Assembly (NCBI GenBank): GCA_965217775.1
Contig: CBDCJH010000002.1
Span: 1,248,001-1,312,000, forward strand
Origin: Acidobacteriota bacterium
GTDB taxonomy: Bacteria; Acidobacteriota; UBA6911; RPQK01; JAJDTT01
Direction of reading: 5' to 3'
Length of the DNA stretch: 64,000 bases
The notes beneath the pieces are model-generated. The model did no database searches and was not told where the DNA came from. It saw only the letters and a list, made by a program, of their open reading frames with translations. Positions 1 through 64,000 of this stretch are shown piece after piece (position 1 is the stretch's first letter; the number at the start of each line of letters is the position of its first letter). A program made the position numbers and the translations under genes.

Positions 1-9
1 TACGGTGAC

Positions 10-38
10 TTGTGACGGAAGGGGGATGGTGGTATAGT
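10..38 (+). promoter_or_regulatory. Putative sigma70 promoter of the RRM gene
   Basis: TTGTGA (10-15), 17-bp spacer, TG-n-TATAGT (extended -10, 30-38). Confidence 0.6.
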
Positions 39-160
39 GATTCCAATCTGAATGACCTGCTCATTCCAATTGGTCTGACCCGCAAATCCGGGGTTTATTG
101 CGTTGTTCGTCTTGGGGACCGACCGGCGTCCGGCGGAATTTCATTATCCAAGGAGTCCGA

Positions 161-472
161 ATGAACAAGATTTTCGTTGGCAATCTGAGCTTCAGCGTCA
201 GTGAGAGCGCTCTGGAAATGTTTATCCGTGAGTTCGAGGTAGAAGTCGAAGAGATTCGGATCATTCGAGATCGGTATACCGGACGATCCCGAGGCTTTGG
301 GTTCGTCGAGTTGCGCGAGGGCCAGGATCTGGATGAAGTCATCTCCAAATTGCACGGAAGGAACCTGGAAGGGCGCGACCTGCGGGTCGACCGGGCCAAC
401 GAGCGCAGCCGAAGGGACTCGTTCGGGGGCCGTAAGGACTCATATGGGGACCGGCCGCGACGCCGGTACTAG
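161..472 (+). CDS. RRM (RNP-1) RNA-binding protein
   Basis: RNP2 KIFVGNL, RNP1 RGFGFVEL, R/G/D-rich tail; AGGAG RBS upstream of ATG 161. Confidence 0.92.
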   Translation: MNKIFVGNLSFSVSESALEMFIREFEVEVEEIRIIRDRYTGRSRGFGFVELREGQDLDEVISKLHGRNLEGRDLRVDRANERSRRDSFGGRKDSYGDRPRRRY

Positions 473-491
473 TGAGATTCTGCGGTGAGTC

Positions 492-1142
492 TCACCGCGA
501 CGCTCGTCCCTCCTCACTTTTTTTCACGCTCACCGATACTCCGTCCCGAATCGGAATCACGGTAGAGAAATACTCTTCGCTGTCGAAAATCAACCGCGTG
601 TATTCCAGAATCCCCCGGACGTTTTCGTCAGCGCCAGATTCCAGAACCCGTCCTTGAGACAAGAGATTGTCGGAGATCAGTAATCCGCCCGGCCTCAACA
701 GATTCGAGGCTCGACTGAACACCTGCGGATACCGCGCCTTGTCCATGTCATTGAAGATGATGTCGAAAGGTCCGGAGACCTGCCCCAACGTCCGGAGGGC
801 ATTCCCCTCTCGAAACCGCGTGCGGCAGGAGATCCCTCCCCGCTTGAAGTAACTCTCGGCGTCCCGAAGGTTCCGGGACGAGAAATCGGTCAGGGTGAGC
901 TCCCCGCCAGGGCCTACGGCGGAGCCGAACCAGTAGCCGGAATATCCGAATCCCGATCCCAACTCCAGAACGCGTTTCGCTCCGCTGATCCTGGCGAGCA
1001 GAAACAGCAGACGGCCCACCAGAGGGCCGACGATAGGAAAGGATTCGACCGCCGCCCGGGACTCCATTTCCGCCAGGATCGAGTCTCGTGGGGGACAAGC
1101 CTGAAGCAAATACGCGTCAATGTCGGCCAGGAGCAGGTTCAT
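492..1142 (-). CDS. SAM-dependent O-methyltransferase (caffeoyl-CoA OMT-like, Methyltransf_3)
   Basis: VLELGSGFGYS motif I, FDIIFNDMDK, LRPGGLLISDN, IPIRDGV. Confidence 0.9.
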   Translation of the reverse strand: MNLLLADIDAYLLQACPPRDSILAEMESRAAVESFPIVGPLVGRLLFLLARISGAKRVLELGSGFGYSGYWFGSAVGPGGELTLTDFSSRNLRDAESYFKRGGISCRTRFREGNALRTLGQVSGPFDIIFNDMDKARYPQVFSRASNLLRPGGLLISDNLLSQGRVLESGADENVRGILEYTRLIFDSEEYFSTVIPIRDGVSVSVKKSEEGRASR

Positions 1143-1250
1143 CGGAATATGTTGGCATCTGGTTGCGGTGTGGACAACCGGGGGATCTGAGGAGCCGACA
1201 CACCGTTGGCGGTCCGGCGAAGTCGTCCGGGAGATAGTGAAACGTGCGAG

Positions 1251-3014
1251 CTATGGCGGCGAGCTGGTGGACGGTCCCGGGAGGTCCATGGCTGAGGCCA
1301 CCGGTGAAAAAATGGGATCATCCTCTCTCCAAGGGCGCCGACAGGGTTGCCGACGCTGGTAAAGCGAGAGATTCTCGGTCAGGAGTCGCGCCAGGTCGAA
1401 GCGTTGGTTCCGCTGCAGATCGGAAATCATGGCGCGTTGCATTTCGGCTGCCTGTTCAAACTGGCCCGTTTCGGCGAACGCCATGGCCAGAGTTTCGACA
1501 TATTCCAACTCAAGGTCGCCCTGGTTCTCAAACAAGCCTTTGAGGAGCTGCAAAGCTCTCATTCCGTTTCGGATCTTGGGGTCGGGCGAAGCGGCCAGCA
1601 ACCGGGCCACGGCGTGCGTCATGTCGGCGTGACCTGGAAATACCTGCAGCCCCTTCTCCAATAGGGACAGCGCCTCCTCATGGCGGCTCAATTGGACCAG
1701 AGACATCGCCCGCATGAAACGTGCCAGGATGCTCATTTGTTGGATTTGCCCGCCCGCATGGCTGCCGTCCGGGGTGCGGCTACCGAACCCGGAATCGAGT
1801 TCCATAACGGCCGTGTAGTGGGGAATGGCGTCGTGGTAACGCCGCAGACGCATGAGCAGATTGGCCAACTGAAAGTGGGCCTCCATAAACCCGGGGTTGG
1901 CCCCAATGGCGCGCTGATAGTGTTTGGCCGCTTCCTCTTCGGACTGCAACCCCATCAACGTGGTTCCCAGGTAGTAATGCAGCATGGGATTGCCGGGCGA
2001 GGCGCGCAACGCTTGAGCGTATTCCCGGACCGCCCCTTTGAGGTCCCCCATTCGGGCCAATGCCGAACCCAGATCGGTCAGCGGAACCGGGTTCTTGGGA
2101 TCCAGAGCCACCGAGGTGCGATATTCCTTGACGGCCTCGGCAAAACGTCCTTTTCCGAAAGCCCGCATTCCGCGGACCCAGTGGTGGCGCCAACCAGTGG
2201 TCAGATCGTCCAGGGCCTCCATCAGGGGATCGGGATAACCTGCCGTGGCGTGGCCACGCCGGAGCCGCTCCAACATGGCGACCTGCTGGAAGTGAGTCTG
2301 GGCTTGATCGAGTTCTCCCTGCTTTCGATAACTCATGGCCAACAGGTAGTGGATGTTGTTGACATCCGGTTGCAGCGCGAGTGCGGCTTCGAAGTAACGG
2401 ATCGCTTCCTTGGTATCGCGCCTTGAGGAAGCGATTTTTCCCATCCCGACCAGGGCCGGAGCACAAGCTTCGTCCAGTGCCAGGGCCCGCTCGAACAAAG
2501 GCCGGGCCCGGTTATGCCGGTTCAGGCTGAGGTGGCCTTCGGCCGCGCCCAGAATGGCCGGCACGTTGTCGGGTTGGTGTTCCAAAGCTCGCTGGTAAGC
2601 GGCGATGGACTTCTCGAGGTCACCCTGATTCTTGTAGATGTGGCCCAGATAGTAGGACCAGCGAAAGTCTGTTGGCGTCAGTGATTCCGCATTGAGATAA
2701 GAGGCCTCGGCCGCGCCCAGAAAATCCTGTACGTGGTAGAGCTTGCCCATCTCACCGTAGGCCTGAGAGAGTTCCTCCTTGCTGACCTCCCCCGCTTTCG
2801 CCATTGACTCCAGCTTTGCCCGGGTGTCTCTTATTCGTTGCTGTGCAGCGGGCTCCAGCCGGCTCAGATCCGGATGGGGAATCGGCCGATATGGATCATT
2901 CGAGTGGGGAACGGACGCGGATTCTCCAGTGACCGCGGTGGGTAGGACGCTCAGCCCGGCAAGAAACAGGGCGCAGACACGCAACAGGTTGAGGAGCGTC
3001 CTCGAATCACTCAT
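1251..3014 (-). CDS. Exported tetratricopeptide repeat protein
   Basis: Signal-like N-terminus and many TPRs; ATG 3014 overlaps the upstream CRTAC1 stop (ATGAGTGA); paralog of 20925..22652. Confidence 0.85.
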   Translation of the reverse strand: MSDSRTLLNLLRVCALFLAGLSVLPTAVTGESASVPHSNDPYRPIPHPDLSRLEPAAQQRIRDTRAKLESMAKAGEVSKEELSQAYGEMGKLYHVQDFLGAAEASYLNAESLTPTDFRWSYYLGHIYKNQGDLEKSIAAYQRALEHQPDNVPAILGAAEGHLSLNRHNRARPLFERALALDEACAPALVGMGKIASSRRDTKEAIRYFEAALALQPDVNNIHYLLAMSYRKQGELDQAQTHFQQVAMLERLRRGHATAGYPDPLMEALDDLTTGWRHHWVRGMRAFGKGRFAEAVKEYRTSVALDPKNPVPLTDLGSALARMGDLKGAVREYAQALRASPGNPMLHYYLGTTLMGLQSEEEAAKHYQRAIGANPGFMEAHFQLANLLMRLRRYHDAIPHYTAVMELDSGFGSRTPDGSHAGGQIQQMSILARFMRAMSLVQLSRHEEALSLLEKGLQVFPGHADMTHAVARLLAASPDPKIRNGMRALQLLKGLFENQGDLELEYVETLAMAFAETGQFEQAAEMQRAMISDLQRNQRFDLARLLTENLSLYQRRQPCRRPWREDDPIFSPVASAMDLPGPSTSSPP

Positions 3015-4764
3015 TCTCGCTGACGATCCGGCCGCTGCCCGCCTGTAGTGTCGTATAGCGGTCCACGGGGAGATCGATCCACTCTTCCACACCGCTGCCG
3101 GGCCAGGAGACGCGGACGGCTTTTACCCGGTTCCGGCTTCCCAGCCCGACCAACACCCGGGGATCGTTGGCGGAACCGTAGCTGCCGTCGGTTCTCACAC
3201 GCCGTAGCAGGGTGGGACCGTCAGGGAAGACCACTTCCACTCGGGCTCCCAACATGTCTCGTGGGATGTCTCCTCCCAGCAGTCTCAAACCCAACCAGTG
3301 ACGGCGGGTCCCCACGTTGTTGATGAGCAGCCGGGCCGGGCCGTTGTTGTTGACGATCAGCACGTCCACGTCTCCATCGTTGTCGATGTCCCCAAAGGCG
3401 CCGCCGCGGCTCACCTCGGAGAGCTTGAATACGGCTCCAGCCTGTTGGGTAACCTCCTCGAAACGTCCGTTTCCCAGGTTATGGAAGAGCTGGTTGGGCT
3501 GATGCAATGGATAGGGGTCTCGCAGTTTTTCCAGGGCCTCGATGGTCGCAACATCCCCGTGCAAGGCCAGAATGTCCAGCCAGCCGTCGTTATCGTAGTC
3601 CAGGAAGGCGGTCCCGAACCCGGTGTAGGGCATGCTCGCGACTCCCAATTCGCTCTCGAAGGTCTGATCTTCAAACCATCCCTGCCCATTGTTGAGGTAG
3701 AGCGTATTGGTTTCCCGGATCAGATGGGTCATGAAGAGATCTTCGTCGCCGTCGTTGTCCAGGTCTCCGGCGTCGACTCCCATGCTGGCCTCGGTTTTGC
3801 CGTCCCGGTTCAGGGCGCAACCGGCCACCAGTGCTTCTTCCCGGTAACTGCCGTTTCTCTGGTTGATCCACAAGTGATTGGGACGTTGATCGTTGGCGAC
3901 ATAGAAATCGATCCAGCCATCTCCATTGAAGTCGGCGCTCACGACGCCCAGGGCGCCGCCGTGCCTGGTGGCTACGCCGGTTTGGGAGGATACGTCCTGA
4001 AATCTTCCATCACCAAGGTTGCGATAGAACCGGTTGGACTGGGCCGGGTAACTCCGGGGCCCACAGTAGTCTATGGCTCCCGTACTGGAGTAGCACTTCT
4101 TGGGATTGGACAGCCGGTAGTCCACGTAGTTGCCCACGAACAGGTCCAGCCAACCGTCTCGATCGTAATCCAGAAAGGAGGCACTCACGCTCCACGCCGT
4201 ATCGGCGCCGTCACCCATGGGGACCTCGGTGAAGGTGCCGTTGCCGTTGTTCCGATACATTCGGTTCTTGCCGAAGTTGGTGACGTAGAGGTCGACCCAG
4301 CCATCGTTGTCGATGTCCCCCGCCGCCGCCCCCATTCCGTAGCCGATCGAAACGATTCCGCTCTGCGCGGTCACGTCGGTAAAGCGCAAGTTGGGCGTCC
4401 CGTCCGGGTTCACGTTCAAATCGTTTCGAAAGAGCCGGTCTCGGAGTGGAGGCTTTTCCGGCGGCGAAAAGAGGGCGTCGTTCAGTGTCTTGTCCGGTCC
4501 CAGCATCTGGCCTTGCACCAGGTAGACGTCCAGATCGCCGTCGTTGTCGTAGTCGAAGAGGGCGCCTCCGGGGCCCATCATTTCGCAGAAGTAATACTCT
4601 CCGGACATTCCGTTGAAGTGGCGGAAGTCGATTCCGACAGCCTGGGCGACGTCCTGGAACAAATCGGTGCCGGCGTCGCCAGTCTTGGATGGGTAAGCCG
4701 GTGACGTGCAGAACCCCAAGGTCGTGAGACCGATCAGCAGGATCAGCCGATTGAGTTGTGACAT
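3007..4764 (-). CDS. CRTAC1-family FG-GAP/VCBS repeat protein with C-terminal ASPIC/UnbV domain
   Basis: Repeated DYDNDGDLD/DFNGDGWID Ca-binding motifs, SRGGAFGD, GSYGSANDPRVLVGLG; start moved to MSQLNRL because the longer ORF runs into a repeat. Confidence 0.9.
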   Translation of the reverse strand: MSQLNRLILLIGLTTLGFCTSPAYPSKTGDAGTDLFQDVAQAVGIDFRHFNGMSGEYYFCEMMGPGGALFDYDNDGDLDVYLVQGQMLGPDKTLNDALFSPPEKPPLRDRLFRNDLNVNPDGTPNLRFTDVTAQSGIVSIGYGMGAAAGDIDNDGWVDLYVTNFGKNRMYRNNGNGTFTEVPMGDGADTAWSVSASFLDYDRDGWLDLFVGNYVDYRLSNPKKCYSSTGAIDYCGPRSYPAQSNRFYRNLGDGRFQDVSSQTGVATRHGGALGVVSADFNGDGWIDFYVANDQRPNHLWINQRNGSYREEALVAGCALNRDGKTEASMGVDAGDLDNDGDEDLFMTHLIRETNTLYLNNGQGWFEDQTFESELGVASMPYTGFGTAFLDYDNDGWLDILALHGDVATIEALEKLRDPYPLHQPNQLFHNLGNGRFEEVTQQAGAVFKLSEVSRGGAFGDIDNDGDVDVLIVNNNGPARLLINNVGTRRHWLGLRLLGGDIPRDMLGARVEVVFPDGPTLLRRVRTDGSYGSANDPRVLVGLGSRNRVKAVRVSWPGSGVEEWIDLPVDRYTTLQAGSGRIVSENE

Positions 4765-4814
4765 TGAACCGGGAAAGGATTCGTTGAGAGTCGTGATCTT
4801 AGCAGTCCGCGCAC

Positions 4815-4859
4815 GATGCAGGGACAGTCGAATGCCGTGACGACTTTGGCCACGGGCTG
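4815..4859. repeat. Terminal remnant of MITE family 2
   Basis: GATGCAGGGACAGTCGAATGCCGTGACGACTTTGGCCACGGGCTG is a near match to the reverse complement of 39257-39301. Confidence 0.8.
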
Positions 4860-4863
4860 CTAG

Positions 4864-5022
4864 GAGCCTGCGCGGCAGAAATTGATCTACTGCGAAAGCG
4901 GTAGAATCGGTCCATATTTCCTCGATTTCTCGGCGAATAGAACAACTATGCACCTCCAAATCGAGAAAATCTGGCCTCGATTCCCCACTTTCTCGCTACG
5001 ATCATTTCTACCGCGCAGACTC
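4864..5022. mobile_element. 159-bp palindromic MITE-like element, family 1, copy A
   Basis: ~23-bp imperfect TIRs (GAGCCTGCGCGGCAGAAATTGATC / GATCATTTCTACCGCGCAGACTC), CTAG on both sides; near-identical copy at 24493-24651. Confidence 0.85.
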
Positions 5023-6672
5023 CTAGCCACCCTTGACTTGGAAGCTGTCTCCGACCTGAGTCCTGGCATCGTTGAGCTGATCCCAGGCTTGGACTTCCAT
5101 CCGGTAGGTTCCGGGTTCCAGACCCCTCAGGAGAAACCCCTTGACCAGGACCAGTCTCTCCGGCGAGAAGAACTGAATCGACTCCCCGTTGTTGTCGGTG
5201 GTTTCGTGAACGAGGTCGCCGCCGCGGCTGATTCGGTAACGCACCTGCAAATTGGGAGCATTGGAGGATTGATCCAAACCGAAATTGTACAAGTGCAGGT
5301 AAACCGCAAGAAGAGACTTCTCGGAAAAGCTCTTGTCCATGCTGGGCCGTATCTTGACGTCTCCCAAAACGAACATCTGGTTGTCTTCCGGTACCACGTC
5401 CAGCTTGCGGATGAAGTCGGAAAGAATGAGCGAACTGTTGCTTAGTTTCTCTCCTTCCTTCAAGCTCGGCGGAGGAATGATGGCTTGTTTGACGGCGCCG
5501 ATGTTGCTGCTTTCGATGTCCTTCACGACCAGATCGAGTTTATAGCGGGTCTTGTTGTCCAGAATCAGGACTTTCTGGTACATTGATCGACCCTGCAAAC
5601 TCCTCTCCAGCACCTCCGGTGCGTAGGAGATCACCAGTTCATCGTCGAATTCCTGGATCAGTTGATTGTCCAGGCTGGTCACGGCGCCATAGAGGCCGAT
5701 TCGAGCCGAATGCAAATTCCCTTTGCGCTTGAAGGTCATGTCCTTGTTCTGGAGCTGCAGGGTCACGGGAACCAGAATCTTCTGCCGGTTGAGCTTGAAG
5801 TAGTCGCTTCGAGCCTGGAAAGCGAGGTTTGAATAGCCGATGTTGATCTTCACCAACTCCTTCAGATCGTTGTACTTGATCTTTTTCGGGGTCTGTACGT
5901 TGGAAAAAATCTCGTACCGGTAGAAGGGGTTGTTTCTGAAGCTGCCGGTGTTGTAGGCGGGGTTGTGCCGTCCCGGAGAAAAATAAGGGCGATCCTCTTT
6001 TCGGGTGAGACCCACTTGCTCGGACCAGGTCAGGCCCTGTCCCGGCATGTGCAGCAGCGCATCCTTTTCTTCCGGATTGAGAGCCAGGTGGTAGTCCCCC
6101 GTGAAGGAGTTGTCCACGAATTCCAACTCGATGTCGTCTCCAATGCCCTCCAGGTGCCGGTAGCGCCACCGTTCGAATGGATAGACGGTCGTCTGTCCAC
6201 CACCCTGTTCGAATTCCCGGTCGTAGAAACTTCCTGCGGCATAGGACTCTATTTCGGCCGGTTCCCCGTGAATGATGTAGATTCTGCCCCGATCCGAGCG
6301 CCAACCCTCTTTGCCGGAGTGGAATCGCTCATTGGCATAGGCAATCCGCCGATAGTGTTCTTCCTTGAACTCGTTGAGCGCCGTCCGGGGATCGGGATCC
6401 CGCCGGCGCCAGAACTGTTCGATGAAGCGCTCCTTTTCGTCCTCCGTGGTCAGGCTTCCAAAAACCGACTTCTCCTCGTCCGAAATAATGTAGACGGCAT
6501 CCCGTTCCAGCCAGTTCTTGAAATAGTCCTCACTCTCCTCACGCCGGACGTCGGGATTGACTTTTTCCTTTTTCGCCATCGCAGAAATGGACAGCCCCAG
6601 CGACAGAAGCATCAGAAGGGGAAGGAATATATGGTGCACGGCTCTGAACCTTTGTTTCAATGGAGACCTCAT
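5023..6672 (-). CDS. GWxTD domain-containing protein
   Basis: EQFWRRRDPDP..NEFKEEHYRRIAYANERF..GWRSDRGRIYIIHGEP; signal peptide; start uncertain (6672 or 6750). Confidence 0.9.
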   Translation of the reverse strand: MRSPLKQRFRAVHHIFLPLLMLLSLGLSISAMAKKEKVNPDVRREESEDYFKNWLERDAVYIISDEEKSVFGSLTTEDEKERFIEQFWRRRDPDPRTALNEFKEEHYRRIAYANERFHSGKEGWRSDRGRIYIIHGEPAEIESYAAGSFYDREFEQGGGQTTVYPFERWRYRHLEGIGDDIELEFVDNSFTGDYHLALNPEEKDALLHMPGQGLTWSEQVGLTRKEDRPYFSPGRHNPAYNTGSFRNNPFYRYEIFSNVQTPKKIKYNDLKELVKINIGYSNLAFQARSDYFKLNRQKILVPVTLQLQNKDMTFKRKGNLHSARIGLYGAVTSLDNQLIQEFDDELVISYAPEVLERSLQGRSMYQKVLILDNKTRYKLDLVVKDIESSNIGAVKQAIIPPPSLKEGEKLSNSSLILSDFIRKLDVVPEDNQMFVLGDVKIRPSMDKSFSEKSLLAVYLHLYNFGLDQSSNAPNLQVRYRISRGGDLVHETTDNNGESIQFFSPERLVLVKGFLLRGLEPGTYRMEVQAWDQLNDARTQVGDSFQVKGG

Positions 6673-6878
6673 CGAGTCCGGCCCGGTGCAACCTAGTTTA
6701 GGCAAGATCCGATTGGGGATCAACGATGCGGATCGACCCACATCATCCACGATGACGTCGCCGCGACTTGACCGGTTTGTCCGTCAGCCCGCAGGATGGG
6801 TTCAGTGGCAGCAATTTTCAGCCAGCTCGAGGCAAACTGTGCTGTCGGAAATCTCTTTGTCTTGAAGGTGTTAAGAAG

Positions 6879-9164
6879 GTGAAGCCGGGTAGGTCGAGTC
6901 GACCCTTACAGCGGAGACTCAAGGCTGCCGTTAATTTCCCCCTGCTAGCGGGGGCCCTATTCAGCTTGAATTGGATCGCGTGTACGCAATCGGACCCGCC
7001 CCCGCCCCCTTCGCCGGCTCTAGATTCCAGCTCTGAAGAAACCGTGGAAACCCAGGTGCCCGAGCCTCCGGGCAGCTTGACCTTTACCCGGGACATCGCG
7101 CCCATCGTCTTCCCGAATTGTTCCCCATGTCATCGCCCGGGCGGAGCGGGTCCGTTCGATCTGCTCAGCTACGACGACGTCAAAACGCGGGGCCGGTTGA
7201 TGGTCGCGGTCACAGAGAGTCGTTTCATGCCTCCCTGGCAGCCCGAACCCGGTTTCGGCGAATTCAGCGGCGAACGCCGGCTCAGCGATGATCAGATCGA
7301 AGTGCTTGAGAAGTGGGTGGCGCAAGGATCGGTCGAAGGAGATCCGGCCGACCTGCCCAGTGTCCCGAAGTGGCCGACGGGATGGCTGCTGGGGCCGCCG
7401 GATCTGATTGTGACCATGCCCCGGCCGTACACGCTGGCCGCCGAGGCCAGCGCGGCGGGGAAGGACGTGTTTCGTACCTTCGTGCTGCCGGTTCCACTGG
7501 AATCCATGCGTTACGTTCGCGCATTGGAGTTGAGACCCGGAAATCCCAAGATCGTGCATCACATCGTGGGAGGCGTCGACCCCACGCCTCGCTCCCGGCA
7601 ACGCGACCGACAAGACGACATGCCCGGATTCGATGGGATGAGATCCACTCAGACGGCTCGTCCTCCCGGGGGCCATATCCTGGTCTGGACGCCCGGAAAG
7701 GTCCCCACGGAGAACCCTGAGGGCTTGGCTTGGGGACTACGGGAGGGGACCGACCTGGTGTTGGAACTGCACATGCAACCGTCTGGTAAACCGGAACGGG
7801 TTCAGCCCAGCGCCGGTCTTTATTTCAGCGACGAAGCACCCACCAAGATCCCCTTCATCCTGATTCTGGGGTCCGTTGCCATCGATATTCCGGCGGGCAG
7901 CAAGAACCACTGGATTGAAGACAGCTACGTACTGCCGGTGGACGTGCAGGTGATGGGCTTGTATCCGCACGCCCATTTCCTGGGCAAGCAGATGGAGGTC
8001 TCCGCACGCTTTCCCGACGGGAGTCGGCGCTGGCTCCTCCATATCAAGGATTGGGACTTCAACTGGCAGGACGATTACGTCTATGCCGAGCCCGTCGCGC
8101 TCCCGCGCGGCACCCAATTGACCATGCGCTACAGCTACGACAACTCGGCCGGCAACGTTCGCAACCCTCACAATCCCCCCCGGCGCGTGGTCTACGGCCC
8201 CAATTCCTTCGATGAGATGGGTGAGGTGTGGATCCAAATGCTGACCCGCGACCAAAGCGACCGGGAAACGCTGCAGAGCGATTATCGCCGCAAACAACTC
8301 GACTTGGGCATCGCCGGCTTCCGGCATTCATTGGACACGAAACCCCAGGACGCCAACACCCATCTGCAGTTGGGTCAGGCGCTCTACGCTCAGGGAAAGA
8401 TCGGGGAGGCCATCGAGCACTATCGCCAGTCGCTGGACTTGCATCCTTCCAGCGCCGAGACGCATGCCTACCTGGCCAATGCCCTGATGCAACAGGACGA
8501 CCCGGAGGGAGCGGTTCGCCACTATTCTCTGGCATTGGAGATCAAACCGGATTTTGTCGAAGCTCGCTTGCATGCTGCCAACTCGCTGATGGGGCTCGGA
8601 AAACACGCACCAGCGGAAGGGCACTATGCGCGAGTCGTCGCATTGAACGGCGGACACGCCTTCGCCCGCTTCATGCAGGCCATGGCACTGATCCGGCTGG
8701 GCCGCTACCAGTCCGCCCGGTCCCGGTTGGAAGAGAGCCGCCGGGCGCTGCCTGAAGATATCGATATCACTCACGCCCTGGCCCGGCTCTTGGCAGCGGC
8801 TCCCGACAGCAGCGTCCGCAACGGACCGCTGGCGCTGCAGCTCTTGCAGAAGGTGTTCCAAGCCCAGAAGGAAATCTCCTTCGAACACGTGGAAACGCTG
8901 GCGATGGCCTTTGCGGAAACGGGGCAATTCCAGCGAGCGGTCCAGATGCAGCAGGCCATGATCGAGGACGTCAGCCGAGGTGGGCGTAGGGATCTTGCCG
9001 AATTGCTACGAGAGAACCTGGGGCGGTATCGCCGGGGACAGCCCTGCCGGAGCCCCTGGAGGGCGGACGATCCGGTCTTTTCACCGCGTCCAGGCGAATG
9101 GACTCCGCTGGAGTCTCCCGCCGGTGCGAGCCGGGGGCAGATCCCGACCCCAGCGGGTCGTTAG
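6879..9164 (+). CDS. Putative lipoprotein: heme-c domain + Cu type II (PHM/DBH-like) monooxygenase domain + TPR + conserved C-terminal domain
   Basis: CSPCH..MPPW, VHH, LELH, YPHAH, WDFNWQ, DEMG; GTG 6879 chosen by alignment to the paralog at 13032. Confidence 0.8.
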   Translation: MKPGRSSRPLQRRLKAAVNFPLLAGALFSLNWIACTQSDPPPPPSPALDSSSEETVETQVPEPPGSLTFTRDIAPIVFPNCSPCHRPGGAGPFDLLSYDDVKTRGRLMVAVTESRFMPPWQPEPGFGEFSGERRLSDDQIEVLEKWVAQGSVEGDPADLPSVPKWPTGWLLGPPDLIVTMPRPYTLAAEASAAGKDVFRTFVLPVPLESMRYVRALELRPGNPKIVHHIVGGVDPTPRSRQRDRQDDMPGFDGMRSTQTARPPGGHILVWTPGKVPTENPEGLAWGLREGTDLVLELHMQPSGKPERVQPSAGLYFSDEAPTKIPFILILGSVAIDIPAGSKNHWIEDSYVLPVDVQVMGLYPHAHFLGKQMEVSARFPDGSRRWLLHIKDWDFNWQDDYVYAEPVALPRGTQLTMRYSYDNSAGNVRNPHNPPRRVVYGPNSFDEMGEVWIQMLTRDQSDRETLQSDYRRKQLDLGIAGFRHSLDTKPQDANTHLQLGQALYAQGKIGEAIEHYRQSLDLHPSSAETHAYLANALMQQDDPEGAVRHYSLALEIKPDFVEARLHAANSLMGLGKHAPAEGHYARVVALNGGHAFARFMQAMALIRLGRYQSARSRLEESRRALPEDIDITHALARLLAAAPDSSVRNGPLALQLLQKVFQAQKEISFEHVETLAMAFAETGQFQRAVQMQQAMIEDVSRGGRRDLAELLRENLGRYRRGQPCRSPWRADDPVFSPRPGEWTPLESPAGASRGQIPTPAGR

Positions 9165-9269
9165 CACTGATAGTGCTGTCGGGCCACGCTGCAGCCTGTA
9201 TCGATGGTTTGGGAGAGGGGCAAGCCCGGTATGGGAGGAGGAGGCGTGCAACCTCCGACTCCCGGAAAA

Positions 9270-9289
9270 GGGGGACAAGAATGTCCCCC
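9270..9289. terminator. GC hairpin between convergent genes (terminator or REP-like)
   Basis: GGGGGACA-agaa-TGTCCCCC immediately after the TBDR stop. Confidence 0.5.
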
Positions 9290-9294
9290 CTCCT

Positions 9295-12200
9295 TTACCA
9301 AGCGATCCTTAGCCGGAACTGAATAATTCGGGCGAGGGCCGTGTTTCTATATCGTCCGAAGGCGCTTGGATTCGCGAGGGAATAACTCGGCGAATAGAAC
9401 TGCGCGCGGTTGAAGATATTGAAGATCTCCGTCCCAAACTCCAGGCGCACGCCCTCCGTGACCTGGAAGTCCTTCAGAATCGACAGGTTTTCGGTCGAAT
9501 ATCCGAACCTGCGAACATCCGGCAACTGGTTGGTATCGGCAAAGCCGATCACCCGGTTCTCAGGTGCAAATGCTGCCACGTTGAGCGTATTTTTCTGTGA
9601 ACCGTTGGGATCATACGCCCCATGGCTGACCCCGCCTCCTACGGATGAACCCGTGCGATTGACACGACCCAAGTTGATGGGATCGCCCGACATGTAGTTG
9701 TGCCAACCCATGACCCGCCATCTCCCGATGAGATGATTGAGCACGGTGGAGGCGTCGGCACCCCATCGCTGCCCCCGGCCGAGGGGCAACTGCCAGGTCC
9801 AGGTCAAGGCCAAATTGTGGGCGCGGTCAAAGGGCACCAGGAAACGGACTCCGCTGCCTCCGTACCCCTCATGCGACACACCGGGCGCGCCGAATACACC
9901 ATAACCGTTGCCAGTGGCGATGTTCTTGGAGAGCGTATAGGCCAGCAGAAAACTGAGTCCGCCTCCAAAACGCTTCTGGGCACTGATGTTAGCGGCGTGA
10001 TACGAGGTAATTCCGCCGTGGGCGCCTCTCAGATTGACCCCCGTGTATTGGGGATACGGACGCGAAGCCTGCCGGACACTTCCAGTGAACCCCGCGTAGG
10101 GTACTTGGACTCCGGTCGCCATTCCCGCGGGGGACGATATTGGTTGATCGATGACCGGTCCCAGTCTGAAGATCCCCGGGGGCACCTCGTTGCGTTCCCA
10201 GTTCAGGCGGTAATGCCGGCCCAGTTTGCCGACGTAGTCCCCCTTGAGGAGGAGATTCCACCCGACCTCCCTTTCGAGGCCGAAGCCAAAGTTGTAGCTG
10301 GTGGTCCACTTATTGTCCTGGGGATGAATCCAGTGCACGGCGGTCCCGTTGGCCAGGGTCGGATCGAGGTTGGGAAGACTGCTGACAATCTGGAGTCCTT
10401 CGGCCGGAAACCCGTCGTTCCAGTTGAAGGCCGGGGTCACCCCGCCGTCAATTGAACTGTACGCCGGCTCGGCAGCCCAGCCCAGAGCCGCAACATTCCC
10501 ACCGCCCTGCAACTCGGCGCCCGGATTCGCGTAGGTGATTCCACTGTATGCTCGCAGCACAGTTTTGTCATCCAAGGCGTAGGCCAAGCCTATACGGGGT
10601 GACCAAGCGCCCCAATCCCGATCGTAGGCCCTGGTTCGACCGTTTCGCCCCGGTCCCTCGCCGTTGAAAGTCAAGGCGCCCAAACGTCCGTCCGCCCCAG
10701 CATTGGGAATGTCGGGACTGAAGTAGCCCATCCGATGATAGGTTTCGCCGAAGGGGGTCCACCAGTTGTATCGAAGCCCGTAGTTGACGGTCAGTTGGCG
10801 GGTGGCGCGCCACGTATCCTGCAAATAGATGGCATAGACGCGATTGTTCACTCTTTTGTTATCAGACGGCCTCATGAAGGCGGTGTTCACTTCCCCCAGC
10901 AGGTAGCTGGCCCAGCCACGGCCTGTCAGCGCGATATCGGGGAACGCGGAGACGTTGCCGTCTGCGCCCATCTGATTGCCGCCGGCCAGTCCCGTCGTGA
11001 TGTCGCTGAAGGTGAAATTGCCGTTGGTGAAAATCTGGACGTTCCGTCCCACGGCGGCGTATCTGCCCTGGATTCCGAACTTGTAGTTGTGGCTCCCTTT
11101 GACCCAGGTCAGATCCGTATAAACCGGGTACGTGAACTCGGGCATGAAGAGATTCAGGAAGAGGAATCCAAACCCGGAGGCGCCCTGGATGTTGGTAAAA
11201 GGAGTATCGGGTGTCACCAAGCCGGTAAGCCCCGAATCCCGGCCGTGCGTGTTGCCCGGCTTGCCGATCTCCCGGGGGACTCCCTGGCCGGCAAAGCGCA
11301 CACTCAAAAGCAGATTGGGCCGCAGGGTGAAGTAATTCGAGAACCGAAAGCGGTACTGTTTGCCCAGCGTCAGGTGGGTCGTGTTGATCAACTGGTCATA
11401 GCCGGCGTTCCCGGGCCAGACGACATCCTTCCTGTGCCAGTCCATCCCAAAGGACAGCTTATAGCTATCGGTAATCTTGTGGTCCGTCTTCAAGGTCAGC
11501 TTGTCGATGTCCTGCTCGCCCTTGTCCAGCGGACCGATATGGTTGTCCACCGTGCCCGGCTGGTTGGGCATTGGGATACTGTCCTGAAAAGCGGTCGAAA
11601 TGGAGCTGAGGCGGTTGCTAGGAATGACGTTGCCTGGAAATGGATCGCGGATGAAACCTCCATGTCCGTCCGGCCGAGTGGAGGCCGGATCATAGATCTG
11701 CCCCTGCATAATCGGTCTCCCCAGGACGTCGGTCCCAATTTGCGCTCCCAGGAACTCGCTGAAATCCCCGCCTCGCATCAACGACGTGGCGACGGTCGAG
11801 GTCTGGCCACCGGCGGTCCTGCGTTCGCGGTACCCGGTATAGCTGACCAGGAAAAAGTGCTTGTCCTTGATGATCCGCCCGCCCACAACAGCTCCAAACT
11901 CGTTCTGCCGGTGGGGGTTGACATCTGTGGCGAACCATTGCCGGGCGTCCAGAACGTCGTTTCGAAAGTACTCGAAAAGGCTGCCGTGGAACTCGTTGGT
12001 TCCCGACTTCATGACCATTTCCACACTCGATCCCATATTCCAGCCGTGCTCGGCGTTGACGTTGGCCACCGTCCGAAACTCGCTGATGACTTCGGGAATC
12101 AGCCCCGAGTCCTCTCTCATGCCGAAGTTGTTGGCGGGACTGGAGTAGATCCCGTCGATATTGGTGCTCATGACTCCCACCACGCCGTGGACGTAGCCCC

Positions 12201-12747
12201 GGTCGGTGGTGTCGGTTTCCTTGCCGTAGGGATCGTAAGAGAAACCGGGCAACGTCCGAGTGTAGGACAGACTGTGCCGGGCCCCCTGGTTGACTGCCAT
12301 CGGCAGTTCCTCGATCTCCTCGACAACCCTGGTGAGGCCTGAGCTGGAGGACTGGTTGTCGACAGCCAGGGCTTGGCTTTCCACCGTCACGGTGTCGACC
12401 ACTTCTCCAATGGGCATGGTGATGTCGAGCGTCACTGCCAGTCCGGACACGACGCGCACGCCCACTTGTTCAACCGTCTTGAAACCAGGGAGACTTGCGC
12501 TGATCGTATAGGAGCCGATCGGCAGGGCTGGAAAAGAGTAGTCTCCCGCCTCGCTGCTGACGGTAGCGGTCTCGAGGCCAGTCGCTTCATCGCGGGCCGT
12601 CACGTCGACGCCCGGAATCCGCGCCCCCGTCTCGTCGACGACGGCCCCCGCAATCCTGCCCAGATTGTCCTGGGCCGATACCGGGAGGGATACCAGAAGC
12701 AGAATCAGCGGTAGGATGATCCTGACGGAAGATAGAAAAGACTGCAT
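9295..12747 (-). CDS. TonB-dependent receptor with N-terminal carboxypeptidase-regulatory-like domain (Oar-like)
   Basis: GAVVDETGARIPGVDV, KSGTNEFHGSLFEYFRNDVLDAR, YLQDTWR..LTVNYGLRY, C-terminal ARIIQFRLRIAW; AAGGAGGA RBS before ATG 12747. Confidence 0.92.
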   Translation of the reverse strand: MQSFLSSVRIILPLILLLVSLPVSAQDNLGRIAGAVVDETGARIPGVDVTARDEATGLETATVSSEAGDYSFPALPIGSYTISASLPGFKTVEQVGVRVVSGLAVTLDITMPIGEVVDTVTVESQALAVDNQSSSSGLTRVVEEIEELPMAVNQGARHSLSYTRTLPGFSYDPYGKETDTTDRGYVHGVVGVMSTNIDGIYSSPANNFGMREDSGLIPEVISEFRTVANVNAEHGWNMGSSVEMVMKSGTNEFHGSLFEYFRNDVLDARQWFATDVNPHRQNEFGAVVGGRIIKDKHFFLVSYTGYRERRTAGGQTSTVATSLMRGGDFSEFLGAQIGTDVLGRPIMQGQIYDPASTRPDGHGGFIRDPFPGNVIPSNRLSSISTAFQDSIPMPNQPGTVDNHIGPLDKGEQDIDKLTLKTDHKITDSYKLSFGMDWHRKDVVWPGNAGYDQLINTTHLTLGKQYRFRFSNYFTLRPNLLLSVRFAGQGVPREIGKPGNTHGRDSGLTGLVTPDTPFTNIQGASGFGFLFLNLFMPEFTYPVYTDLTWVKGSHNYKFGIQGRYAAVGRNVQIFTNGNFTFSDITTGLAGGNQMGADGNVSAFPDIALTGRGWASYLLGEVNTAFMRPSDNKRVNNRVYAIYLQDTWRATRQLTVNYGLRYNWWTPFGETYHRMGYFSPDIPNAGADGRLGALTFNGEGPGRNGRTRAYDRDWGAWSPRIGLAYALDDKTVLRAYSGITYANPGAELQGGGNVAALGWAAEPAYSSIDGGVTPAFNWNDGFPAEGLQIVSSLPNLDPTLANGTAVHWIHPQDNKWTTSYNFGFGLEREVGWNLLLKGDYVGKLGRHYRLNWERNEVPPGIFRLGPVIDQPISSPAGMATGVQVPYAGFTGSVRQASRPYPQYTGVNLRGAHGGITSYHAANISAQKRFGGGLSFLLAYTLSKNIATGNGYGVFGAPGVSHEGYGGSGVRFLVPFDRAHNLALTWTWQLPLGRGQRWGADASTVLNHLIGRWRVMGWHNYMSGDPINLGRVNRTGSSVGGGVSHGAYDPNGSQKNTLNVAAFAPENRVIGFADTNQLPDVRRFGYSTENLSILKDFQVTEGVRLEFGTEIFNIFNRAQFYSPSYSLANPSAFGRYRNTALARIIQFRLRIAW

Positions 12748-13031
12748 TGCAACGTCCTCCTTAGGGACGGAATGTGACTGGGCGGAAAGAGGCTTCCTCA
12801 AGTTGAAGCGGAAGCTATACGATTCCGTCAGCAAAAGTCAAGCAAACAACTCCTCCGGACTTTCGCAATTTTTTGGAGATTCACGAGAACAGGTGAAGCG
12901 GATTCGCTCGCGTATCGGGACGAGGCGGCCCATTACCGGGGGGACGACCAAACAGGAAACTGCCGGATCCCGGCCGCAATCACGTAGAATCGGGAATCAG
13001 GCATCTCAGTAACCTGCTCGGGGGTAAAACG

Positions 13032-15062
13032 GTGAAGCTGTACAGGCCGGATCGACCCTTTCGGAAGAGACCCAAAGCAGTCGTTGTCTTTCCGCTCTTG
13101 ATGGGGGCATGGCTATGCTCGACTTGGATGGGATGCATACAATCCGACTCTCCCGCGACAGCCCCGCCACCTCCGGATTCAAAGCTTGAAGCAGTACTGG
13201 AAACCTATGTGCCCCGGCCGGCCGGCAGCTTGACCTTCAACCGGGAGATCGCTCCCCTGGTGTTCGAGAGCTGCGCACCCTGTCACCGCCCGGGGGGCGC
13301 AGGGCCATTCAACTTGCTCGGCTACGCAGACGTCAGCCGCCGGGCCAACCAGATCGTGACCGTCACGCAGAGTCGTTACATGCCTCCGTGGCAACCCGAG
13401 CCGGGCTACGGGGAGTTCATCGGGGAGCGCCGACTGAATGTGGACCAGATCGGCATGCTGGCGCAGTGGGTGGCTGAGGGGGCGATCGAAGGGAATCCGG
13501 CAGACTTGCCCAAGGTGCCGGAATGGCCGACTGGCTGGCACTTGGGGCAACCGGATCTGGTCCTCACCATGCCGCGGCCTTATACGCTTGCGGCCGATGG
13601 ACCGGACGTCTTCCGGATGTTCATCATACCGGTTCCTCTGGCGTCGAACCGCTTTGTACGAGCCTTGGAATTACGGCCCGAAAACCCAAGGGTCGTCCAC
13701 CATGCGGTAGGACTGGTCGACACGACCCTTCGCAGCCGGCAATTGGATGAAGAAGATCCCATTCCGGGTTTCGAAGGCATGAGGTCCACGGAGTTCGCTC
13801 GCGCCCCCGATGGCCGTTTCCTGGGTTGGACACCAGGCAAGGTTCCAACAGAGAGTGCCGAAGGGAGGACGTGGCGGTTGAAAAGAGGGGCCGACCTGGT
13901 GCTGGAACTGCACATGATGCCCTCCGGCAAACCGGAACTGATTCAGCCCAGCGTGGGGCTGTATTTCAGTGACGAGGCCCCGGCCAGGACCTCCTTCATC
14001 GTCGGACTGGGCTCCCAGACCATCGACGTTCCCCCGGGAGAGAAGGAATACTGGATCGAGGACAGTTATGACCTGCCGGTGGCGGTGCAGGTTCTGGGCG
14101 TTTACCCGCATGCCCACTACCTGGGGAAGCAGATGCGCGCTTTTGCACAGCTTCCCGACGGCAGCCGGCACTGGCTCGTTCATATCAAGGAGTGGGACTT
14201 CAATTGGCAGGACGAATACGTCTACCGTGAGCCGATCTCTCTCCCCCGCGGAACCCGGCTGACCATGCAATACAGTTACGATAACTCGGTCGGCAACCTG
14301 CGAAATCCCCAAAACCCGCCTCAGCGGGTGGTTTACGGCCCCAATTCCAGCGATGAGATGGGTGACCTGTGGCTCCAGGTATTGACGCAAAACAGGAACG
14401 ACTTGCTGACCCTGCAAGCCGACTACCGGGTCAAAGATCGAGACAGGTTCATTGCCGGCTACCGGCATGCCTTGAAGATCAAGCCGGAGGATGCCCAAAC
14501 GCACGACCACTTGGGCCAAGTGCTGCAGGCGCAGGGAATGGTTGAGGATGCCATCCGCCACTATCGCCAAGCGCTGGAAATCCGTCCCGTTTACGCGGAA
14601 ACCCACAGCAATCTGGCGACCGCCCTGATACAGCAGGGTCATACCGAGGAGGCGATTGACCACTATGGCCGGGCCCTTAAAATCAAACCGGACCTGCTTG
14701 AAGCCCACTACAATCTGGGCGGAGCCCTGTTGTCCATCGGACGCACCAGCCAAGCCATTGCCTCCTTGCGGCGAGCTATCCAAATCGAGCCCGAGTTTGC
14801 CAGGGCACACAACAACCTGGGCATCGCCTTCGCTCAGCAGGAAGACTTGGCCCGGGCCCTATACCATTTTGAGCGGGCGGTGAGGATCGATTCGGACTTT
14901 GCAGAGGCCCGCAACAATCTTGGCAATGCACTTCTCTCCTCGGGGGATTTCAGCCGGGCCGTTTCTGAATATCGGCGCGCCCTGGAGATCGACCCCAGCT
15001 ACGCCGATGCCGAGCGCAACCTGAAGCTGGCACAGGAACTGCTGCTGACTTCCCCCCAATGA
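13032..15062 (+). CDS. Putative lipoprotein: heme-c + Cu type II monooxygenase-like domain + TPR (paralog of 6879..9164)
   Basis: CAPCH..MPPW, VVHH, LELH, YPHAH, DEMG, then canonical TPRs. Confidence 0.82.
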   Translation: MKLYRPDRPFRKRPKAVVVFPLLMGAWLCSTWMGCIQSDSPATAPPPPDSKLEAVLETYVPRPAGSLTFNREIAPLVFESCAPCHRPGGAGPFNLLGYADVSRRANQIVTVTQSRYMPPWQPEPGYGEFIGERRLNVDQIGMLAQWVAEGAIEGNPADLPKVPEWPTGWHLGQPDLVLTMPRPYTLAADGPDVFRMFIIPVPLASNRFVRALELRPENPRVVHHAVGLVDTTLRSRQLDEEDPIPGFEGMRSTEFARAPDGRFLGWTPGKVPTESAEGRTWRLKRGADLVLELHMMPSGKPELIQPSVGLYFSDEAPARTSFIVGLGSQTIDVPPGEKEYWIEDSYDLPVAVQVLGVYPHAHYLGKQMRAFAQLPDGSRHWLVHIKEWDFNWQDEYVYREPISLPRGTRLTMQYSYDNSVGNLRNPQNPPQRVVYGPNSSDEMGDLWLQVLTQNRNDLLTLQADYRVKDRDRFIAGYRHALKIKPEDAQTHDHLGQVLQAQGMVEDAIRHYRQALEIRPVYAETHSNLATALIQQGHTEEAIDHYGRALKIKPDLLEAHYNLGGALLSIGRTSQAIASLRRAIQIEPEFARAHNNLGIAFAQQEDLARALYHFERAVRIDSDFAEARNNLGNALLSSGDFSRAVSEYRRALEIDPSYADAERNLKLAQELLLTSPQ

Positions 15063-15120
15063 GGGGTTCGGATATCTGGCTCTCCGTTACCGAATACGTT
15101 CGTAATAGGATGAGAGAAGC

Positions 15121-16935
15121 ATGTGCTCTCAGCGAGGGAGTCCCTGGGGCATCCTGGTCATTTGGGCTCTACTGAACGTCTCTCTGGCCCAGGGTCCACA
15201 GCAGGCCGTCGGTCCGGGGCAGCATGAAGGAGATTCGGCAACCAGTGATATCTTCCTGGATGCGACGCGGGCAGCAGGGATCGATTTCGTCCACTTCAAC
15301 GGCATGTCGGGGGAACGCTATCTCTGCGAAATGATGGGCCCCGGTGGAGCCATGTTCGATTATGACAACGACGGCGATCTCGACCTCTATCTGATTCAGG
15401 GTCAAATGCTCGGACCGGGGAAAACTCTTGCCGATGCGGTCTTCCCCCCGCCCAACTCCGAATTGCTGATCGACAGGCTCTACCGAAACGACCTGCAGAC
15501 GCACAAATCGGGAAGACGCCGTCTGCACTTTACGGACGTGACGGAGGAAGTGGGGATCGAGGCACGGGGCTACGGGATGGGCGTGGCAACGGGAGACTTC
15601 GACAACGATGGCTGGACCGACCTCTACCTGACCAATTTCGGGCCCAACCAGTTGTTTCGAAACAATGGAGATGGAACCTTTACCGATGTGACCGGGGCAA
15701 CCGGCACGGATGACTCTCGCTGGAGTGTCAGCGCGGCTTTCCTGGACTACGACCGGGATGGCTGGCTGGACCTTTACGTGGGCAACTACGTCGACTTCAG
15801 CTTCTCCAATCACAAGCGCTGCTTCTCTTTCGCTGATGCCGGCAGCGGGAGTGCCCTCGAGTACTGTGATCCCAGCCAATACGAACCGTTGCCTGAGAGC
15901 CTGTTCCGCAACCGGGGCGATGGAACCTTCGAAGATGTGTCCCACAAGGCAAGAATTGCCCGGGAATCAAATGGGGCATTGGGCGTGAGTACGGCCGACT
16001 TCAACGGAGATGGCTGGATCGACATCTATGTCGCCAATGACAAGAGGCCAAATCACCTTTGGATCAATCAGACGGATGGCAGTTTTCGGAACCAGGCTCT
16101 GCTGGCCGGTTGCGCAGTAAGTGGGGAGGGTTTTTCCGAGTCCAGCATGGGAGTGGACGCCGGTGACTTTGACAATGACGGAGACGAAGACCTCTTCATG
16201 ACACACATGTCGCTGAACGAGAAGAACACCCTCTATGTCAACCAGGGAGAGGGATCGTTCGAGGATGCCTCCTACCTGAGCGGGCTCGCTCTTCCCAGCA
16301 TTTCTTTCACCGGGTTCGGAACCGCATTTTTCGATTACGACAACGATGGCAGGCTGGACATTATGGCTGCCAATGGACACGTCAAAAGGGTTGAGGGGCT
16401 GGCACGGGCCAAAGACCCTTATCCATTGCACCAAACCAATCAACTGTTCAGGAATATGGGGAAGGGACAGTTTCAAGAAGTGACCCAAGCCGCCGGGGCC
16501 GTGTTCGAGCTGTCCGAAGTGAGTCGCGGAGCGGCATTTGGCGATGTCGACAACGATGGAGACACGGATGTTCTGGTTCTCAACAACAGCGGGCAAGCGC
16601 GGCTGCTGACCAATCAGGTCGGAAGCGGCAACCATTGGATGGGACTGAGGTTGGTCGGCCGGCCTTCGGCACGAGACCTGCTGGGCACCAGAGTGGCTGT
16701 CCTGCTATCCCAGGGCCGAACCTTGTGGCGCCGGGTCCGCTCGGACGGCAGCTATGCCTCCGCCAATGATCCCAGAGTGCTGGTCGGACTGGGTGGAGAC
16801 ACTCAGGTCGAGGCGGTGCGAGCTTACTGGCCCGACGGTCGAGCAGAAGAATGGAAAAAAGTTCCGATCGATACCTACTCGAGACTGCGTCAAGGCAGCG
16901 GGACCCGACTGTCTTTGCCACCGGAGCATCGATAG
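15121..16935 (+). CDS. CRTAC1-family FG-GAP/ASPIC-UnbV protein
   Basis: Same repeated DxDxDG motifs and C-terminal UnbV motif; close paralog of 3007..4764. Confidence 0.9.
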   Translation: MCSQRGSPWGILVIWALLNVSLAQGPQQAVGPGQHEGDSATSDIFLDATRAAGIDFVHFNGMSGERYLCEMMGPGGAMFDYDNDGDLDLYLIQGQMLGPGKTLADAVFPPPNSELLIDRLYRNDLQTHKSGRRRLHFTDVTEEVGIEARGYGMGVATGDFDNDGWTDLYLTNFGPNQLFRNNGDGTFTDVTGATGTDDSRWSVSAAFLDYDRDGWLDLYVGNYVDFSFSNHKRCFSFADAGSGSALEYCDPSQYEPLPESLFRNRGDGTFEDVSHKARIARESNGALGVSTADFNGDGWIDIYVANDKRPNHLWINQTDGSFRNQALLAGCAVSGEGFSESSMGVDAGDFDNDGDEDLFMTHMSLNEKNTLYVNQGEGSFEDASYLSGLALPSISFTGFGTAFFDYDNDGRLDIMAANGHVKRVEGLARAKDPYPLHQTNQLFRNMGKGQFQEVTQAAGAVFELSEVSRGAAFGDVDNDGDTDVLVLNNSGQARLLTNQVGSGNHWMGLRLVGRPSARDLLGTRVAVLLSQGRTLWRRVRSDGSYASANDPRVLVGLGGDTQVEAVRAYWPDGRAEEWKKVPIDTYSRLRQGSGTRLSLPPEHR

Positions 16936-17005
16936 AGCTCGGTTCGAGCAGACTTGGCTGATCCTGAAACCGCCCCACGCGACCCGATCAAGGGACCAAC
17001 TGAAC

Positions 17006-18163
17006 TCACTGGGGCTTTCCCTGCAGGAAGTCTCCAGCATCGCGCTGCTTCTTTTCTCGGGCTTGCGTGTCCAGTTTCTGAAACAGCTCCAGTTCTCGTT
17101 GAGCTTCTTCCATCCGTCCGAGCTTCTTATAGATTTGGGCCAATTGATAGTGGGATTGCGGTTGGCTCGGATCCAAGGCGATCGCTCTCTGCAACGCCGC
17201 CACACCATCCTGTAGCCGTCCTTTGGCCGCGTAGGCAGCGGACAATGCGACGTAAGCATCAGGAATCTGATCATCTACGCGCGATACCGCCTCCAAATGC
17301 CGAATCGCCTGGTCGAACTCCTGGCGGTAGTTCTTGATGATTCCCAACTCGAGATTGACGATCGGATGGTGGGGATCGATCTTCCACTCCTTCTCCAGCG
17401 CCGGCTCCGCCTTGTCGTACTGTCCCAAACCAAAATAGAGATCGCCCAGGGCGAAGTTGACTCCGGGCGCGTTCGGATTCAGAGCGACCGCTTTCTCGTA
17501 TTCTTCGATGGCCTGGTTCAGACGTCCCTGGGTGGCATAAGCCTCCGCCAGAAGTTGGTGGGTACGAAAGGAATCCGGATCGATCTCTTCGATACGGGAG
17601 AAAGTCTCCTGGAATTTGTTGTACGAGGTCCTGGTCCGGTTCAAGTAAGCCTGGGCCAATGTCTGCAGTGCTTCCAGTTCCTGAGGATGTTTCTCGATGA
17701 CCGCTTCCAGGCGCTCGATACTCTTGCCGATCTGTTGCAGAGCCAAAAAACAGACCCCCAGATAGACTTGGGCCTTTACGTTTTCGGGATTCTGGGAAAT
17801 CGCTTGTTGGAATGACTCGATAGCCTTCTGATACTCATACAGGCTGTAGTAAGCGAGCCCCAGAAAGAAATGGGCATCGGGCAGCTTAGGGTCGAGTGTC
17901 AGGGCCTTCTCGATCGACTCGACGGCTTCCCCAAACCTCCCCTGAAACTGATAGATCAATCCCAATTTGGCATGAAGGGGCGGGAAATTGGGTTGGATCT
18001 CCAGCGCTGACCGATAGGCCTGTTCAGCGGTACTCCAGTCGCCACTTTCCTCGGCGCGAGCGGCACTCTGGAGGTATTCCTGAACCTCTGGAAGCATTTG
18101 GCCTGCCGTCGAGGTCGCCTGCCCCCCCAGCAATGTCAGAAGTAACAAACTATGAAGCACCAT
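17006..18163 (-). CDS. Exported tetratricopeptide repeat protein
   Basis: Signal-like MVLHSLLLLTLLGG followed by about 9 TPRs; start uncertain. Confidence 0.85.
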   Translation of the reverse strand: MVLHSLLLLTLLGGQATSTAGQMLPEVQEYLQSAARAEESGDWSTAEQAYRSALEIQPNFPPLHAKLGLIYQFQGRFGEAVESIEKALTLDPKLPDAHFFLGLAYYSLYEYQKAIESFQQAISQNPENVKAQVYLGVCFLALQQIGKSIERLEAVIEKHPQELEALQTLAQAYLNRTRTSYNKFQETFSRIEEIDPDSFRTHQLLAEAYATQGRLNQAIEEYEKAVALNPNAPGVNFALGDLYFGLGQYDKAEPALEKEWKIDPHHPIVNLELGIIKNYRQEFDQAIRHLEAVSRVDDQIPDAYVALSAAYAAKGRLQDGVAALQRAIALDPSQPQSHYQLAQIYKKLGRMEEAQRELELFQKLDTQAREKKQRDAGDFLQGKPQ

Positions 18164-18286
18164 TATTAGGGAGACTCCCCAAGTATGAAGTGAAATGTCT
18201 GGCTGCTGATATCCTTTTTTCGATGCTGAATTAACAGTGAATCTCGAGGCCTCCGTACCCGGTGAGTTCAACTCGGCTTCTACAGG

Positions 18287-20758
18287 CTAGGGCTCCGTTA
18301 CATTCAATTCGGAACCGGCTGGTATGGGTCCAGGAAGTACTTGTTGCTTACCTGAGGGCCAAAGCACTTCAACTTTATCGACGTGTCTGGCCTCGCCGAG
18401 CCCAAAGTAAAGCGGATAGAGACTTTGCGAGAGGTAACCGGATTGGCCGTCCTGAACCTTGGTGTAGTTGGCTTTCCCAACCCGGACCGTGACCCGGGCG
18501 CCGAGCCCGTCGCGGTTCGACCGGGTACCGGTCAGATTGACTTTAAGGAAACGAATCTGCTTGCGATCGGCCAGATCACTGACGAGGACCAAGGGCTCGG
18601 AATTGAAATCGTTGGTCACAATGTCAAGGTCCCCGTCGTTATCCAGGTCGAAAATCACTGACGAACGAGAGCCCACGGCTCCCCAGGCCACGACACGGGT
18701 GACTCCGGCTCCCCGGGCCCTGACCTTCTTGACCAGTTCGTGGTCCTTGTCGACGCGGAGCGCGTCCAGTTCAAACCAGGGGGTGAGGGTTCGGCCGCCG
18801 CGCCTGGGTTCCACGCCCAAAATGAATTCGCTGTCGACGAATCCCTGCCCGCGGTCGTTGAGCAGCAGACTGTTGATGCCATAGCGATAGCCGTAGTTCA
18901 TGCAGGAAGTGATGAATGCATCTTCGAATCCGTCGGCGTTCAGGTCCCCCACACTCAATCCCCAGGGCCAATAATTCTCGGCATTGATTTGATCGGATAC
19001 TTCTTTGAAAGTGCCGTCTCCCCGGTTGCGAAAGAAGGCGTTTCCCCAGACATGATTTCCGTCAGTGGCCAACATCTGTTTCTCGGCGATCTCCTCGGGG
19101 AAGGGGATCTTCTCTTTCTCGCTGAACGGACCCAGATGCTTCCACATGTCCGTGTGCATGTCGGTCAGATAGAGGTCCAGTTGCCCGTCGTTGTCGAAGT
19201 CGAAGACCTTGATCCCCATGGTTCCCCACGGCGTCGCGGGAAACCGCTGGCGGCTCTTCTTCACGAATCTTCGACCTTCAATATTCTCGTAATACTGGTC
19301 ATGGCCCTGCATGTTGGCCAGATACAGATCGGGCCAGCCATCATTGTTGGCATCAAGCGGGCTGGCGTCTCCCGACCAACTCATATCCTTCAAGCCCACC
19401 TGGCCGGTGACGTCGACGAATCGGTTTCCGCCCTGGTTCTGAAAGAGGATGCTGGTCTCCGAGAGTGCAGCATCCAGGTGACGGTTGAAGGCGTCCGGGG
19501 TGGAACGATAGTAGGTATATGGGGAGCGATCCGCGCCCGTGAAGGAGTCATGGACGACCGTCCTGATTTCCTCCGTTGTATAGATGCCGACGTTCACCAG
19601 GAAAAGGTCCAGCCGGCCGTCCCGGTTGTAGTCGAAGAAAACCGCCGCCGAGGAGTGGCCCGTGTACCCGAGACCCGACTCGGCGCTGATGTCTTTGAAG
19701 ACTCCGCTCCCGTCGTTCTCGAACAACACATTACCGCCGCGAACGGTGGTGACGTAAAGGTCTGCGTCCCCGTCGTTGTCGATATCGGCAAAAGAAGCGG
19801 CCACGCCGATCCGTTCCCTGACACCGACCCCCGCCCGCTCCGTGATGTTCTCGAACTTGCCGCCGCCCCGGTTCTTCCAGAGTTCGTTGCTGCCGGCCTG
19901 GCTCACGAAGTAGATGTCGTGCCGCCCGTCGCCATCGACGTCGGCAATGGCGAGACCGTTTCCATGGTCGTAGTGGGCGAAGATAAAGGACCTTCCCGCA
20001 TCGTCGACGATCCGGTTGCGAAAAGCGATGCCCGACTCCCGGACCCGGTCCTCAAACGAAAAATCATGGAAGACTTGTATGTTGTCGGCTCCGTCAAGTT
20101 GGGCCTGCCGGCGTTCTTCCAGCCACGGGAAACCCTGCCACAGGAGACGTTCCTGCAGCGTCGTCAGGGCATCCCTCTTCAGGGCCTCTCTCTGGCCGGA
20201 TACCGTGCCGTCGTAGAACCCCCGGACATGCCCTTGCGGATCGACCAGCATCCATTTTCCGCCGTGCTCGTGCGCCGGCCCGGCGAACCCCGCGTGCACT
20301 TGACTTAGTACGTCTCGTGAGCCGGTGAGGAAGCTCCACTGCTCCCCGTCCACTCCGGCCGCGGTTGCGTAACTCCGAAGGACTTTGGGCGAGTCGTGCT
20401 CCGGATCGGCTGTGAGAGTCACTAGGCGAATATCAGCCCAGCCGGGACGTCTTCTGAGCTCTTTTTGGAGCTTTTCCAGCATGGCGGTTTGTGACGCCGC
20501 CCGTGGATCGTGGGTACGAACAACGTCGGCGATCCAAGCTTTTCCCAGCAGTTCGTGGGTCCCGAAAGGCCGGGAGAGGTGGTCGGTCAAGGAGAACTCG
20601 GGCAAACGGTGCAGTACGGGAGGCATATGGTCTTGCGGGCTGGTTCTTTCGTTTGTCGCCTGCCGCAGGTTCGGCGCAGACGAAGGAGCCGCCGCCAGGC
20701 CGAGCCAAGCCATCACCAATACGCTGGCTGCCGCAATTGCCGAATTTGGTGGGAACAT
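18287..20758 (-). CDS. SCO-like (thioredoxin-fold) domain fused to CRTAC1/ASPIC-UnbV
   Basis: LPEFSLTD..LLGKAWIAD..VTLTADPEHDSPKVLRSYA..WSFLTG..LVDPQGHVRGFYDG, followed by FG-GAP repeats and GYLSQS..YFGLG. Confidence 0.82.
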   Translation of the reverse strand: MFPPNSAIAAASVLVMAWLGLAAAPSSAPNLRQATNERTSPQDHMPPVLHRLPEFSLTDHLSRPFGTHELLGKAWIADVVRTHDPRAASQTAMLEKLQKELRRRPGWADIRLVTLTADPEHDSPKVLRSYATAAGVDGEQWSFLTGSRDVLSQVHAGFAGPAHEHGGKWMLVDPQGHVRGFYDGTVSGQREALKRDALTTLQERLLWQGFPWLEERRQAQLDGADNIQVFHDFSFEDRVRESGIAFRNRIVDDAGRSFIFAHYDHGNGLAIADVDGDGRHDIYFVSQAGSNELWKNRGGGKFENITERAGVGVRERIGVAASFADIDNDGDADLYVTTVRGGNVLFENDGSGVFKDISAESGLGYTGHSSAAVFFDYNRDGRLDLFLVNVGIYTTEEIRTVVHDSFTGADRSPYTYYRSTPDAFNRHLDAALSETSILFQNQGGNRFVDVTGQVGLKDMSWSGDASPLDANNDGWPDLYLANMQGHDQYYENIEGRRFVKKSRQRFPATPWGTMGIKVFDFDNDGQLDLYLTDMHTDMWKHLGPFSEKEKIPFPEEIAEKQMLATDGNHVWGNAFFRNRGDGTFKEVSDQINAENYWPWGLSVGDLNADGFEDAFITSCMNYGYRYGINSLLLNDRGQGFVDSEFILGVEPRRGGRTLTPWFELDALRVDKDHELVKKVRARGAGVTRVVAWGAVGSRSSVIFDLDNDGDLDIVTNDFNSEPLVLVSDLADRKQIRFLKVNLTGTRSNRDGLGARVTVRVGKANYTKVQDGQSGYLSQSLYPLYFGLGEARHVDKVEVLWPSGKQQVLPGPIPAGSELNVTEP

Positions 20759-20924
20759 CGTTTCATCTACGGGGGTTCGGAGAACCGCTCCGTGACGGGG
20801 ATAGGATCTTCTTTTTTGGCGAGTCTGGCAAGGTCAATTGCTACGGGGCGAACCTTCATCCATAGCACCGGGACAGCCGTCAAGGAACAGCCTCTCGACT
20901 CCTCCCGGTGGTATTCTTCTGGGA

Positions 20925-22652
20925 ATGTTCCGGTTCGTGGCAAACGGCAGAATAGCCTTCCCGGTACCCGTCGGACTGTCCCTGGCTCTGGTTTTCCTGG
21001 GCGTGGCCGGTGTCCATTCCGTAGCGGAATCTGCCGGGCTTCAGGACCCTGACGCCAGAGAGCTGACCCCCATTCCTCATCCCGACCTCAATGCCGTGGA
21101 GCGGCTGATTCGGGAGCAACTCCAAGCAGAGCGATCCAGGTTGACGGCCAAGGTCTCCGCCGCCGAAGTTCCCGATTCGGCTCGAGCTGACGCTTTTGGA
21201 GGGCTGGGAAGGCTTTACCATGCCTACGATTTCACCGAAGCCGCCCGGGCCTGCTACCGGAATGCGCTCGTCCTGAAGCCCAAGGATTTTCGCTGGGCCT
21301 ATCTGCTGGGCCGCCTGTTGGAAAGCCAAGGGGACCTGAAGCAAGCCGTCGAGCACTACCGGCGAGCCGCCGCCATCGAGCCGGAAGATCTTCCGACACT
21401 GCTGCATCTGGCCCAGGCGCAACTGAACCTGAATCGTCCGGAGTTGGCCGAACCGCTTTTCAAGGAGGCCATCTCCCGAGACCCGTATCCATCGTCAGCT
21501 TCCGCGTTGGTGGGGTTGGGCAATATTTCCCTCTCGCGGAACGATCCTGAGGAGGCAATCGAATACTTCGAAACCGCCGTCTCGCTGCAACCGGAGGCCA
21601 ACAGCATCCACTATCCGTTGGCCATGTCCTACCGGCAGATCGGGGACCTGGAGAAGGCGCGGGAACATCTCAAGCAGCGCGGGACCAAGACCCCGGAATA
21701 CCCGGATCCGCTGATGGACGAGCTCCGAAAAGTCAGGACGGGCAAGCAGTTTTTTTGGAGTCAGGGCACCGTCGCGCTGAGCGAAGGAAGGTTTGCGGAC
21801 GCCGCCGAGGCCTTCCGTCAGATGGTGGCCGCCGATCCGGAGGAGCCGATCGCGCACATGGACCTGGGGACGGCGCTGCTGCAACTCGGAGATGTCGGCG
21901 GAGCCCTGGCCAGGTACCAGGAATCGCTCCGGCTCTCGCCGGGCAATCCCCGGCTTCACTACAACCTGGGGCTGGTTTACACCCTGCAGAAGGCCTATCC
22001 GAAGGCGCTCGAGCATTATCAGAATGCCGTCGAGCTGGATCCCGGATTCGAGAACGCCCATTTCAACGCGGCGAATCTATTGATGAGACTGGGGAACATG
22101 GCGCGGGCCGGGCGGCACTACGGTCGAGTGAATGAACTGAATCCCAGCCATGCCTTTGCCCGTTTCATGCAGGCCATGACGTTGGTGAAGCTGGGCCGCT
22201 ACCGGGAGGCGCGAACGCTTCTGGAATCGAGCCACCAGGCTCTGCCCGATGATGTCGATATCACCCACGCCCTGGCCCGTCTGCTGGCGGCTTCGCCCCA
22301 AAGCACCGCCGGCGATGGACGCCAGGCTTTGAAGCTGCTGGAGGGTGTCTTCAAGTCCCAGAACGAAGTGGCTTTCGAGCACTTTGAGACGCTGGCGATG
22401 GCTCTGGCAATGTCCGGACAAATCCATAGGGCCTTGCAGGTGCAGCAGGGAATGATGGACGAAGTCAGGCAAGCCGGACGTGCGGATCTGGCCGCGTTGC
22501 TCGAAGAGAATTTGGCGCGGTATCGAAGCGGTCAACCCTGCCGCACCCCCTGGAGGGACGACGATCCGGTGTTCTCTCCTGTCCCAGGGGATTTGGCGCC
22601 GCTCAAGTCAATCGGGGAAGGGTCCAACCCAAACTCGGTTCCTGGGAGTTGA
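20925..22652 (+). CDS. Exported tetratricopeptide repeat protein
   Basis: IPHPDL N-terminal motif, TPRs and C-terminal QPCRTPWRDDDPVFSP shared with 1251..3014. Confidence 0.85.
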   Translation: MFRFVANGRIAFPVPVGLSLALVFLGVAGVHSVAESAGLQDPDARELTPIPHPDLNAVERLIREQLQAERSRLTAKVSAAEVPDSARADAFGGLGRLYHAYDFTEAARACYRNALVLKPKDFRWAYLLGRLLESQGDLKQAVEHYRRAAAIEPEDLPTLLHLAQAQLNLNRPELAEPLFKEAISRDPYPSSASALVGLGNISLSRNDPEEAIEYFETAVSLQPEANSIHYPLAMSYRQIGDLEKAREHLKQRGTKTPEYPDPLMDELRKVRTGKQFFWSQGTVALSEGRFADAAEAFRQMVAADPEEPIAHMDLGTALLQLGDVGGALARYQESLRLSPGNPRLHYNLGLVYTLQKAYPKALEHYQNAVELDPGFENAHFNAANLLMRLGNMARAGRHYGRVNELNPSHAFARFMQAMTLVKLGRYREARTLLESSHQALPDDVDITHALARLLAASPQSTAGDGRQALKLLEGVFKSQNEVAFEHFETLAMALAMSGQIHRALQVQQGMMDEVRQAGRADLAALLEENLARYRSGQPCRTPWRDDDPVFSPVPGDLAPLKSIGEGSNPNSVPGS

Positions 22653-22709
22653 ATCGAACCCGTATCGCCGCTTTGACGTTGTGTGAGCGTGGGCCAGGCC
22701 GGATCGCCT

Positions 22710-24314
22710 CTACGATCCCTCCGGCGCCAGGGCATCAAATTGAACCAGCGTGAGGGAGAACGGCGGGCACGACAAAATCCACTCCCGGTCCTGTTCTCCG
22801 ACTTTCGCGGAGGCCGGCTCGATGCGATCGGGAACCTTGAAATCATTGATTTCCAGTGGCCCTGAAGCAGTCAGCACGGTGGCTGCGGTCTTCAACCGCC
22901 CGGCCCCCTCGAGGCGAAATCGGACGGACTGCTCGCGGCTCAGGTGGGGATTGATGATCGAGACGGTGAATTGACTCGAATCGCTCTTTTTGGAAGCTAC
23001 GATGTCCAGTTCCGGGAGCGAGCGGGTCCTGCCCTCGTCCTCGAACTGAAATTCGCCGATGGCTGCTTCCAACCCCATGACATCGGCGTTCATATGGTGT
23101 TTGAGCAGGTCGAAGACATGGTAGGTGGGAGTCCGAACCAGCTTGGGCCCCTTGGTCTTCAACACGTTGTGAATCACGTTGACGGATAGGGCCAAATGAG
23201 CCAAATGCAGGCGATTCGCCCGGCGCATGAACCCGTGCAGCATGCGCGCGGCCATGAGTGCGTCACGCATGGTGTCCGGCTGGACGAAGTCCTTGCCGGA
23301 CATGGAGATGGGAAAAGATTCAACGGGATCGATCTCCTTGTGCCAGGCGCCCCACTCGTCGAGCATGATGCCGATGTGTTTGCGCCCCCCGATCCAGCGG
23401 TCGATGGACCTGGCCGCCTCATCGATCACGTTCTTGCACTTCTCAACGTCGGCCAGCAGGGCGTAGGTGTCCGCGGCTTGGCTTTCGGCCGCCGCCGCCG
23501 GCTTCAAGTAGCACTGGAGCGAAATCAGGTCGAACAACTCGAGGCGGTCGCTCAGCGCTTTGAGCAGCCGGTCGACCCAGTCGCTGTGCGGCTCGCCATT
23601 GATGATGATTTTGGCGTCCCGGCCATACTGGCGCATGTAGAATCCGTAGCGGCGCACCTGGATCGCGTACAGTTCCGGCGTCCACTGGTAGCTGGTCTCA
23701 TTGCCGATGGTCCAGTACTTGACCCCGTAAGGCTCCGGGTGGCCGTTTTTCCGCCGCAGCTCGGCATACCGGGTGTCTGTAGTGCCATTGACGTATTCCA
23801 TCCAGGCGACGATCTCCCTGGGGTCGCCCATTCCAATATTGGTTTGGATGACCGGCTCGGCTCCGATGGCGGCGCACCACTGCAGGAATTCGTCGGTTCC
23901 AAAAAAATTGGGTTCAACCTCCTGCCAGAAGCTCAGGCTGCGGGGACGTTGCGATCGAGGTCCGATCCCGTCTTTCCAGTGGTAGGTGTCGGCGGCGGTC
24001 CCCCCCGGCCAGCGAAATGCGGGAGCCCGGAGTTGACGATAGGCTTCGATGGTGTCGAGCCGCATACCGCCGTCATTGGGGATGCTGGAATCCTCGCCAA
24101 CCCAGACGCCGTCGTAGATGGTCGCGCCGAGCAGCTCCACCATGTGACCGAAGATCCCGGGAGCGATCGTTCCCCGGCGCTCTTCCGGATGGATCTTCAC
24201 TGTCGTCTCGACCCCTATTTTAGGGCCGCCTGGAAGGTTGGACTCCTGCGCTTGGAGGGTGGCGAACGGTCCAACGGCCGTCGCGAGAATCAGAGGAAGA
24301 ACCGATCTTTCCAT
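22710..24314 (-). CDS. Glycoside hydrolase family 51 (alpha-L-arabinofuranosidase-like), exported
   Basis: FRWPGG..YHWKDGIGP, FGTDEF, YWTIGNE (acid/base), LDEWG (nucleophile), PPFSLT; start uncertain. Confidence 0.88.
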   Translation of the reverse strand: MERSVLPLILATAVGPFATLQAQESNLPGGPKIGVETTVKIHPEERRGTIAPGIFGHMVELLGATIYDGVWVGEDSSIPNDGGMRLDTIEAYRQLRAPAFRWPGGTAADTYHWKDGIGPRSQRPRSLSFWQEVEPNFFGTDEFLQWCAAIGAEPVIQTNIGMGDPREIVAWMEYVNGTTDTRYAELRRKNGHPEPYGVKYWTIGNETSYQWTPELYAIQVRRYGFYMRQYGRDAKIIINGEPHSDWVDRLLKALSDRLELFDLISLQCYLKPAAAAESQAADTYALLADVEKCKNVIDEAARSIDRWIGGRKHIGIMLDEWGAWHKEIDPVESFPISMSGKDFVQPDTMRDALMAARMLHGFMRRANRLHLAHLALSVNVIHNVLKTKGPKLVRTPTYHVFDLLKHHMNADVMGLEAAIGEFQFEDEGRTRSLPELDIVASKKSDSSQFTVSIINPHLSREQSVRFRLEGAGRLKTAATVLTASGPLEINDFKVPDRIEPASAKVGEQDREWILSCPPFSLTLVQFDALAPEGS

Positions 24315-24412
24315 TGCTGCTGCCCACCTTCTACGTCTCAAATGTTTGACTCCGGTTCTCAGACTGCACGTTCTGTTGTACAGGAATGCATGTAACCACA
24401 ACCGGTCGTCAA

Positions 24413-24458
24413 CAGCCCGTGGTGAAACTCGCGCGAGCACCGAGACCGTTCCTGCGCC
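24413..24458. repeat. Opposite terminal remnant of MITE family 2
   Basis: CAGCCCGTGGTGAAACTCGCGCGAGCACCGAGACCGTTCCTGCGCC is a near match to the reverse complement of 39369-39414. Confidence 0.8.
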
Positions 24459-24492
24459 GTCGTCGTGCCGCGCGGTGAGAAATTCGAGCTAG

Positions 24493-24651
24493 GAGCCTGC
24501 GCCGCAGAAATTGATCTACTGCGAAAGCGGTAGAATCGGTCCAGATTTCCCCGATTTCTCGGCGAATAGAACAACTATGCACCTCAAAATCGAGAAAATC
24601 TGGCCTCGATTCCCCACTTTCTCGCTACGATCATTTCTACGGCGCAGACTC
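24493..24651. mobile_element. 159-bp palindromic MITE-like element, family 1, copy B
   Basis: Five substitutions versus 4864-5022 by manual comparison; flanked by CTAG and CTAT. Confidence 0.85.
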
Positions 24652-25011
24652 CTATTGGATCCTGTTCCGGACCAGACAGTAGGCTACCAGGACCAAAGTC
24701 ATTCCCGCCACGTCCGCCAGCACGTCTCCAGCGGAGGCATCCCGGCTGGGAACGAAGGACTGATGGATTTCGTCGCTCACGGCGAAGAGCGTTCCCAGAA
24801 ACCAGAGCCAGAGGAGTTGGCGGGTTTTAATTCTTCGCCGAAGTCCTGAGCTTCGTCCCCAGACCAGAGTCACGGTCAGGAGTGCATATTCGATGACGTG
24901 CAGCAGGGGATTGAGACCCAATCCGGCTCCGGGAGGGTGGCTCTGATGAGACAGGTAGACGATCAGGCAGATGGTGGTGAGAGCCGGAATCCAGTGCAGG
25001 ACGGTCCCCAC
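24652..25011 (-). CDS. VanZ-like membrane protein
   Basis: HVIEYALL..SDEIHQSFVPSRDASAGDVLAD. Confidence 0.88.
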   Translation of the reverse strand: MGTVLHWIPALTTICLIVYLSHQSHPPGAGLGLNPLLHVIEYALLTVTLVWGRSSGLRRRIKTRQLLWLWFLGTLFAVSDEIHQSFVPSRDASAGDVLADVAGMTLVLVAYCLVRNRIQ

Positions 25012-25024
25012 GTCGACACCACCG

Positions 25025-25195
25025 TTACCAGGGGATCAGTTGCATCAGCCACACGGCCGCCAGCGACCCCAGGATGAGGTAGGCCGAGAGGGAGAGAAAA
25101 TAACGGACCCGCTCTCGCGTGTCCTCCTTGTTGATCATGGCGAACACGACGCCGATGCTCAATGCCAGCAAGACCAGCCCGAAGAGATGGTTCAT
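25025..25195 (-). CDS. Small two-TM membrane protein
   Basis: MNHLFGLVLLALSIGVVFAM..LAAVWLMQLIPW; ATGA overlap with the upstream gene. Confidence 0.7.
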   Translation of the reverse strand: MNHLFGLVLLALSIGVVFAMINKEDTRERVRYFLSLSAYLILGSLAAVWLMQLIPW

Positions 25196-25554
25196 CGGCG
25201 ATTCCCCGCCGCGATATCGTAGCTGTCCAGCACCATCAGCATGTTCAGCAACCCGGCCGTGTACAGGAACGTGTTGCCGTATTCGTACCCGAAGGAGTGG
25301 ATGTCGCCTGCTCCCCAACCGGCCCATTTTCCGAGGAGGTAGGGAAGTCCGATGCTCAGATCGGCGATGAATTTCAGCTTACCGAAGAAACCGGGTCCCA
25401 AGCCGAACAGGCGGCCGTCCATGGAGAGGCCGAACGCGAACAGAATCATCACCACAGAGAAGAAAAGCAATCCCCTGGCCCAGCGTCCCTGCAAGAAATG
25501 ACCCGAACCTGGAATCAGCCAGGCAGCCAGACAGAGGGCAATGTTCGTAGACAC
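25192..25554 (-). CDS. Membrane protein, DUF6677-like
   Basis: AWLIPGSGHF..EYGNTFLYTAGLLNMLMVLDSYD; GTG start inferred. Confidence 0.75.
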   Translation of the reverse strand: MSTNIALCLAAWLIPGSGHFLQGRWARGLLFFSVVMILFAFGLSMDGRLFGLGPGFFGKLKFIADLSIGLPYLLGKWAGWGAGDIHSFGYEYGNTFLYTAGLLNMLMVLDSYDIAAGNRR

Positions 25555-25681
25555 GCGTGAAGAATAGAAAGAGTCGCCCGGGAGTTCAAGCCGCTGCATC
25601 CTATGCTGTCTCCCCGCCCGGCTAGAATGACGGAGACAAGACGCGGGGACTCACGTAGAATCCCCCGGTCGAGCGACGGAA

Positions 25682-26497
25682 ATGGAATATCTATTTGGGT
25701 TTCGCGATTGGCATCCGGTGCTTCAGGCCTTGGGAGCGACTGGATTCACCTGGTTCATGACCGCCCTCGGAGCGGCCCTCGTCTTCGCCGCCAAGGACCT
25801 GAACCGCAAGGTTCTGGACGGCATGCTGGGGTTCGCGGCAGGGGTCATGATCGCGGCCAGTTACTGGTCCCTTCTGGCTCCGGCCATCGAGCTTTCTGAA
25901 GGCGGGAGTCTGCCGTCCTGGTTTCCCGCAGCCACCGGATTTCTGGCCGGGGCCTCGTTTCTATGGTGCATCGACAAGGTGATGCCCCACCTGCATCTGG
26001 GCTTTCCCAAATCCGAATCGGAGGGAATCAAGACGACTTGGCACAGGACGAGCCTGTTGATATTGGCGATTACCATCCACAATATTCCGGAAGGTCTGGC
26101 CGTGGGCGTCGCGTTCGGATCACTCGGCGTCGATTCGACCATGACGTTTGGCTCTGCGGTGGCGCTCGCCATCGGAATCGGCCTGCAGAATATGCCGGAG
26201 GGGGTGGCCGTGGCCATGCCGTTGCGCCGGGAGAAGGTCTCCCGCTTGAAGTGTTTCTGGTACGGTCAGCTTTCGGCCGTGGTAGAGCCGGTGGCCGGTG
26301 TCCTGGGAGCCGTCCTGGTTTCTCTTTCGCGGCCTTTGCTGCCCTATGCCTTCGGTTTCGCTGCCGGAGCCATGATTTTTGTCGTGGTCGAGGAGGTGGT
26401 CCCCGAGTCCCAGAGGGCAGGTGACACGGATCTGGCCACCATGGGCGCCATCTTCGGATTTACCGTGATGATGATTCTGGACGTGGCTCTGGGCTGA
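25682..26497 (+). CDS. ZIP family metal transporter (GufA/ZupT-like)
   Basis: ITIHNIPEGLAVG, GIGLQNMPEG, FAAGAMIFVVVEE. Confidence 0.92.
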   Translation: MEYLFGFRDWHPVLQALGATGFTWFMTALGAALVFAAKDLNRKVLDGMLGFAAGVMIAASYWSLLAPAIELSEGGSLPSWFPAATGFLAGASFLWCIDKVMPHLHLGFPKSESEGIKTTWHRTSLLILAITIHNIPEGLAVGVAFGSLGVDSTMTFGSAVALAIGIGLQNMPEGVAVAMPLRREKVSRLKCFWYGQLSAVVEPVAGVLGAVLVSLSRPLLPYAFGFAAGAMIFVVVEEVVPESQRAGDTDLATMGAIFGFTVMMILDVALG

Positions 26498-26609
26498 CGT
26501 TCCGCATCGAAGGCGAAACTGGCGCGGTAGAGACCGGCGGCACCGGAAGGGATCATGGTTTCCGCGCAGTTCGGAAACGATCCCCCTGTGAATCCCGGCG
26601 TGGAGGAAC

Positions 26610-27611
26610 ATGGCGCGAAGACGGCCCACTGTGATTCTGGGAGTCGGACTCCTCTGTTCCTGGGTCGTGGTCGGGAGTCTCGGGTTTTCCTGGATCGAGG
26701 ACTGGTCCCTGTTGGACGGTGTCTATATGACCGTCATCGCCATCTCCACGGTGGGTTTCGGCGAGGTGCATCCACTCTCCGATTCTGGGAAGGTGTTTGC
26801 TACCTTCCTGATCGTGGCGGGTCTGGGGACGGCGATCTATACCTTCACCATCCTGGGGCAAACTTTGCTGGAAGGAGAACTGGCCGAAGTTCTGGGGAGA
26901 CGGCGAATGAAAAGCCATCGGGGTAAGCTCGAAGACCACTACATCGTCTGTGGAAACGGGCGCGTGGGCCGCACCGTGTCGACCTATCTGGACCGCCGCA
27001 AGCTTCCCTTTTGCGTGATCGAAATCGATCCGGCGGCGGAAGCGGAACTGAGGCAGCGCCGCTATCGGTATGTCATAGGCGACGCGACCGAAGATGAGAA
27101 TCTCATTCTCGCCGGGTTGTCCCGGGCCAAGGCGGTCTTTGCCTTGCTGCCGTCGGACGCGGACAACCTGTACCTGACGCTGTCGGCCAAGGGCCTCAAC
27201 CCGTCGGCGGTGGTCGTGGCCCGGGCCTCCGGCAAGGGAGCCGAATCCAAGCTGGAAAGGGCCGGCGCCGATCACGTCGTCTCTCCCTACGAACTGGTCG
27301 GGCTGCGGCTTCTCCAGAAAGTTCTAAGTCCGACCCTGTTGGAGTTCATGGACTTGGTGATCCATCGAGAACATCTGAAATTGATCATGGAAGAGTTTTG
27401 CGTGCCTTCCGATTCGGTGTTGGCCGGATATTCGATCGAAGAAGCCCGGATTCGCAGTCGGTATGGCCTTATCGTCGTGGCCTTCAAACGGCCCGACGGT
27501 CCCATGCTCTTCAATCCCGATGCGGGCGAGAAGATGGAACCGGGAGACGTGCTGGTGCTCTTGGGGCCCGAGGATCAAGTCAAAGACCTGGAACAAGCCA
27601 AAAGAGCGTGA
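26610..27611 (+). CDS. Potassium channel protein (2TM pore + TrkA-N/RCK + TrkA-C)
   Basis: STVGFGE filter, HYIVCGNGRVG, GDATEDENL, FNPDAG. Confidence 0.92.
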   Translation: MARRRPTVILGVGLLCSWVVVGSLGFSWIEDWSLLDGVYMTVIAISTVGFGEVHPLSDSGKVFATFLIVAGLGTAIYTFTILGQTLLEGELAEVLGRRRMKSHRGKLEDHYIVCGNGRVGRTVSTYLDRRKLPFCVIEIDPAAEAELRQRRYRYVIGDATEDENLILAGLSRAKAVFALLPSDADNLYLTLSAKGLNPSAVVVARASGKGAESKLERAGADHVVSPYELVGLRLLQKVLSPTLLEFMDLVIHREHLKLIMEEFCVPSDSVLAGYSIEEARIRSRYGLIVVAFKRPDGPMLFNPDAGEKMEPGDVLVLLGPEDQVKDLEQAKRA

Positions 27612-27843
27612 CGCCCCCCTGCCCGTTACCGGTGCGGGTGGCCGGGAGTATCTGGCATTCGGAAGGGAAATCGTGTAAGGTGGGTCGGTCTTCGCGAGAG
27701 CGTCTGAAAGGAAGGACGGGTAGGTGTGGCCTTGGCGGGAGCGTTCCCGCAAGCCATTTCTTTATTCGGAAACGAGTTTCGACCCTGGCGGAGCTCATAC
27801 GCGGCTCGTCCGGGTCCGCCCCCAACTCGAGGAGAGAGTAGAT

Positions 27844-29625
27844 ATGAGTTCGGGACAGTTCGATTTTTCCTTGGCCATTGGAGGCGCTGCGGGTCAGGGA
27901 ATCGCGACGCCAGGGAACATCCTGGCTCGGATCTTCGTGCGGCGCGGGGTTCATCTGAACGCGTACAACGCCTACCAATCCATCATTCGTGGTGGGCATA
28001 TCTTTCTCACCATCCGGCTCCGGGACCGCCATCCGGAGACCCACGGCGACAAGCTGGATCTTCTGGTCTGTTTGAATCAGGACACGATGAATCGGCATTT
28101 GGGGTTGCTGGGTCCGGGCGCTTGCGCCATCTACAACAGCGACGCCATCAAGCCCGGTGACGCCGCCGACGGAGTCCAGTTGTGTCCCATGCCGGTGGTG
28201 GACCTGACCAGCGGCAATCGGAACCGTTTGATCCAGAACACCGTTGGCCTGGGTGTGATCGTCTCCCTGTTGAAAATGGACTTCGATCTCCTGGCGGGCG
28301 CGTTGAAGCTCCAGTTCCAACGGAAGGGTCCGGCCGTGGTGGACGAAAACGTCTCGGTCGCGCAAGCTGGTTACCGGTTCGCCGAAGACAACTTCGATCC
28401 TTTTCCGATGAGCGTCCCGGTGGGTCCCAAACCGCTTGCGGTCTGGACGGGCAACGATGCCCTGGCCATGGGGGGAGCCGCCGCCGGCTGCAAATTCTAT
28501 TGTGCCTATCCCATGAGCCCGTCCACGGGTGTGCTCCATTGGATGGCCAGGAACGCCCCTGAACTGGGCATTATGGTGCGCCAGGTCGAGGACGAGATCG
28601 GGGTTGCCAACATGGCCATCGGTGCGGCGCATGCCGGGTGCCGGAGCATGTGCGCCACCTCGGGTGGTGGATTCGCTCTCATGACCGAAGCCATCGGCGC
28701 CTCCGCGATGATGGAGATCCCGGTGGTCTTCATCGACGTGCAGCGGGCGGGTCCGTCCACCGGGGTCCCCACCAAGACGGAGCAGGGGGATCTGTGGCAG
28801 ATGCTGGGGGCCAGCCAGGGAGACTTTCAGCGCTTCATCGTGGCGCCCAAAGACGCGCTGGACGCCTTCGATACCATTCCCCAGGTTTTCAACTTGACGG
28901 ACCGGTATCAATGCCCGGGCATAGTTCTTTCCGATCTCCTGATTTCAGAGGGAACCTTCAGCATCGACCCGGACAAGATCAATTTCCAGCCTGCGATCGA
29001 CCGCGGCCGATTGATTACCGATCACTCCGAAACCGACGGGTACAAGCGTTACCTGGACACCGAAGACGGAGTCTCTCCGCGGGCTATTCCGGGGTTGGAG
29101 GGTTATGTCCACGTCGTGGCCACCGACGAGCACGATGAGGACGGCGTGCTGATCAGCGACGAGTTCACGAATCCCCACAAGCGCCGCCAGATGGTGGAGA
29201 AACGAGCCCGTAAATTCGCCAACGTGCTGGAGGACATCGAGGCCCCCCAGTTGGAGGGGCCCGTCGACGGAGAGGCGACGCTGGTGGGCTGGGGATCCAC
29301 CTACGGTGTCATCAACGAGGCCATTGGCCAGCTCAAGGAGCAGGGAGTCCAGGTCAACCATCTGCCCATCAAGTGGATCGTCCCGTTGCACGACGATGCC
29401 ATCCTGGAAACGCTGGGACGAGCCAAGCGGACCATCATCGTCGAAAACAACCATTCCGGACAGTTCGCCCGGTATCTGCGGGGCGAAACCGGCTTCGTGG
29501 CCGACGGCCACATTCGAAAATACGACGGCGAACCTTTCATGCCCCACCACATCGTGGAAGCTGTGCTGGAGCAGTTGAGAGGCGAGACGAACCACTCCGT
29601 TCCTTACCAGGAGATCATGGTATAG
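27844..29625 (+). CDS. korA: 2-oxoacid:ferredoxin oxidoreductase alpha subunit (gamma-alpha fusion)
   Basis: IGGAAGQG, YPMSPST, EDEIG, ATSGGGFALM, QRAGPSTGVPT; substrate not determinable. Confidence 0.9.
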   Translation: MSSGQFDFSLAIGGAAGQGIATPGNILARIFVRRGVHLNAYNAYQSIIRGGHIFLTIRLRDRHPETHGDKLDLLVCLNQDTMNRHLGLLGPGACAIYNSDAIKPGDAADGVQLCPMPVVDLTSGNRNRLIQNTVGLGVIVSLLKMDFDLLAGALKLQFQRKGPAVVDENVSVAQAGYRFAEDNFDPFPMSVPVGPKPLAVWTGNDALAMGGAAAGCKFYCAYPMSPSTGVLHWMARNAPELGIMVRQVEDEIGVANMAIGAAHAGCRSMCATSGGGFALMTEAIGASAMMEIPVVFIDVQRAGPSTGVPTKTEQGDLWQMLGASQGDFQRFIVAPKDALDAFDTIPQVFNLTDRYQCPGIVLSDLLISEGTFSIDPDKINFQPAIDRGRLITDHSETDGYKRYLDTEDGVSPRAIPGLEGYVHVVATDEHDEDGVLISDEFTNPHKRRQMVEKRARKFANVLEDIEAPQLEGPVDGEATLVGWGSTYGVINEAIGQLKEQGVQVNHLPIKWIVPLHDDAILETLGRAKRTIIVENNHSGQFARYLRGETGFVADGHIRKYDGEPFMPHHIVEAVLEQLRGETNHSVPYQEIMV

Positions 29626-29679
29626 GATTCGACAACAGGTCGATCCAATTCGGAACCCGACACACGAAAGGGAAGCATC

Positions 29680-30582
29680 ATGAGTATGGCTGTCACTCAA
29701 CAAGCGTCGGTCAAGCCCTTAAAGCCAAAAGATTTCAAGGGAAAGGTCGAACCGGACTGGTGCGCCGGATGCGGAGACTTCGGAGTGTTGCGCACGCTGC
29801 AGAGAGCCTGCGCCGAGTTGGGTCTCCGGCCCCATCAGATCCTCACCGTGAGCGGGATCGGATGTTCTTCGAACCTGCCGGGCTATTTCAACGGCTATGG
29901 GATGCACACCCTGCATGGCCGGGCCCTGGCGGTGGCCACGGGAGCGCAGTTGGCCAATCATGAGCTGACCGTGGTGGCGACCGGCGGCGACGGTGACGGC
30001 TATGGAATCGGGGGTAACCATTTCACCCACACGGCGCGCCGAAACGTGGATATGACTTATCTCGTCATGAACAATCAGATCTACGGCCTCACTACCGGGC
30101 AGGTCTCTCCCACCAGCGAGGAGGGCATGAAGACCAAGAGCACTCCTTATGGAAGCGTCGAGGTTCCGGTGAACCCCATCACCTCCGCCATCATGAGCGG
30201 CGCCAGCTACGTGGCTCGCGGGTTCAGTGGACAGGCGCGCCAGTTGATAGATCTCATCAAGCAGGCCATCCTGCACAAGGGCTTTGCCCTGGTCGACGTT
30301 TTCAGCCCGTGTGTCACCTTCAACCACGACAACGACTACAAGTTTTTCAAGCCCCGAGTCAGAAGGCTGGAAGACCTGGGGCACGACACCTCGGACTGGA
30401 AAGCCGCTTGCGAAAAGGCGATGGTCTGGGGTGACGACATCTATATCGGCTGCTTCTTTCAGAAGCTGGCGCCGTCTTTGCACAGCCTGGAAGGGGTTCT
30501 GGACGAAGGCGGACCCTTGGCGCACAGGAAGCTGGGAATTACCCAGGAGCAGGCGCAACGCATCATCAAGCGGATGATGTAG
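29680..30582 (+). CDS. korB: 2-oxoacid:ferredoxin oxidoreductase beta subunit
   Basis: WCAGCGDF, SGIGCS, HGRA, GGDGD TPP motif, YGLTTGQ.SPT, SPCVTFN. Confidence 0.92.
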   Translation: MSMAVTQQASVKPLKPKDFKGKVEPDWCAGCGDFGVLRTLQRACAELGLRPHQILTVSGIGCSSNLPGYFNGYGMHTLHGRALAVATGAQLANHELTVVATGGDGDGYGIGGNHFTHTARRNVDMTYLVMNNQIYGLTTGQVSPTSEEGMKTKSTPYGSVEVPVNPITSAIMSGASYVARGFSGQARQLIDLIKQAILHKGFALVDVFSPCVTFNHDNDYKFFKPRVRRLEDLGHDTSDWKAACEKAMVWGDDIYIGCFFQKLAPSLHSLEGVLDEGGPLAHRKLGITQEQAQRIIKRMM

Positions 30583-30841
30583 CGTTGCGCCGCGGGCCTT
30601 CACGGCACCGCGGATTCGCCCCGAGGCCGGCCCGAAGCCGGAATCGCGACTATCCAGGGCAGGTTGCATCTTAACTACCTGCTCGTCGGGTGGGACGTTC
30701 AGAGGCTGGGGACGCTTCGATCGGATTTTGATGGAGCGGCATTCCCGGGGCATCGACTACCGGGAATGTCGGCTCCAACTGCTGTGACCGGGGAAATCGC
30801 GAGATTATCCTCCCCGTAGCGGGCCGCCGGAGGCTTCAGTT

Positions 30842-31180
30842 ATGAAGCGGGCTATTCTGGCCGTCGAATCCCTCTATCCTCAAGCCCGAGCTCGGGACAG
30901 AAACTCCAAAAATCTGGCTCTTGCCATACTCATTCAGGCATTTCGGGATGTCGTCTCCCCGGTCCGGTCCTCCCGGGAGTGGAGATTCTGGGAGCAAGAC
31001 GCATTGCAATGGTTCGCCGCCTTGGAGGACCATCCCGGCAGCTTCCAATGGATCTGCGGGATACTGGACCTGAACTCCTCGGAGTTGCGGAGATGGCTCG
31101 ATTCGTACCGGCACAGCGGAACCGGTCGGCGCCGGAAAATGGCTCGCAAGCTCATCCGTTTCCGCTTCCGCGGGGAGTAA
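30842..31180 (+). CDS. Hypothetical protein
   Basis: GGAGG RBS; sits directly upstream of hemY; function not recognised. Confidence 0.6.
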   Translation: MKRAILAVESLYPQARARDRNSKNLALAILIQAFRDVVSPVRSSREWRFWEQDALQWFAALEDHPGSFQWICGILDLNSSELRRWLDSYRHSGTGRRRKMARKLIRFRFRGE

Positions 31181-31193
31181 GTTCGTCGCCTCA

Positions 31194-32600
31194 ATGCCTT
31201 CGAGACTGAGGGTAGGAATTGTCGGCGGAGGCCTTTCCGGACTGGCGGTTGCCTACTACCTGACCCGGGAGAACTCTGCCAACGGACTCGGCTTGGACAT
31301 CACTCTCCTGGAGAAGTCCCCGCGCCTGGGCGGAGTCATCCGGTCCAGACGAGTGGGTGATTTCCTCCTGGAAGACGGCCCGGAAGCCTTTGTCTCCTAC
31401 AAGCCGGCAGCTTCGAGACTGGTCGAGGAACTGGGCCTCGATGCTGACCTGCTGGGTTCAAGGGATGACCGGCGCAAGGTCTACGTCCTGGACCAGGATG
31501 GTCTGAACCCCCTCCCGGAAGGGATGGTGTTTCTGGCCCCGGTCCGGAGGCGAGCTTTCTGGTCTACGGCCTCGCTGAGCCCGGCAGGTAAGATTCGAGC
31601 CCTGCTGGAACCTTGGGTCCCACCAACCCGCAAGGATGCCAGCGTCCGGGAATTCTTCCATCGGCGTCTGGGGCGCGAGTTCACCCGCCGTGTCGCCGAG
31701 CCCCTGGTCTCCGCCATCTACGGGGGCAACATCCGGCACTTGAGCATGGAAAGCGCGCTTCCCCTCCTCTACCGGTTGGAGCAGAGTCAGGGAAGCCTCC
31801 GGAAGGGTTTCCTGCGGCGGCCCCTCGAGAGTTCTTCCCAGCCGCGGCCCCTCTTCCTGACTCTGCGGAAGGGGATGGAACAGTTGGTGGACGCCCTGCG
31901 CAAGCAGGTCGATGGAGTGACGATCCGCACCGGTGTCTCCGGGCTGCGCCTGACCCCCAGCTCCGGGGGCAGCTATCTCCTGAAGGGTAAAGGGTTCGAG
32001 GGAGTCCAGGATAGGGTCATCCTGTCGACTCCGGCTCCGGCCGCCTCACGGCTGCTGGCCGGACTCGCCTCGGAGGAGGACTCTCCTCTCAGCCGGGTTC
32101 CCTATACCTCGACTCGGATCATCTACTTGGCCTACAGGCGCTCCGAGTTTTCGCACCCGCTGAACGGATTCGGCTTCGTCGCAGCGGAAGGAGCGGATAC
32201 GGTGCTGGATGCCTGCACCTGGGTCAGCAGCAAATTCGACGGCCGTTGCCCGCCGGACTCGGTTCTGCTGCGATGTGCCGTTCACGACGGACGCCGGCGC
32301 CGGGAACCGATGAGTGAAGAAGAACTCGTGAGCAGGACCCACCAGGAAATACGGCGGATTCTGGGCATCTCCTGCACTCCCACGCTGCATCATGTCTGGG
32401 ACCACGGCCCGGCCATGCCCCAACCGATCATGGGCCATTCCGGCAGGATCGAGAGAACCCGTGCCGGCCTGCACCGATTACCGGGGATCTATCTGACCGG
32501 GGCCTTCGTCGGCGGAGTCGGGATCCCCGATTGCATCGAGACCAGCAGAAGGGTCGCGGAGGAGGTTGCGGACGAGGCTCGTAACCGGAACCGTGGCTGA
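31194..32600 (+). CDS. hemY: HemY-type protoporphyrinogen/coproporphyrinogen oxidase
   Basis: IVGGGLSGL FAD motif, RLGGVI, EDGPEAF, GFGFV, SSKF, GVGIPDCI. Confidence 0.88.
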   Translation: MPSRLRVGIVGGGLSGLAVAYYLTRENSANGLGLDITLLEKSPRLGGVIRSRRVGDFLLEDGPEAFVSYKPAASRLVEELGLDADLLGSRDDRRKVYVLDQDGLNPLPEGMVFLAPVRRRAFWSTASLSPAGKIRALLEPWVPPTRKDASVREFFHRRLGREFTRRVAEPLVSAIYGGNIRHLSMESALPLLYRLEQSQGSLRKGFLRRPLESSSQPRPLFLTLRKGMEQLVDALRKQVDGVTIRTGVSGLRLTPSSGGSYLLKGKGFEGVQDRVILSTPAPAASRLLAGLASEEDSPLSRVPYTSTRIIYLAYRRSEFSHPLNGFGFVAAEGADTVLDACTWVSSKFDGRCPPDSVLLRCAVHDGRRRREPMSEEELVSRTHQEIRRILGISCTPTLHHVWDHGPAMPQPIMGHSGRIERTRAGLHRLPGIYLTGAFVGGVGIPDCIETSRRVAEEVADEARNRNRG

Positions 32601-32605
32601 GCCCC

Positions 32606-33598
32606 TTACTCATCAACGGCGTCGCGGGCGCACCGGAAACCCAGATTCGTCAGGCCCGAGTCGGGGGCGGTCTTCTGCCGCGCGGCCACCCGGTAGCCCT
32701 GGCAGTAGTTGACGCTGCACATCCAGGAGCCTCCCCGGATCACTCTTTCGGAGCCCTTCGCGGGGCCCGCCGGATCTCTGGCGCCGTTGGAATGGCGGTA
32801 GTAGTCGTTCCGGTACCAGTCCCGGGTCCATTCCCACACGTTACCGGCCATGTCGTAGAGCCCGTAGCCGTTGGCCGGAAAGGATCCGACCGGCGCCGTG
32901 GTGCGGAACCCGTCCAGTACCTCATGCCGGAGGGGAAAGAAACCCTGCCAGAGGTTGGCCATGTGCTGTTTTCCGGGATTGAGGTCGGCGCCCCAGGGAA
33001 AGGGACCCTGATCCGAACCGCCGCGGGCCGCCCATTCCCACTCCGCTTCGGTGGGCAGCCGCTTTCCGGCCCACCGGGCGTAGGCAACGGCATCATTCCA
33101 CGAGAGCTGGACCACCGGGTGGTCCAGCCGATCCTCGAGGGAGGAACCGGGACCGGTGGGATGCCTCCACGAAGCGCCCGTTACGGGTCGCCAGCTCTCG
33201 TCCTCTTCGGAGAATACGCCCGACCAACCGTAGCTCTCCGCCTCGGTGCGGTGGTTGGTCTCCTGGACGAAGACGCGAAACTGGCGATTCGTGACCTCAT
33301 GGCGATCCAGCCAAAAGGAACTCACACTGACCCGGTGGGGGGGGCCTTCGAAGGGAAATCCTTGATCCGTTCCCATGAGAAAGGTGCCGGCGGGGATTCG
33401 AATCATCTCCTCGGGAGACGGTGGTGGCTGGGTTCGACAGGAGGAGAGCAACAGGCTGAGAAGACAACCTGCGAAAAGGAGTGAGAGCGCGCCCAAGACA
33501 CCGGAAGTAAACGCCGAACCTGACGGATTCCTCACCGATGGCACGGCGCCGCTCTGTGGGATGCGGCGCCGGTCGGTAGTGAAAAGAATTGTCGTCAC
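32606..33598 (-). CDS. Formylglycine-generating enzyme (SUMF1/FGE), probable lipoprotein
   Basis: RLPTEAEWE, NGYGLYDMAGNVWEW, RGGSWMCSVNYC with the catalytic Cys pair, NLGFRC; start uncertain. Confidence 0.88.
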   Translation of the reverse strand: MTTILFTTDRRRIPQSGAVPSVRNPSGSAFTSGVLGALSLLFAGCLLSLLLSSCRTQPPPSPEEMIRIPAGTFLMGTDQGFPFEGPPHRVSVSSFWLDRHEVTNRQFRVFVQETNHRTEAESYGWSGVFSEEDESWRPVTGASWRHPTGPGSSLEDRLDHPVVQLSWNDAVAYARWAGKRLPTEAEWEWAARGGSDQGPFPWGADLNPGKQHMANLWQGFFPLRHEVLDGFRTTAPVGSFPANGYGLYDMAGNVWEWTRDWYRNDYYRHSNGARDPAGPAKGSERVIRGGSWMCSVNYCQGYRVAARQKTAPDSGLTNLGFRCARDAVDE

Positions 33599-33604
33599 GA
33601 GCGG

Positions 33605-35401
33605 TTATGCCGCAGTTCCAGAGGCCCTCCGTCGCCGGAACAAGCCCAGCAGACCCGCCGAGAAGAGGGTCACCAGACAGGAACTGGGAAGCACCCACAT
33701 CCAGGAGACGGCCTTGACCTTGACTAGGAGCCGATTCCCCGCAATTTGGATGGAATCGTCGGGCCGGATCTGAGCTTGAGTGACGGGCTCATCGTTGATC
33801 CGGGTTTCACCCAAGCTCTCCAACTGCCAGCCGCTTTCGGTTCTCCGGACGACGGCATGACGGTCGGCCACGCCTTCGCCGGTCAGGACGAACTCGTTCG
33901 CGCCCGAGTCCGATCCGATGGTGTTTTCCCGGTCGCTGGACGGCTCCCAGCGCACGGTTTCCGTCTGACCGGGCACGTCCGCGTAGATGAAGATGTCCGG
34001 GTGGGTCTGCAACCAGGTGGCGAGGGAGAGATAGAAGCCCACGGCCATGCCCAGAAACCCGGACAGGATCAGCATGCGTCCGCTACAACGGAATCGCAGG
34101 AATGCCGCAAAGAACATCCCGCCCAGGGCTCCGGTGATGTAGCTGCTGATCCGAACGGTAAGATCGAAGAGATTCCCTCGAGTCTCCTCGGGAATGGTGT
34201 TGAGATAGAGGCAGAAGCCGACGGCGAACAGGCCTGCCAGAATCGTGATCGTCCGAGCCAGCTTCAACTCCGCGGCCGCGTCGAGGGCCTGCTTGCGCAG
34301 GCGGCGGAAAAAGTCGACCGTCAGCACCGTGGCCACTCCGTGCATCCCCGAGTCCAGACTCGACATGGCGGCCGAGAACAGGGCCGCCACCACCAGGCCA
34401 GCCAGTCCCCGCGGCAAACCGTGGGCGATGAAATGGGGGAAGGCCTGGTCGGGCGTGCCCGGGAGTTGGCCCAGGTAGTAGGAATAGAGGGCCATCCCCG
34501 TGAGACCGAGGGAGAGGGCGATGGTCATGTCGGCGCCGAGGTTGGATATGAAGGAGCGCCGGGCGCCCTGTACCGAGCCGGTGGTCAGGTACCGTTGGAT
34601 CGCCACCTGATCCGATCCGGCCGTGCAGGTCCACCAGAACATGGCATAGATGGCCATGCCCAGAAGGCTGACCCGGACATAGGGGTCGAAGGCGAAGAAG
34701 GGTTGCGGCTCCCGGTCCGCCTGCATCACGTCGTTGAACCAGGTGGCGGGACCGGTGCCGGTCTCGAAGAAGATGAAGCCTATGGTGAACGCAAGGCCGC
34801 CGAAGAGGATGGCGAACTGGGCCACGTCGGTCCAGATCACGGCCCTCATGCCTCCCATGGTGGTGTAGACGATGGCAATGGCGCCGATTCCCACGACCAC
34901 CCAGATAAAGGGCAGACCGGTCATCCGGGTCATGGCGAAGGAGGCCGTGTAGACGATCATTCCCATCCAGAACAGCCGGTTGAGCATGAACAGGATCGAC
35001 GCGAAGAGCCGCGCTCCGAGACCGTATTGGGCCTCCAGATATTCATAAGCGCTGGTGAAGCGTTTGCGCATGAAGAACGGGATCAGGACCACGGTGACCA
35101 GGGCCAGGGTGAAGGGAATATGCATCTGCCCGCCCCAGATGCCCAGACCATTCTTGATGATCTCGCCGGGACTGGAGAGGTAGCTGACGGTGGAAAGGAG
35201 GGTGGCGAACATGCTCAGACCCACCACGAACCAGGGCATGCTCCGACCCGCCATGAAGTACTCTTCGGTCGATTTCTGCTTCTTGCTGAAGTAGTAACCG
35301 GCGATCAACATCACGATGAAATAGAGGACGACGAACCCGTAGTCGATCGATTGGAGGCCATCGAAGCGGTCTGGTCTGCCCTGGTCGAGGGCTAGCAACA
35401 T
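33605..35401 (-). CDS. Sodium:solute symporter with an FHA-like domain inserted before the last TM
   Basis: YFMAGRSMPW, SAYEYLE, GGMRAVIWTD, DQVAIQRY, AAMSSLDS; soluble insert TIGSD..RHAVV..TRIND..IRPDDSIQI. Confidence 0.88.
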   Translation of the reverse strand: MLLALDQGRPDRFDGLQSIDYGFVVLYFIVMLIAGYYFSKKQKSTEEYFMAGRSMPWFVVGLSMFATLLSTVSYLSSPGEIIKNGLGIWGGQMHIPFTLALVTVVLIPFFMRKRFTSAYEYLEAQYGLGARLFASILFMLNRLFWMGMIVYTASFAMTRMTGLPFIWVVVGIGAIAIVYTTMGGMRAVIWTDVAQFAILFGGLAFTIGFIFFETGTGPATWFNDVMQADREPQPFFAFDPYVRVSLLGMAIYAMFWWTCTAGSDQVAIQRYLTTGSVQGARRSFISNLGADMTIALSLGLTGMALYSYYLGQLPGTPDQAFPHFIAHGLPRGLAGLVVAALFSAAMSSLDSGMHGVATVLTVDFFRRLRKQALDAAAELKLARTITILAGLFAVGFCLYLNTIPEETRGNLFDLTVRISSYITGALGGMFFAAFLRFRCSGRMLILSGFLGMAVGFYLSLATWLQTHPDIFIYADVPGQTETVRWEPSSDRENTIGSDSGANEFVLTGEGVADRHAVVRRTESGWQLESLGETRINDEPVTQAQIRPDDSIQIAGNRLLVKVKAVSWMWVLPSSCLVTLFSAGLLGLFRRRRASGTAA

Positions 35402-35503
35402 GTGTTCACTCCTGTTCTCGCAGTGTGGGAAGGTCGATTCGATGCTGGCCGGGTCCGCGCGGAGTCAAGAACTCCCCTTCGCGTTCACGAAGGCCCGACA
35501 GTG

Positions 35504-36583
35504 CTATTTCGCTGCCCTGTGGGTCGACTCACCGATCCCGTGGTCGTAATCCTGGTAATGGGCGGCCAGGACATCGTTTCCGAAGTCCCCATTCCAGTCT
35601 CGCCAGACCGTGTGGCTGTGGTTGGCCCGGTTCTGGGTATTGGCGTACTCGATGAGAAACTCCGGCGTCTGGACCCTGTAGTAGACCCCTTCTCCGGGCC
35701 CGGTCCCTCCGGCCCAGGCGAAGTGGATTTTTCCCCTGGGGGTCTCGTCGAAGCGATCCATTCTCCCCTTCGTAATGGTGACGGAGCCGTTGCCTGCATA
35801 CTCGTGCACCAGGCTCCGCAGCGCCCGGTACTGGTCGTCGGTGAGCTCGGCGCCGGGCAGCCCGGGAGGTTCGTTGACCAGTCGCGCCCTCTGGTCGACG
35901 AAGCTCAAGATGTCCCTGTAGGCGACGTGCTGCACGACGGCCAGGTCACGCTGTCCGGATTCCAGGCTCTGCAGGAGCTGTTTGGCCTTGTCCTCTTCCG
36001 CGCCCAGCACTCTCAGGCCCTTTTCGGAGCCCCGGCGGACCTCGTGCGGATTGGCGCCGAAGAAGGCCGGGGTGGCCGAGACCAACTTGCCGTCCCGGAT
36101 CGTGAAGTTCAGCGAAAGATGGTGTCCTTCCAGGCGCCAGCCCCAGGTCCCGGAAGCCGAGGGCGTGCCAAAAATCGCGTAGTAGTACTTTTCCCGGTCA
36201 CGGTTTCCCGAAGTGTCGTTCTCGATGATCCTGAGGATTTCTTCCAGTTGGATCACCCCCTGAACCTTGGAGAAGCCCCGGTCGCTGAGGCCGGCCCTCA
36301 GCAGGTTGTGGGCCAGCTTCTCCTGTTTGTCGTCCATGTACTTGTAGCCGATACCGGGGCGGGCGTACCCGTAGGCCCGCTGGTATCCGCTGTCGGGGAA
36401 GTAGTGCCACTCCACCCGCTTCTCGGCGTCGAAGGAATACAGGGTGACCGCCTTCTGCATGGCGGAAAGGGAATCCAGGAAATGATTAGCCTCTCTGATC
36501 ATGGCTTCACCTTCCCCGGACACCCCAGAGGACGCAACCAGGGAGGCGGCGCCCAGCAACAGCACCAAGAGTCGAAATCTCAT
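35504..36583 (-). CDS. DUF3500 domain-containing exported protein
   Basis: WGWRLEGHHLSLN, PAFFGANP, YYRVQ..LIEYANTQ..ANHSHTVWRD..GDFG. Confidence 0.88.
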   Translation of the reverse strand: MRFRLLVLLLGAASLVASSGVSGEGEAMIREANHFLDSLSAMQKAVTLYSFDAEKRVEWHYFPDSGYQRAYGYARPGIGYKYMDDKQEKLAHNLLRAGLSDRGFSKVQGVIQLEEILRIIENDTSGNRDREKYYYAIFGTPSASGTWGWRLEGHHLSLNFTIRDGKLVSATPAFFGANPHEVRRGSEKGLRVLGAEEDKAKQLLQSLESGQRDLAVVQHVAYRDILSFVDQRARLVNEPPGLPGAELTDDQYRALRSLVHEYAGNGSVTITKGRMDRFDETPRGKIHFAWAGGTGPGEGVYYRVQTPEFLIEYANTQNRANHSHTVWRDWNGDFGNDVLAAHYQDYDHGIGESTHRAAK

Positions 36584-36778
36584 CAGTTCGCTCCATATGG
36601 TTCGAAGTGGTTCGCCGCCCCAAGGGCCCCGGGTCGGGGGCGACCTGCGGCCGATTATATCCGCCGGATGAGGTTCCCGCCAGCGGCGGTCATATGGCTG
36701 ATAAGGTTCCCCGGGTCAGCTTGCTCCTCCACTTTCACCACCCGGGAAGAGGTCAATGGAGCGGACAGACGAAAACCC

Positions 36779-38782
36779 TCAACGCCCCCAGAGTCCGCGG
36801 CCGGCGGCGCGTGCCTCCTGCTCCAGTTGTCGGAACCTGTCGACATGCTCGAACCGGCTCCGTGTGTTCACCCGGGCATATCCCTGCCGGATGATCTCTG
36901 CATTGACGAAGGTTCCGTCCTGGAGATGCAGGTAGCCGAGAAACCGGCCATAGACGTCGACGCCGACCGCGCTCCAGGTCACCGCTTTTCCCTCCAGGTA
37001 TTCCACCGCCCAATCTCTGGCCCGTCGTCCCGCGCGCCGCCGACGCTCCGGCGCATCCACCCCTTTGAACCGCACGCGGAAACGGCGGCACATGCTGGCG
37101 ATCTCGACCGTGTCGCCGTCGATCACCCTGAAGATGCGTCCCGCTGCGGCCGTCGCTGGTTCCATGGCGAGGGTCGAAAGTGCCAGGTCCGGAAGGCAGG
37201 ATCGTCCAATCAGAGCCAGGAGCAGCACCGCTCCGGCGCCTGCGCTCACGGTCCAGAATCGCCGCCGTCCCGAATTCGAGGCCGTTTCCCGCACGACCCA
37301 TGCCCTTTCGCCGAGGTCTGGAACCGATGCAGAGCCCGTCGCCCGGTACCGGCGGCGATTGAGCCTCGCGTTGCGGACGAAGACGTAGACGGCAACCGCA
37401 GCGACTGCGGCCACAGCTACCTCGGCCATGATCATTCGGACCGTGATCGACGACAACAACGGTGACGTGCGTTGCCCAATGGAAAGCCAGTCGACGACGC
37501 GGTCCTGCTGGCCGGAGTAGAAGAGCATCGTCGGAACCAGGAAGAAACCCATCAGTTGCGCGCGGCGCACCTTGAAGTAGCAAGGAATCAACCCGACGGC
37601 TGTCGCCGAGCCCAGGATCACCAGACCGCCTCCGCCCAGCAGCAGGTACGTGAGCACCGTCAGGAAGACGACGACGCTCCAGTTGAGCCCGATGTCGTCG
37701 ACGCTGCGGAAACCGGCCGCGAAACGCCGTCCCAGACGCCACATGATCAGGCAGGAGCCGGCGCCGGCGACAGTCATGAACAGGAGTATCTGAAGCAGGT
37801 CCGGGCGGGTGACGGAGCCACCCAGGATCTGCTCGACGGCAATCGACGCCCCGCTGCGACTCCGGCCAATGAGGTACAGCGCCACGATCGCGAACATCGC
37901 TTCGGAGGTATTCAGGGACGATGTCGTCACCAGATAGGCACGGTCCCGTTCATCGCCGGTCCCGCGGCGGCCGCGCCACCGTTCCAGCAACAGGAGCAGG
38001 GCTGCCGCATTGGCCCCCCCGAGCCCAGGTAACAGGCCGACCATCAGGCCCGCCAGGCCGCCCCGCCCCCCGGCCCAGGCAGCGCGGACTGCCGGGAGCC
38101 CCAATGCCGGCGAATTATTGGCCCGTCCGTCAGGAGCGGGAAGGCCGGAACCGCCGGCGGTGCCGATGGCAAACAGAAGACCCGCAACGCCGAACATCCC
38201 TGCCAGACTCGGAAACAGCGCATTCACCGGCGCGTCGGCGCCGCCGGCGACCAGAGGTGACCCGAGCACGGCGACTCCCAGCAGGCCGCTGGCCAGAAAC
38301 GTGACCAGCGACCAGGACCAGGGTCGGTCGGTGGCGATCAGGATGACCGACACCCCCGCCAGAACCAGGAACATCCAGGGATTGATCAGGCTTTCGACCG
38401 CACCGATGACGTTCCCCAACGTAAGCAGTGCGGCCACTACCAGAAGTCCGAGGATCAGGCCGGCGGCACTCCCCAAGACCGACAGCCGTATGGCCGCTTC
38501 TCCCTCGCCGCGCTTGACCAGCCGGTGTGCCGGAAGGAGGGCGAAAGTCTCGTCCCCCGGAACTCCGAGAAAGAGACCGGGGACCACGTCGAAGAAGGTG
38601 TGCGAGATGGCGAGAGAGCAGGTGAAGGCCAGCAGCGCCGACTAGTCGATGCCGATCGCGGCGCAACTCGCGCTTCCGGCCAGAAGCAACGCGGTGACCG
38701 TGTTGACGTGAATTCCGGGGACCAGGCCGGTGAGAATGCCGGTGAGGGTGCCGAGAAAAGAGGCGAGGGCGAGAATGATCAC
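36779..38782 (-). pseudogene. Archaeal-type TctA/DUF112 membrane protein fused to a C-terminal thermonuclease (SNase); interrupted by an in-frame TAG at codon 47
   Basis: Upstream of the ORF-track start the same frame reads VIILALASFLGTLTGILTGLVPGIHVNT..GID*SALL..SHTFFDVVPGLFLGVP; RSRSG motif; C-terminal VIDGDT..RFKGVDAPE..DVYGRFLG..GYA..EARAAGRGLW. Confidence 0.8.
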
Positions 38783-38785
38783 GGG

Positions 38786-39649
38786 TTAATCGGCCCTCAC
38801 GACCCTTTTCACGACCAAGGACGGCCGTCCCCGGTACTCGTCGACATCGGCGGTGACTACGATCCGAGCGCCGGACCTCAACAGCTCGACTTCACGGTAG
38901 GTCCGGTCCCCCTGAAAAATGATGCCCTGGACCGTTTCCCGCTCAGGTGCACGAGGGTCGGTGAACGTCAGACGCAGGTGGTGCCGGCCGCGCCGGCTCG
39001 TGAATGGTTCCACGCGGACCGCCCGCACCGGGCCTACCCTCAGGCGTTCCCCCTTCCGCAATGCCGCTTGGGCAAGTGGGACGGCTTGCCCGGATTCCTG
39101 TGTCCTCAGGACCAGGACGTGCGCGGCCGACAAGGGCCTGAGTTGCGGCAGACCGCCATAGCTTCCCAGGTTTCCCGTGACGCGGACGCTCTCACCGCGG
39201 ACCGGCTTGACGGGCAACGGACCCAGCGAGGGAAACACCGGCACGTCAAGGTATATCAGCCCGTGGCAAAAGTCATCACGGCATTCGACCGTCCCTGCAT
39301 CCCGGCGGACGGCGTTGCGATTCGGGCACATACTCCCGGTATGCACCCGAATCGCGCCTTGTCCGGCGGGCGCAGGAACGGTCTCGGTGCTCGCGGGACT
39401 TTCACCACGGACTGATATGTCCAATTCGGGATCGTGAAGTCTGACGACCAGGATTCTTTTCGGCGTCATCCGTACCGAAGTCACCCGGCCCTCAAACCGG
39501 AAGGTGGCGCCCGAGGATCGGGGATCGGCGATATGGCCGGAGGTCAGCCGAGGCAGATCCGCGTGTATGTCCGGATACCTCCACCATCGGTTCACGGCGA
39601 ACAGCAACATCAGGGCGGCGAGGCTGAGCACCAAAACCAGGGTCTTCAT
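38786..39649 (-). CDS. Membrane-anchored tandem OB-fold protein (nucleic-acid-binding-like) with a 54-aa MITE-derived insert
   Basis: N-terminal hydrophobic anchor; two OB-like units (FEGRVTSV..VRVTGNLGSYGGLPQL and IVVTADVDEYRGRPSL); stop lies 3 nt before the TctA-like start. Confidence 0.72.
   Translation of the reverse strand: MKTLVLVLSLAALMLLFAVNRWWRYPDIHADLPRLTSGHIADPRSSGATFRFEGRVTSVRMTPKRILVVRLHDPELDISVRGESPASTETVPAPAGQGAIRVHTGSMCPNRNAVRRDAGTVECRDDFCHGLIYLDVPVFPSLGPLPVKPVRGESVRVTGNLGSYGGLPQLRPLSAAHVLVLRTQESGQAVPLAQAALRKGERLRVGPVRAVRVEPFTSRRGRHHLRLTFTDPRAPERETVQGIIFQGDRTYREVELLRSGARIVVTADVDEYRGRPSLVVKRVVRAD
39257..39414. mobile_element. 158-bp MITE family 2, complete copy, inserted in-frame in the OB-fold gene
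   Basis: 18-bp TIRs CAGCCCGTGGCAAAAGTC / GACTTTCACCACGGACTG (15/18), ATAT duplication on both sides, internal hairpin GCGATTCGGG..CCCGAATCGC. Confidence 0.88.
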
Positions 39650-39761
39650 GGGATTTGCGCGGCGGGGCCGATGACGCCATCCTTCCGTTTGGTCACGGCG
39701 TGCGGTGGCCGCTTCCTCCGGACGCTGCTTCTACCGCTCCTCACGGATCCTCGGCGTGGGA

Positions 39762-40835
39762 TCAGAGCGGCGGATCGAGTCCGAATTTCCGGCTGGTCGC
39801 TTCGATCCAGGGGAGCACGGCAGGGGAAACCGGTATGCCATGTTGGATCCGGTGCTGATAGGTCCGGTGCTCCAGCTCGCCGGGGACCAGGACCCGGTCG
39901 TGGCCGGCCACGGTGGGGGTCCGGTGCAGAGTGTCGATCAGGTCGTCCAACATGGCCTTGAACTGGGCCGCCGGCTGGAACGCCGCGACGTCGATGGCCG
40001 CCACCCAGTGGTAGTTCTCCCCGGCCACGATTCGAGGGCCGATGTTCCCACCGGCCAGCACGCCACAGAGAATTTCCACCACGAGCCCCAGGCCATAGCC
40101 CTTGTGCCCGCCATGGAGAAGACCCGCACCGCCCAGAGGCAGGTGCGACCCGGACTGAAGCCCCACAGTGGCGTCCGTCAAGGGATTCCCCTGCTCATCC
40201 ACCATCCAACCTTCAGGCATCTTTTTCTGGGCCAAGTGGGAGAGATAGACCTTCCCACCGGAGACCACCGTGGTGGCCATGTCCAGTTCGAAAGGCGGAT
40301 GTTTTCCGGCGGGTGCCGCCAGGCTCATGGGATTGGTGCCGAGGCGCGCCTTGCGGCCGAAGGTGGGGACGGCGGCCGGCATGGTGCTGGTCATGGTGAT
40401 GCCGATCATGTCCTGAGCCACGGCCATCAGGGGATAGTAGGCGCACATTCCCAGGTGCGTGCTCCGCGTCACCGAGACCATGCCGATGCCGTGGATGCGA
40501 GCGCGTTCGATGGCCAGCTCCATGGCTTCCCAGGCGGCCACCTGACCGAAACCCCAGTCGCCGTCCAGCAACAGAGCCGCGCCCTGGTCCTTGAGGATCT
40601 TGAGTTTCGGCTCCAGGTTGATCTCTTGCAGGTCGGGTCTGACCTGATCGATGCGGTCCAGGTAGGGCTGTACACAGACGAAGACCCCGTGGGTGTCGAC
40701 CCCTCTCAGGTCGGCCTTGATCATGACCTCGGTCACGCGTTCCGCATCCCGGGGCGGCGTCCCCTTGGCCAAGAGGATCTGCTCGGTCCAGCGGCGGAGG
40801 GGTTCGGCGTGGACGCAGGTTTCAGATGGGTTCAT
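39762..40835 (-). CDS. Ldh_2 family oxidoreductase (malate/L-lactate/ureidoglycolate dehydrogenase-like)
   Basis: ADLRGVDTHG, STHLG, GTNPMS, LDMATT, GHKGYGL, VLVPGE. Confidence 0.9.
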   Translation of the reverse strand: MNPSETCVHAEPLRRWTEQILLAKGTPPRDAERVTEVMIKADLRGVDTHGVFVCVQPYLDRIDQVRPDLQEINLEPKLKILKDQGAALLLDGDWGFGQVAAWEAMELAIERARIHGIGMVSVTRSTHLGMCAYYPLMAVAQDMIGITMTSTMPAAVPTFGRKARLGTNPMSLAAPAGKHPPFELDMATTVVSGGKVYLSHLAQKKMPEGWMVDEQGNPLTDATVGLQSGSHLPLGGAGLLHGGHKGYGLGLVVEILCGVLAGGNIGPRIVAGENYHWVAAIDVAAFQPAAQFKAMLDDLIDTLHRTPTVAGHDRVLVPGELEHRTYQHRIQHGIPVSPAVLPWIEATSRKFGLDPPL

Positions 40836-40904
40836 GGTCTTGTCTTCTTCCTTGTCGATGCCGTCGGGATCTCGATCCGCCGGCCGCAGAGCCCTCGAAT
40901 CGGA

Positions 40905-41816
40905 CTACGCGTTGGGCCACTGCCTCATGTCCAGAAGCCGCAGGGGAAGCTCGGGAACCGCCCGGTCGATCCGCTCCATGGTTTCGCGGCTCAACATCCC
41001 CCTGCCGATCCATCCCAGGTTGTCCTCCAGCTGTGCCAGGGTCTCCAGGCCGGTCAGCACCCCGAGGACACCCGGAAGGGACGCGACATAGCGAAGGGCC
41101 AGGGAGGCCAAGCCCTGGTTCCCCGCGATTCGGTCCAACTCGCGGCGGACGGGATGCAGTTCCTGAAGAAAATCGGGCAGGTCGTCGTCGGACAGTCCCA
41201 GCACACCCTGCAGATAAACGCTGCGGACGAACACGGCGATTCCCCGTCGCTGCGCCCGGGTCGGAATCCCGCATCGAAGGAAGCGCCGGTCCAGGATGTT
41301 GGTGGGAAGCTGGATCGCTTCGATGCCCTCCAGGGACAGCGCCTCCAACGCCTGTTCCGGTTCGTAGACCGAAACCCCCACGTGTTCGACGTAACCCTTC
41401 TCCTTGAGAGCCAGTGCGGCGTCCAGGTAGGGCAGGTCGTCGTAGCGGTGAAACAGGCAGAGGGGCAACCGGTCAAGTCCCAGGTTGCGGAGGGCCCGGA
41501 CGATGCCCCGTTCCAGAAACCGGTCGGGATGTTCGTCCCCGGATTGATGAACCCAGGGGAATTTGGTGATCACGAAGGCCCGGTCCCGCAATCCCAGGTC
41601 CTTCAGGGCCCGGCCCAGGACCACCTCCGACTCGCCGTACAATGCAGCCGTATCCAAGGCATTCACGCCCCCCTCGAAGGCCCGTTCCAAGATCTTCAGG
41701 ACGGCCTGGTAGGAAGGCTGGCCCACTTGGTTGGCGATGCCGTAGTCGAAGCCGAACTGGGCGGTTCCCAAGACCAGTTGGGAGAGAGTATGTCCGTGAA
41801 AATCGACCGTCTTCAT
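40905..41816 (-). CDS. Aldo/keto reductase
   Basis: LVLGTAQFGFDYG, LDTAALYGESE, VITK, GVSVY, VRSVYLQG; true start MKTVDF at 41816. Confidence 0.88.
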   Translation of the reverse strand: MKTVDFHGHTLSQLVLGTAQFGFDYGIANQVGQPSYQAVLKILERAFEGGVNALDTAALYGESEVVLGRALKDLGLRDRAFVITKFPWVHQSGDEHPDRFLERGIVRALRNLGLDRLPLCLFHRYDDLPYLDAALALKEKGYVEHVGVSVYEPEQALEALSLEGIEAIQLPTNILDRRFLRCGIPTRAQRRGIAVFVRSVYLQGVLGLSDDDLPDFLQELHPVRRELDRIAGNQGLASLALRYVASLPGVLGVLTGLETLAQLEDNLGWIGRGMLSRETMERIDRAVPELPLRLLDMRQWPNA

Positions 41817-41830
41817 GGCGCCGGGTTTAG

Positions 41831-43318
41831 TCACATTTCCTTCTGCTGCGTCTGAATGGTCAAGCCCTCCAGCCGTGGGAGGGGAATTCGAGTCGTGAAA
41901 AGGCTCAGGAGGTATCCCGAGACCAGTGTGACGACACTGCCCAGCGGGGCGTACCAGAGGAAGCTCATGGAGGTCCACTGGGCCGCCGAGGTGACTGCCA
42001 CGAACCCCGCCGCGGCCCCGATCAAGGCGCCGGCGGGCGTGGCTCGGGTCGTGAGCACGCCCAACATGAAGATGCCCAACATGCTTCCGGTGAAGAAACC
42101 GGCCAGGGTCTTGGATGCCGACAGAATGTTCGGGAAATTCCCGATGTAAAGGGCGAAAAAGGTCGCCACGCCGCCCCAGAACACGGTGAAGAGGCGGGAC
42201 AGGTTCAGGTAGGTCCTCTCCTCGGCCTCCGGCCACACGTAGCGCTGGTAGAGATCCTTCATGGTGGACGTAGACAGCGAGTTGATGGCCGAGTCGATGG
42301 TGGACATGGCGGCCGCGAACATGGCCGCGATGAAGATTCCCGAGATCCCTGCCGGGAGTTCGTGGACGACGAAATGGGGAAGCACGGCGTCCCCCTTGAG
42401 TCCTTCGGCCAAGCGGTCCGGAAACTGTTGGTAGAAGACGTAGAGGGCGCCCCCCACGAAGAGGAGCAGCGCTACTGCGGGCACCACCATGACTGCGTTC
42501 AAGAGCATGGAATTCCGGCCCGCCCGAAGGGTCGGCGTGGTCAGGTACCGCTGAAGCGTCATCTGGTCCGCGCCGTACATGGAGAGATGGATGAAGAATC
42601 CGTTGACGAGGACGGCCCACAGGGTCACCTCTGCCCAGGTCCCCCAACCGAGCTCGACCCGGAAAGGTCCCCCGTCGGAGGCCGCGGCCACGATTTCGCC
42701 CACTCCTCCCTCGACCCGCAAGGCCAGGATTACGGTCACCAGGATGAGTCCCCCGAACAGGACCGTGGCCTGGACCACGTCGGTCCAGATGACCGCCTTC
42801 ATCCCACCCAGCAAGGTGTAAAGGGTCGCCAATCCGCCGACGATGAATATGGTCCATTTCAACTCGAGTCCGGTGACTGTGGAGAGGACCAGGGAGGGCG
42901 CATAGATGACCACGGCCAGGTAGCTTCCCCGCAACAACAGGAAGAGCAGGCTGGAAGCCAGGCGGACCGATGAATTGAAGCGCCGTTCCAGATACTCGTA
43001 GGCGGTGAAGACACGAAGCCGGTGGTAGAAGGGCAGGAACACCCAGATGACGATGGGGGTGCAGATGGGAATGGTCACGAAGGTCAGGCCCAGGGTCAGA
43101 TCGTTCTCGTAGACCCAGCCGGGGCTGCCCAGCAGGCTGATGGCGGAGAACAGGGTGGCGAAGATCGAGATCCCGACCGCGACCCAGGGCATTCTCCGGC
43201 CCGCCAGGAAGTAGTCTTCGGTGTTGTGCTGACCGCGGAAAAAGAAGGACCCCATCCCTACGACCAGGGCGATGTAGAAGATGAGGACGGCGTTGTCGAG
43301 AGCTGTGAATCCCTGCAA
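41831..43318 (-). CDS. Sodium:solute symporter (SiaT/sugar-acid-like branch)
   Basis: YFLAGRRMPW, TAYEYLERRF, GGMKAVIWTDVVQ, DQMTLQRY, AAMSTIDS. Confidence 0.9.
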   Translation of the reverse strand: MQGFTALDNAVLIFYIALVVGMGSFFFRGQHNTEDYFLAGRRMPWVAVGISIFATLFSAISLLGSPGWVYENDLTLGLTFVTIPICTPIVIWVFLPFYHRLRVFTAYEYLERRFNSSVRLASSLLFLLLRGSYLAVVIYAPSLVLSTVTGLELKWTIFIVGGLATLYTLLGGMKAVIWTDVVQATVLFGGLILVTVILALRVEGGVGEIVAAASDGGPFRVELGWGTWAEVTLWAVLVNGFFIHLSMYGADQMTLQRYLTTPTLRAGRNSMLLNAVMVVPAVALLLFVGGALYVFYQQFPDRLAEGLKGDAVLPHFVVHELPAGISGIFIAAMFAAAMSTIDSAINSLSTSTMKDLYQRYVWPEAEERTYLNLSRLFTVFWGGVATFFALYIGNFPNILSASKTLAGFFTGSMLGIFMLGVLTTRATPAGALIGAAAGFVAVTSAAQWTSMSFLWYAPLGSVVTLVSGYLLSLFTTRIPLPRLEGLTIQTQQKEM

Positions 43319-43613
43319 TCAGACCTCGAGCCTGCGGTTCCCGACCCGGAAAGGCGAAAGGTCGCCAGGTTCCGGATCAGCAGGCAAATCGTCAACCGGC
43401 CGGACAACCCGGATCGGCTGAACGAAGCTGAACATAAAGAGCGTCCCGTAGGCTGTCAAGAATGGCGGAATCAAGCGTCAGCGGGGCCGGACACGGGAAT
43501 GGGAGTTTTTCAACCCGCGAATCCGGCGGGTGCGGAGGACTCAAGTGCCGCCCTTCATTCGGGTTCGGACGCTCGAATCGGCACTTCCAGGTTCTTGACC
43601 CATTGCCGGGCCT

Positions 43614-44675
43614 GTGATTGACTCGCAGACCGCCTGCCGAGCCTTGGAAGGAAGGTACGCATTGATCGGTCCTCTTGATCCCCGACCCGTTGCGGCATCC
43701 GAATCCCCTGACCGGCCCGTCGATTCCGAGCTGACCTGGGACTACCTGAACCTGGGCCAGTACCGGAGGCGGCTGGCCACGGGCATGCCCCCCTTGCTCA
43801 TCTCCTGCGCCACGACGGGAGGTCATCAGAAGACAGAAAATCCGGGCGTTCCCGTCACCGCCGGGGAACAGGCCGAGACCGCGCCGCAGGTGGCCGCCGC
43901 CGGGGCCCAGATCATTCATATCCACGGCCGCGACCCCGACGATCCCACGCGGGAGACCGACCGGGCCGAACGGTACCTGCAGATCAATGCCCGGATCCGG
44001 GCCCAGGAGCCGGACATCATCATCGACAACACGCAGGCGGTCGCGCCCATCGAGTCCACGGACGACGAACTGGGCGGGACGGTCTACCGTTACGAATCGC
44101 TGCCCCTGGAGGCCCGTCCCGAGATCATGGCCCTCAATCCGGGCCCCATGACCTTTCGGGGGAACGAAAGTTCTCCCAGCGTCGTCCTGGCGACCACCTT
44201 CGACCACACCGAGCGGGCGGCCCATGCTCTCCGGGAGCGGGGCATCAAACCTCAGGTCTTTCTCTACCATCCGGGTCACCTGGATCTGCTGGAGTATCTG
44301 ATCGTCCGCGACGCACTGGACGAGCCCTACTTCGTCCAACTGGTCTTCGGGCAGCAGAGTGGCATCGGGACGAGTCCCGACAACGTCCTCTCCATGGTCC
44401 GGAACCTTCCGCCGGGCTGCATCTTCCAGACCTGCGCCCTGGGACTGGAGGCGATCCAGGTCAATACCCTGGCCATCCTCCTGGGAGGCCACGTACGCAC
44501 CGGCATGGAGGACTGCATCGACTATCAGCGGGATGAACCGGCCCTCGACAACGCCCAACTGGTCCGGCGGGTGGCGCGTATCGCCAAGGACCTGGGGCGC
44601 CGGGTGGCCACGATTCAGGAAGCCCGCCGGATGTTGGGACTGGGGGCTCCCAGCCAATACCGTTCGTCAACTTGA
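43614..44675 (+). CDS. Beta-keto acid cleavage enzyme family (BKACE/DUF849, Kce-like)
   Basis: NPGVPVT, AAAGAQIIHIHGRD (HxH), GGHVRTGMED, NAQLV..LGRRVAT..EARRMLGL. Confidence 0.88.
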   Translation: MIDSQTACRALEGRYALIGPLDPRPVAASESPDRPVDSELTWDYLNLGQYRRRLATGMPPLLISCATTGGHQKTENPGVPVTAGEQAETAPQVAAAGAQIIHIHGRDPDDPTRETDRAERYLQINARIRAQEPDIIIDNTQAVAPIESTDDELGGTVYRYESLPLEARPEIMALNPGPMTFRGNESSPSVVLATTFDHTERAAHALRERGIKPQVFLYHPGHLDLLEYLIVRDALDEPYFVQLVFGQQSGIGTSPDNVLSMVRNLPPGCIFQTCALGLEAIQVNTLAILLGGHVRTGMEDCIDYQRDEPALDNAQLVRRVARIAKDLGRRVATIQEARRMLGLGAPSQYRSST

Positions 44676-44680
44676 GGTAG

Positions 44681-45916
44681 GTGGCTCTCATGTCCGACCC
44701 TTTGCTTATCCGCAATGCCCGGATCGTCGACGTCTCCAACGGAGCGATAGAAGCGGGCCGCTCGGTTCTGGTTCGCCGAGACCGGATCGAGGCGGTCGGC
44801 CGGTTCCCCGGCTGGAGCGGGGCGTCGCTGGACGCCGCCGGTAGTTATCTCTGTCCCGGCCTCATCGACTGCCACGTCCACTTCTTTTTGGACGCGGGCC
44901 CCGATCCGAGAGGGTCTTATATCAGCAGCGACGACTCGGGCCGGATGGCAACGGCGCGGAAGAATGCCCGGCTGGCGATCCAGGCCGGCATCACCACCAT
45001 GCGCGATTGCGCCGCGCCGGGACACCTCATGGTCCGGTTCCAGCGCCAAGTGGATGCGGGCGACGTTCCGGGCCCGCACATCATCAGCTGCGGCTACGCG
45101 CTCATGCGCCCCAAGGGGCACTGTTATTTTCTGGGCGGCGAGGTGGCCACGGTCCGGGATTTGCGCGAAAGAATCGAGTGGAACCTGAGCCACGGGGCGG
45201 GATTCGTGAAGCTCATGGCCTCGGGAGGCGGCCTCACGCCGGGAACCATCCCCCACGAGGCGGATCTGCCGGTGGAGATCATGAAGGCGGCGGTTCGGGA
45301 GGCTCACGCCAACGGGGTCCGGATCACGGCGCATTGCCATGCCACCGACAGCATCCGCCGGGGCATCGAGGTGGGGCTGGACATGATCGAGCACGCCAGC
45401 TTCGTGGAGTCGCCGGGACGATACCGGTATGACGAGGAGCTGACGCGGCAGATTCGGGACGCGGGAATCATCGTGAGCCCGACCGTCTACTCGGCATTGC
45501 AGACCGCGCGGCGCTTCCGGGCAGCGGGGGCAGCCCACAACCCGGGCGACGTGGCCGCGGTCGAGCGTCTGGAGGGGCGGTTGATCAACACGGGACATTT
45601 CCGCCGCCTGGGGATGAAGATCATCGGGGGAACCGATTGCGGCGCCACCAACACGCCGTTTGACAGCCTCGTGGACGAACTCGACAGCTACACCGAAGCC
45701 GGCCTCACCCGGACCGAGGCGCTCCGGTCCGTCACCGACATGGGCGCGTATTATCTCGGCCTTTCCCAAATCGGCCAGGTCAGACCCGGACACCGGGCCG
45801 ACCTGACGTTGCTGGAAGGAAACCCCCTGGAGGATCTGGAAGTGCTGCGGCAGCCTCTCAAGGTCTACAAGTCGGGGAGACTCGTCCACGAACGGAACGG
45901 CGGAGACGCGGTCTGA
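44681..45916 (+). CDS. Metal-dependent amidohydrolase
   Basis: PGLIDCHVH, GITTMRD, VKLMASGG, AHCH, IEHAS, GGTDCG, ADLTLLEGNPLED. Confidence 0.9.
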   Translation: MALMSDPLLIRNARIVDVSNGAIEAGRSVLVRRDRIEAVGRFPGWSGASLDAAGSYLCPGLIDCHVHFFLDAGPDPRGSYISSDDSGRMATARKNARLAIQAGITTMRDCAAPGHLMVRFQRQVDAGDVPGPHIISCGYALMRPKGHCYFLGGEVATVRDLRERIEWNLSHGAGFVKLMASGGGLTPGTIPHEADLPVEIMKAAVREAHANGVRITAHCHATDSIRRGIEVGLDMIEHASFVESPGRYRYDEELTRQIRDAGIIVSPTVYSALQTARRFRAAGAAHNPGDVAAVERLEGRLINTGHFRRLGMKIIGGTDCGATNTPFDSLVDELDSYTEAGLTRTEALRSVTDMGAYYLGLSQIGQVRPGHRADLTLLEGNPLEDLEVLRQPLKVYKSGRLVHERNGGDAV

Positions 45917-46986
45917 TGGATGGGGTGGGGAACTCCACTCTCCACGTCGTCGAGCTCCGCGGAAACAGCCGGCAGCGAGGGCTCCAGCACGGCCGCCAGT
46001 TGAGGGATCCGATCCAGGCGGCGGTGGACTTCTATCGTCACTTCTTCCGGGAACATCTGGGAATGAGCGCCGAGGGCATGGCCCGCCGCGCCTCGGCCTT
46101 TCTGGAACCAACGGCACAGCTCAATCCGCTCCTGATGGATGAATACGAGGGCATCGCCGAAGGGTCCGGCCAACGGCTGGAGGACATCCTGGCCTTGACG
46201 GCGCGTTACGAGATCACCTTCGAGCAGGTCGCCCTGGGGGACTGTTCCAATCTGTTCGTGGGTCCGGGACGTTCGCAGAACGGGAACACGCTGCTGGGAC
46301 AGAGCTGGGACTGGCGGCCCGAGGTGATGGACTTCCGGGCCGTCCTGATCTCCCGTTGCGACGACCAGCCGGATCACGTCATGGTGACCGAGTGCGGTCA
46401 GCCCGGAAAGTACGGCTTCAACCAGGAGGGACTCGGGGTTGTGTCGGCCGGTCTACGCTGCCGGGAGAAGGCTGCCACGGGCCGGCAGCTCTTCACGGTA
46501 CTGGGAAGAACTATCCTGGCCCAGGCGGGCTTCGACCAGGCCTGCCGGGTCCTGGAGGAGAATGCGCCGCTCGCGACGGTCAACGTCCTGGTGGCCGACG
46601 AGCAGGGCAGGGCAGCGGATTTCGAGGCGGCACCGGGAGGCATCTGCCGTCATGATCTGGGGCGGGACGAGGTCTACTGGCACACGAATCATTGCCGGCA
46701 CGTCCCGGAGCCCAACCACTTCGAGAACAGCCGCGTTCGTGGTCTGCGCTGGGAGAGACTGACCGGGACTCAAGACCCCGTGGGATCCGAGACCGTCCAG
46801 GGTTGGCTGGCCGATCGAAGCGACGGAGGGAACTCCATCAGCCAGCATGCCGATCCCGCCCAGGCCCACACCGCCAGTTGGCTCCAGACCCTCTGCTCCG
46901 TCGCCCTGGACCTGAACCAGCGTCGGCTCTGGGTCAGCGACGGCCCCGCCTCAATGAGTTCCTACCGGGAGATCGGGTTAATTTGA
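45916..46986 (+). CDS. C45 family Ntn-hydrolase/acyltransferase
   Basis: RGLQHG, EGIAEG, ARYE, D-CS nucleophile site, GQSWDW, GFNQEG, HTNH. Confidence 0.85.
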   Translation: MDGVGNSTLHVVELRGNSRQRGLQHGRQLRDPIQAAVDFYRHFFREHLGMSAEGMARRASAFLEPTAQLNPLLMDEYEGIAEGSGQRLEDILALTARYEITFEQVALGDCSNLFVGPGRSQNGNTLLGQSWDWRPEVMDFRAVLISRCDDQPDHVMVTECGQPGKYGFNQEGLGVVSAGLRCREKAATGRQLFTVLGRTILAQAGFDQACRVLEENAPLATVNVLVADEQGRAADFEAAPGGICRHDLGRDEVYWHTNHCRHVPEPNHFENSRVRGLRWERLTGTQDPVGSETVQGWLADRSDGGNSISQHADPAQAHTASWLQTLCSVALDLNQRRLWVSDGPASMSSYREIGLI

Positions 46987-47045
46987 GGGTGTACTGCCGA
47001 CTCCCGCAATTTGCCCGTGAGATCTTTGGGCCATGCTGGCCAATT

Positions 47046-47082
47046 TGTAGGAACTACACGCGGAATCACGTTAAAATACGTG
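47046..47082 (+). promoter_or_regulatory. Putative TA operator/promoter
   Basis: Palindromes TGTAG-gaa-CTACA and CACGT-TAAAAT-ACGTG, the latter enclosing a -10-like hexamer, upstream of the antitoxin. Confidence 0.45.
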
Positions 47083-47102
47083 GCAAATAACGAGGTATTC
47101 GA

Positions 47103-47453
47103 ATGGTATTCCAGGATTTCGTGGAAGATCAAGTGTTTTCTCCGACTCTCATCGCGGCCACGCTTCGGACGACGAAGACCGAAATTGCGGGTACGTTGGG
47201 CCTTGGAAAGGACGCCTTCTCCCGTAAATCGCGGATCCGTGCACGAAAGACCCAGGTTCGTTTGCGTCAGATGCTGGAGATTCTGAACCGGGTCGAGGCG
47301 GAGACCGGCTCCACTCTCGCTGCCTATGCCTGGTTCCGCGCCGAACCGCTGCCGGGCTTCGGCGGCGCCACGCCGGATCTGTTGCTGCGGGAAGGCAAGG
47401 CCGATCATGTCCATGCCTATCTTGATCGGATCATGGCGGGGGGATATGCCTGA
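47103..47453 (+). CDS. Xre/MbcA/ParS-like antitoxin (DUF2384)
   Basis: AYAWFRAEPLPGFGGATPDLLLREG..IMAGGYA; precedes a RES toxin. Confidence 0.85.
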   Translation: MVFQDFVEDQVFSPTLIAATLRTTKTEIAGTLGLGKDAFSRKSRIRARKTQVRLRQMLEILNRVEAETGSTLAAYAWFRAEPLPGFGGATPDLLLREGKADHVHAYLDRIMAGGYA

Positions 47454-47468
47454 TTCCATCCTCATGTA

Positions 47469-47978
47469 ATGCGATTTCGAGGAGTGGTTTACCGGGCGCA
47501 CAATCCCCAATGGTCCTGGAAGTCGCTCTCCGGCGAAGGAGCACGCCGCCACGGGGGACGATTCAACCGGCGCGGCGTTCCCACCCTCTATACTTCGCTT
47601 TCACCTCTGACTGCCATACGGGAGGCGCAGCCATTGGGCCGGCGCATGCAACCATTGACGCTCTGCGCCTACGAGGTCGATGTCGAGCCGGTATTCGATT
47701 CACTGGATGGGGCCCGAAGGGCCGCGCTTCAGGTGCACGATCACGAACTTGTGTGCCGTTCGTGGGAGGCTGAAATGCTCGAAGGTTCGCTGCCGTCCTC
47801 GCAAGCTCTGGCTGATCGCCTAATTTCCGCGGGCTATGTTGGGATGCTGGGCCGGAGCTTCGCCGTGGGGGCCGAGCCTGAGGATACCAATCTTGTACTC
47901 TGGAAATGGAGTTCCCAACGGCCGGGCCGTGTCATTCTGATCGACGATGAACGTCGTCTTTCGAGCGGCTCGCGTTGA
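47469..47978 (+). CDS. RES domain toxin
   Basis: YRAH, SGEGA..GGRFN..LYTS..AIRE, GRSFA, NLVLW. Confidence 0.88.
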   Translation: MRFRGVVYRAHNPQWSWKSLSGEGARRHGGRFNRRGVPTLYTSLSPLTAIREAQPLGRRMQPLTLCAYEVDVEPVFDSLDGARRAALQVHDHELVCRSWEAEMLEGSLPSSQALADRLISAGYVGMLGRSFAVGAEPEDTNLVLWKWSSQRPGRVILIDDERRLSSGSR

Positions 47979-48003
47979 AGAGGTTCGGGTCGACAAAAGT
48001 CAT
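47968..48003 (-). pseudogene. 5' remnant of a PIN/VapC toxin
   Basis: ATGA overlap with the antitoxin stop, reading MTFVDPNLF (cf. VapC MIFVDTNVF) and then running into the convergent RES gene. Confidence 0.5.
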
Positions 48004-48272
48004 GGTCCGTTGAGACCGCGGACCTTGGATTCCTCGATCATCCGTTTGTGTTCTGGCCAATCGGGCTCTTGGTTACCCTTTTCCCGGGTATCGCACTCGG
48101 CATTGAACCGTCGCAGATCCTCAAGCGCGAATGGTCCTGACCCCGTGGCGGCTGCTAGCTTCTCCTCTGCAGCTTCCCTTAGCCACGCGCTGAGGGATTT
48201 CTTCTCCCGCCGGGCTTGACGACGATAGCGGGCCATGTTCGGCTCAGTCACGACGAAATCGATTCGTGCCAT
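48000..48272 (-). CDS. Ribbon-helix-helix-type antitoxin-like protein
   Basis: Small protein with ARREKKSLSAWLREAAEEKL and an acidic C-terminal part. Confidence 0.65.
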   Translation of the reverse strand: MARIDFVVTEPNMARYRRQARREKKSLSAWLREAAEEKLAAATGSGPFALEDLRRFNAECDTREKGNQEPDWPEHKRMIEESKVRGLNGP

Positions 48273-48453
48273 GGTTTTCCTGATTGCCTAATATACGGCA
48301 TTGGTGCTCTATAGCTGCACCAACCGATAATGGCTCCGGAACCCACCAGGCTGAAGTCCTTCCGTAGTCGATGGGCGGCCTTGGCACACAACGGAAACGG
48401 GTTTCGTAAAACTGCTATACTCGCTTCTTAAACGGGGCAGAACGTATGTCAGT

Positions 48454-51400
48454 ATGAGTGGGTTTCAGGCAAGGAACTCGTCGCGGCGAGGCGAGGCCGC
48501 CAGGTTTCCACGGGGTCGGCTTTTGGGTGGAGCCGTTTGGCTGCTGGCGTTGGTCTTGACGGTCAGCATTCCAGACCTTTTGGCCACTCAGGAAGACCCC
48601 GCACCCGATTTTGAGACCCACATTTATCCCCTCTTCGAAGCCAATTGCCTGTCCTGCCACGGAGCCTCTCAGCCACAGCGCGATCTGGATCTTCGAACCC
48701 GCGAAAGCACCCTGGAGGGCGGGAAATCCGGTCCTGCCCTGGTGCCCGGTTCACCTTTGGAGAGCTTGCTGCTGGAGAAGCTCAACTCCGGGGCCATGCC
48801 GCTGGGAGGCGATCGGTTGAGTGACGACCAGATCGATCTCGTCCGGCGCTGGATAGAAGACGGGGCGCGCCGCGTGGAACGGGAGGCGGAGACTGCTGCC
48901 GTAGTGTCCGCTGAAGTGGTCGCCGGGCACGAGACGGTGACCACCATCCTCAACGTCAAGTGCCTCCTCTGCCACGGTCGCCGCAACCAGGAGGGGGGCC
49001 TGAACCTGCAGGCTCGGGCGAGTCTGCTCAATGGAGGCGTCTCGGGACCCGCGGTCGTACCCGGAAAACCGGATGAGAGCCTGCTCATTCAACGGATAGA
49101 AAACTCCGACATGCCCCCTGTGAAGGACCAAGCCAGGCTCTCGGTGCGCGCGGTGACTTCCGCGGAGTTGGAACGGCTGCGCGCCTGGATCTCCGCCGGC
49201 GCGCCCTACGATGAGAGGAAGCCGGTGCCGATGGTCGCTTCCGAGGACCCGGTCGTCAGCGCCTCGGACCGCATTTTCTGGTCGTTCCGCACGCCGGTTC
49301 GGCCTCCGGTCCCGAAGGTCCGACATCAGGATCGAGTTCGCACTCCCAGCGACGCCTTCCTGCTGGAGAAGCTGGAAGAGGAGGGCCACACGTTTTCTCC
49401 GGATGCTCCACCGTTGACCCTGATGCGGCGGGCCTACTTCGACGTGACGGGTCTGCCCCCGACGCCCGAAGCGGTCCAGGCTTACGAGGGCACGCCGGAA
49501 GCCTACGAAAAGTTGGTGGATGACCTCCTGGATTCTCCGGGATACGGCGAACATTGGGGCCGACGCTGGTTGGACGCCGCCGGTTATTCCGACTCGGAGG
49601 GACAGGTGTCGGCCGACGCGATCCGTCCCAACGCCTGGCGCTACCGCGATTACGTCATTCGCTCTCTCAACGCCGATAAACCTTACGACCAGTTCCTGCT
49701 GGAGCAGATCGCCGGCGACGAGCTGTTCGACTACAAGGCCGCGGAAGAGGTGACTCCCGCCCAGCGCGAGCTGCTGGTGGCGACGGGATTCATGCGCATG
49801 GGCCCGGACGGGACCTACAGCGTGTCGCAAGCCTTCGTTCCCGAGCGCCTGGAGGTGGTGGCGAGCCAAATCGAGATCCTCAGCTCCTCGGTGATGGGGA
49901 TCACCATGGCTTGCGCCCGCTGTCACGATCACAAGTACGATCCCATTCCCCAGCGCGACTACTATCGTTTCAGCGCCATCCTGCGCACGGCTTACGACCC
50001 TTACGATTGGCTCTCTCCCAGCGAGACTCCGGTGGGTCCGGAGGCGGACTGGAACGACACCAACATGCGCGTGCTGGTGGGAGCACCCGCGGAGGAGGTC
50101 CGGGAAGTCGAAGCGGCCAACGCTCCCGTTCTGCGTGAGGTCGAGGAAATCGAGCAGGCCTTCGAGGAGAAGGCGAAAGTCCTGCGTGAGACGCTCTTGA
50201 AGGAGAAGAGGGCCGCAATCCCGGAATTGATCCGGGAGGAGGTGATCGCGGCGGAACAGACACCCGTTCCGGAACGGACTCCAGTCCAGGAATATCTGGT
50301 AAAGCGTTTCCAGGACCAGTTGCGAATCCTCCCGGAGGAACTGGAGAAGCGGTTCCCACCCTTCCAGAAGGCGGCCAAGGAGAAATTGGAAGCCGTCAGC
50401 ATGATCAAGAAACGGCTCAAGGGGAACCCCCGGCTCCGAGCCCTCTTCGACATGGGCGGCCGGCCCACGGCGGTTCACGTCCTGGGCCGGGGGCAACACC
50501 AGAATCCATTGGAGCCTGTTGCTCCGGGAATCCCATCCGTTCTGGACGTGGGCCTTGAGCCCTATCGGCTGGAAAAGCCGAAGTGGACGACCGACACCAG
50601 CGGGCGCCGCTTGGCGTTGGCCAAATGGCTCGTCCAACCCCGGCACCCGCTCACCGCGCGGGTTCTGGTCAATCGCATCTGGCAGTACTATTTCGGCTCC
50701 GGTCTGGTGAAGACGGTGGGGAACTTTGGCCGGACCGGCTCCCCTCCATCGCATCCCGAGCTCCTCGACTGGCTGGCCACGGAGTTCGTCCGGAGCGGAT
50801 GGAGCATGAAGGCGCTGCACCGGATGATCCTGACCTCCACGGCGTACCGTCAGAGTTCCCGGCGGAATCCGGGGATCGACGGTGACCCCGACAACCGTCT
50901 GCTTTCCTACTTTCCCATGCGCCGGCTGGACGCCGACGCCGTCCGCGACTCCATCCTGAAGGTGTCCGGGCGGCTGGACGCGACACCGTTCGGACCTCCC
51001 GATCCCATCGAGGAGAAGCCGGACGGAGAAGTGGTGGCCAAGGAATCGAAGCAGGGGTACCGGAGGAGCATCTATCTGATGCAACGGCGTTCGACCCCGG
51101 TCACCATGCTGGACACCTTCGACGCCCCCCAGTTGCGGCCCAACTGCCTGGTGCGGAATCGTTCGACCGTCTCGTCTCAAGCCCTGCAGTTGATGAACAG
51201 CGAGACGGTCCGGGCCAGTTCCCGTTTCATGGCGGGAAGGGTGATCGATTCCGTCGGCCGGGATCCGGAGGCGCAGGTGGAGAGAGTCTATCTGGCAGCT
51301 ATGGGCCGTCCACCGTCGGCAGAAGAACTGGATTGGAGCAAGTCGACGCTGGCGGACATGACCGAGGAGTGGGAACGGCATCTGGACCAGGACCGGTCAC

Positions 51401-51492
51401 CCGAGCCGCGTCAGGGCAGGGCACAATGGCTGGCGCTGGGCACCTTCTGCCACACCCTGTTCAACACCGCAGAATTCCTCTACGTCGATTGA
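48454..51492 (+). CDS. PSD1/planctomycete cytochrome c protein (two PSCyt1 domains + DUF1549 + DUF1553)
   Basis: CLSCH, CLLCH, FWSF, GEHWGRRWLD, CARCHDHKYDP, ARVLVNRIW, HPELLDWLA, QALQLMN. Confidence 0.92.
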   Translation: MSGFQARNSSRRGEAARFPRGRLLGGAVWLLALVLTVSIPDLLATQEDPAPDFETHIYPLFEANCLSCHGASQPQRDLDLRTRESTLEGGKSGPALVPGSPLESLLLEKLNSGAMPLGGDRLSDDQIDLVRRWIEDGARRVEREAETAAVVSAEVVAGHETVTTILNVKCLLCHGRRNQEGGLNLQARASLLNGGVSGPAVVPGKPDESLLIQRIENSDMPPVKDQARLSVRAVTSAELERLRAWISAGAPYDERKPVPMVASEDPVVSASDRIFWSFRTPVRPPVPKVRHQDRVRTPSDAFLLEKLEEEGHTFSPDAPPLTLMRRAYFDVTGLPPTPEAVQAYEGTPEAYEKLVDDLLDSPGYGEHWGRRWLDAAGYSDSEGQVSADAIRPNAWRYRDYVIRSLNADKPYDQFLLEQIAGDELFDYKAAEEVTPAQRELLVATGFMRMGPDGTYSVSQAFVPERLEVVASQIEILSSSVMGITMACARCHDHKYDPIPQRDYYRFSAILRTAYDPYDWLSPSETPVGPEADWNDTNMRVLVGAPAEEVREVEAANAPVLREVEEIEQAFEEKAKVLRETLLKEKRAAIPELIREEVIAAEQTPVPERTPVQEYLVKRFQDQLRILPEELEKRFPPFQKAAKEKLEAVSMIKKRLKGNPRLRALFDMGGRPTAVHVLGRGQHQNPLEPVAPGIPSVLDVGLEPYRLEKPKWTTDTSGRRLALAKWLVQPRHPLTARVLVNRIWQYYFGSGLVKTVGNFGRTGSPPSHPELLDWLATEFVRSGWSMKALHRMILTSTAYRQSSRRNPGIDGDPDNRLLSYFPMRRLDADAVRDSILKVSGRLDATPFGPPDPIEEKPDGEVVAKESKQGYRRSIYLMQRRSTPVTMLDTFDAPQLRPNCLVRNRSTVSSQALQLMNSETVRASSRFMAGRVIDSVGRDPEAQVERVYLAAMGRPPSAEELDWSKSTLADMTEEWERHLDQDRSPEPRQGRAQWLALGTFCHTLFNTAEFLYVD

Positions 51493-51503
51493 GGAGCCTG
51501 AAG

Positions 51504-52985
51504 ATGCATAACCTGACCCGCATGAGTAACCGGACCCTGAACCTCCCAGGCTCAGAGCTGCCGCGGAGGACCTTCTTCTCCCGCGTCGGCGACGGGTTGC
51601 ACGGCGCCGCCCTGGCCTGGCTCCTGGGCCGGGACCTTGTTGGCGCCAAACCGGACGCGAGTAGAGTCCGGGACCGGGTCTACGATCTGCGTCCGCGCCA
51701 GCCCAACTTTGAGCCCAAGGCGACTTCCGTGATCCAGTTCTTCATGAACGGGGGACCCAGCCAAGTGGACCTGTTCGATCCCAAACCGGCATTGGAACGA
51801 TATGCGGGCAAGCCGCCGGGACGGGATCTGGCCAGCACCATCGAGTTCATCAACGAGGCGGGCGGATTCATGCCCTCCCCCTTCAAGTTCAAGCGGTACG
51901 GCCGGTCCGGCCTCCAACTGTCCAACATGATGCCGCACCTCGCGGAGCAGGTGGATGACATCGCGGTGATCCGCTCCATGTTCACCACCCACTTCAACCA
52001 TGAACCGTCCATCTTCCTGATGCAGAGCGGAAGGTCCTTCTCCAACCGCCCCAGTCTGGGATCCTGGGTCGTCTACGGGCTGGGCAGCGAGAACCGGAAC
52101 CTGCCGGCCTATGTGGTTCTGGACGATCCCAAGGGCCTGCCCATCAACCACATCCAGAACTGGCACTCGGGCTGGCTCCCGCCCGTGTACCAGGGCACTC
52201 GGGTCCGCACGAAGGGCACGCCGATACTGAACCTGAAAGCGGAGAACGAGTATCCGGGCCCGGTCCGCGACTTGGCCCGTTCCCTGCTGGGGCGGCTGGA
52301 CCGGTACCATCGGGACCAGCGCCCGCGGGAGGCGGAACTGCATGCCCGTATCACCAACTACGAGTTGGCGGCCCGTATGCAGTTGGCGGCCAGTGATGCG
52401 CTGGACATCTCCCAGGAAAGCGCCGCGACTCGGGAGATGTACGGTGTCGGCCAGGAAGAAACCGACTCGTATGGGCGGCGTTGCCTGATGGCCCGGCGTC
52501 TGGTGGAACGGGGCGTCCGGTTGGTCCAACTCTATATCGAGGGTCAGATCTGGGATACCCACCAGAATCTGCAGCAGATGCTGGGGTATGCCTGCAGCAA
52601 GACCGACAAACCGGTGGCCGCGTTGCTGGAGGACCTGAAGCAGCGGGGCCTGCTCGACTCGACGCTGCTGGTCTGGGGCGGGGAATTCGGCCGGCTGCCT
52701 CTGTCTCAGAGCCGGCAGGGGAACCTGGCGGGACGCGATCACGGACCGGCAGGCTTCTCGGTCTGGCTGGCCGGCGGAGGAGTCAAGGGCGGTACCGTCT
52801 ACGGCGCCACCGACGAGATCGGCTTCAGGGCGGTGGAGAACCGGGTCAGCGTCCACGATCTCCATGCCACCATCCTGCACCAGCTCGGGTTGGACCACCG
52901 GGACCTGGTCATGCTCCGCGAGGGCCGGAGCGAACGCCTCACCGACGAGTTTCCGGCCCGGGTAGTGAAGGAGATCCTGGCGTAG
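51504..52985 (+). CDS. DUF1501 domain-containing protein (Tat-like RRTFF)
   Basis: FMNGGPSQVDLFDPKP, ARRLVERGVR, WDTH, GEFGR, GRDH, VHDLHATILH. Confidence 0.92.
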   Translation: MHNLTRMSNRTLNLPGSELPRRTFFSRVGDGLHGAALAWLLGRDLVGAKPDASRVRDRVYDLRPRQPNFEPKATSVIQFFMNGGPSQVDLFDPKPALERYAGKPPGRDLASTIEFINEAGGFMPSPFKFKRYGRSGLQLSNMMPHLAEQVDDIAVIRSMFTTHFNHEPSIFLMQSGRSFSNRPSLGSWVVYGLGSENRNLPAYVVLDDPKGLPINHIQNWHSGWLPPVYQGTRVRTKGTPILNLKAENEYPGPVRDLARSLLGRLDRYHRDQRPREAELHARITNYELAARMQLAASDALDISQESAATREMYGVGQEETDSYGRRCLMARRLVERGVRLVQLYIEGQIWDTHQNLQQMLGYACSKTDKPVAALLEDLKQRGLLDSTLLVWGGEFGRLPLSQSRQGNLAGRDHGPAGFSVWLAGGGVKGGTVYGATDEIGFRAVENRVSVHDLHATILHQLGLDHRDLVMLREGRSERLTDEFPARVVKEILA

Positions 52986-53097
52986 CAGGCGGAACATACT
53001 CCGGGGATCCAATTGGAGGGTTCAAGCTACGAGGCCAGTCAGGCCGGTAATTGTCGATATCGGACCCGTTTCCTGATTTCGTGAGGAGCATTCGGCC

Positions 53098-53340
53098 ATG
53101 ATCGTCAAAATCACCGCGAAGCGCCAAATAACGCTGCCGGCTCGGGTCTTGGCGGCGTTGGGCGTAGGTCCGGGCGACGAGTTGGAATTGATTGAAGGCC
53201 ACGATAGGTTCACGTTAAAGCGCAGAGGCATCCAATATTCCCGCCTGGGTACACTGCGTAGCGAGATCTCACCTGGACATCCCCCGTTCGATATCAACAG
53301 GTTTCGAAGGCAACCGTCCGACCGAGTGTTTCGAGATTGA
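53098..53340 (+). CDS. AbrB/MazE/SpoVT family antitoxin
   Basis: VKITAKRQITLPARVLAALGVGPGDEL; GAGGAG RBS. Confidence 0.85.
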   Translation: MIVKITAKRQITLPARVLAALGVGPGDELELIEGHDRFTLKRRGIQYSRLGTLRSEISPGHPPFDINRFRRQPSDRVFRD

Positions 53341-53360
53341 TACCTTCGTCCTGATTGTTT
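53316..53360 (+). pseudogene. Possible decayed 5' end of a PIN toxin
   Basis: The frame overlapping the AbrB end reads FEIDTFVLI (cf. PIN xxDTSVL); no start codon and no continuation. Confidence 0.35.
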
Positions 53361-53502
53361 TGCCTGCCTGAGACCGGGAACCGGAATACGAATGCAGATT
53401 CCGGAGATCGGATGTCCTGTGCGATCAGTTGTCGTCTTGTAATCTAACGAATGATCGCATAACATTCGCCATTTTGACGCAATATCCAAAACGAAGATAG
53501 CG

Positions 53503-53967
53503 ATGGACCTCCAAGCCTACGCCCACCCGGGAGAGTTACCTGCGAGCGCAGCTACTCGAGTTGCGAGACTCTTGGAGATTGACGGACCGGAAACGGTGAG
53601 TGACGTGCAGCTTGCGCGGCATATTGCCGATGGCCTGTTCCCGCACGCGGCCATGGCCCTGTCAGAGGTGCTTGGCAGGAACCGCATCGTGGGACCCGTC
53701 GTCCCGGAGGCGACGTTCAGGCGAGTGCGCAAGGCCGGGAAGATGCTGTCCAGGGACCATAGTGAAAGGCTCTATGACGTGGGGCGTGTCGTCGATGCAC
53801 TCGGCCGTGCCTACCGCGGGGACCAAGAGGCCATTAACGGGTTTCTGAACCGGCCGCACCCGCTTTTTGACGGCGAGACACCTTTCGATATGACGCGTTC
53901 CAGTTCGGCGGGTGCGGAAGCCGTTCTGAATCTCATTCGTCGGGCTGAGGCCGGAATCGCCCTCTGA
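53503..53967 (+). CDS. Xre/MbcA/ParS antitoxin (HTH + DUF2384)
   Basis: VPEATFRR..LSRDHSERL..FLNRPHPLFDGETP..AEAGIAL. Confidence 0.85.
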   Translation: MDLQAYAHPGELPASAATRVARLLEIDGPETVSDVQLARHIADGLFPHAAMALSEVLGRNRIVGPVVPEATFRRVRKAGKMLSRDHSERLYDVGRVVDALGRAYRGDQEAINGFLNRPHPLFDGETPFDMTRSSSAGAEAVLNLIRRAEAGIAL

Positions 53968-54308
53968 TGCATCCGGGCGAGCTGCCGGAAACGATGCGAG
54001 CGAATCGGATCGGCGACCCTGCGGGACTGTTTGCAGTATGGAGCGCGGAAGGCGCCAAGCGCGCTGAAGGCCGGTGGCATGAAGCGGGCGCCGAAGTGAT
54101 CTACGCATCGGAGAACTATTCGACGGCAATGCTGGAAGAGCTGGTGCATTGGAACGGGGCATTGCCGCCGAACCAACATTTCATCGAGATCACGATCCCC
54201 AGGGGAACCAGCTATGAAGTAAACACAGCGGATACGTTTCCTCACTGGTTCGAGCCGTGCGGGGAAGCGGCGCGGCGATTCGGTCGCGAATGGTACGGGA
54301 ACACGTGA
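53967..54308 (+). pseudogene. RES toxin, C-terminally truncated
   Basis: SAEGA..EGRWH..IYASENYSTAMLE present; ends at FGREWY before the VPS and N motifs. Confidence 0.7.
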
Positions 54309-54666
54309 CGACGGATCTGGAATACTATGAGGAACATTCTGAAAACATGGAACTCTGGTCCCCGGGCAACTACCTGTTCACTCCGCCGGGGTTCATACCG
54401 TGAACGGACTAACCATCAGTCCGCAAGACGTTGACGGACATTCTGGATGCTTGATCAGAAGCGGCCATAAACGAGAATGTTCGTCGAACGCATCGACGGG
54501 CAATTCCGTTCGACCGTATATTGCGCCGGATAGCGTGCGGACAAGACGAGATAACTTTGGGCACCGAAGACTCCGCTGACACGGGAGACCACTTCATACT
54601 AAGAGTGGCCGTGAACTCCAGATCGGAACGCCCCGGATGATGAGACCCTCTCCAACGCTGCGGAGG

Positions 54667-55047
54667 TCAGAGTGACTTTGTGTCCTTGAGTTCCAGATAG
54701 AGGTCCCCATTGCTGGCTTCGATGATCTTGCCACCAATATGGAGCTCCGATTCGTCGCACCATAGAATGCTGAGGCGATCGGAGTCCGGGTCGGCCACGC
54801 ACATGACGCAGTAGCAGGTGGCTCCATACCGGATCATTTGGATGTGGTCTTCCCTTTCTTGATACGGAAAACTTTGCCTATCCGGAGCGTCGTAATCGAG
54901 AACCCGCACGACCTTCTTCCCAACTAGGATCTTCACGTCATGTTGCCACACACTAAGGTAGACGTCGCCGGATCGGGAGACGGCTCCCCACGTGTAGCGG
55001 TGTTTCAAGGGGGCTCCCAATCGCTGGAATAAGGAGTAACGAGACAT
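54667..55047 (-). CDS. Hypothetical protein divergent from GmrSD
   Basis: 126-aa ORF with AAAGG RBS-like sequence in the lower-GC island; LGAPL..WGAV..VYLSVWQ. Confidence 0.65.
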   Translation of the reverse strand: MSRYSLFQRLGAPLKHRYTWGAVSRSGDVYLSVWQHDVKILVGKKVVRVLDYDAPDRQSFPYQEREDHIQMIRYGATCYCVMCVADPDSDRLSILWCDESELHIGGKIIEASNGDLYLELKDTKSL

Positions 55048-55201
55048 GAGATTACCTTTCTGCTATTAAATTGATTCTCGCCGTCATCCTAGTATGTTAC
55101 CCTGACGCGAATGTTGAGGAGGCTGGCGCGGTTTCGCCTCGAGTCAAGCTCTATCCGCCTGTCGTAGAAATAGTCTCTGGTCCTTCGGAGAGGAAGAACT
55201 G

Positions 55202-57091
55202 ATGCAAACTGAGGATTACTCTGTTGAAGAGATTTTGGTCGACGCACGGCGCTTTATGGTACCGATTTATCAGCGCAGATATCAGTGGGATGACAGGTGG
55301 CTTCAACCTTTTTGGGAGGATGTTGAGGCAAAAGCAGGCGAGGATCTCGAAAATGAGAATAGTTTCAAACATTACATGGGAGCATTGATCCTTTCGCCCA
55401 TTAGCGACGGATCTCGAATTGGAGTCACTGAACGCGTACAGGTTGTCGATGGACAGCAGCGACTGACAACATTCCAACTTTTTTTGGCCGGGCTCAGAGA
55501 GGCTGCGAGGAAATTTGAAGTCACTGAACTAATTGAAAATATTGAAGAATATATTTTTAATCAGCCCAAGAGTAAGGACTCGGGTCGCTTTGTTCGGTTC
55601 AAGCTGACTCCTACGCCGTGGGATCAAAAGATGTTCCGTTTTATCCTAGCCAACGACTATGAAGCCGTGCGAGACAAGTATCGGGGCTATTATTGGGGAG
55701 GACGTGTTCCAAAGAATACTCGGTACAAGGCCCTGAGAGCGTACTACTTTTTCAAGACAAGAATCGAAAACTTTGTGCGGCTCGGACCAAGTGATGAAAA
55801 CTTACAGAACGACCGTATCGAACCCCAAAGTGACGAACCTACGGAACGTGCTATTCACGATAGACTCGAAGCCCTCCTTACTGCTCTCCTAGACAAAATG
55901 AAACTTGTCGTCATAACTCTTGGAGAAGGAGATGACGCTCAAGTTATCTTTGAGACGCTTAATTCGAAAGGCAAGCCACTCTTAGCGATGGATCTTGTTC
56001 GGAACAACATCTTTCACAGAGCGGAACAGCAGGGTACATCTGCACATGAGCTCTATACTAGGCTCTGGGATCCATTTGATAAGAATTGGTGGCAGGCTCC
56101 GGCCCCTAACGCCCGTCCACGGCGCCCTCGAATTGACCATTTTCTCTCCCATGTGCTGGGTGCGGAATCGGGTAAAAAGATCTCCATGCGTGAACTGTAC
56201 GCGGAGTACCGGGCCTTCGCCGTTCCCAGGGGTAGACCACGTTTCCGGAAAGTTGAAGATGAACTTAGGCTTCTAGAGCAGCATGCGCCAACTTATGAGA
56301 CTTTGGAAGGACGGATTGATAAAGACCCTACCATGTTCTGGTTAGGTCGGAAATTGGCAACTTGGCAGGTAACCACTGCGTATCCGATAGCGTTTCAGAT
56401 TGCAGCGGCGAATCTTGAGGAATCGGAGAAGAGTAACTTATCTTTACTAATCTACTCCTATATTGTGAGACGGGCTCTATGTGGTCTGACATCCAAGAAT
56501 CTGAATCGCATATTTCAAGCTATGTCAGCGAAGTTCCTTAGAAAGGGAGTGTCTATCGGCAGCATGCAGTCCTTTTTTGGTGATCGTCGAGGTGATAGCA
56601 GCAGGTTTCCCGGGGACGACGAGTTGCGTCGGCAAATGTTGTCTCATGCTGTATACCGAAGTGTTCCAAGTAATAGAATAAGGGGCGTATTATGGGAGTT
56701 TGAACGGGCGAGTCGGCCTCGCTTTGCGGAAGATACGGGAATGCCAAACGGACTTTGGATAGATCACATGTTGCCTGAGTCGTGGGACGAAAGATGGCCC
56801 ATGCCAGACGGCGATCGGATCAATCGCGACTTATGGGATCCGCGTGTAGTTGAACGGAACCGTTTACTCCATTCAATTGGTAACCTTACGCTGATGACTG
56901 CGGGCTTGAACGTATCCGCGAGCAATAGGGAGTTCATCGAAAAGCGCAGCAGACTATCAGAACACAGCTCTCTGCATATGAACAAGTGGTTTTTGAGTCG
57001 AGAATCATGGAACGAGAATGAAATAGAGGAGCGTGGCGCTGACTTGGCCGATAAGGCCACAAATATATGGCCTGTGATCGAGGTACAGTAA
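55202..57091 (+). CDS. GmrSD-family (DUF262 + DUF1524/HNH) modification-dependent restriction endonuclease
   Basis: VPIYQRRYQW, VVDGQQRLTT, IFETLNSKG, IDHMLP, IGNLTL..N..SN; visibly AT-richer than the flanks. Confidence 0.9.
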   Translation: MQTEDYSVEEILVDARRFMVPIYQRRYQWDDRWLQPFWEDVEAKAGEDLENENSFKHYMGALILSPISDGSRIGVTERVQVVDGQQRLTTFQLFLAGLREAARKFEVTELIENIEEYIFNQPKSKDSGRFVRFKLTPTPWDQKMFRFILANDYEAVRDKYRGYYWGGRVPKNTRYKALRAYYFFKTRIENFVRLGPSDENLQNDRIEPQSDEPTERAIHDRLEALLTALLDKMKLVVITLGEGDDAQVIFETLNSKGKPLLAMDLVRNNIFHRAEQQGTSAHELYTRLWDPFDKNWWQAPAPNARPRRPRIDHFLSHVLGAESGKKISMRELYAEYRAFAVPRGRPRFRKVEDELRLLEQHAPTYETLEGRIDKDPTMFWLGRKLATWQVTTAYPIAFQIAAANLEESEKSNLSLLIYSYIVRRALCGLTSKNLNRIFQAMSAKFLRKGVSIGSMQSFFGDRRGDSSRFPGDDELRRQMLSHAVYRSVPSNRIRGVLWEFERASRPRFAEDTGMPNGLWIDHMLPESWDERWPMPDGDRINRDLWDPRVVERNRLLHSIGNLTLMTAGLNVSASNREFIEKRSRLSEHSSLHMNKWFLSRESWNENEIEERGADLADKATNIWPVIEVQ

Positions 57092-57258
57092 CCTTATCTG
57101 TATCTATTATGGGCTATACTCACGATAGCATGTATATCTGAAATTTGTTTATAAGCTTGAACTACGACGAACGAATTAAGCCTGTATCGACGTATTTATA
57201 GTACAACTATCGAGACTGGCGCTTTGTTTCACGAGGATAGTTCGAGGCTATTGAACGA

Positions 57259-59793
57259 TCATCGATCTCCGGCAACCAGGAGCGGGTGGTCAAGCGTATC
57301 CCCGTTGGGCTCAAAGCCGTTACCGTCCGAATCCACGTAGATCGGATTCGTGAACGCCACCGGGTGCATCTGGGACTCGGAGCTGCGGCCCCAACCCTTT
57401 TCCAGGTTGGAATTCTCACCTGTGGCCACGACGATCAGATGGGTGTCCCGCTCCAGTTCCACGCGGATCTCCTCCTCGAAGTTCACGATTCCGTTCTGAA
57501 ACATCTTGGGATGGGACTCTCGGGTGTAGTTGTACCGCGGATCCTGACGGCTGTTGACCAGGACCTGGACCCGGTCGACATCCAGCCAGTCAGGCGTCTG
57601 CACCCGCATCTTCAAGGTCACGGAACCCGGTGAGATCACGCTGGACCCGATGGGCATCCCATCCCCGGTCTCGACGTGCAGGAAGGGCCCGTTGCTGATC
57701 ATCATCCGCCCCGCCTTGGAGTTGGCGATGACCTCCGCCGGATCGATCTTGCCCGGAACGTCGGTCGAGCTGGGTACGTAGGTCCTCCAACCGCCCACGC
57801 CGTTGCCGCCGAAGGTCCGGTGGGCGTCGCTTACGGCGACGCACCACGTATGCCGTCCCTGGTTCAGGAGTTGGAGCCAGCCGAAGGTCCGGTTCTCCCG
57901 TTGGGCGATCCCACGTCGGTTCCGCACCGGATAAGTCGGGTTGGGATTCAGGATCTCGGCGCTCCAGACCTCAGCCGCGTCGATGAGATCTTCGAAACCC
58001 ACGAATCCACCATCCCCCCGCCCGTCCCGGTCCCGGTCGTTGAAGACGTAACCCACTGTAGGGTGATTGGCTTGGACCCATCGGTCGGGTCCGCCGTCGA
58101 AGACATTGCGCAGGACGATAGCGTTGAGGCGAGGGTCATATTGCCAGGCCGGTGCGCCGCCATCCTGGGTCAGCGGGGAGTACTTGAGGGGAAAGGAGTT
58201 GAAGTGCTGGCCCTGCCCCGTGAGCTCGATGCCGACGACGGTTCGCAGCAAGTCCCCCAGTCCCAACTCGTCGATGTAGGGTTGCCAGTCGTAGATGCGG
58301 TTGTGCTCCGTGGTCGGTATGAACTCCAGTTGTTCGGCGGCGAAGTTGATGATCCGGTCGTAGGTATTGCAGTGGTTGTCGCCGCTGGGTGAAGAGTGGG
58401 CGTGGTAATCGGTGCTGATCCATCCTGTCGTATCCACCGCCCTTTCGAGAGTGGCCTCGACGGCAACCGTCTTTCCCGGCTCAACCGAGAGCCGGCGCTC
58501 CACCAAGTTGTATTCGGGACCCCGCGTGATTCGGAGCAGGTAGTTGCCCGGGGGAACCTGCTGGGTAAACGCTCCGTCGTGGGTGTGGTACTGGTGATCG
58601 CAGCCGTGGGCCCGATAGTCCGTGCCGAAATAAGGGGTAGAGGTCCCGTCGACACCCAGGAACTGGACCTTGGCCGGGGAAGGATTGCCGCGGGAATCCC
58701 GGATCCGGAAGCGGATGGCCGAAGCCGCGGGGAGAGACAGATCCAGATTCACGGTCTTTCCCGCCGATACCTGGAGATTCAAGTCCTGATCGGGCCGGCC
58801 CAGGTCGGTGAACCGGACCGAATATGCTCCGTCCGGCATTGGGAAAGAGAACCGCCCGCTCCCGTTCGGATAAAGCGGGAGATCCGTCCCCTCGACATTG
58901 AACAGAAGGGAGGATCGAACGGCCGGGTTCCCGCCCTGGTCCAGGGCGCTCCCGGTCACCGTCCCGGTGGGATTCAATACGGAAGCGACCTGGCCATAGG
59001 CGGCCAGGGGACTGTCCGAAACCGCCAGGGCGATCCCGAACTTCCGGCTTTCTCCAGGGGCTAGTTCCACCTCCGATTCAAGAGCGGACAGACCCTCACC
59101 TTCCAGGGGCGCCCAGGCGTAGGACCGCTTGTCGAACGGATCGATGCTGTCGGCGACTCGAATGGCGCCGACTTCCCACGTTTTCGAAAACTGAGCCAGA
59201 CGCTCGTATGCCGGGGGCGATTTCCAGACCGGTCGCGGCTGGATCTTCCGCGGCTGATCGGATTCATTGTGAAAGGTGGAGAGGATTTCGACATGCTGCC
59301 AGCCCGGCTCCAGCCGGTAGACGTGGCGCTGATACAGTCCGTCGCCGCGAGCTGCCGTGCGGACGGTCTCGATCGCCGCCGCTCCGTCACTTCCGTCGCT
59401 CGCGATCCGGACGTAACTGACGGGACCCGACAGGTGTCCGGGCCGAAATGACGTGATCTGATCGTTACCGGCGCCGGCGAGGTCCAGGTCAAAGAGGGTA
59501 CCGGGGATGACGTCGTAACGGTCATGCATCATATTGGCCCGCCGCTGGGGCAGGTTCCCCGAAATGAGGGCGTGGACGCGATCGTTCCGGAGGACGAAGT
59601 CCCCGAGGATGCCGTCGGCTTCCTTGCCTGACGGCAGGAGATCCGTGTTGTGGCGACCGATCTCGACGGCTTCGGCGCCGCCTTGCTGGGCGACGAGAAA
59701 AGCCGCTAGCCATCCGGCCATTCCGGCCATGAAGAGGAGAGTGAGCCGAGGGAAACGTGAAAGGGACGGAGAATTTGTAGACATGTCGCTCAT
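57259..59793 (-). CDS. Exported CehA/McbA-like PHP-fold metallohydrolase with carboxypeptidase-regulatory-like domains
   Basis: RGPEY, DYHAHSSPSGD, TEHN, HFNSFP, QANHP, VSDAH, SNGPF, FTNPIYVD; start uncertain. Confidence 0.8.
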   Translation of the reverse strand: MSDMSTNSPSLSRFPRLTLLFMAGMAGWLAAFLVAQQGGAEAVEIGRHNTDLLPSGKEADGILGDFVLRNDRVHALISGNLPQRRANMMHDRYDVIPGTLFDLDLAGAGNDQITSFRPGHLSGPVSYVRIASDGSDGAAAIETVRTAARGDGLYQRHVYRLEPGWQHVEILSTFHNESDQPRKIQPRPVWKSPPAYERLAQFSKTWEVGAIRVADSIDPFDKRSYAWAPLEGEGLSALESEVELAPGESRKFGIALAVSDSPLAAYGQVASVLNPTGTVTGSALDQGGNPAVRSSLLFNVEGTDLPLYPNGSGRFSFPMPDGAYSVRFTDLGRPDQDLNLQVSAGKTVNLDLSLPAASAIRFRIRDSRGNPSPAKVQFLGVDGTSTPYFGTDYRAHGCDHQYHTHDGAFTQQVPPGNYLLRITRGPEYNLVERRLSVEPGKTVAVEATLERAVDTTGWISTDYHAHSSPSGDNHCNTYDRIINFAAEQLEFIPTTEHNRIYDWQPYIDELGLGDLLRTVVGIELTGQGQHFNSFPLKYSPLTQDGGAPAWQYDPRLNAIVLRNVFDGGPDRWVQANHPTVGYVFNDRDRDGRGDGGFVGFEDLIDAAEVWSAEILNPNPTYPVRNRRGIAQRENRTFGWLQLLNQGRHTWCVAVSDAHRTFGGNGVGGWRTYVPSSTDVPGKIDPAEVIANSKAGRMMISNGPFLHVETGDGMPIGSSVISPGSVTLKMRVQTPDWLDVDRVQVLVNSRQDPRYNYTRESHPKMFQNGIVNFEEEIRVELERDTHLIVVATGENSNLEKGWGRSSESQMHPVAFTNPIYVDSDGNGFEPNGDTLDHPLLVAGDR

Positions 59794-59937
59794 TATCCGG
59801 CGTTTGGCTTCAGAATCAAGTAAAGATGAACTCAAGTTGTTGAGAATCTTGTAGTTGTGGCAATCGGAGAAAGGGGTTTTTCGATGTGGTAGCCTGGAGC
59901 GGTCTCAGACATGCCTGTATTTCGTCCTGATTCCCCG

Positions 59938-61554
59938 ATGCAGCGCCGGAGGTTCCTGAAAAAGGCATTGGCCGGGTGTCTGTTGGCGCCTCGGGTCCTG
60001 GCGCTTGCCGAAGCTCCGGTTGAATTGTCCAAAGACCACATCAAAGCGGTCCACCGCAGACGCCGGATCGTCATGATGCAGGACGCCTACGGCGATGGCC
60101 ACGGAGCGACTCCTCTGGGAGGTGATTTCGATTCCTGGCTCCGCTACCGGTTCTCCTATCTGGACGAGCTTGAAACCCAGATCGACGCCATTTGGTGGGA
60201 CATGGCCGCTCTGGCCGTCTACCCCAACCAGGGGTTCCCCGCGGACGTCCAGGCGCGATTCAACGCTTGGAGCACAGCCGGGAACGACCCTTTGAAGGCG
60301 CTGGTGGACGGGACTCACAGCCGGGGTCTGGAGGCCTTCTTCAACCACCGGATCAGCGAAGTCGAGCTGGACGGCAAGACGTTTCACCTCAAGACGGAGA
60401 ATCCCGACTGGGTGATTCCCACCTGGTGGCCCCACGGCATGTGGAATCTGGCCGCACCGGGCCTGCAGGACTTCAAGCTCAGGAATCTGCGCTATCTGGC
60501 GGAGAACTACGAATTCGACGGCCTCCAGATCGATTTCGCCCGGCACACACCCATTCTTCCTCCCGGGCGGCAATGGGAACTGCGCGGGCGTGTCACGGGA
60601 TTCATCCGCCGCGTTCGGCTCATGCTCCTGGACGTAGCGAAAAAGCGAGGCCGTCCCTTCCTGCTGGCCGTGAGAGTGCCCAAGAGCGTTGAAGGAGCCA
60701 AACAGGACGGCTTCGACCTCGAGTCGTGGGCCCGGGAACGTCTGGTGGACATCTTCACCATCGGCACCCGCTCCCTGGAGGTGGACGTGGCCTCCTTCCT
60801 GGCGATCGCCCGGGGCCGGGACATCAAGATCCAACCCTGCTGGGACGACCACCACGCTTCGGACGCCTATCAGTGGCAACCCATCGAGTTCCTGCGCGGC
60901 GTGTATAGCAACTGGTGGCGCCAGGGAGCGGACAGCGTGGTCACCTGGAACTGGAGCAACGCGACCCGAAAGACCTGCCTGAAGCTGGGCATCAACCCGG
61001 GGCCCGACTCCCACGACCAGGGGTTACAGGAACTGGGAAACCTGGAGAGCATGCGCCTGCGGGACAAAATCTTCGCCCTGGACCGGCGCGGCGCCTTTCC
61101 TTGGGCGGAAGGGTTCTTCAACCTGAACGCTGACGCCCGGTTGCCGCTCCGCCTGACGGCGGGAACGGAACCGGTCCGGCTGGATCTCAGAATCGAAGAG
61201 CCGGTGGCGGCCGCATCTGATCGCGTCGCCTCACTCAAGCTCCGGATCGTTCTCTTCGGCGCCGGAACGGAGACCAACGTCCGTGCGCGCTTCAACGGCC
61301 GCGCCGTGACTCCTTTCCTCAGGGACACCGACTGGAAGGATTATCAGATCTTCTCACCGCGTCCCCAACCCAATTCGGGGAAGGCGGCAAGACTACGCGT
61401 CGACCCGGAACAGAGACTGCTCAGGATCGAGTACGATCTGGATCCCAAGGAGTGCCGGGTCGGCCTCAACACGACCGAGTTGGCCCTCTCCACCGGAGCG
61501 GCGGCCGATGGCGTTAAGTTGGAGAAGGTGGAAGTTCACCTCAAATACTCATGA
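59938..61554 (+). CDS. Tat-exported putative TIM-barrel glycoside-hydrolase-like protein (GHL10/DUF187-like)
   Basis: RRRFLK Tat motif; DPLKALV, YEFDGLQIDFARH, LAVRVP, GFDLESW, GADSVVTWN. Confidence 0.65.
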   Translation: MQRRRFLKKALAGCLLAPRVLALAEAPVELSKDHIKAVHRRRRIVMMQDAYGDGHGATPLGGDFDSWLRYRFSYLDELETQIDAIWWDMAALAVYPNQGFPADVQARFNAWSTAGNDPLKALVDGTHSRGLEAFFNHRISEVELDGKTFHLKTENPDWVIPTWWPHGMWNLAAPGLQDFKLRNLRYLAENYEFDGLQIDFARHTPILPPGRQWELRGRVTGFIRRVRLMLLDVAKKRGRPFLLAVRVPKSVEGAKQDGFDLESWARERLVDIFTIGTRSLEVDVASFLAIARGRDIKIQPCWDDHHASDAYQWQPIEFLRGVYSNWWRQGADSVVTWNWSNATRKTCLKLGINPGPDSHDQGLQELGNLESMRLRDKIFALDRRGAFPWAEGFFNLNADARLPLRLTAGTEPVRLDLRIEEPVAAASDRVASLKLRIVLFGAGTETNVRARFNGRAVTPFLRDTDWKDYQIFSPRPQPNSGKAARLRVDPEQRLLRIEYDLDPKECRVGLNTTELALSTGAAADGVKLEKVEVHLKYS

Positions 61555-62426
61555 AAATAACGATTGCGACCTGTCAGTTTCCCGTCACCAGCGACATCCG
61601 GCGCAACTTGGGCTACGTCAAGAGGCAGATGAAGGCAGCGCGCGAAAAGGGGGCCGATCTGGCCCATTTCTCCGAGTGCTGCCTGGGCGGCTATGCCGGC
61701 GTCGACCTGCCGTCACTGGAGGGCTACGAGTGGGACCTGCTCCAGCGCTCAGCCCAGGAGGTGACCGAGTTGGCCCGGGAGCTGGGTCTGTGGGTGATTC
61801 TGGGGTCCAATCATCAACTGAGTGGCGGTCACCGGCCCCACAACAGCCTCTATCTCATTGATCCCAATGGGAAGATCGTGGACCGTTATGACAAGCGGTT
61901 CTGCACCGGTTCCAGAACCCAGGCCGAGGATGACCTGAGCCACTACAGTCCGGGAAACCGGTTCGTGGTCTTTGAAGTCAACGGTGTCCGTTGCGGTCTC
62001 CAGATCTGCCATGACTTTCGCTATCCGGAGCTCTACCGGGAATACAAGCGGCGGGAGGTCCAGTTGATGTTCCACTCCTACCACAACGGCGGAATGACGC
62101 TGAAGCACAAGCAGGACCATCACAACGTCTGGAGCGTGCTGGTGCGCGCCACCATGCAGACCTACGCCGCCAGCAACTACATGTGGATCAGCGTGAACAA
62201 TACGAGCCGCCGCGAGAGCAGCGGTTCGAGCTTCGTGGTGCAACCGGACGGTCTGATCGATGGCCGGCTGCCACTGCACCGAGCCGGAGTCCTGACAACG
62301 ACCATCGATACCGAGACGCCCTTTTTCGACGCGTCGAAGGAATGGCGATCCCGGGCCATGCGTGGCGTGTTCCACAGCGGCACACCGGTGGAAGATCCCC
62401 GGTCCAAAGATCGGACGTGCCTATGA
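61551..62426 (+). CDS. Carbon-nitrogen hydrolase (nitrilase superfamily)
   Basis: E-K-C triad in FSEC, YDKRF, ICHDFRYPE; ATGA overlap with the upstream gene. Confidence 0.9.
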   Translation: MKITIATCQFPVTSDIRRNLGYVKRQMKAAREKGADLAHFSECCLGGYAGVDLPSLEGYEWDLLQRSAQEVTELARELGLWVILGSNHQLSGGHRPHNSLYLIDPNGKIVDRYDKRFCTGSRTQAEDDLSHYSPGNRFVVFEVNGVRCGLQICHDFRYPELYREYKRREVQLMFHSYHNGGMTLKHKQDHHNVWSVLVRATMQTYAASNYMWISVNNTSRRESSGSSFVVQPDGLIDGRLPLHRAGVLTTTIDTETPFFDASKEWRSRAMRGVFHSGTPVEDPRSKDRTCL

Positions 62427-62723
62427 CAGGTTCTGTCGAGTAGTGACAGACAACGGGAACGCGGGCGTCTCACCGAAACTCCCGTTGGACTCAACTCCCG
62501 GGCTTTCTCAGCGGATTTACGGAGTCAGACTTTCCTTGCGCTTCCGGCAGCTTTAAGGATGGCGTTTGCCGTGTGGCGGCTCTTCAAGTTACGTGGAATC
62601 ACCAGAATTTTGCCGTTCTTCAGACGTTTCCATTTTTCGTGGGAACCCTTTGCGTTCTTCCAGTACGCGAATCCTCGTCTTGATACTTCTCTGGCTACGG
62701 AATCGTAGAGACTGCCAGGTAAA

Positions 62724-62978
62724 TTATGCGGTTGCCCTTCCCGTATCCGGATGCTGCCACAGAATTGCGGGGATCAGATCTTTGAAGGAATGCTCAGCGA
62801 TCTCTGGAGCAGTCCAGTGGTTCGCGATAATCAATTCAGGCGCCACATCCATCATGATGGCTTCGAACTCCTCTAGATCGGCTGCCTCGATATGTAAGCC
62901 TTCTATATCGCTTCGGGAGTAGAACACCTCTGCCTCGGCATCCCAAACAGCTTGCACTCTAAAGACCCGCGTCATCAT
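62724..62978 (-). CDS. DUF1902 (HicB-like) small protein
   Basis: VQAVWDAEAEVFYSRSDIEGLHIEA..PELIIAN; AGGAG RBS. Confidence 0.75.
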   Translation of the reverse strand: MMTRVFRVQAVWDAEAEVFYSRSDIEGLHIEAADLEEFEAIMMDVAPELIIANHWTAPEIAEHSFKDLIPAILWQHPDTGRATA

Positions 62979-63166
62979 CTGCTCTCCTGTTCGAAGAATC
63001 TAATCGAAGTCTACCACGACTTTTCGTCAGGAATGTTGTTCGGTGGCAAGAGTTGGCGATCCCAAGTCGCTTGCCACCAAGAGTCGTAGCAAAGGAATCC
63101 TTCCCCAGATGAAAAAATGGGGATGCTACTCATTAAATTTTCTTGGTCCCTGTCGGGTTCGCTCCG

Positions 63167-64000
63167 TCACCCGTAGCGGATCCAGACTCTCAGCTCCTCC
63201 AATGTCAGCAGTTCGGAAGGGTCCCCCGACTCGGGAGGCTGAACCGTCACCAGGAAGGAATTCTCGCCGTAGCGCAGGTCGCGCGTCTCCCAACTGGACC
63301 AGTCGAGCCGGTCCCCGTCGGCGGCTTGGGGACGAGGCTGGCCCTCTCCGTTGACCCGCCAGGTGATCCGGTCGTCCGCGGCGGGGTTGGCCCATCGCGT
63401 TTCGACCCGAACGCTGGTGGCCCGTTCCGGCCGGTCCGCAATTTTCAGCTTCAGGTCGAACCGTGCCGCACCCGCCTGGGTGGCGAAGGTGAGCGGCAGT
63501 TGCCCCGGCCAGAGACTCTCGTTCATGTATCCGACCCGCTTCCGGTCCAAGTCGATCTGATACATCTTGTCCAGGCCCGCAAGCACCTCCGGTTCTCCGA
63601 TTTCATGGAGAGAGTCATACCGGGCCGGGTCCAGAAAGTTGAAGGTGTGCAGGCCGTCCACGCCTTCGTCCCAGAGCCGGTAGGCTGCTCCCCGAACCGC
63701 TTCCACGTGATCGAAGACGTGTTTCCAACTCAGGCCTCCGTAGACGGGGATTCCGTGTTCGCGGCCCATGCGGATCCATTCCCGCACGGGAAACGAGTAG
63801 GGAAGGGAGCCGAACCCCGCGATCAGGAAGTTCACCCAGCCCCGGGCGACCCACTCCTCCACGTCGAGTCCCACACCCAGGGCGAGATCGGGAGAGTCGG
63901 GGACCCTCATGGACAGGAGAATGGGCCGTCCCCGCTGTTTGCCGCGCTGCTCCAAGACCTGGTGGATGCGTTGGATGAGATCCGTCATCACCGGCAGGTG
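63167..64000 (-). CDS. Partial (5'-truncated by the window edge) GHL10/DUF187-like protein related to 59938..61554
   Basis: RGRPILLSMRVP..GLDVEEW..GVDGLHTFN..DKMY, then a beta-rich C-terminus. Confidence 0.65.
   Translation of the reverse strand, partial: HLPVMTDLIQRIHQVLEQRGKQRGRPILLSMRVPDSPDLALGVGLDVEEWVARGWVNFLIAGFGSLPYSFPVREWIRMGREHGIPVYGGLSWKHVFDHVEAVRGAAYRLWDEGVDGLHTFNFLDPARYDSLHEIGEPEVLAGLDKMYQIDLDRKRVGYMNESLWPGQLPLTFATQAGAARFDLKLKIADRPERATSVRVETRWANPAADDRITWRVNGEGQPRPQAADGDRLDWSSWETRDLRYGENSFLVTVQPPESGDPSELLTLEELRVWIRYG

What the first reader, a model, noticed from the sequence alone, without database searches (positions are those of the whole stretch)
36779..39649. OB-fold protein + TctA/DUF112 channel-thermonuclease fusion: candidate ComEC-independent DNA uptake or scavenging system
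Seen: two minus-strand genes 3 nt apart. The first encodes a membrane-anchored protein with two OB-like units. The second encodes a multi-TM protein with archaeal-type TctA/DUF112 motifs (GLVPGIHVNT, SHTFFDVVP..FLGVP, RSRSG), two further hydrophobic segments, and an SNase domain (~36779-37145) retaining DGDT, R..GVDAPE and DxYGR. No TctB/TctC genes are adjacent. Established: bacterial TctA normally works with TctB/TctC to import carboxylates; SNase is a Ca-dependent nuclease; ComEC combines an OB domain, a membrane channel and a nuclease domain. Inference: the same three functions (bind, cut, translocate) are assembled here from unrelated parts, so this TctA-like branch may carry DNA or oligonucleotides rather than citrate.
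Basis: partly seen in the sequence, partly recalled or inferred. Interest (0 to 1): 0.92.

Follow-up and report, generated by a model that had tools for sequence, protein, structure and literature searches.

The report
Broken bacterial OB–TctA–nuclease DNA-uptake cassette
A conserved bacterial gene pair (a DNA-binding anchor protein plus a transporter fused to a nuclease) matches the three parts that a methanogen needs to take up DNA, so it is probably a second, little-known route for importing DNA; the copy in this genome is damaged.

Summary
The two minus-strand genes are real and form a conserved cassette. One encodes a single-pass membrane protein with two OB folds (38786-39649). The other starts 3 nt downstream and encodes an archaeal-type TctA-like permease with two extra helices and a C-terminal staphylococcal-nuclease domain (36779-38782).

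The pair is adjacent in 29 of 29 bacterial loci carrying nine phylum-level labels. Nothing else is conserved nearby, and there is no TctB/TctC. Both proteins are homologous to an archaeal gene pair. In Methanococcus maripaludis such a pair, and a membrane-bound thermonuclease, are each essential for natural transformation (Fonseca 2023). The bacterial fusion therefore ties the three archaeal components into one machine. A complex prediction supports contact between the OB protein, the permease and the nuclease.

The most likely function is capture, cutting and import of extracellular DNA. Import of nucleotides only is the main rival.

In this genome the cassette is damaged. Codon 47 of the permease is TAG where 13 of 14 aligned relatives have Tyr. 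A 162-nt repeat element sits in the OB gene. Contigs from four related populations show neither lesion.

DNA transport itself remains unproven, and the elevator-type transporter motifs argue for caution.

The parts
38786..39649 (-). Gene for a single-pass membrane protein with two OB folds (287 codons here; 233 without the insertion)
   Evidence: ORF. PF01336 at aa 208-283. AF2 model with pLDDT 82 shows helix 2-22 and two barrels. Foldseek best matches are tandem-OB ssDNA binders. A homologue lies directly upstream of the TctA-like gene in 29 of 29 loci.
39581..39649 (-). N-terminal membrane anchor of the OB protein (aa 1-23)
   Evidence: Hydrophobic stretch. Helix 2-22 in the model. Predicted to pack against TctA-like helices 164-185 and 388-403.
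39253..39414 (.). In-frame 162-nt insertion in the first OB fold: a 158-bp hairpin repeat (MITE-like) plus a 4-nt duplication (ATAT)
   Evidence: Absent from 21 of 21 homologues. Contigs of 4 of 4 runs join 39252 to 39415. There are 214 copies of at least 140 nt in the genome, and the fold energy is -96.4 kcal/mol. pLDDT is below 50 in the model. Removing it restores exact collinearity with L021.
38795..39052 (-). Second OB fold (aa 200-285)
   Evidence: PF01336 E 1.6e-8. Strands 202-285 in the model.
36779..38782 (-). Gene for the TctA-like permease with two extra helices and an SNase domain (667 codons, interrupted at codon 47)
   Evidence: The closest intact relatives are 96% (P0003) and 85% (P0006 = L021) identical. 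dN/dS against L021 is 0.14.
38642..38644 (-). In-frame TAG (codon 47) replacing a conserved Tyr codon
   Evidence: L021 has TAT. Four of 4 runs have TAC (place 38642).
37550..38767 (-). TctA-like (PF01970) transporter domain, aa 6-411
   Evidence: hhalign to the archaeal ~400-aa group gives E 3.4e-89.
38708..38752 (-). First G-x3-G-x3-G-x2-P-G-x-(H) motif (aa 11-25)
   Evidence: Columns G15, G19, P22, G23 and H25 are invariant and G11 nearly invariant in 43 sequences. The motif is defined in the passages read.
38018..38062 (-). Second G-x3-G-x3-G-x2-P-G-x-G motif (aa 241-255)
   Evidence: G241, G245, G249, P252, G253 and G255 are invariant. Motif as.
37196..37441 (-). Two additional membrane helices (aa 448-483 and 504-529) with a basic loop between them
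   Evidence: AF2 helices. The loop carries 7 K/R in 33 residues.
36785..37138 (-). Staphylococcal-nuclease (SNase) domain, aa 549-666
   Evidence: PF00565. PDB thermonuclease E 2e-8 with DGDT, R, D.PE and YGR aligned. Foldseek TM 0.83 normalised to the target. D555, D557, R571, E579 and R613 are invariant.

Best explanation
This is a recently damaged copy of a self-contained, horizontally moving two-gene cassette that takes up extracellular DNA at the cytoplasmic membrane. It is the bacterial counterpart of the archaeal OB / TctA-like / thermonuclease set needed for natural transformation.

Shown here:
- The two genes are always adjacent.
- Their products are predicted to form one complex.
- The nuclease keeps its catalytic residues.
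- Both proteins are homologous to an archaeal gene pair.

Inferred mechanism:
1. The OB protein is anchored by one helix beside the permease. It holds DNA at the outer face with its two OB folds, playing the part that TctC and TctB play for citrate.
2. The Ca-dependent SNase domain is held on the same face by two extra helices. It cuts the DNA or degrades one strand.
3. The TctA-like domain keeps both ion-binding motifs. Driven by an ion gradient, it moves the remaining strand, or pieces of it, into the cell.

In this genome a TAG at codon 47 and a repeat insertion in the first OB fold have probably switched the cassette off.
For: Conservation of the cassette:
- An OB gene lies directly upstream in 29 of 29 loci (28 plus the window).
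- Only these two genes are shared within +-10 kb: OB in 29 of 29 loci and TctA-SNase in 28 of 29. Every other non-overlapping cluster occurs in 5 loci or fewer.
- The ORFs abut or overlap.
- SNase is fused in 26 of 29 loci. It is a separate adjacent gene in L045. L031 is truncated. None was found in L048.
- Purifying selection: dN/dS is 0.14 for the permease gene and 0.23 for the OB gene.

Homology to archaea:
- TctA-domain profile against archaeal ~400-aa proteins: probability 100, E 3.4e-89, 405 columns.
- All 12 organism-named relatives are archaeal.
- A small single-helix OB gene lies within 3 kb of the archaeal gene in 44 of 80 loci, and immediately upstream in 26.
- Of those small OB proteins, 23 of 27 hit PF01336.
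- OB profile against OB profile: probability 95.4, E 2e-8, spanning the helix and the first OB fold.

Genetics in print (PMC10133366, passages read):
- Deletions of the adjacent OB-fold/single-helix gene MMJJ_13020, the TctA-like gene MMJJ_13030 and the lipoprotein thermonuclease MMJJ_16440 each abolish transformation and are complemented.
- A TctA-like homologue is also essential in Methanoculleus thermophilus.

Predicted complex:
- ipSAE 0.71 (runs 0.71, 0.71, 0.73); best of 3 controls 0.00.
- That mark was reached by 58 of 80 solved complexes and 2 of 110 mismatched pairs. These counts hold only roughly, because my own alignments were used.
- The runs agree in at least 90% of contacts, and partner pLDDT is at least 77.
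- The OB helix contacts permease residues 164-185 and 388-403. The first OB fold contacts residues 417-445 and the SNase domain.
- No TctA-family structure exists in the PDB by sequence, so recall of a solved complex is unlikely.

Other support:
- Foldseek places the OB model with RPA-, SSB-, Teb1- and POT1-type tandem OB proteins.
- In three UBP9 genomes the OB protein carries an N-terminal RecB/Cas4-like PD-(D/E)XK nuclease of about 600 aa ahead of the helix. That fits DNA arriving in the cytoplasm.
- An Excalibur Ca-binding domain follows the SNase in most relatives, which fits an extracytoplasmic nuclease.
Against: - The TctA-like domain keeps both G-x3-G-x3-G-x2-P-G motifs. A 2026 preprint assigns these motifs to Na+ binding in an elevator-type carrier of small anions. 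No elevator carrier is known to thread a polymer (recalled).
- SNase is a non-specific nuclease that can reduce DNA to small products (recalled).
- ComEC is present in this genome and in 18 of 29 cassette-bearing genomes, so a second DNA channel is not needed there.
- No pilus, comEA or dprA gene is linked to the cassette.
- I could not align our proteins directly with MMJJ_13020 and MMJJ_13030. The link runs through other archaeal homologues and through the paper's description.
- The archaeal phenotypes do not prove that the TctA-like protein is the conduit.
- An archaeal SNase gene was not found near the pair in any of 80 loci.
- The copy in the window is broken, so nothing here can be tested on this strain.
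Confidence: 0.5

Rival explanations
1. Nucleic-acid scavenging. The OB protein and the SNase capture and digest extracellular DNA or RNA at the membrane. The TctA-like carrier imports only the small anionic products (3'-nucleotides, dinucleotides or short oligonucleotides) as a source of P, N and C.
For: - Both ion-binding motifs of an elevator-type small-anion carrier are invariant.
- The SNase catalytic set is intact, and an Excalibur Ca domain is common.
- The OB (PF01336) plus SNase combination is known from secreted nucleases such as B. subtilis YhcR (recalled).
- ComEC coexists with the cassette in 18 of 29 genomes.
- Extra SNase genes lie beside the cassette in L037, L043 and L045.
Against: - The archaeal homologues are required for transformation, that is for entry of intact genetic information, which nucleotide import would not explain.
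- The UBP9 fusion places a cytoplasmic RecB-like nuclease on the OB protein.
- No nucleotidase, phosphatase or salvage gene is linked.
Confidence: 0.27
2. A membrane-anchored surface nuclease (turnover of eDNA or biofilm matrix) whose TctA-like part carries an ordinary small solute such as a metal-citrate complex, or merely anchors the enzyme. No nucleic-acid-derived substrate crosses the membrane.
For: - The PF01970 match is well above the cut-off.
- TTT systems carry citrate with divalent cations (abstract and passages), and SNase needs Ca2+ (recalled).
Against: - No TctB or TctC is nearby, and no TctC is found in the genome.
- The domain is separated from canonical TctA by a starred branch of length 3.24 + 3.24. 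It scores 154 bits to PF01970 against 399-524 bits for canonical ones.
- The TctA part is the best-conserved part (dN/dS 0.11), so it is more than an anchor.
- The OB partner is conserved in 29 of 29 loci.
- This reading leaves the archaeal transformation phenotype unexplained.
Confidence: 0.08
3. A barrier against foreign DNA (a defence-like function). The complex destroys DNA at the cell surface before it can enter.
For: - The SNase domain hits a PADLOC candidate model (PDLC01096, E 3.7e-14).
- The distribution is patchy and HGT-like: 2 of 9 genomes of the genus and 3 of 61 Bryobacterales carry it, and taxonomy is scrambled in the tree.
- Copies are repeatedly broken (the window, L036, L037).
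Against: - An outward-facing nuclease cannot reach injected phage DNA.
- There is no PADLOC hit for the OB protein or for the TctA-like part.
- The archaeal homologues promote, rather than prevent, DNA entry.
Confidence: 0.05

Closest known systems
Methanococcus maripaludis MMJJ_13020 (OB-fold, one helix) / MMJJ_13030 (TctA-like, 11 helices) with thermonuclease MMJJ_16440 (Fonseca et al. 2023, PMC10133366)
   Same: The same three parts are present. The OB gene lies directly beside the TctA-like gene. The OB protein has a single membrane helix and the PF01336-type fold. The nuclease is membrane-bound and of SNase type. There is no TctB/TctC. The TctA-like and OB proteins of other archaea are demonstrably homologous to ours.
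   Different: In bacteria the nuclease is fused to the permease through two extra helices, the OB protein has two OB folds instead of one, and an Excalibur domain is often added. A role in transformation is shown only in the archaea.
Tripartite tricarboxylate transporter TctABC / BctCBA (TTT family)
   Same: PF01970 fold, both G-x3-G-x3-G-x2-P-G motifs, and a small membrane partner predicted beside the same (scaffold-like) helices.
   Different: There is no TctB or TctC. The branch is deeply separate. The partner is a nucleic-acid-type OB protein rather than a carboxylate-binding protein. A nuclease is fused.
ComEC (with ComEA, and EndA/NucA in some species), the bacterial transformation channel
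   Same: It has the same logic of an OB fold, a membrane conduit and a nuclease on the outer face. ComEC's OB fold binds DNA and enhances its nuclease (abstract of PMC12455585).
   Different: The folds are unrelated: the cassette has no PF03772 or beta-lactamase-like domain. ComEC is a separate gene in this genome. The proposed conduit is a secondary-carrier fold, not the ComEC channel.
Secreted or wall-bound OB + SNase nucleases such as Bacillus subtilis YhcR (recalled, not checked here)
   Same: A PF01336-type OB fold is combined with a Ca-dependent SNase domain outside the cell.
   Different: Those are single soluble or wall-anchored enzymes without a transporter. Here the OB fold and the nuclease sit on two polypeptides organised around a permease.

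Membership tests
TTT family, TctA subunit (PF01970) | Match to the PF01970 profile above its gathering score over the full length | tested here: met
   152 bits against a cut-off of 28.9, covering profile positions 2-422 of 423.
TTT family, TctA subunit (PF01970) | Two G-Hy3-G-Hy3-G-Hy2-P-G-Hy-G motifs | tested here: met
   aa 11-25 (last G replaced by an invariant H) and aa 241-255 (exact). The columns are invariant or nearly so in 43 sequences. The motif is as quoted.
TTT family, TctA subunit (PF01970) | Encoded with TctB and TctC partners | tested here: not met
   No such genes were found within +-10 kb in 29 loci. There is no PF03401 hit in the whole genome. PF07331 (TctB) was not searched.
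TTT family, TctA subunit (PF01970) | Groups with canonical TctA in a tree | tested here: not met
   The 7 canonical TctA from the same phylum lie across a starred branch of length 3.24 + 3.24 (quick search). PF01970 scores are 154 against 399-524 bits.
TTT family, TctA subunit (PF01970) | Transports tricarboxylates | not testable with these tools
   Needs a transport assay.
Archaeal OB / TctA-like natural-transformation pair | TctA-like domain of the ~400-aa archaeal type | tested here: met
   hhalign probability 100, E 3.4e-89. Profile hits of 225-300 bits. All 12 of 12 organism-named relatives are archaeal.
Archaeal OB / TctA-like natural-transformation pair | Adjacent gene for a single-helix PF01336 OB protein | tested here: met
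   The window and 28 other loci. The archaeal counterpart is present in 44 of 80 loci and is homologous at E 2e-8.
Archaeal OB / TctA-like natural-transformation pair | Membrane-bound SNase-type nuclease acting with the pair | tested here: met
   Fused in 26 of 29 loci and adjacent in one. Catalytic residues are kept.
Archaeal OB / TctA-like natural-transformation pair | Direct sequence relationship to MMJJ_13020 / MMJJ_13030 | not tested
The link rests on the paper's description.
Archaeal OB / TctA-like natural-transformation pair | Required for natural transformation | not testable with these tools
   Genetic test needed in a bacterium with an intact cassette.
ComEC/Rec2 | Competence membrane domain PF03772 | tested here: not met
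   Absent from both proteins. A separate ComEC gene lies at G000:C2:938789-939715.
Staphylococcal nuclease (PF00565) | Profile match plus the Ca-binding and catalytic residues (D21, R35, D40, E43, R87 in S. aureus numbering, which is recalled) | tested here: met
   E 4.6e-18. The aligned residues are D555/D557, R571, D576, E579 and R613. They are invariant or nearly invariant.

The most novel reading that the evidence does not exclude
A TctA-type, ion-driven carrier is a processive DNA translocase. It would be a second DNA-import conduit, independent of ComEC, shared by archaea and by scattered bacteria. In this reading the tethered tandem-OB protein replaces the soluble binding protein (TctC) and the small subunit (TctB), and the fused nuclease disposes of the second strand. 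The bacterial fusion would then be the Rosetta stone that identifies the long-sought archaeal DNA transporter complex.
Probability: 0.4. Interest if true: 0.92.

Novelty: new variant of a known kind. Interest (0 to 1): 0.8.

Why it matters
How archaea import DNA is an open question. They lack ComEC, and a TctA-like protein has been proposed on genetic grounds alone. The bacterial family found here joins the three genetically defined archaeal components (OB protein, TctA-like protein, membrane nuclease) by gene fusion, strict adjacency and a predicted common interface. That is independent comparative evidence that they work as one machine.

It also suggests that some bacteria have a DNA-uptake or DNA-scavenging route outside the ComEC paradigm. 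Several closed genomes with the cassette show no ComEC. The family gives soluble domains and intact orthologs on which DNA binding, cutting and transport can be tested directly.

For this genome the practical message is that both genes should be annotated as disrupted.

Tried and rejected
- Foldseek of the whole fusion model against the PDB was swamped by staphylococcal-nuclease variants.
- A crude hydropathy scan over-split the helices. I used the AF2 helices instead.
- The positive-inside rule for the OB anchor was inconclusive: 0-1 K/R before the helix against 0-3 after it in most homologues. The outside location of the OB folds rests on the UBP9 fusion, on Excalibur domains and on the complex model.
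- PADLOC gave only an SNase-domain hit.
- ComEC complementarity:
  - ComEC was not found in 11 of 29 cassette genomes.
  - In a Bryobacterales sample it was found in 0 of 3 genomes with the cassette against 44 of 58 without. A hypergeometric probability calculated by hand is 0.019.
  - The three genomes may be one clade and some genomes are incomplete, so I treat this as a lead only.
- DprA family: hits in 26 of 29 genomes. The ComEC-less genomes have only weaker hits (E 1e-36 to 1e-59, against 1e-64 to 1e-80). This could mean loss of the classical competence set, and it neither supports nor refutes the reading.
- SNase genes were not found near the archaeal pair in any of 80 loci.
- I considered TAG read-through or recoding and rejected it. 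It is a single TAG at a conserved Tyr codon, and close relatives have TAC or TAT.
- An assembly error at that base cannot be excluded, because the source reads were not identified.
- Supplementary files of PMC10133366 were closed. They may list homologues or strains that bear on the link.
- The tallies include G016, an unpublished genome. It contributed one canonical TctA hit (411 bits), was left out of the tree, and no claim depends on it.


Full report
**What is in the window.** On the minus strand an ORF of 287 codons (39649-38789, stop TAA 38788-38786) is followed after three bases by a GTG at 38782. That GTG opens a 667-codon frame running to the stop at 36781-36779.

- Read through with X at its one internal stop, the second product matches Pfam TctA (PF01970) over its whole profile: aa 6-411, E 2.4e-44, 152 bits.
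- It also matches SNase (PF00565) at aa 569-665, E 4.6e-18.
- The first product matches the nucleic-acid-type OB fold PF01336 at aa 208-283, E 1.6e-8.
- NCBIfam adds only sub-threshold nuclease models.
- An AF2 model of the OB protein (pLDDT 82) shows an N-terminal helix (2-22) and two beta-barrels. Its best Foldseek matches in the PDB are tandem-OB DNA binders: Teb1 AB at 2.8e-6, p204 HIN with dsDNA, Thermus and Deinococcus SSB, Oxytricha TEBP, Pyrococcus RPA and POT1.
- An AF2 model of the closest intact fusion protein (P0003, pLDDT 78, pTM 0.76) shows the TctA-like helical bundle, two further long helices (448-483 and 504-529) and an SNase fold. The SNase fold matches staphylococcal nuclease at TM 0.83, normalised to the target.
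- Aligned to S. aureus thermonuclease, the DGDT, R, D.PE and YGR elements are kept. D555, D557, R571, E579 and R613 are invariant in 43 family members.

1. Codon 47 of the second gene is TAG (38644-38642).
   - Of 14 aligned relatives, 12 have Tyr and one has Phe. The most distant (P0101) does not align there.
   - The ortholog L021 has TAT.
   - Contigs of four public runs that are about 98-99% identical to the window all read TAC (place 38642).
   - The next possible start (GTG 38587) would remove the first 65 residues, including the first conserved motif.
2. The OB protein has 54 extra residues (about aa 81-134) that are absent from 21 of 21 aligned homologues, including the 83%-identical L021 protein.
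   - The DNA is a 158-bp element flanked by a 4-nt duplication.
   - It folds into a near-perfect hairpin (-96.4 kcal/mol).
   - It occurs in 214 copies of at least 140 nt in this genome, 102 of them at 95% identity or more.
   - In all four runs a contig joins 39252 to 39415 without it.
   - Removing it restores exact collinearity with L021.
   - In the model the insert is disordered (pLDDT below 50).

Between the window and L021, dN/dS is 0.14 for the permease-nuclease gene (0.11 for the TctA part, 0.10 for the SNase part) and 0.23 for the OB gene. The genes were therefore under selection until recently, and the damage is young. An assembly error at the single TAG base cannot be excluded.

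**The cassette is a conserved family, not a one-off.**

- A search of 5.8 billion protein clusters returned 102 relatives. By my count from that table, 84 carry both PF01970 and PF00565, and most also carry a C-terminal Excalibur Ca-binding domain.
- The genome (6.43 Mb, 2 contigs) has one copy and no other PF01970 gene.
- Among 40 relatives, only one other genome of the same genus (G005, intact, 84% identical) has the fusion. The remaining hits are SNase-only.
- In a scan of one genome per species, 28 loci were found. Their labels are Acidobacteriota (several orders), Thermodesulfobacteriota, Binatia, Rhodothermales, Longimicrobiales, three gammaproteobacterial MAGs, UBP9, Vulcanimicrobiota and Deinococcaceae.
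- A homologue of the OB protein lies immediately upstream in all 28 and in the window. The two ORFs abut or overlap.
- I clustered all ORFs within 10 kb. Only these two genes are shared: 29 of 29 loci and 28 of 29 loci. Apart from ORFs that overlap the two conserved genes, every other cluster occurs in 5 loci or fewer.
- There is no tctB, tctC, pilus or dprA linkage, and no TctC (PF03401) anywhere in the genome.
- SNase is fused in 26 of 29 loci. It is a separate adjacent gene in L045. L031 is cut by the contig end. None was found in the L048 locus.
- Inside the fused clade the tree does not follow taxonomy, and only 3 of 61 sampled Bryobacterales carry the cassette. Both points fit horizontal transfer.
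- Other copies are also broken. L036 is split by an IS with a DDE transposase. L037 is split into three ORFs.

**Relationship to archaea.**

- A profile of the TctA-like domain (A2) was scored against 1.84 billion representatives. It found 2296 proteins at E 1e-3 or better.
- After about 25 representatives of the bacterial family come hundreds of proteins of roughly 390-415 aa, scoring 225-300 bits over profile positions 1-413.
- Every one that carries an organism name is archaeal: Euryarchaeota, Undinarchaeota, Woesearchaeota, Nanoarchaeota (12 of 12).
- Profile against profile, the two groups match with probability 100, E 3.4e-89, over 405 columns.
- Canonical TctA genes of the window's own phylum score 399-524 bits to PF01970 against 154 for ours. 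In a tree (quick IQ-TREE search, 58 rows) they lie across a starred branch of length 3.24 + 3.24.
- In the same tree the 22 archaeal rows form one starred clade and the bacterial OB-linked rows are unresolved at its base.
- In 80 metagenomic loci of the archaeal type, a gene of 113-130 codons for one helix plus one OB fold lies within 3 kb in 44 loci:
  - immediately upstream on the same strand in 26;
  - elsewhere upstream in 18;
  - not found despite at least 450 nt of upstream flank in 25;
  - not assessable in 11.
- Of 27 such proteins, 23 hit PF01336. Their profile matches the bacterial OB profile across the helix and the first OB fold (probability 95.4, E 2e-8).
- The gene pair is therefore shared between the two domains of life. 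Bacteria have a second OB fold, and usually the nuclease fusion.

**What is in print.** Fonseca et al. 2023 (PMC10133366; passages read) screened transposon mutants of Methanococcus maripaludis.

- The TctA-like homologue of Methanoculleus thermophilus is also essential.
- Deletion of MMJJ_16440, a predicted lipoprotein thermonuclease, likewise abolishes transformation.
- The authors propose that the TctA-like protein may be the archaeal DNA transporter, since archaea lack ComEC, TctB and TctC.
- I could not fetch those sequences, so their identity with the family defined here rests on the matching description.
- Full-text searches found no other paper that links these parts, and none that describes a bacterial fusion. 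The searches were TctA with nuclease or OB-fold, TctA-like with transformation, TctA with DNA transporter and TctA with thermonuclease. Only the library of those searches was covered.

**How the parts probably fit.**

- A complex prediction for the intact L021 pair gave ipSAE 0.71 (three runs: 0.71, 0.71, 0.73), with 0.00 as the best of 3 controls.
- That mark was reached by 58 of 80 solved complexes and 2 of 110 mismatched pairs. These counts hold only roughly, because my own alignments were used.
- The runs agree in at least 90% of contacts, and partner pLDDT is at least 77.
- No TctA-family structure is in the PDB by sequence, so recall of a solved complex is unlikely.
- The OB protein's helix packs against permease residues 164-185 and 388-403.
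- The first OB fold touches residues 417-445, the stretch after the last TctA-like helix, and the SNase domain (540-568, 604-615, 642-644).
- The model thus puts both OB folds and the nuclease on one face of the membrane. That this face is the outside is inferred from four points:
  - the Excalibur domains;
  - the basic loop (7 K/R in 33 residues) between the two extra helices;
  - the Ca dependence of SNase (recalled);
  - three UBP9 genomes in which about 600 residues without a signal peptide, containing a PD-(D/E)XK nuclease (PF12705; TIGR03491 RecB-like at 7e-11, below its cut-off), precede the helix of the OB protein.
- A 2026 preprint on Bordetella BctCBA (abstract and passages read) models TTT carriers as elevator-type. 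It places TctB beside the scaffold domain (residues 145-231 and 393-507 of BctA). It assigns the G-Hy3-G-Hy3-G-Hy2-P-G-Hy-G motifs to Na+ binding.
- Our family keeps both motifs (aa 11-25 and 241-255).
- The OB protein's helix binds roughly where TctB would. This is an approximate, unaligned correspondence.
- I therefore read the OB protein as a tethered stand-in for both TctB and TctC, with nucleic acid as its ligand. This is inference.

**Mechanism and rivals.**

- **Best reading (0.5).** The tandem OB folds capture DNA, the fused SNase cuts it or removes one strand, and the ion-driven TctA-like domain imports DNA. This is the arrangement that ComEC achieves with unrelated folds. According to the abstract read, ComEC combines an OB fold that binds DNA, a nuclease domain and a channel.
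  - In favour of polymer import: the archaeal transformation phenotypes and the UBP9 fusion to a cytoplasmic RecB-like nuclease.
  - Against it: the carrier-type motifs, the non-specific nature of SNase, and the presence of ComEC in 18 of 29 cassette genomes, including this one.
- **Main rival (0.27).** Scavenging: the same capture and cutting, but only nucleotides or short oligonucleotides are imported.
- **Minor rivals.** A surface nuclease joined to an ordinary solute carrier (0.08), and a barrier against foreign DNA (0.05).
- **A weak lead.** ComEC was not found in 11 of 29 cassette genomes, several of them closed chromosomes. In Bryobacterales it was found in 0 of 3 genomes with the cassette against 44 of 58 without.
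  - Kinship is not controlled.
  - The ComEC-less genomes also show only weak DprA-family hits.

**Comparison, novelty and limits.**

- The proteins are members of Pfam TctA and SNase by profile. They fail two defining features of a TctABC transporter, namely the partners and the tree position. They are not ComEC.
- They are best filed with the archaeal OB/TctA-like transformation genes, as a bacterial variant with a fused nuclease and a doubled OB fold. I rate this a new variant of a known kind.
- The known kind is itself defined only genetically. The comparative evidence here (fusion, strict adjacency, predicted interface) is new support that the three archaeal components form one machine.
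- Limits:
  - no direct alignment to the Methanococcus proteins;
  - no comparison of the membrane fold with solved structures;
  - topology is inferred;
  - there is no functional data for any bacterial member;
  - the copy in this window is disrupted.

Noticed in passing
window 39253-39418; partial copies at 4802-4859 and 24413-24458: A 158-bp, almost perfectly palindromic repeat (fold energy -96.4 kcal/mol) flanked by 4-nt AT-rich duplications (ATAT here, TTAA in other copies). It occurs 214 times (at least 140 nt) in the 6.43-Mb genome, 102 times at 95% identity or more. It looks like a very successful MITE-like element that can sit in frame inside genes.
   Followed up: partly
L041:7423-9990, L042:7480-9987, L044:1126-3630: In three UBP9 genomes the OB protein is 834-855 aa long. 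An N-terminal PD-(D/E)XK (RecB/Cas4-like, TM0106-family-like) nuclease region of about 600 aa precedes a weak membrane helix and the OB folds. This would place a cytoplasmic nuclease on the same machine.
   Followed up: partly
L036:7308-11698: The permease-nuclease gene of a Bryobacterales genome is split by about 2.1 kb that holds a 619-aa ORF with a DruA-like region and a DDE transposase. This is another independently disrupted copy of the cassette.
   Followed up: partly
L037:9992-13138; L043:2992-3570; L045:3780-4466: L037 has its fusion gene broken into three ORFs, with a further SNase+Excalibur gene downstream. L043 has a second stand-alone SNase gene after the fusion. L045 has an unfused TctA-like gene with a separate SNase gene beside it.
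   Followed up: partly
genomes G155, G160-G162, G164, G165, G168, G171, G175, G178, G179: In these cassette-bearing genomes no ComEC (PF03772) was found. They also show no DprA-family hit, or only weak ones (E 1e-36 to 1e-59, against 1e-64 to 1e-80 in the ComEC-positive ones). The classical competence set may be lost together.
   Followed up: partly
one search hits P0130, P0139, P0162, P0166, P0173, P0186, P0191, P0223, P0233, P0235: Some relatives of the archaeal-type TctA-like proteins are 460-580 aa long and match the profile in two stretches. This suggests insertions or extra domains in the middle of the carrier. I did not look at them.
   Followed up: no
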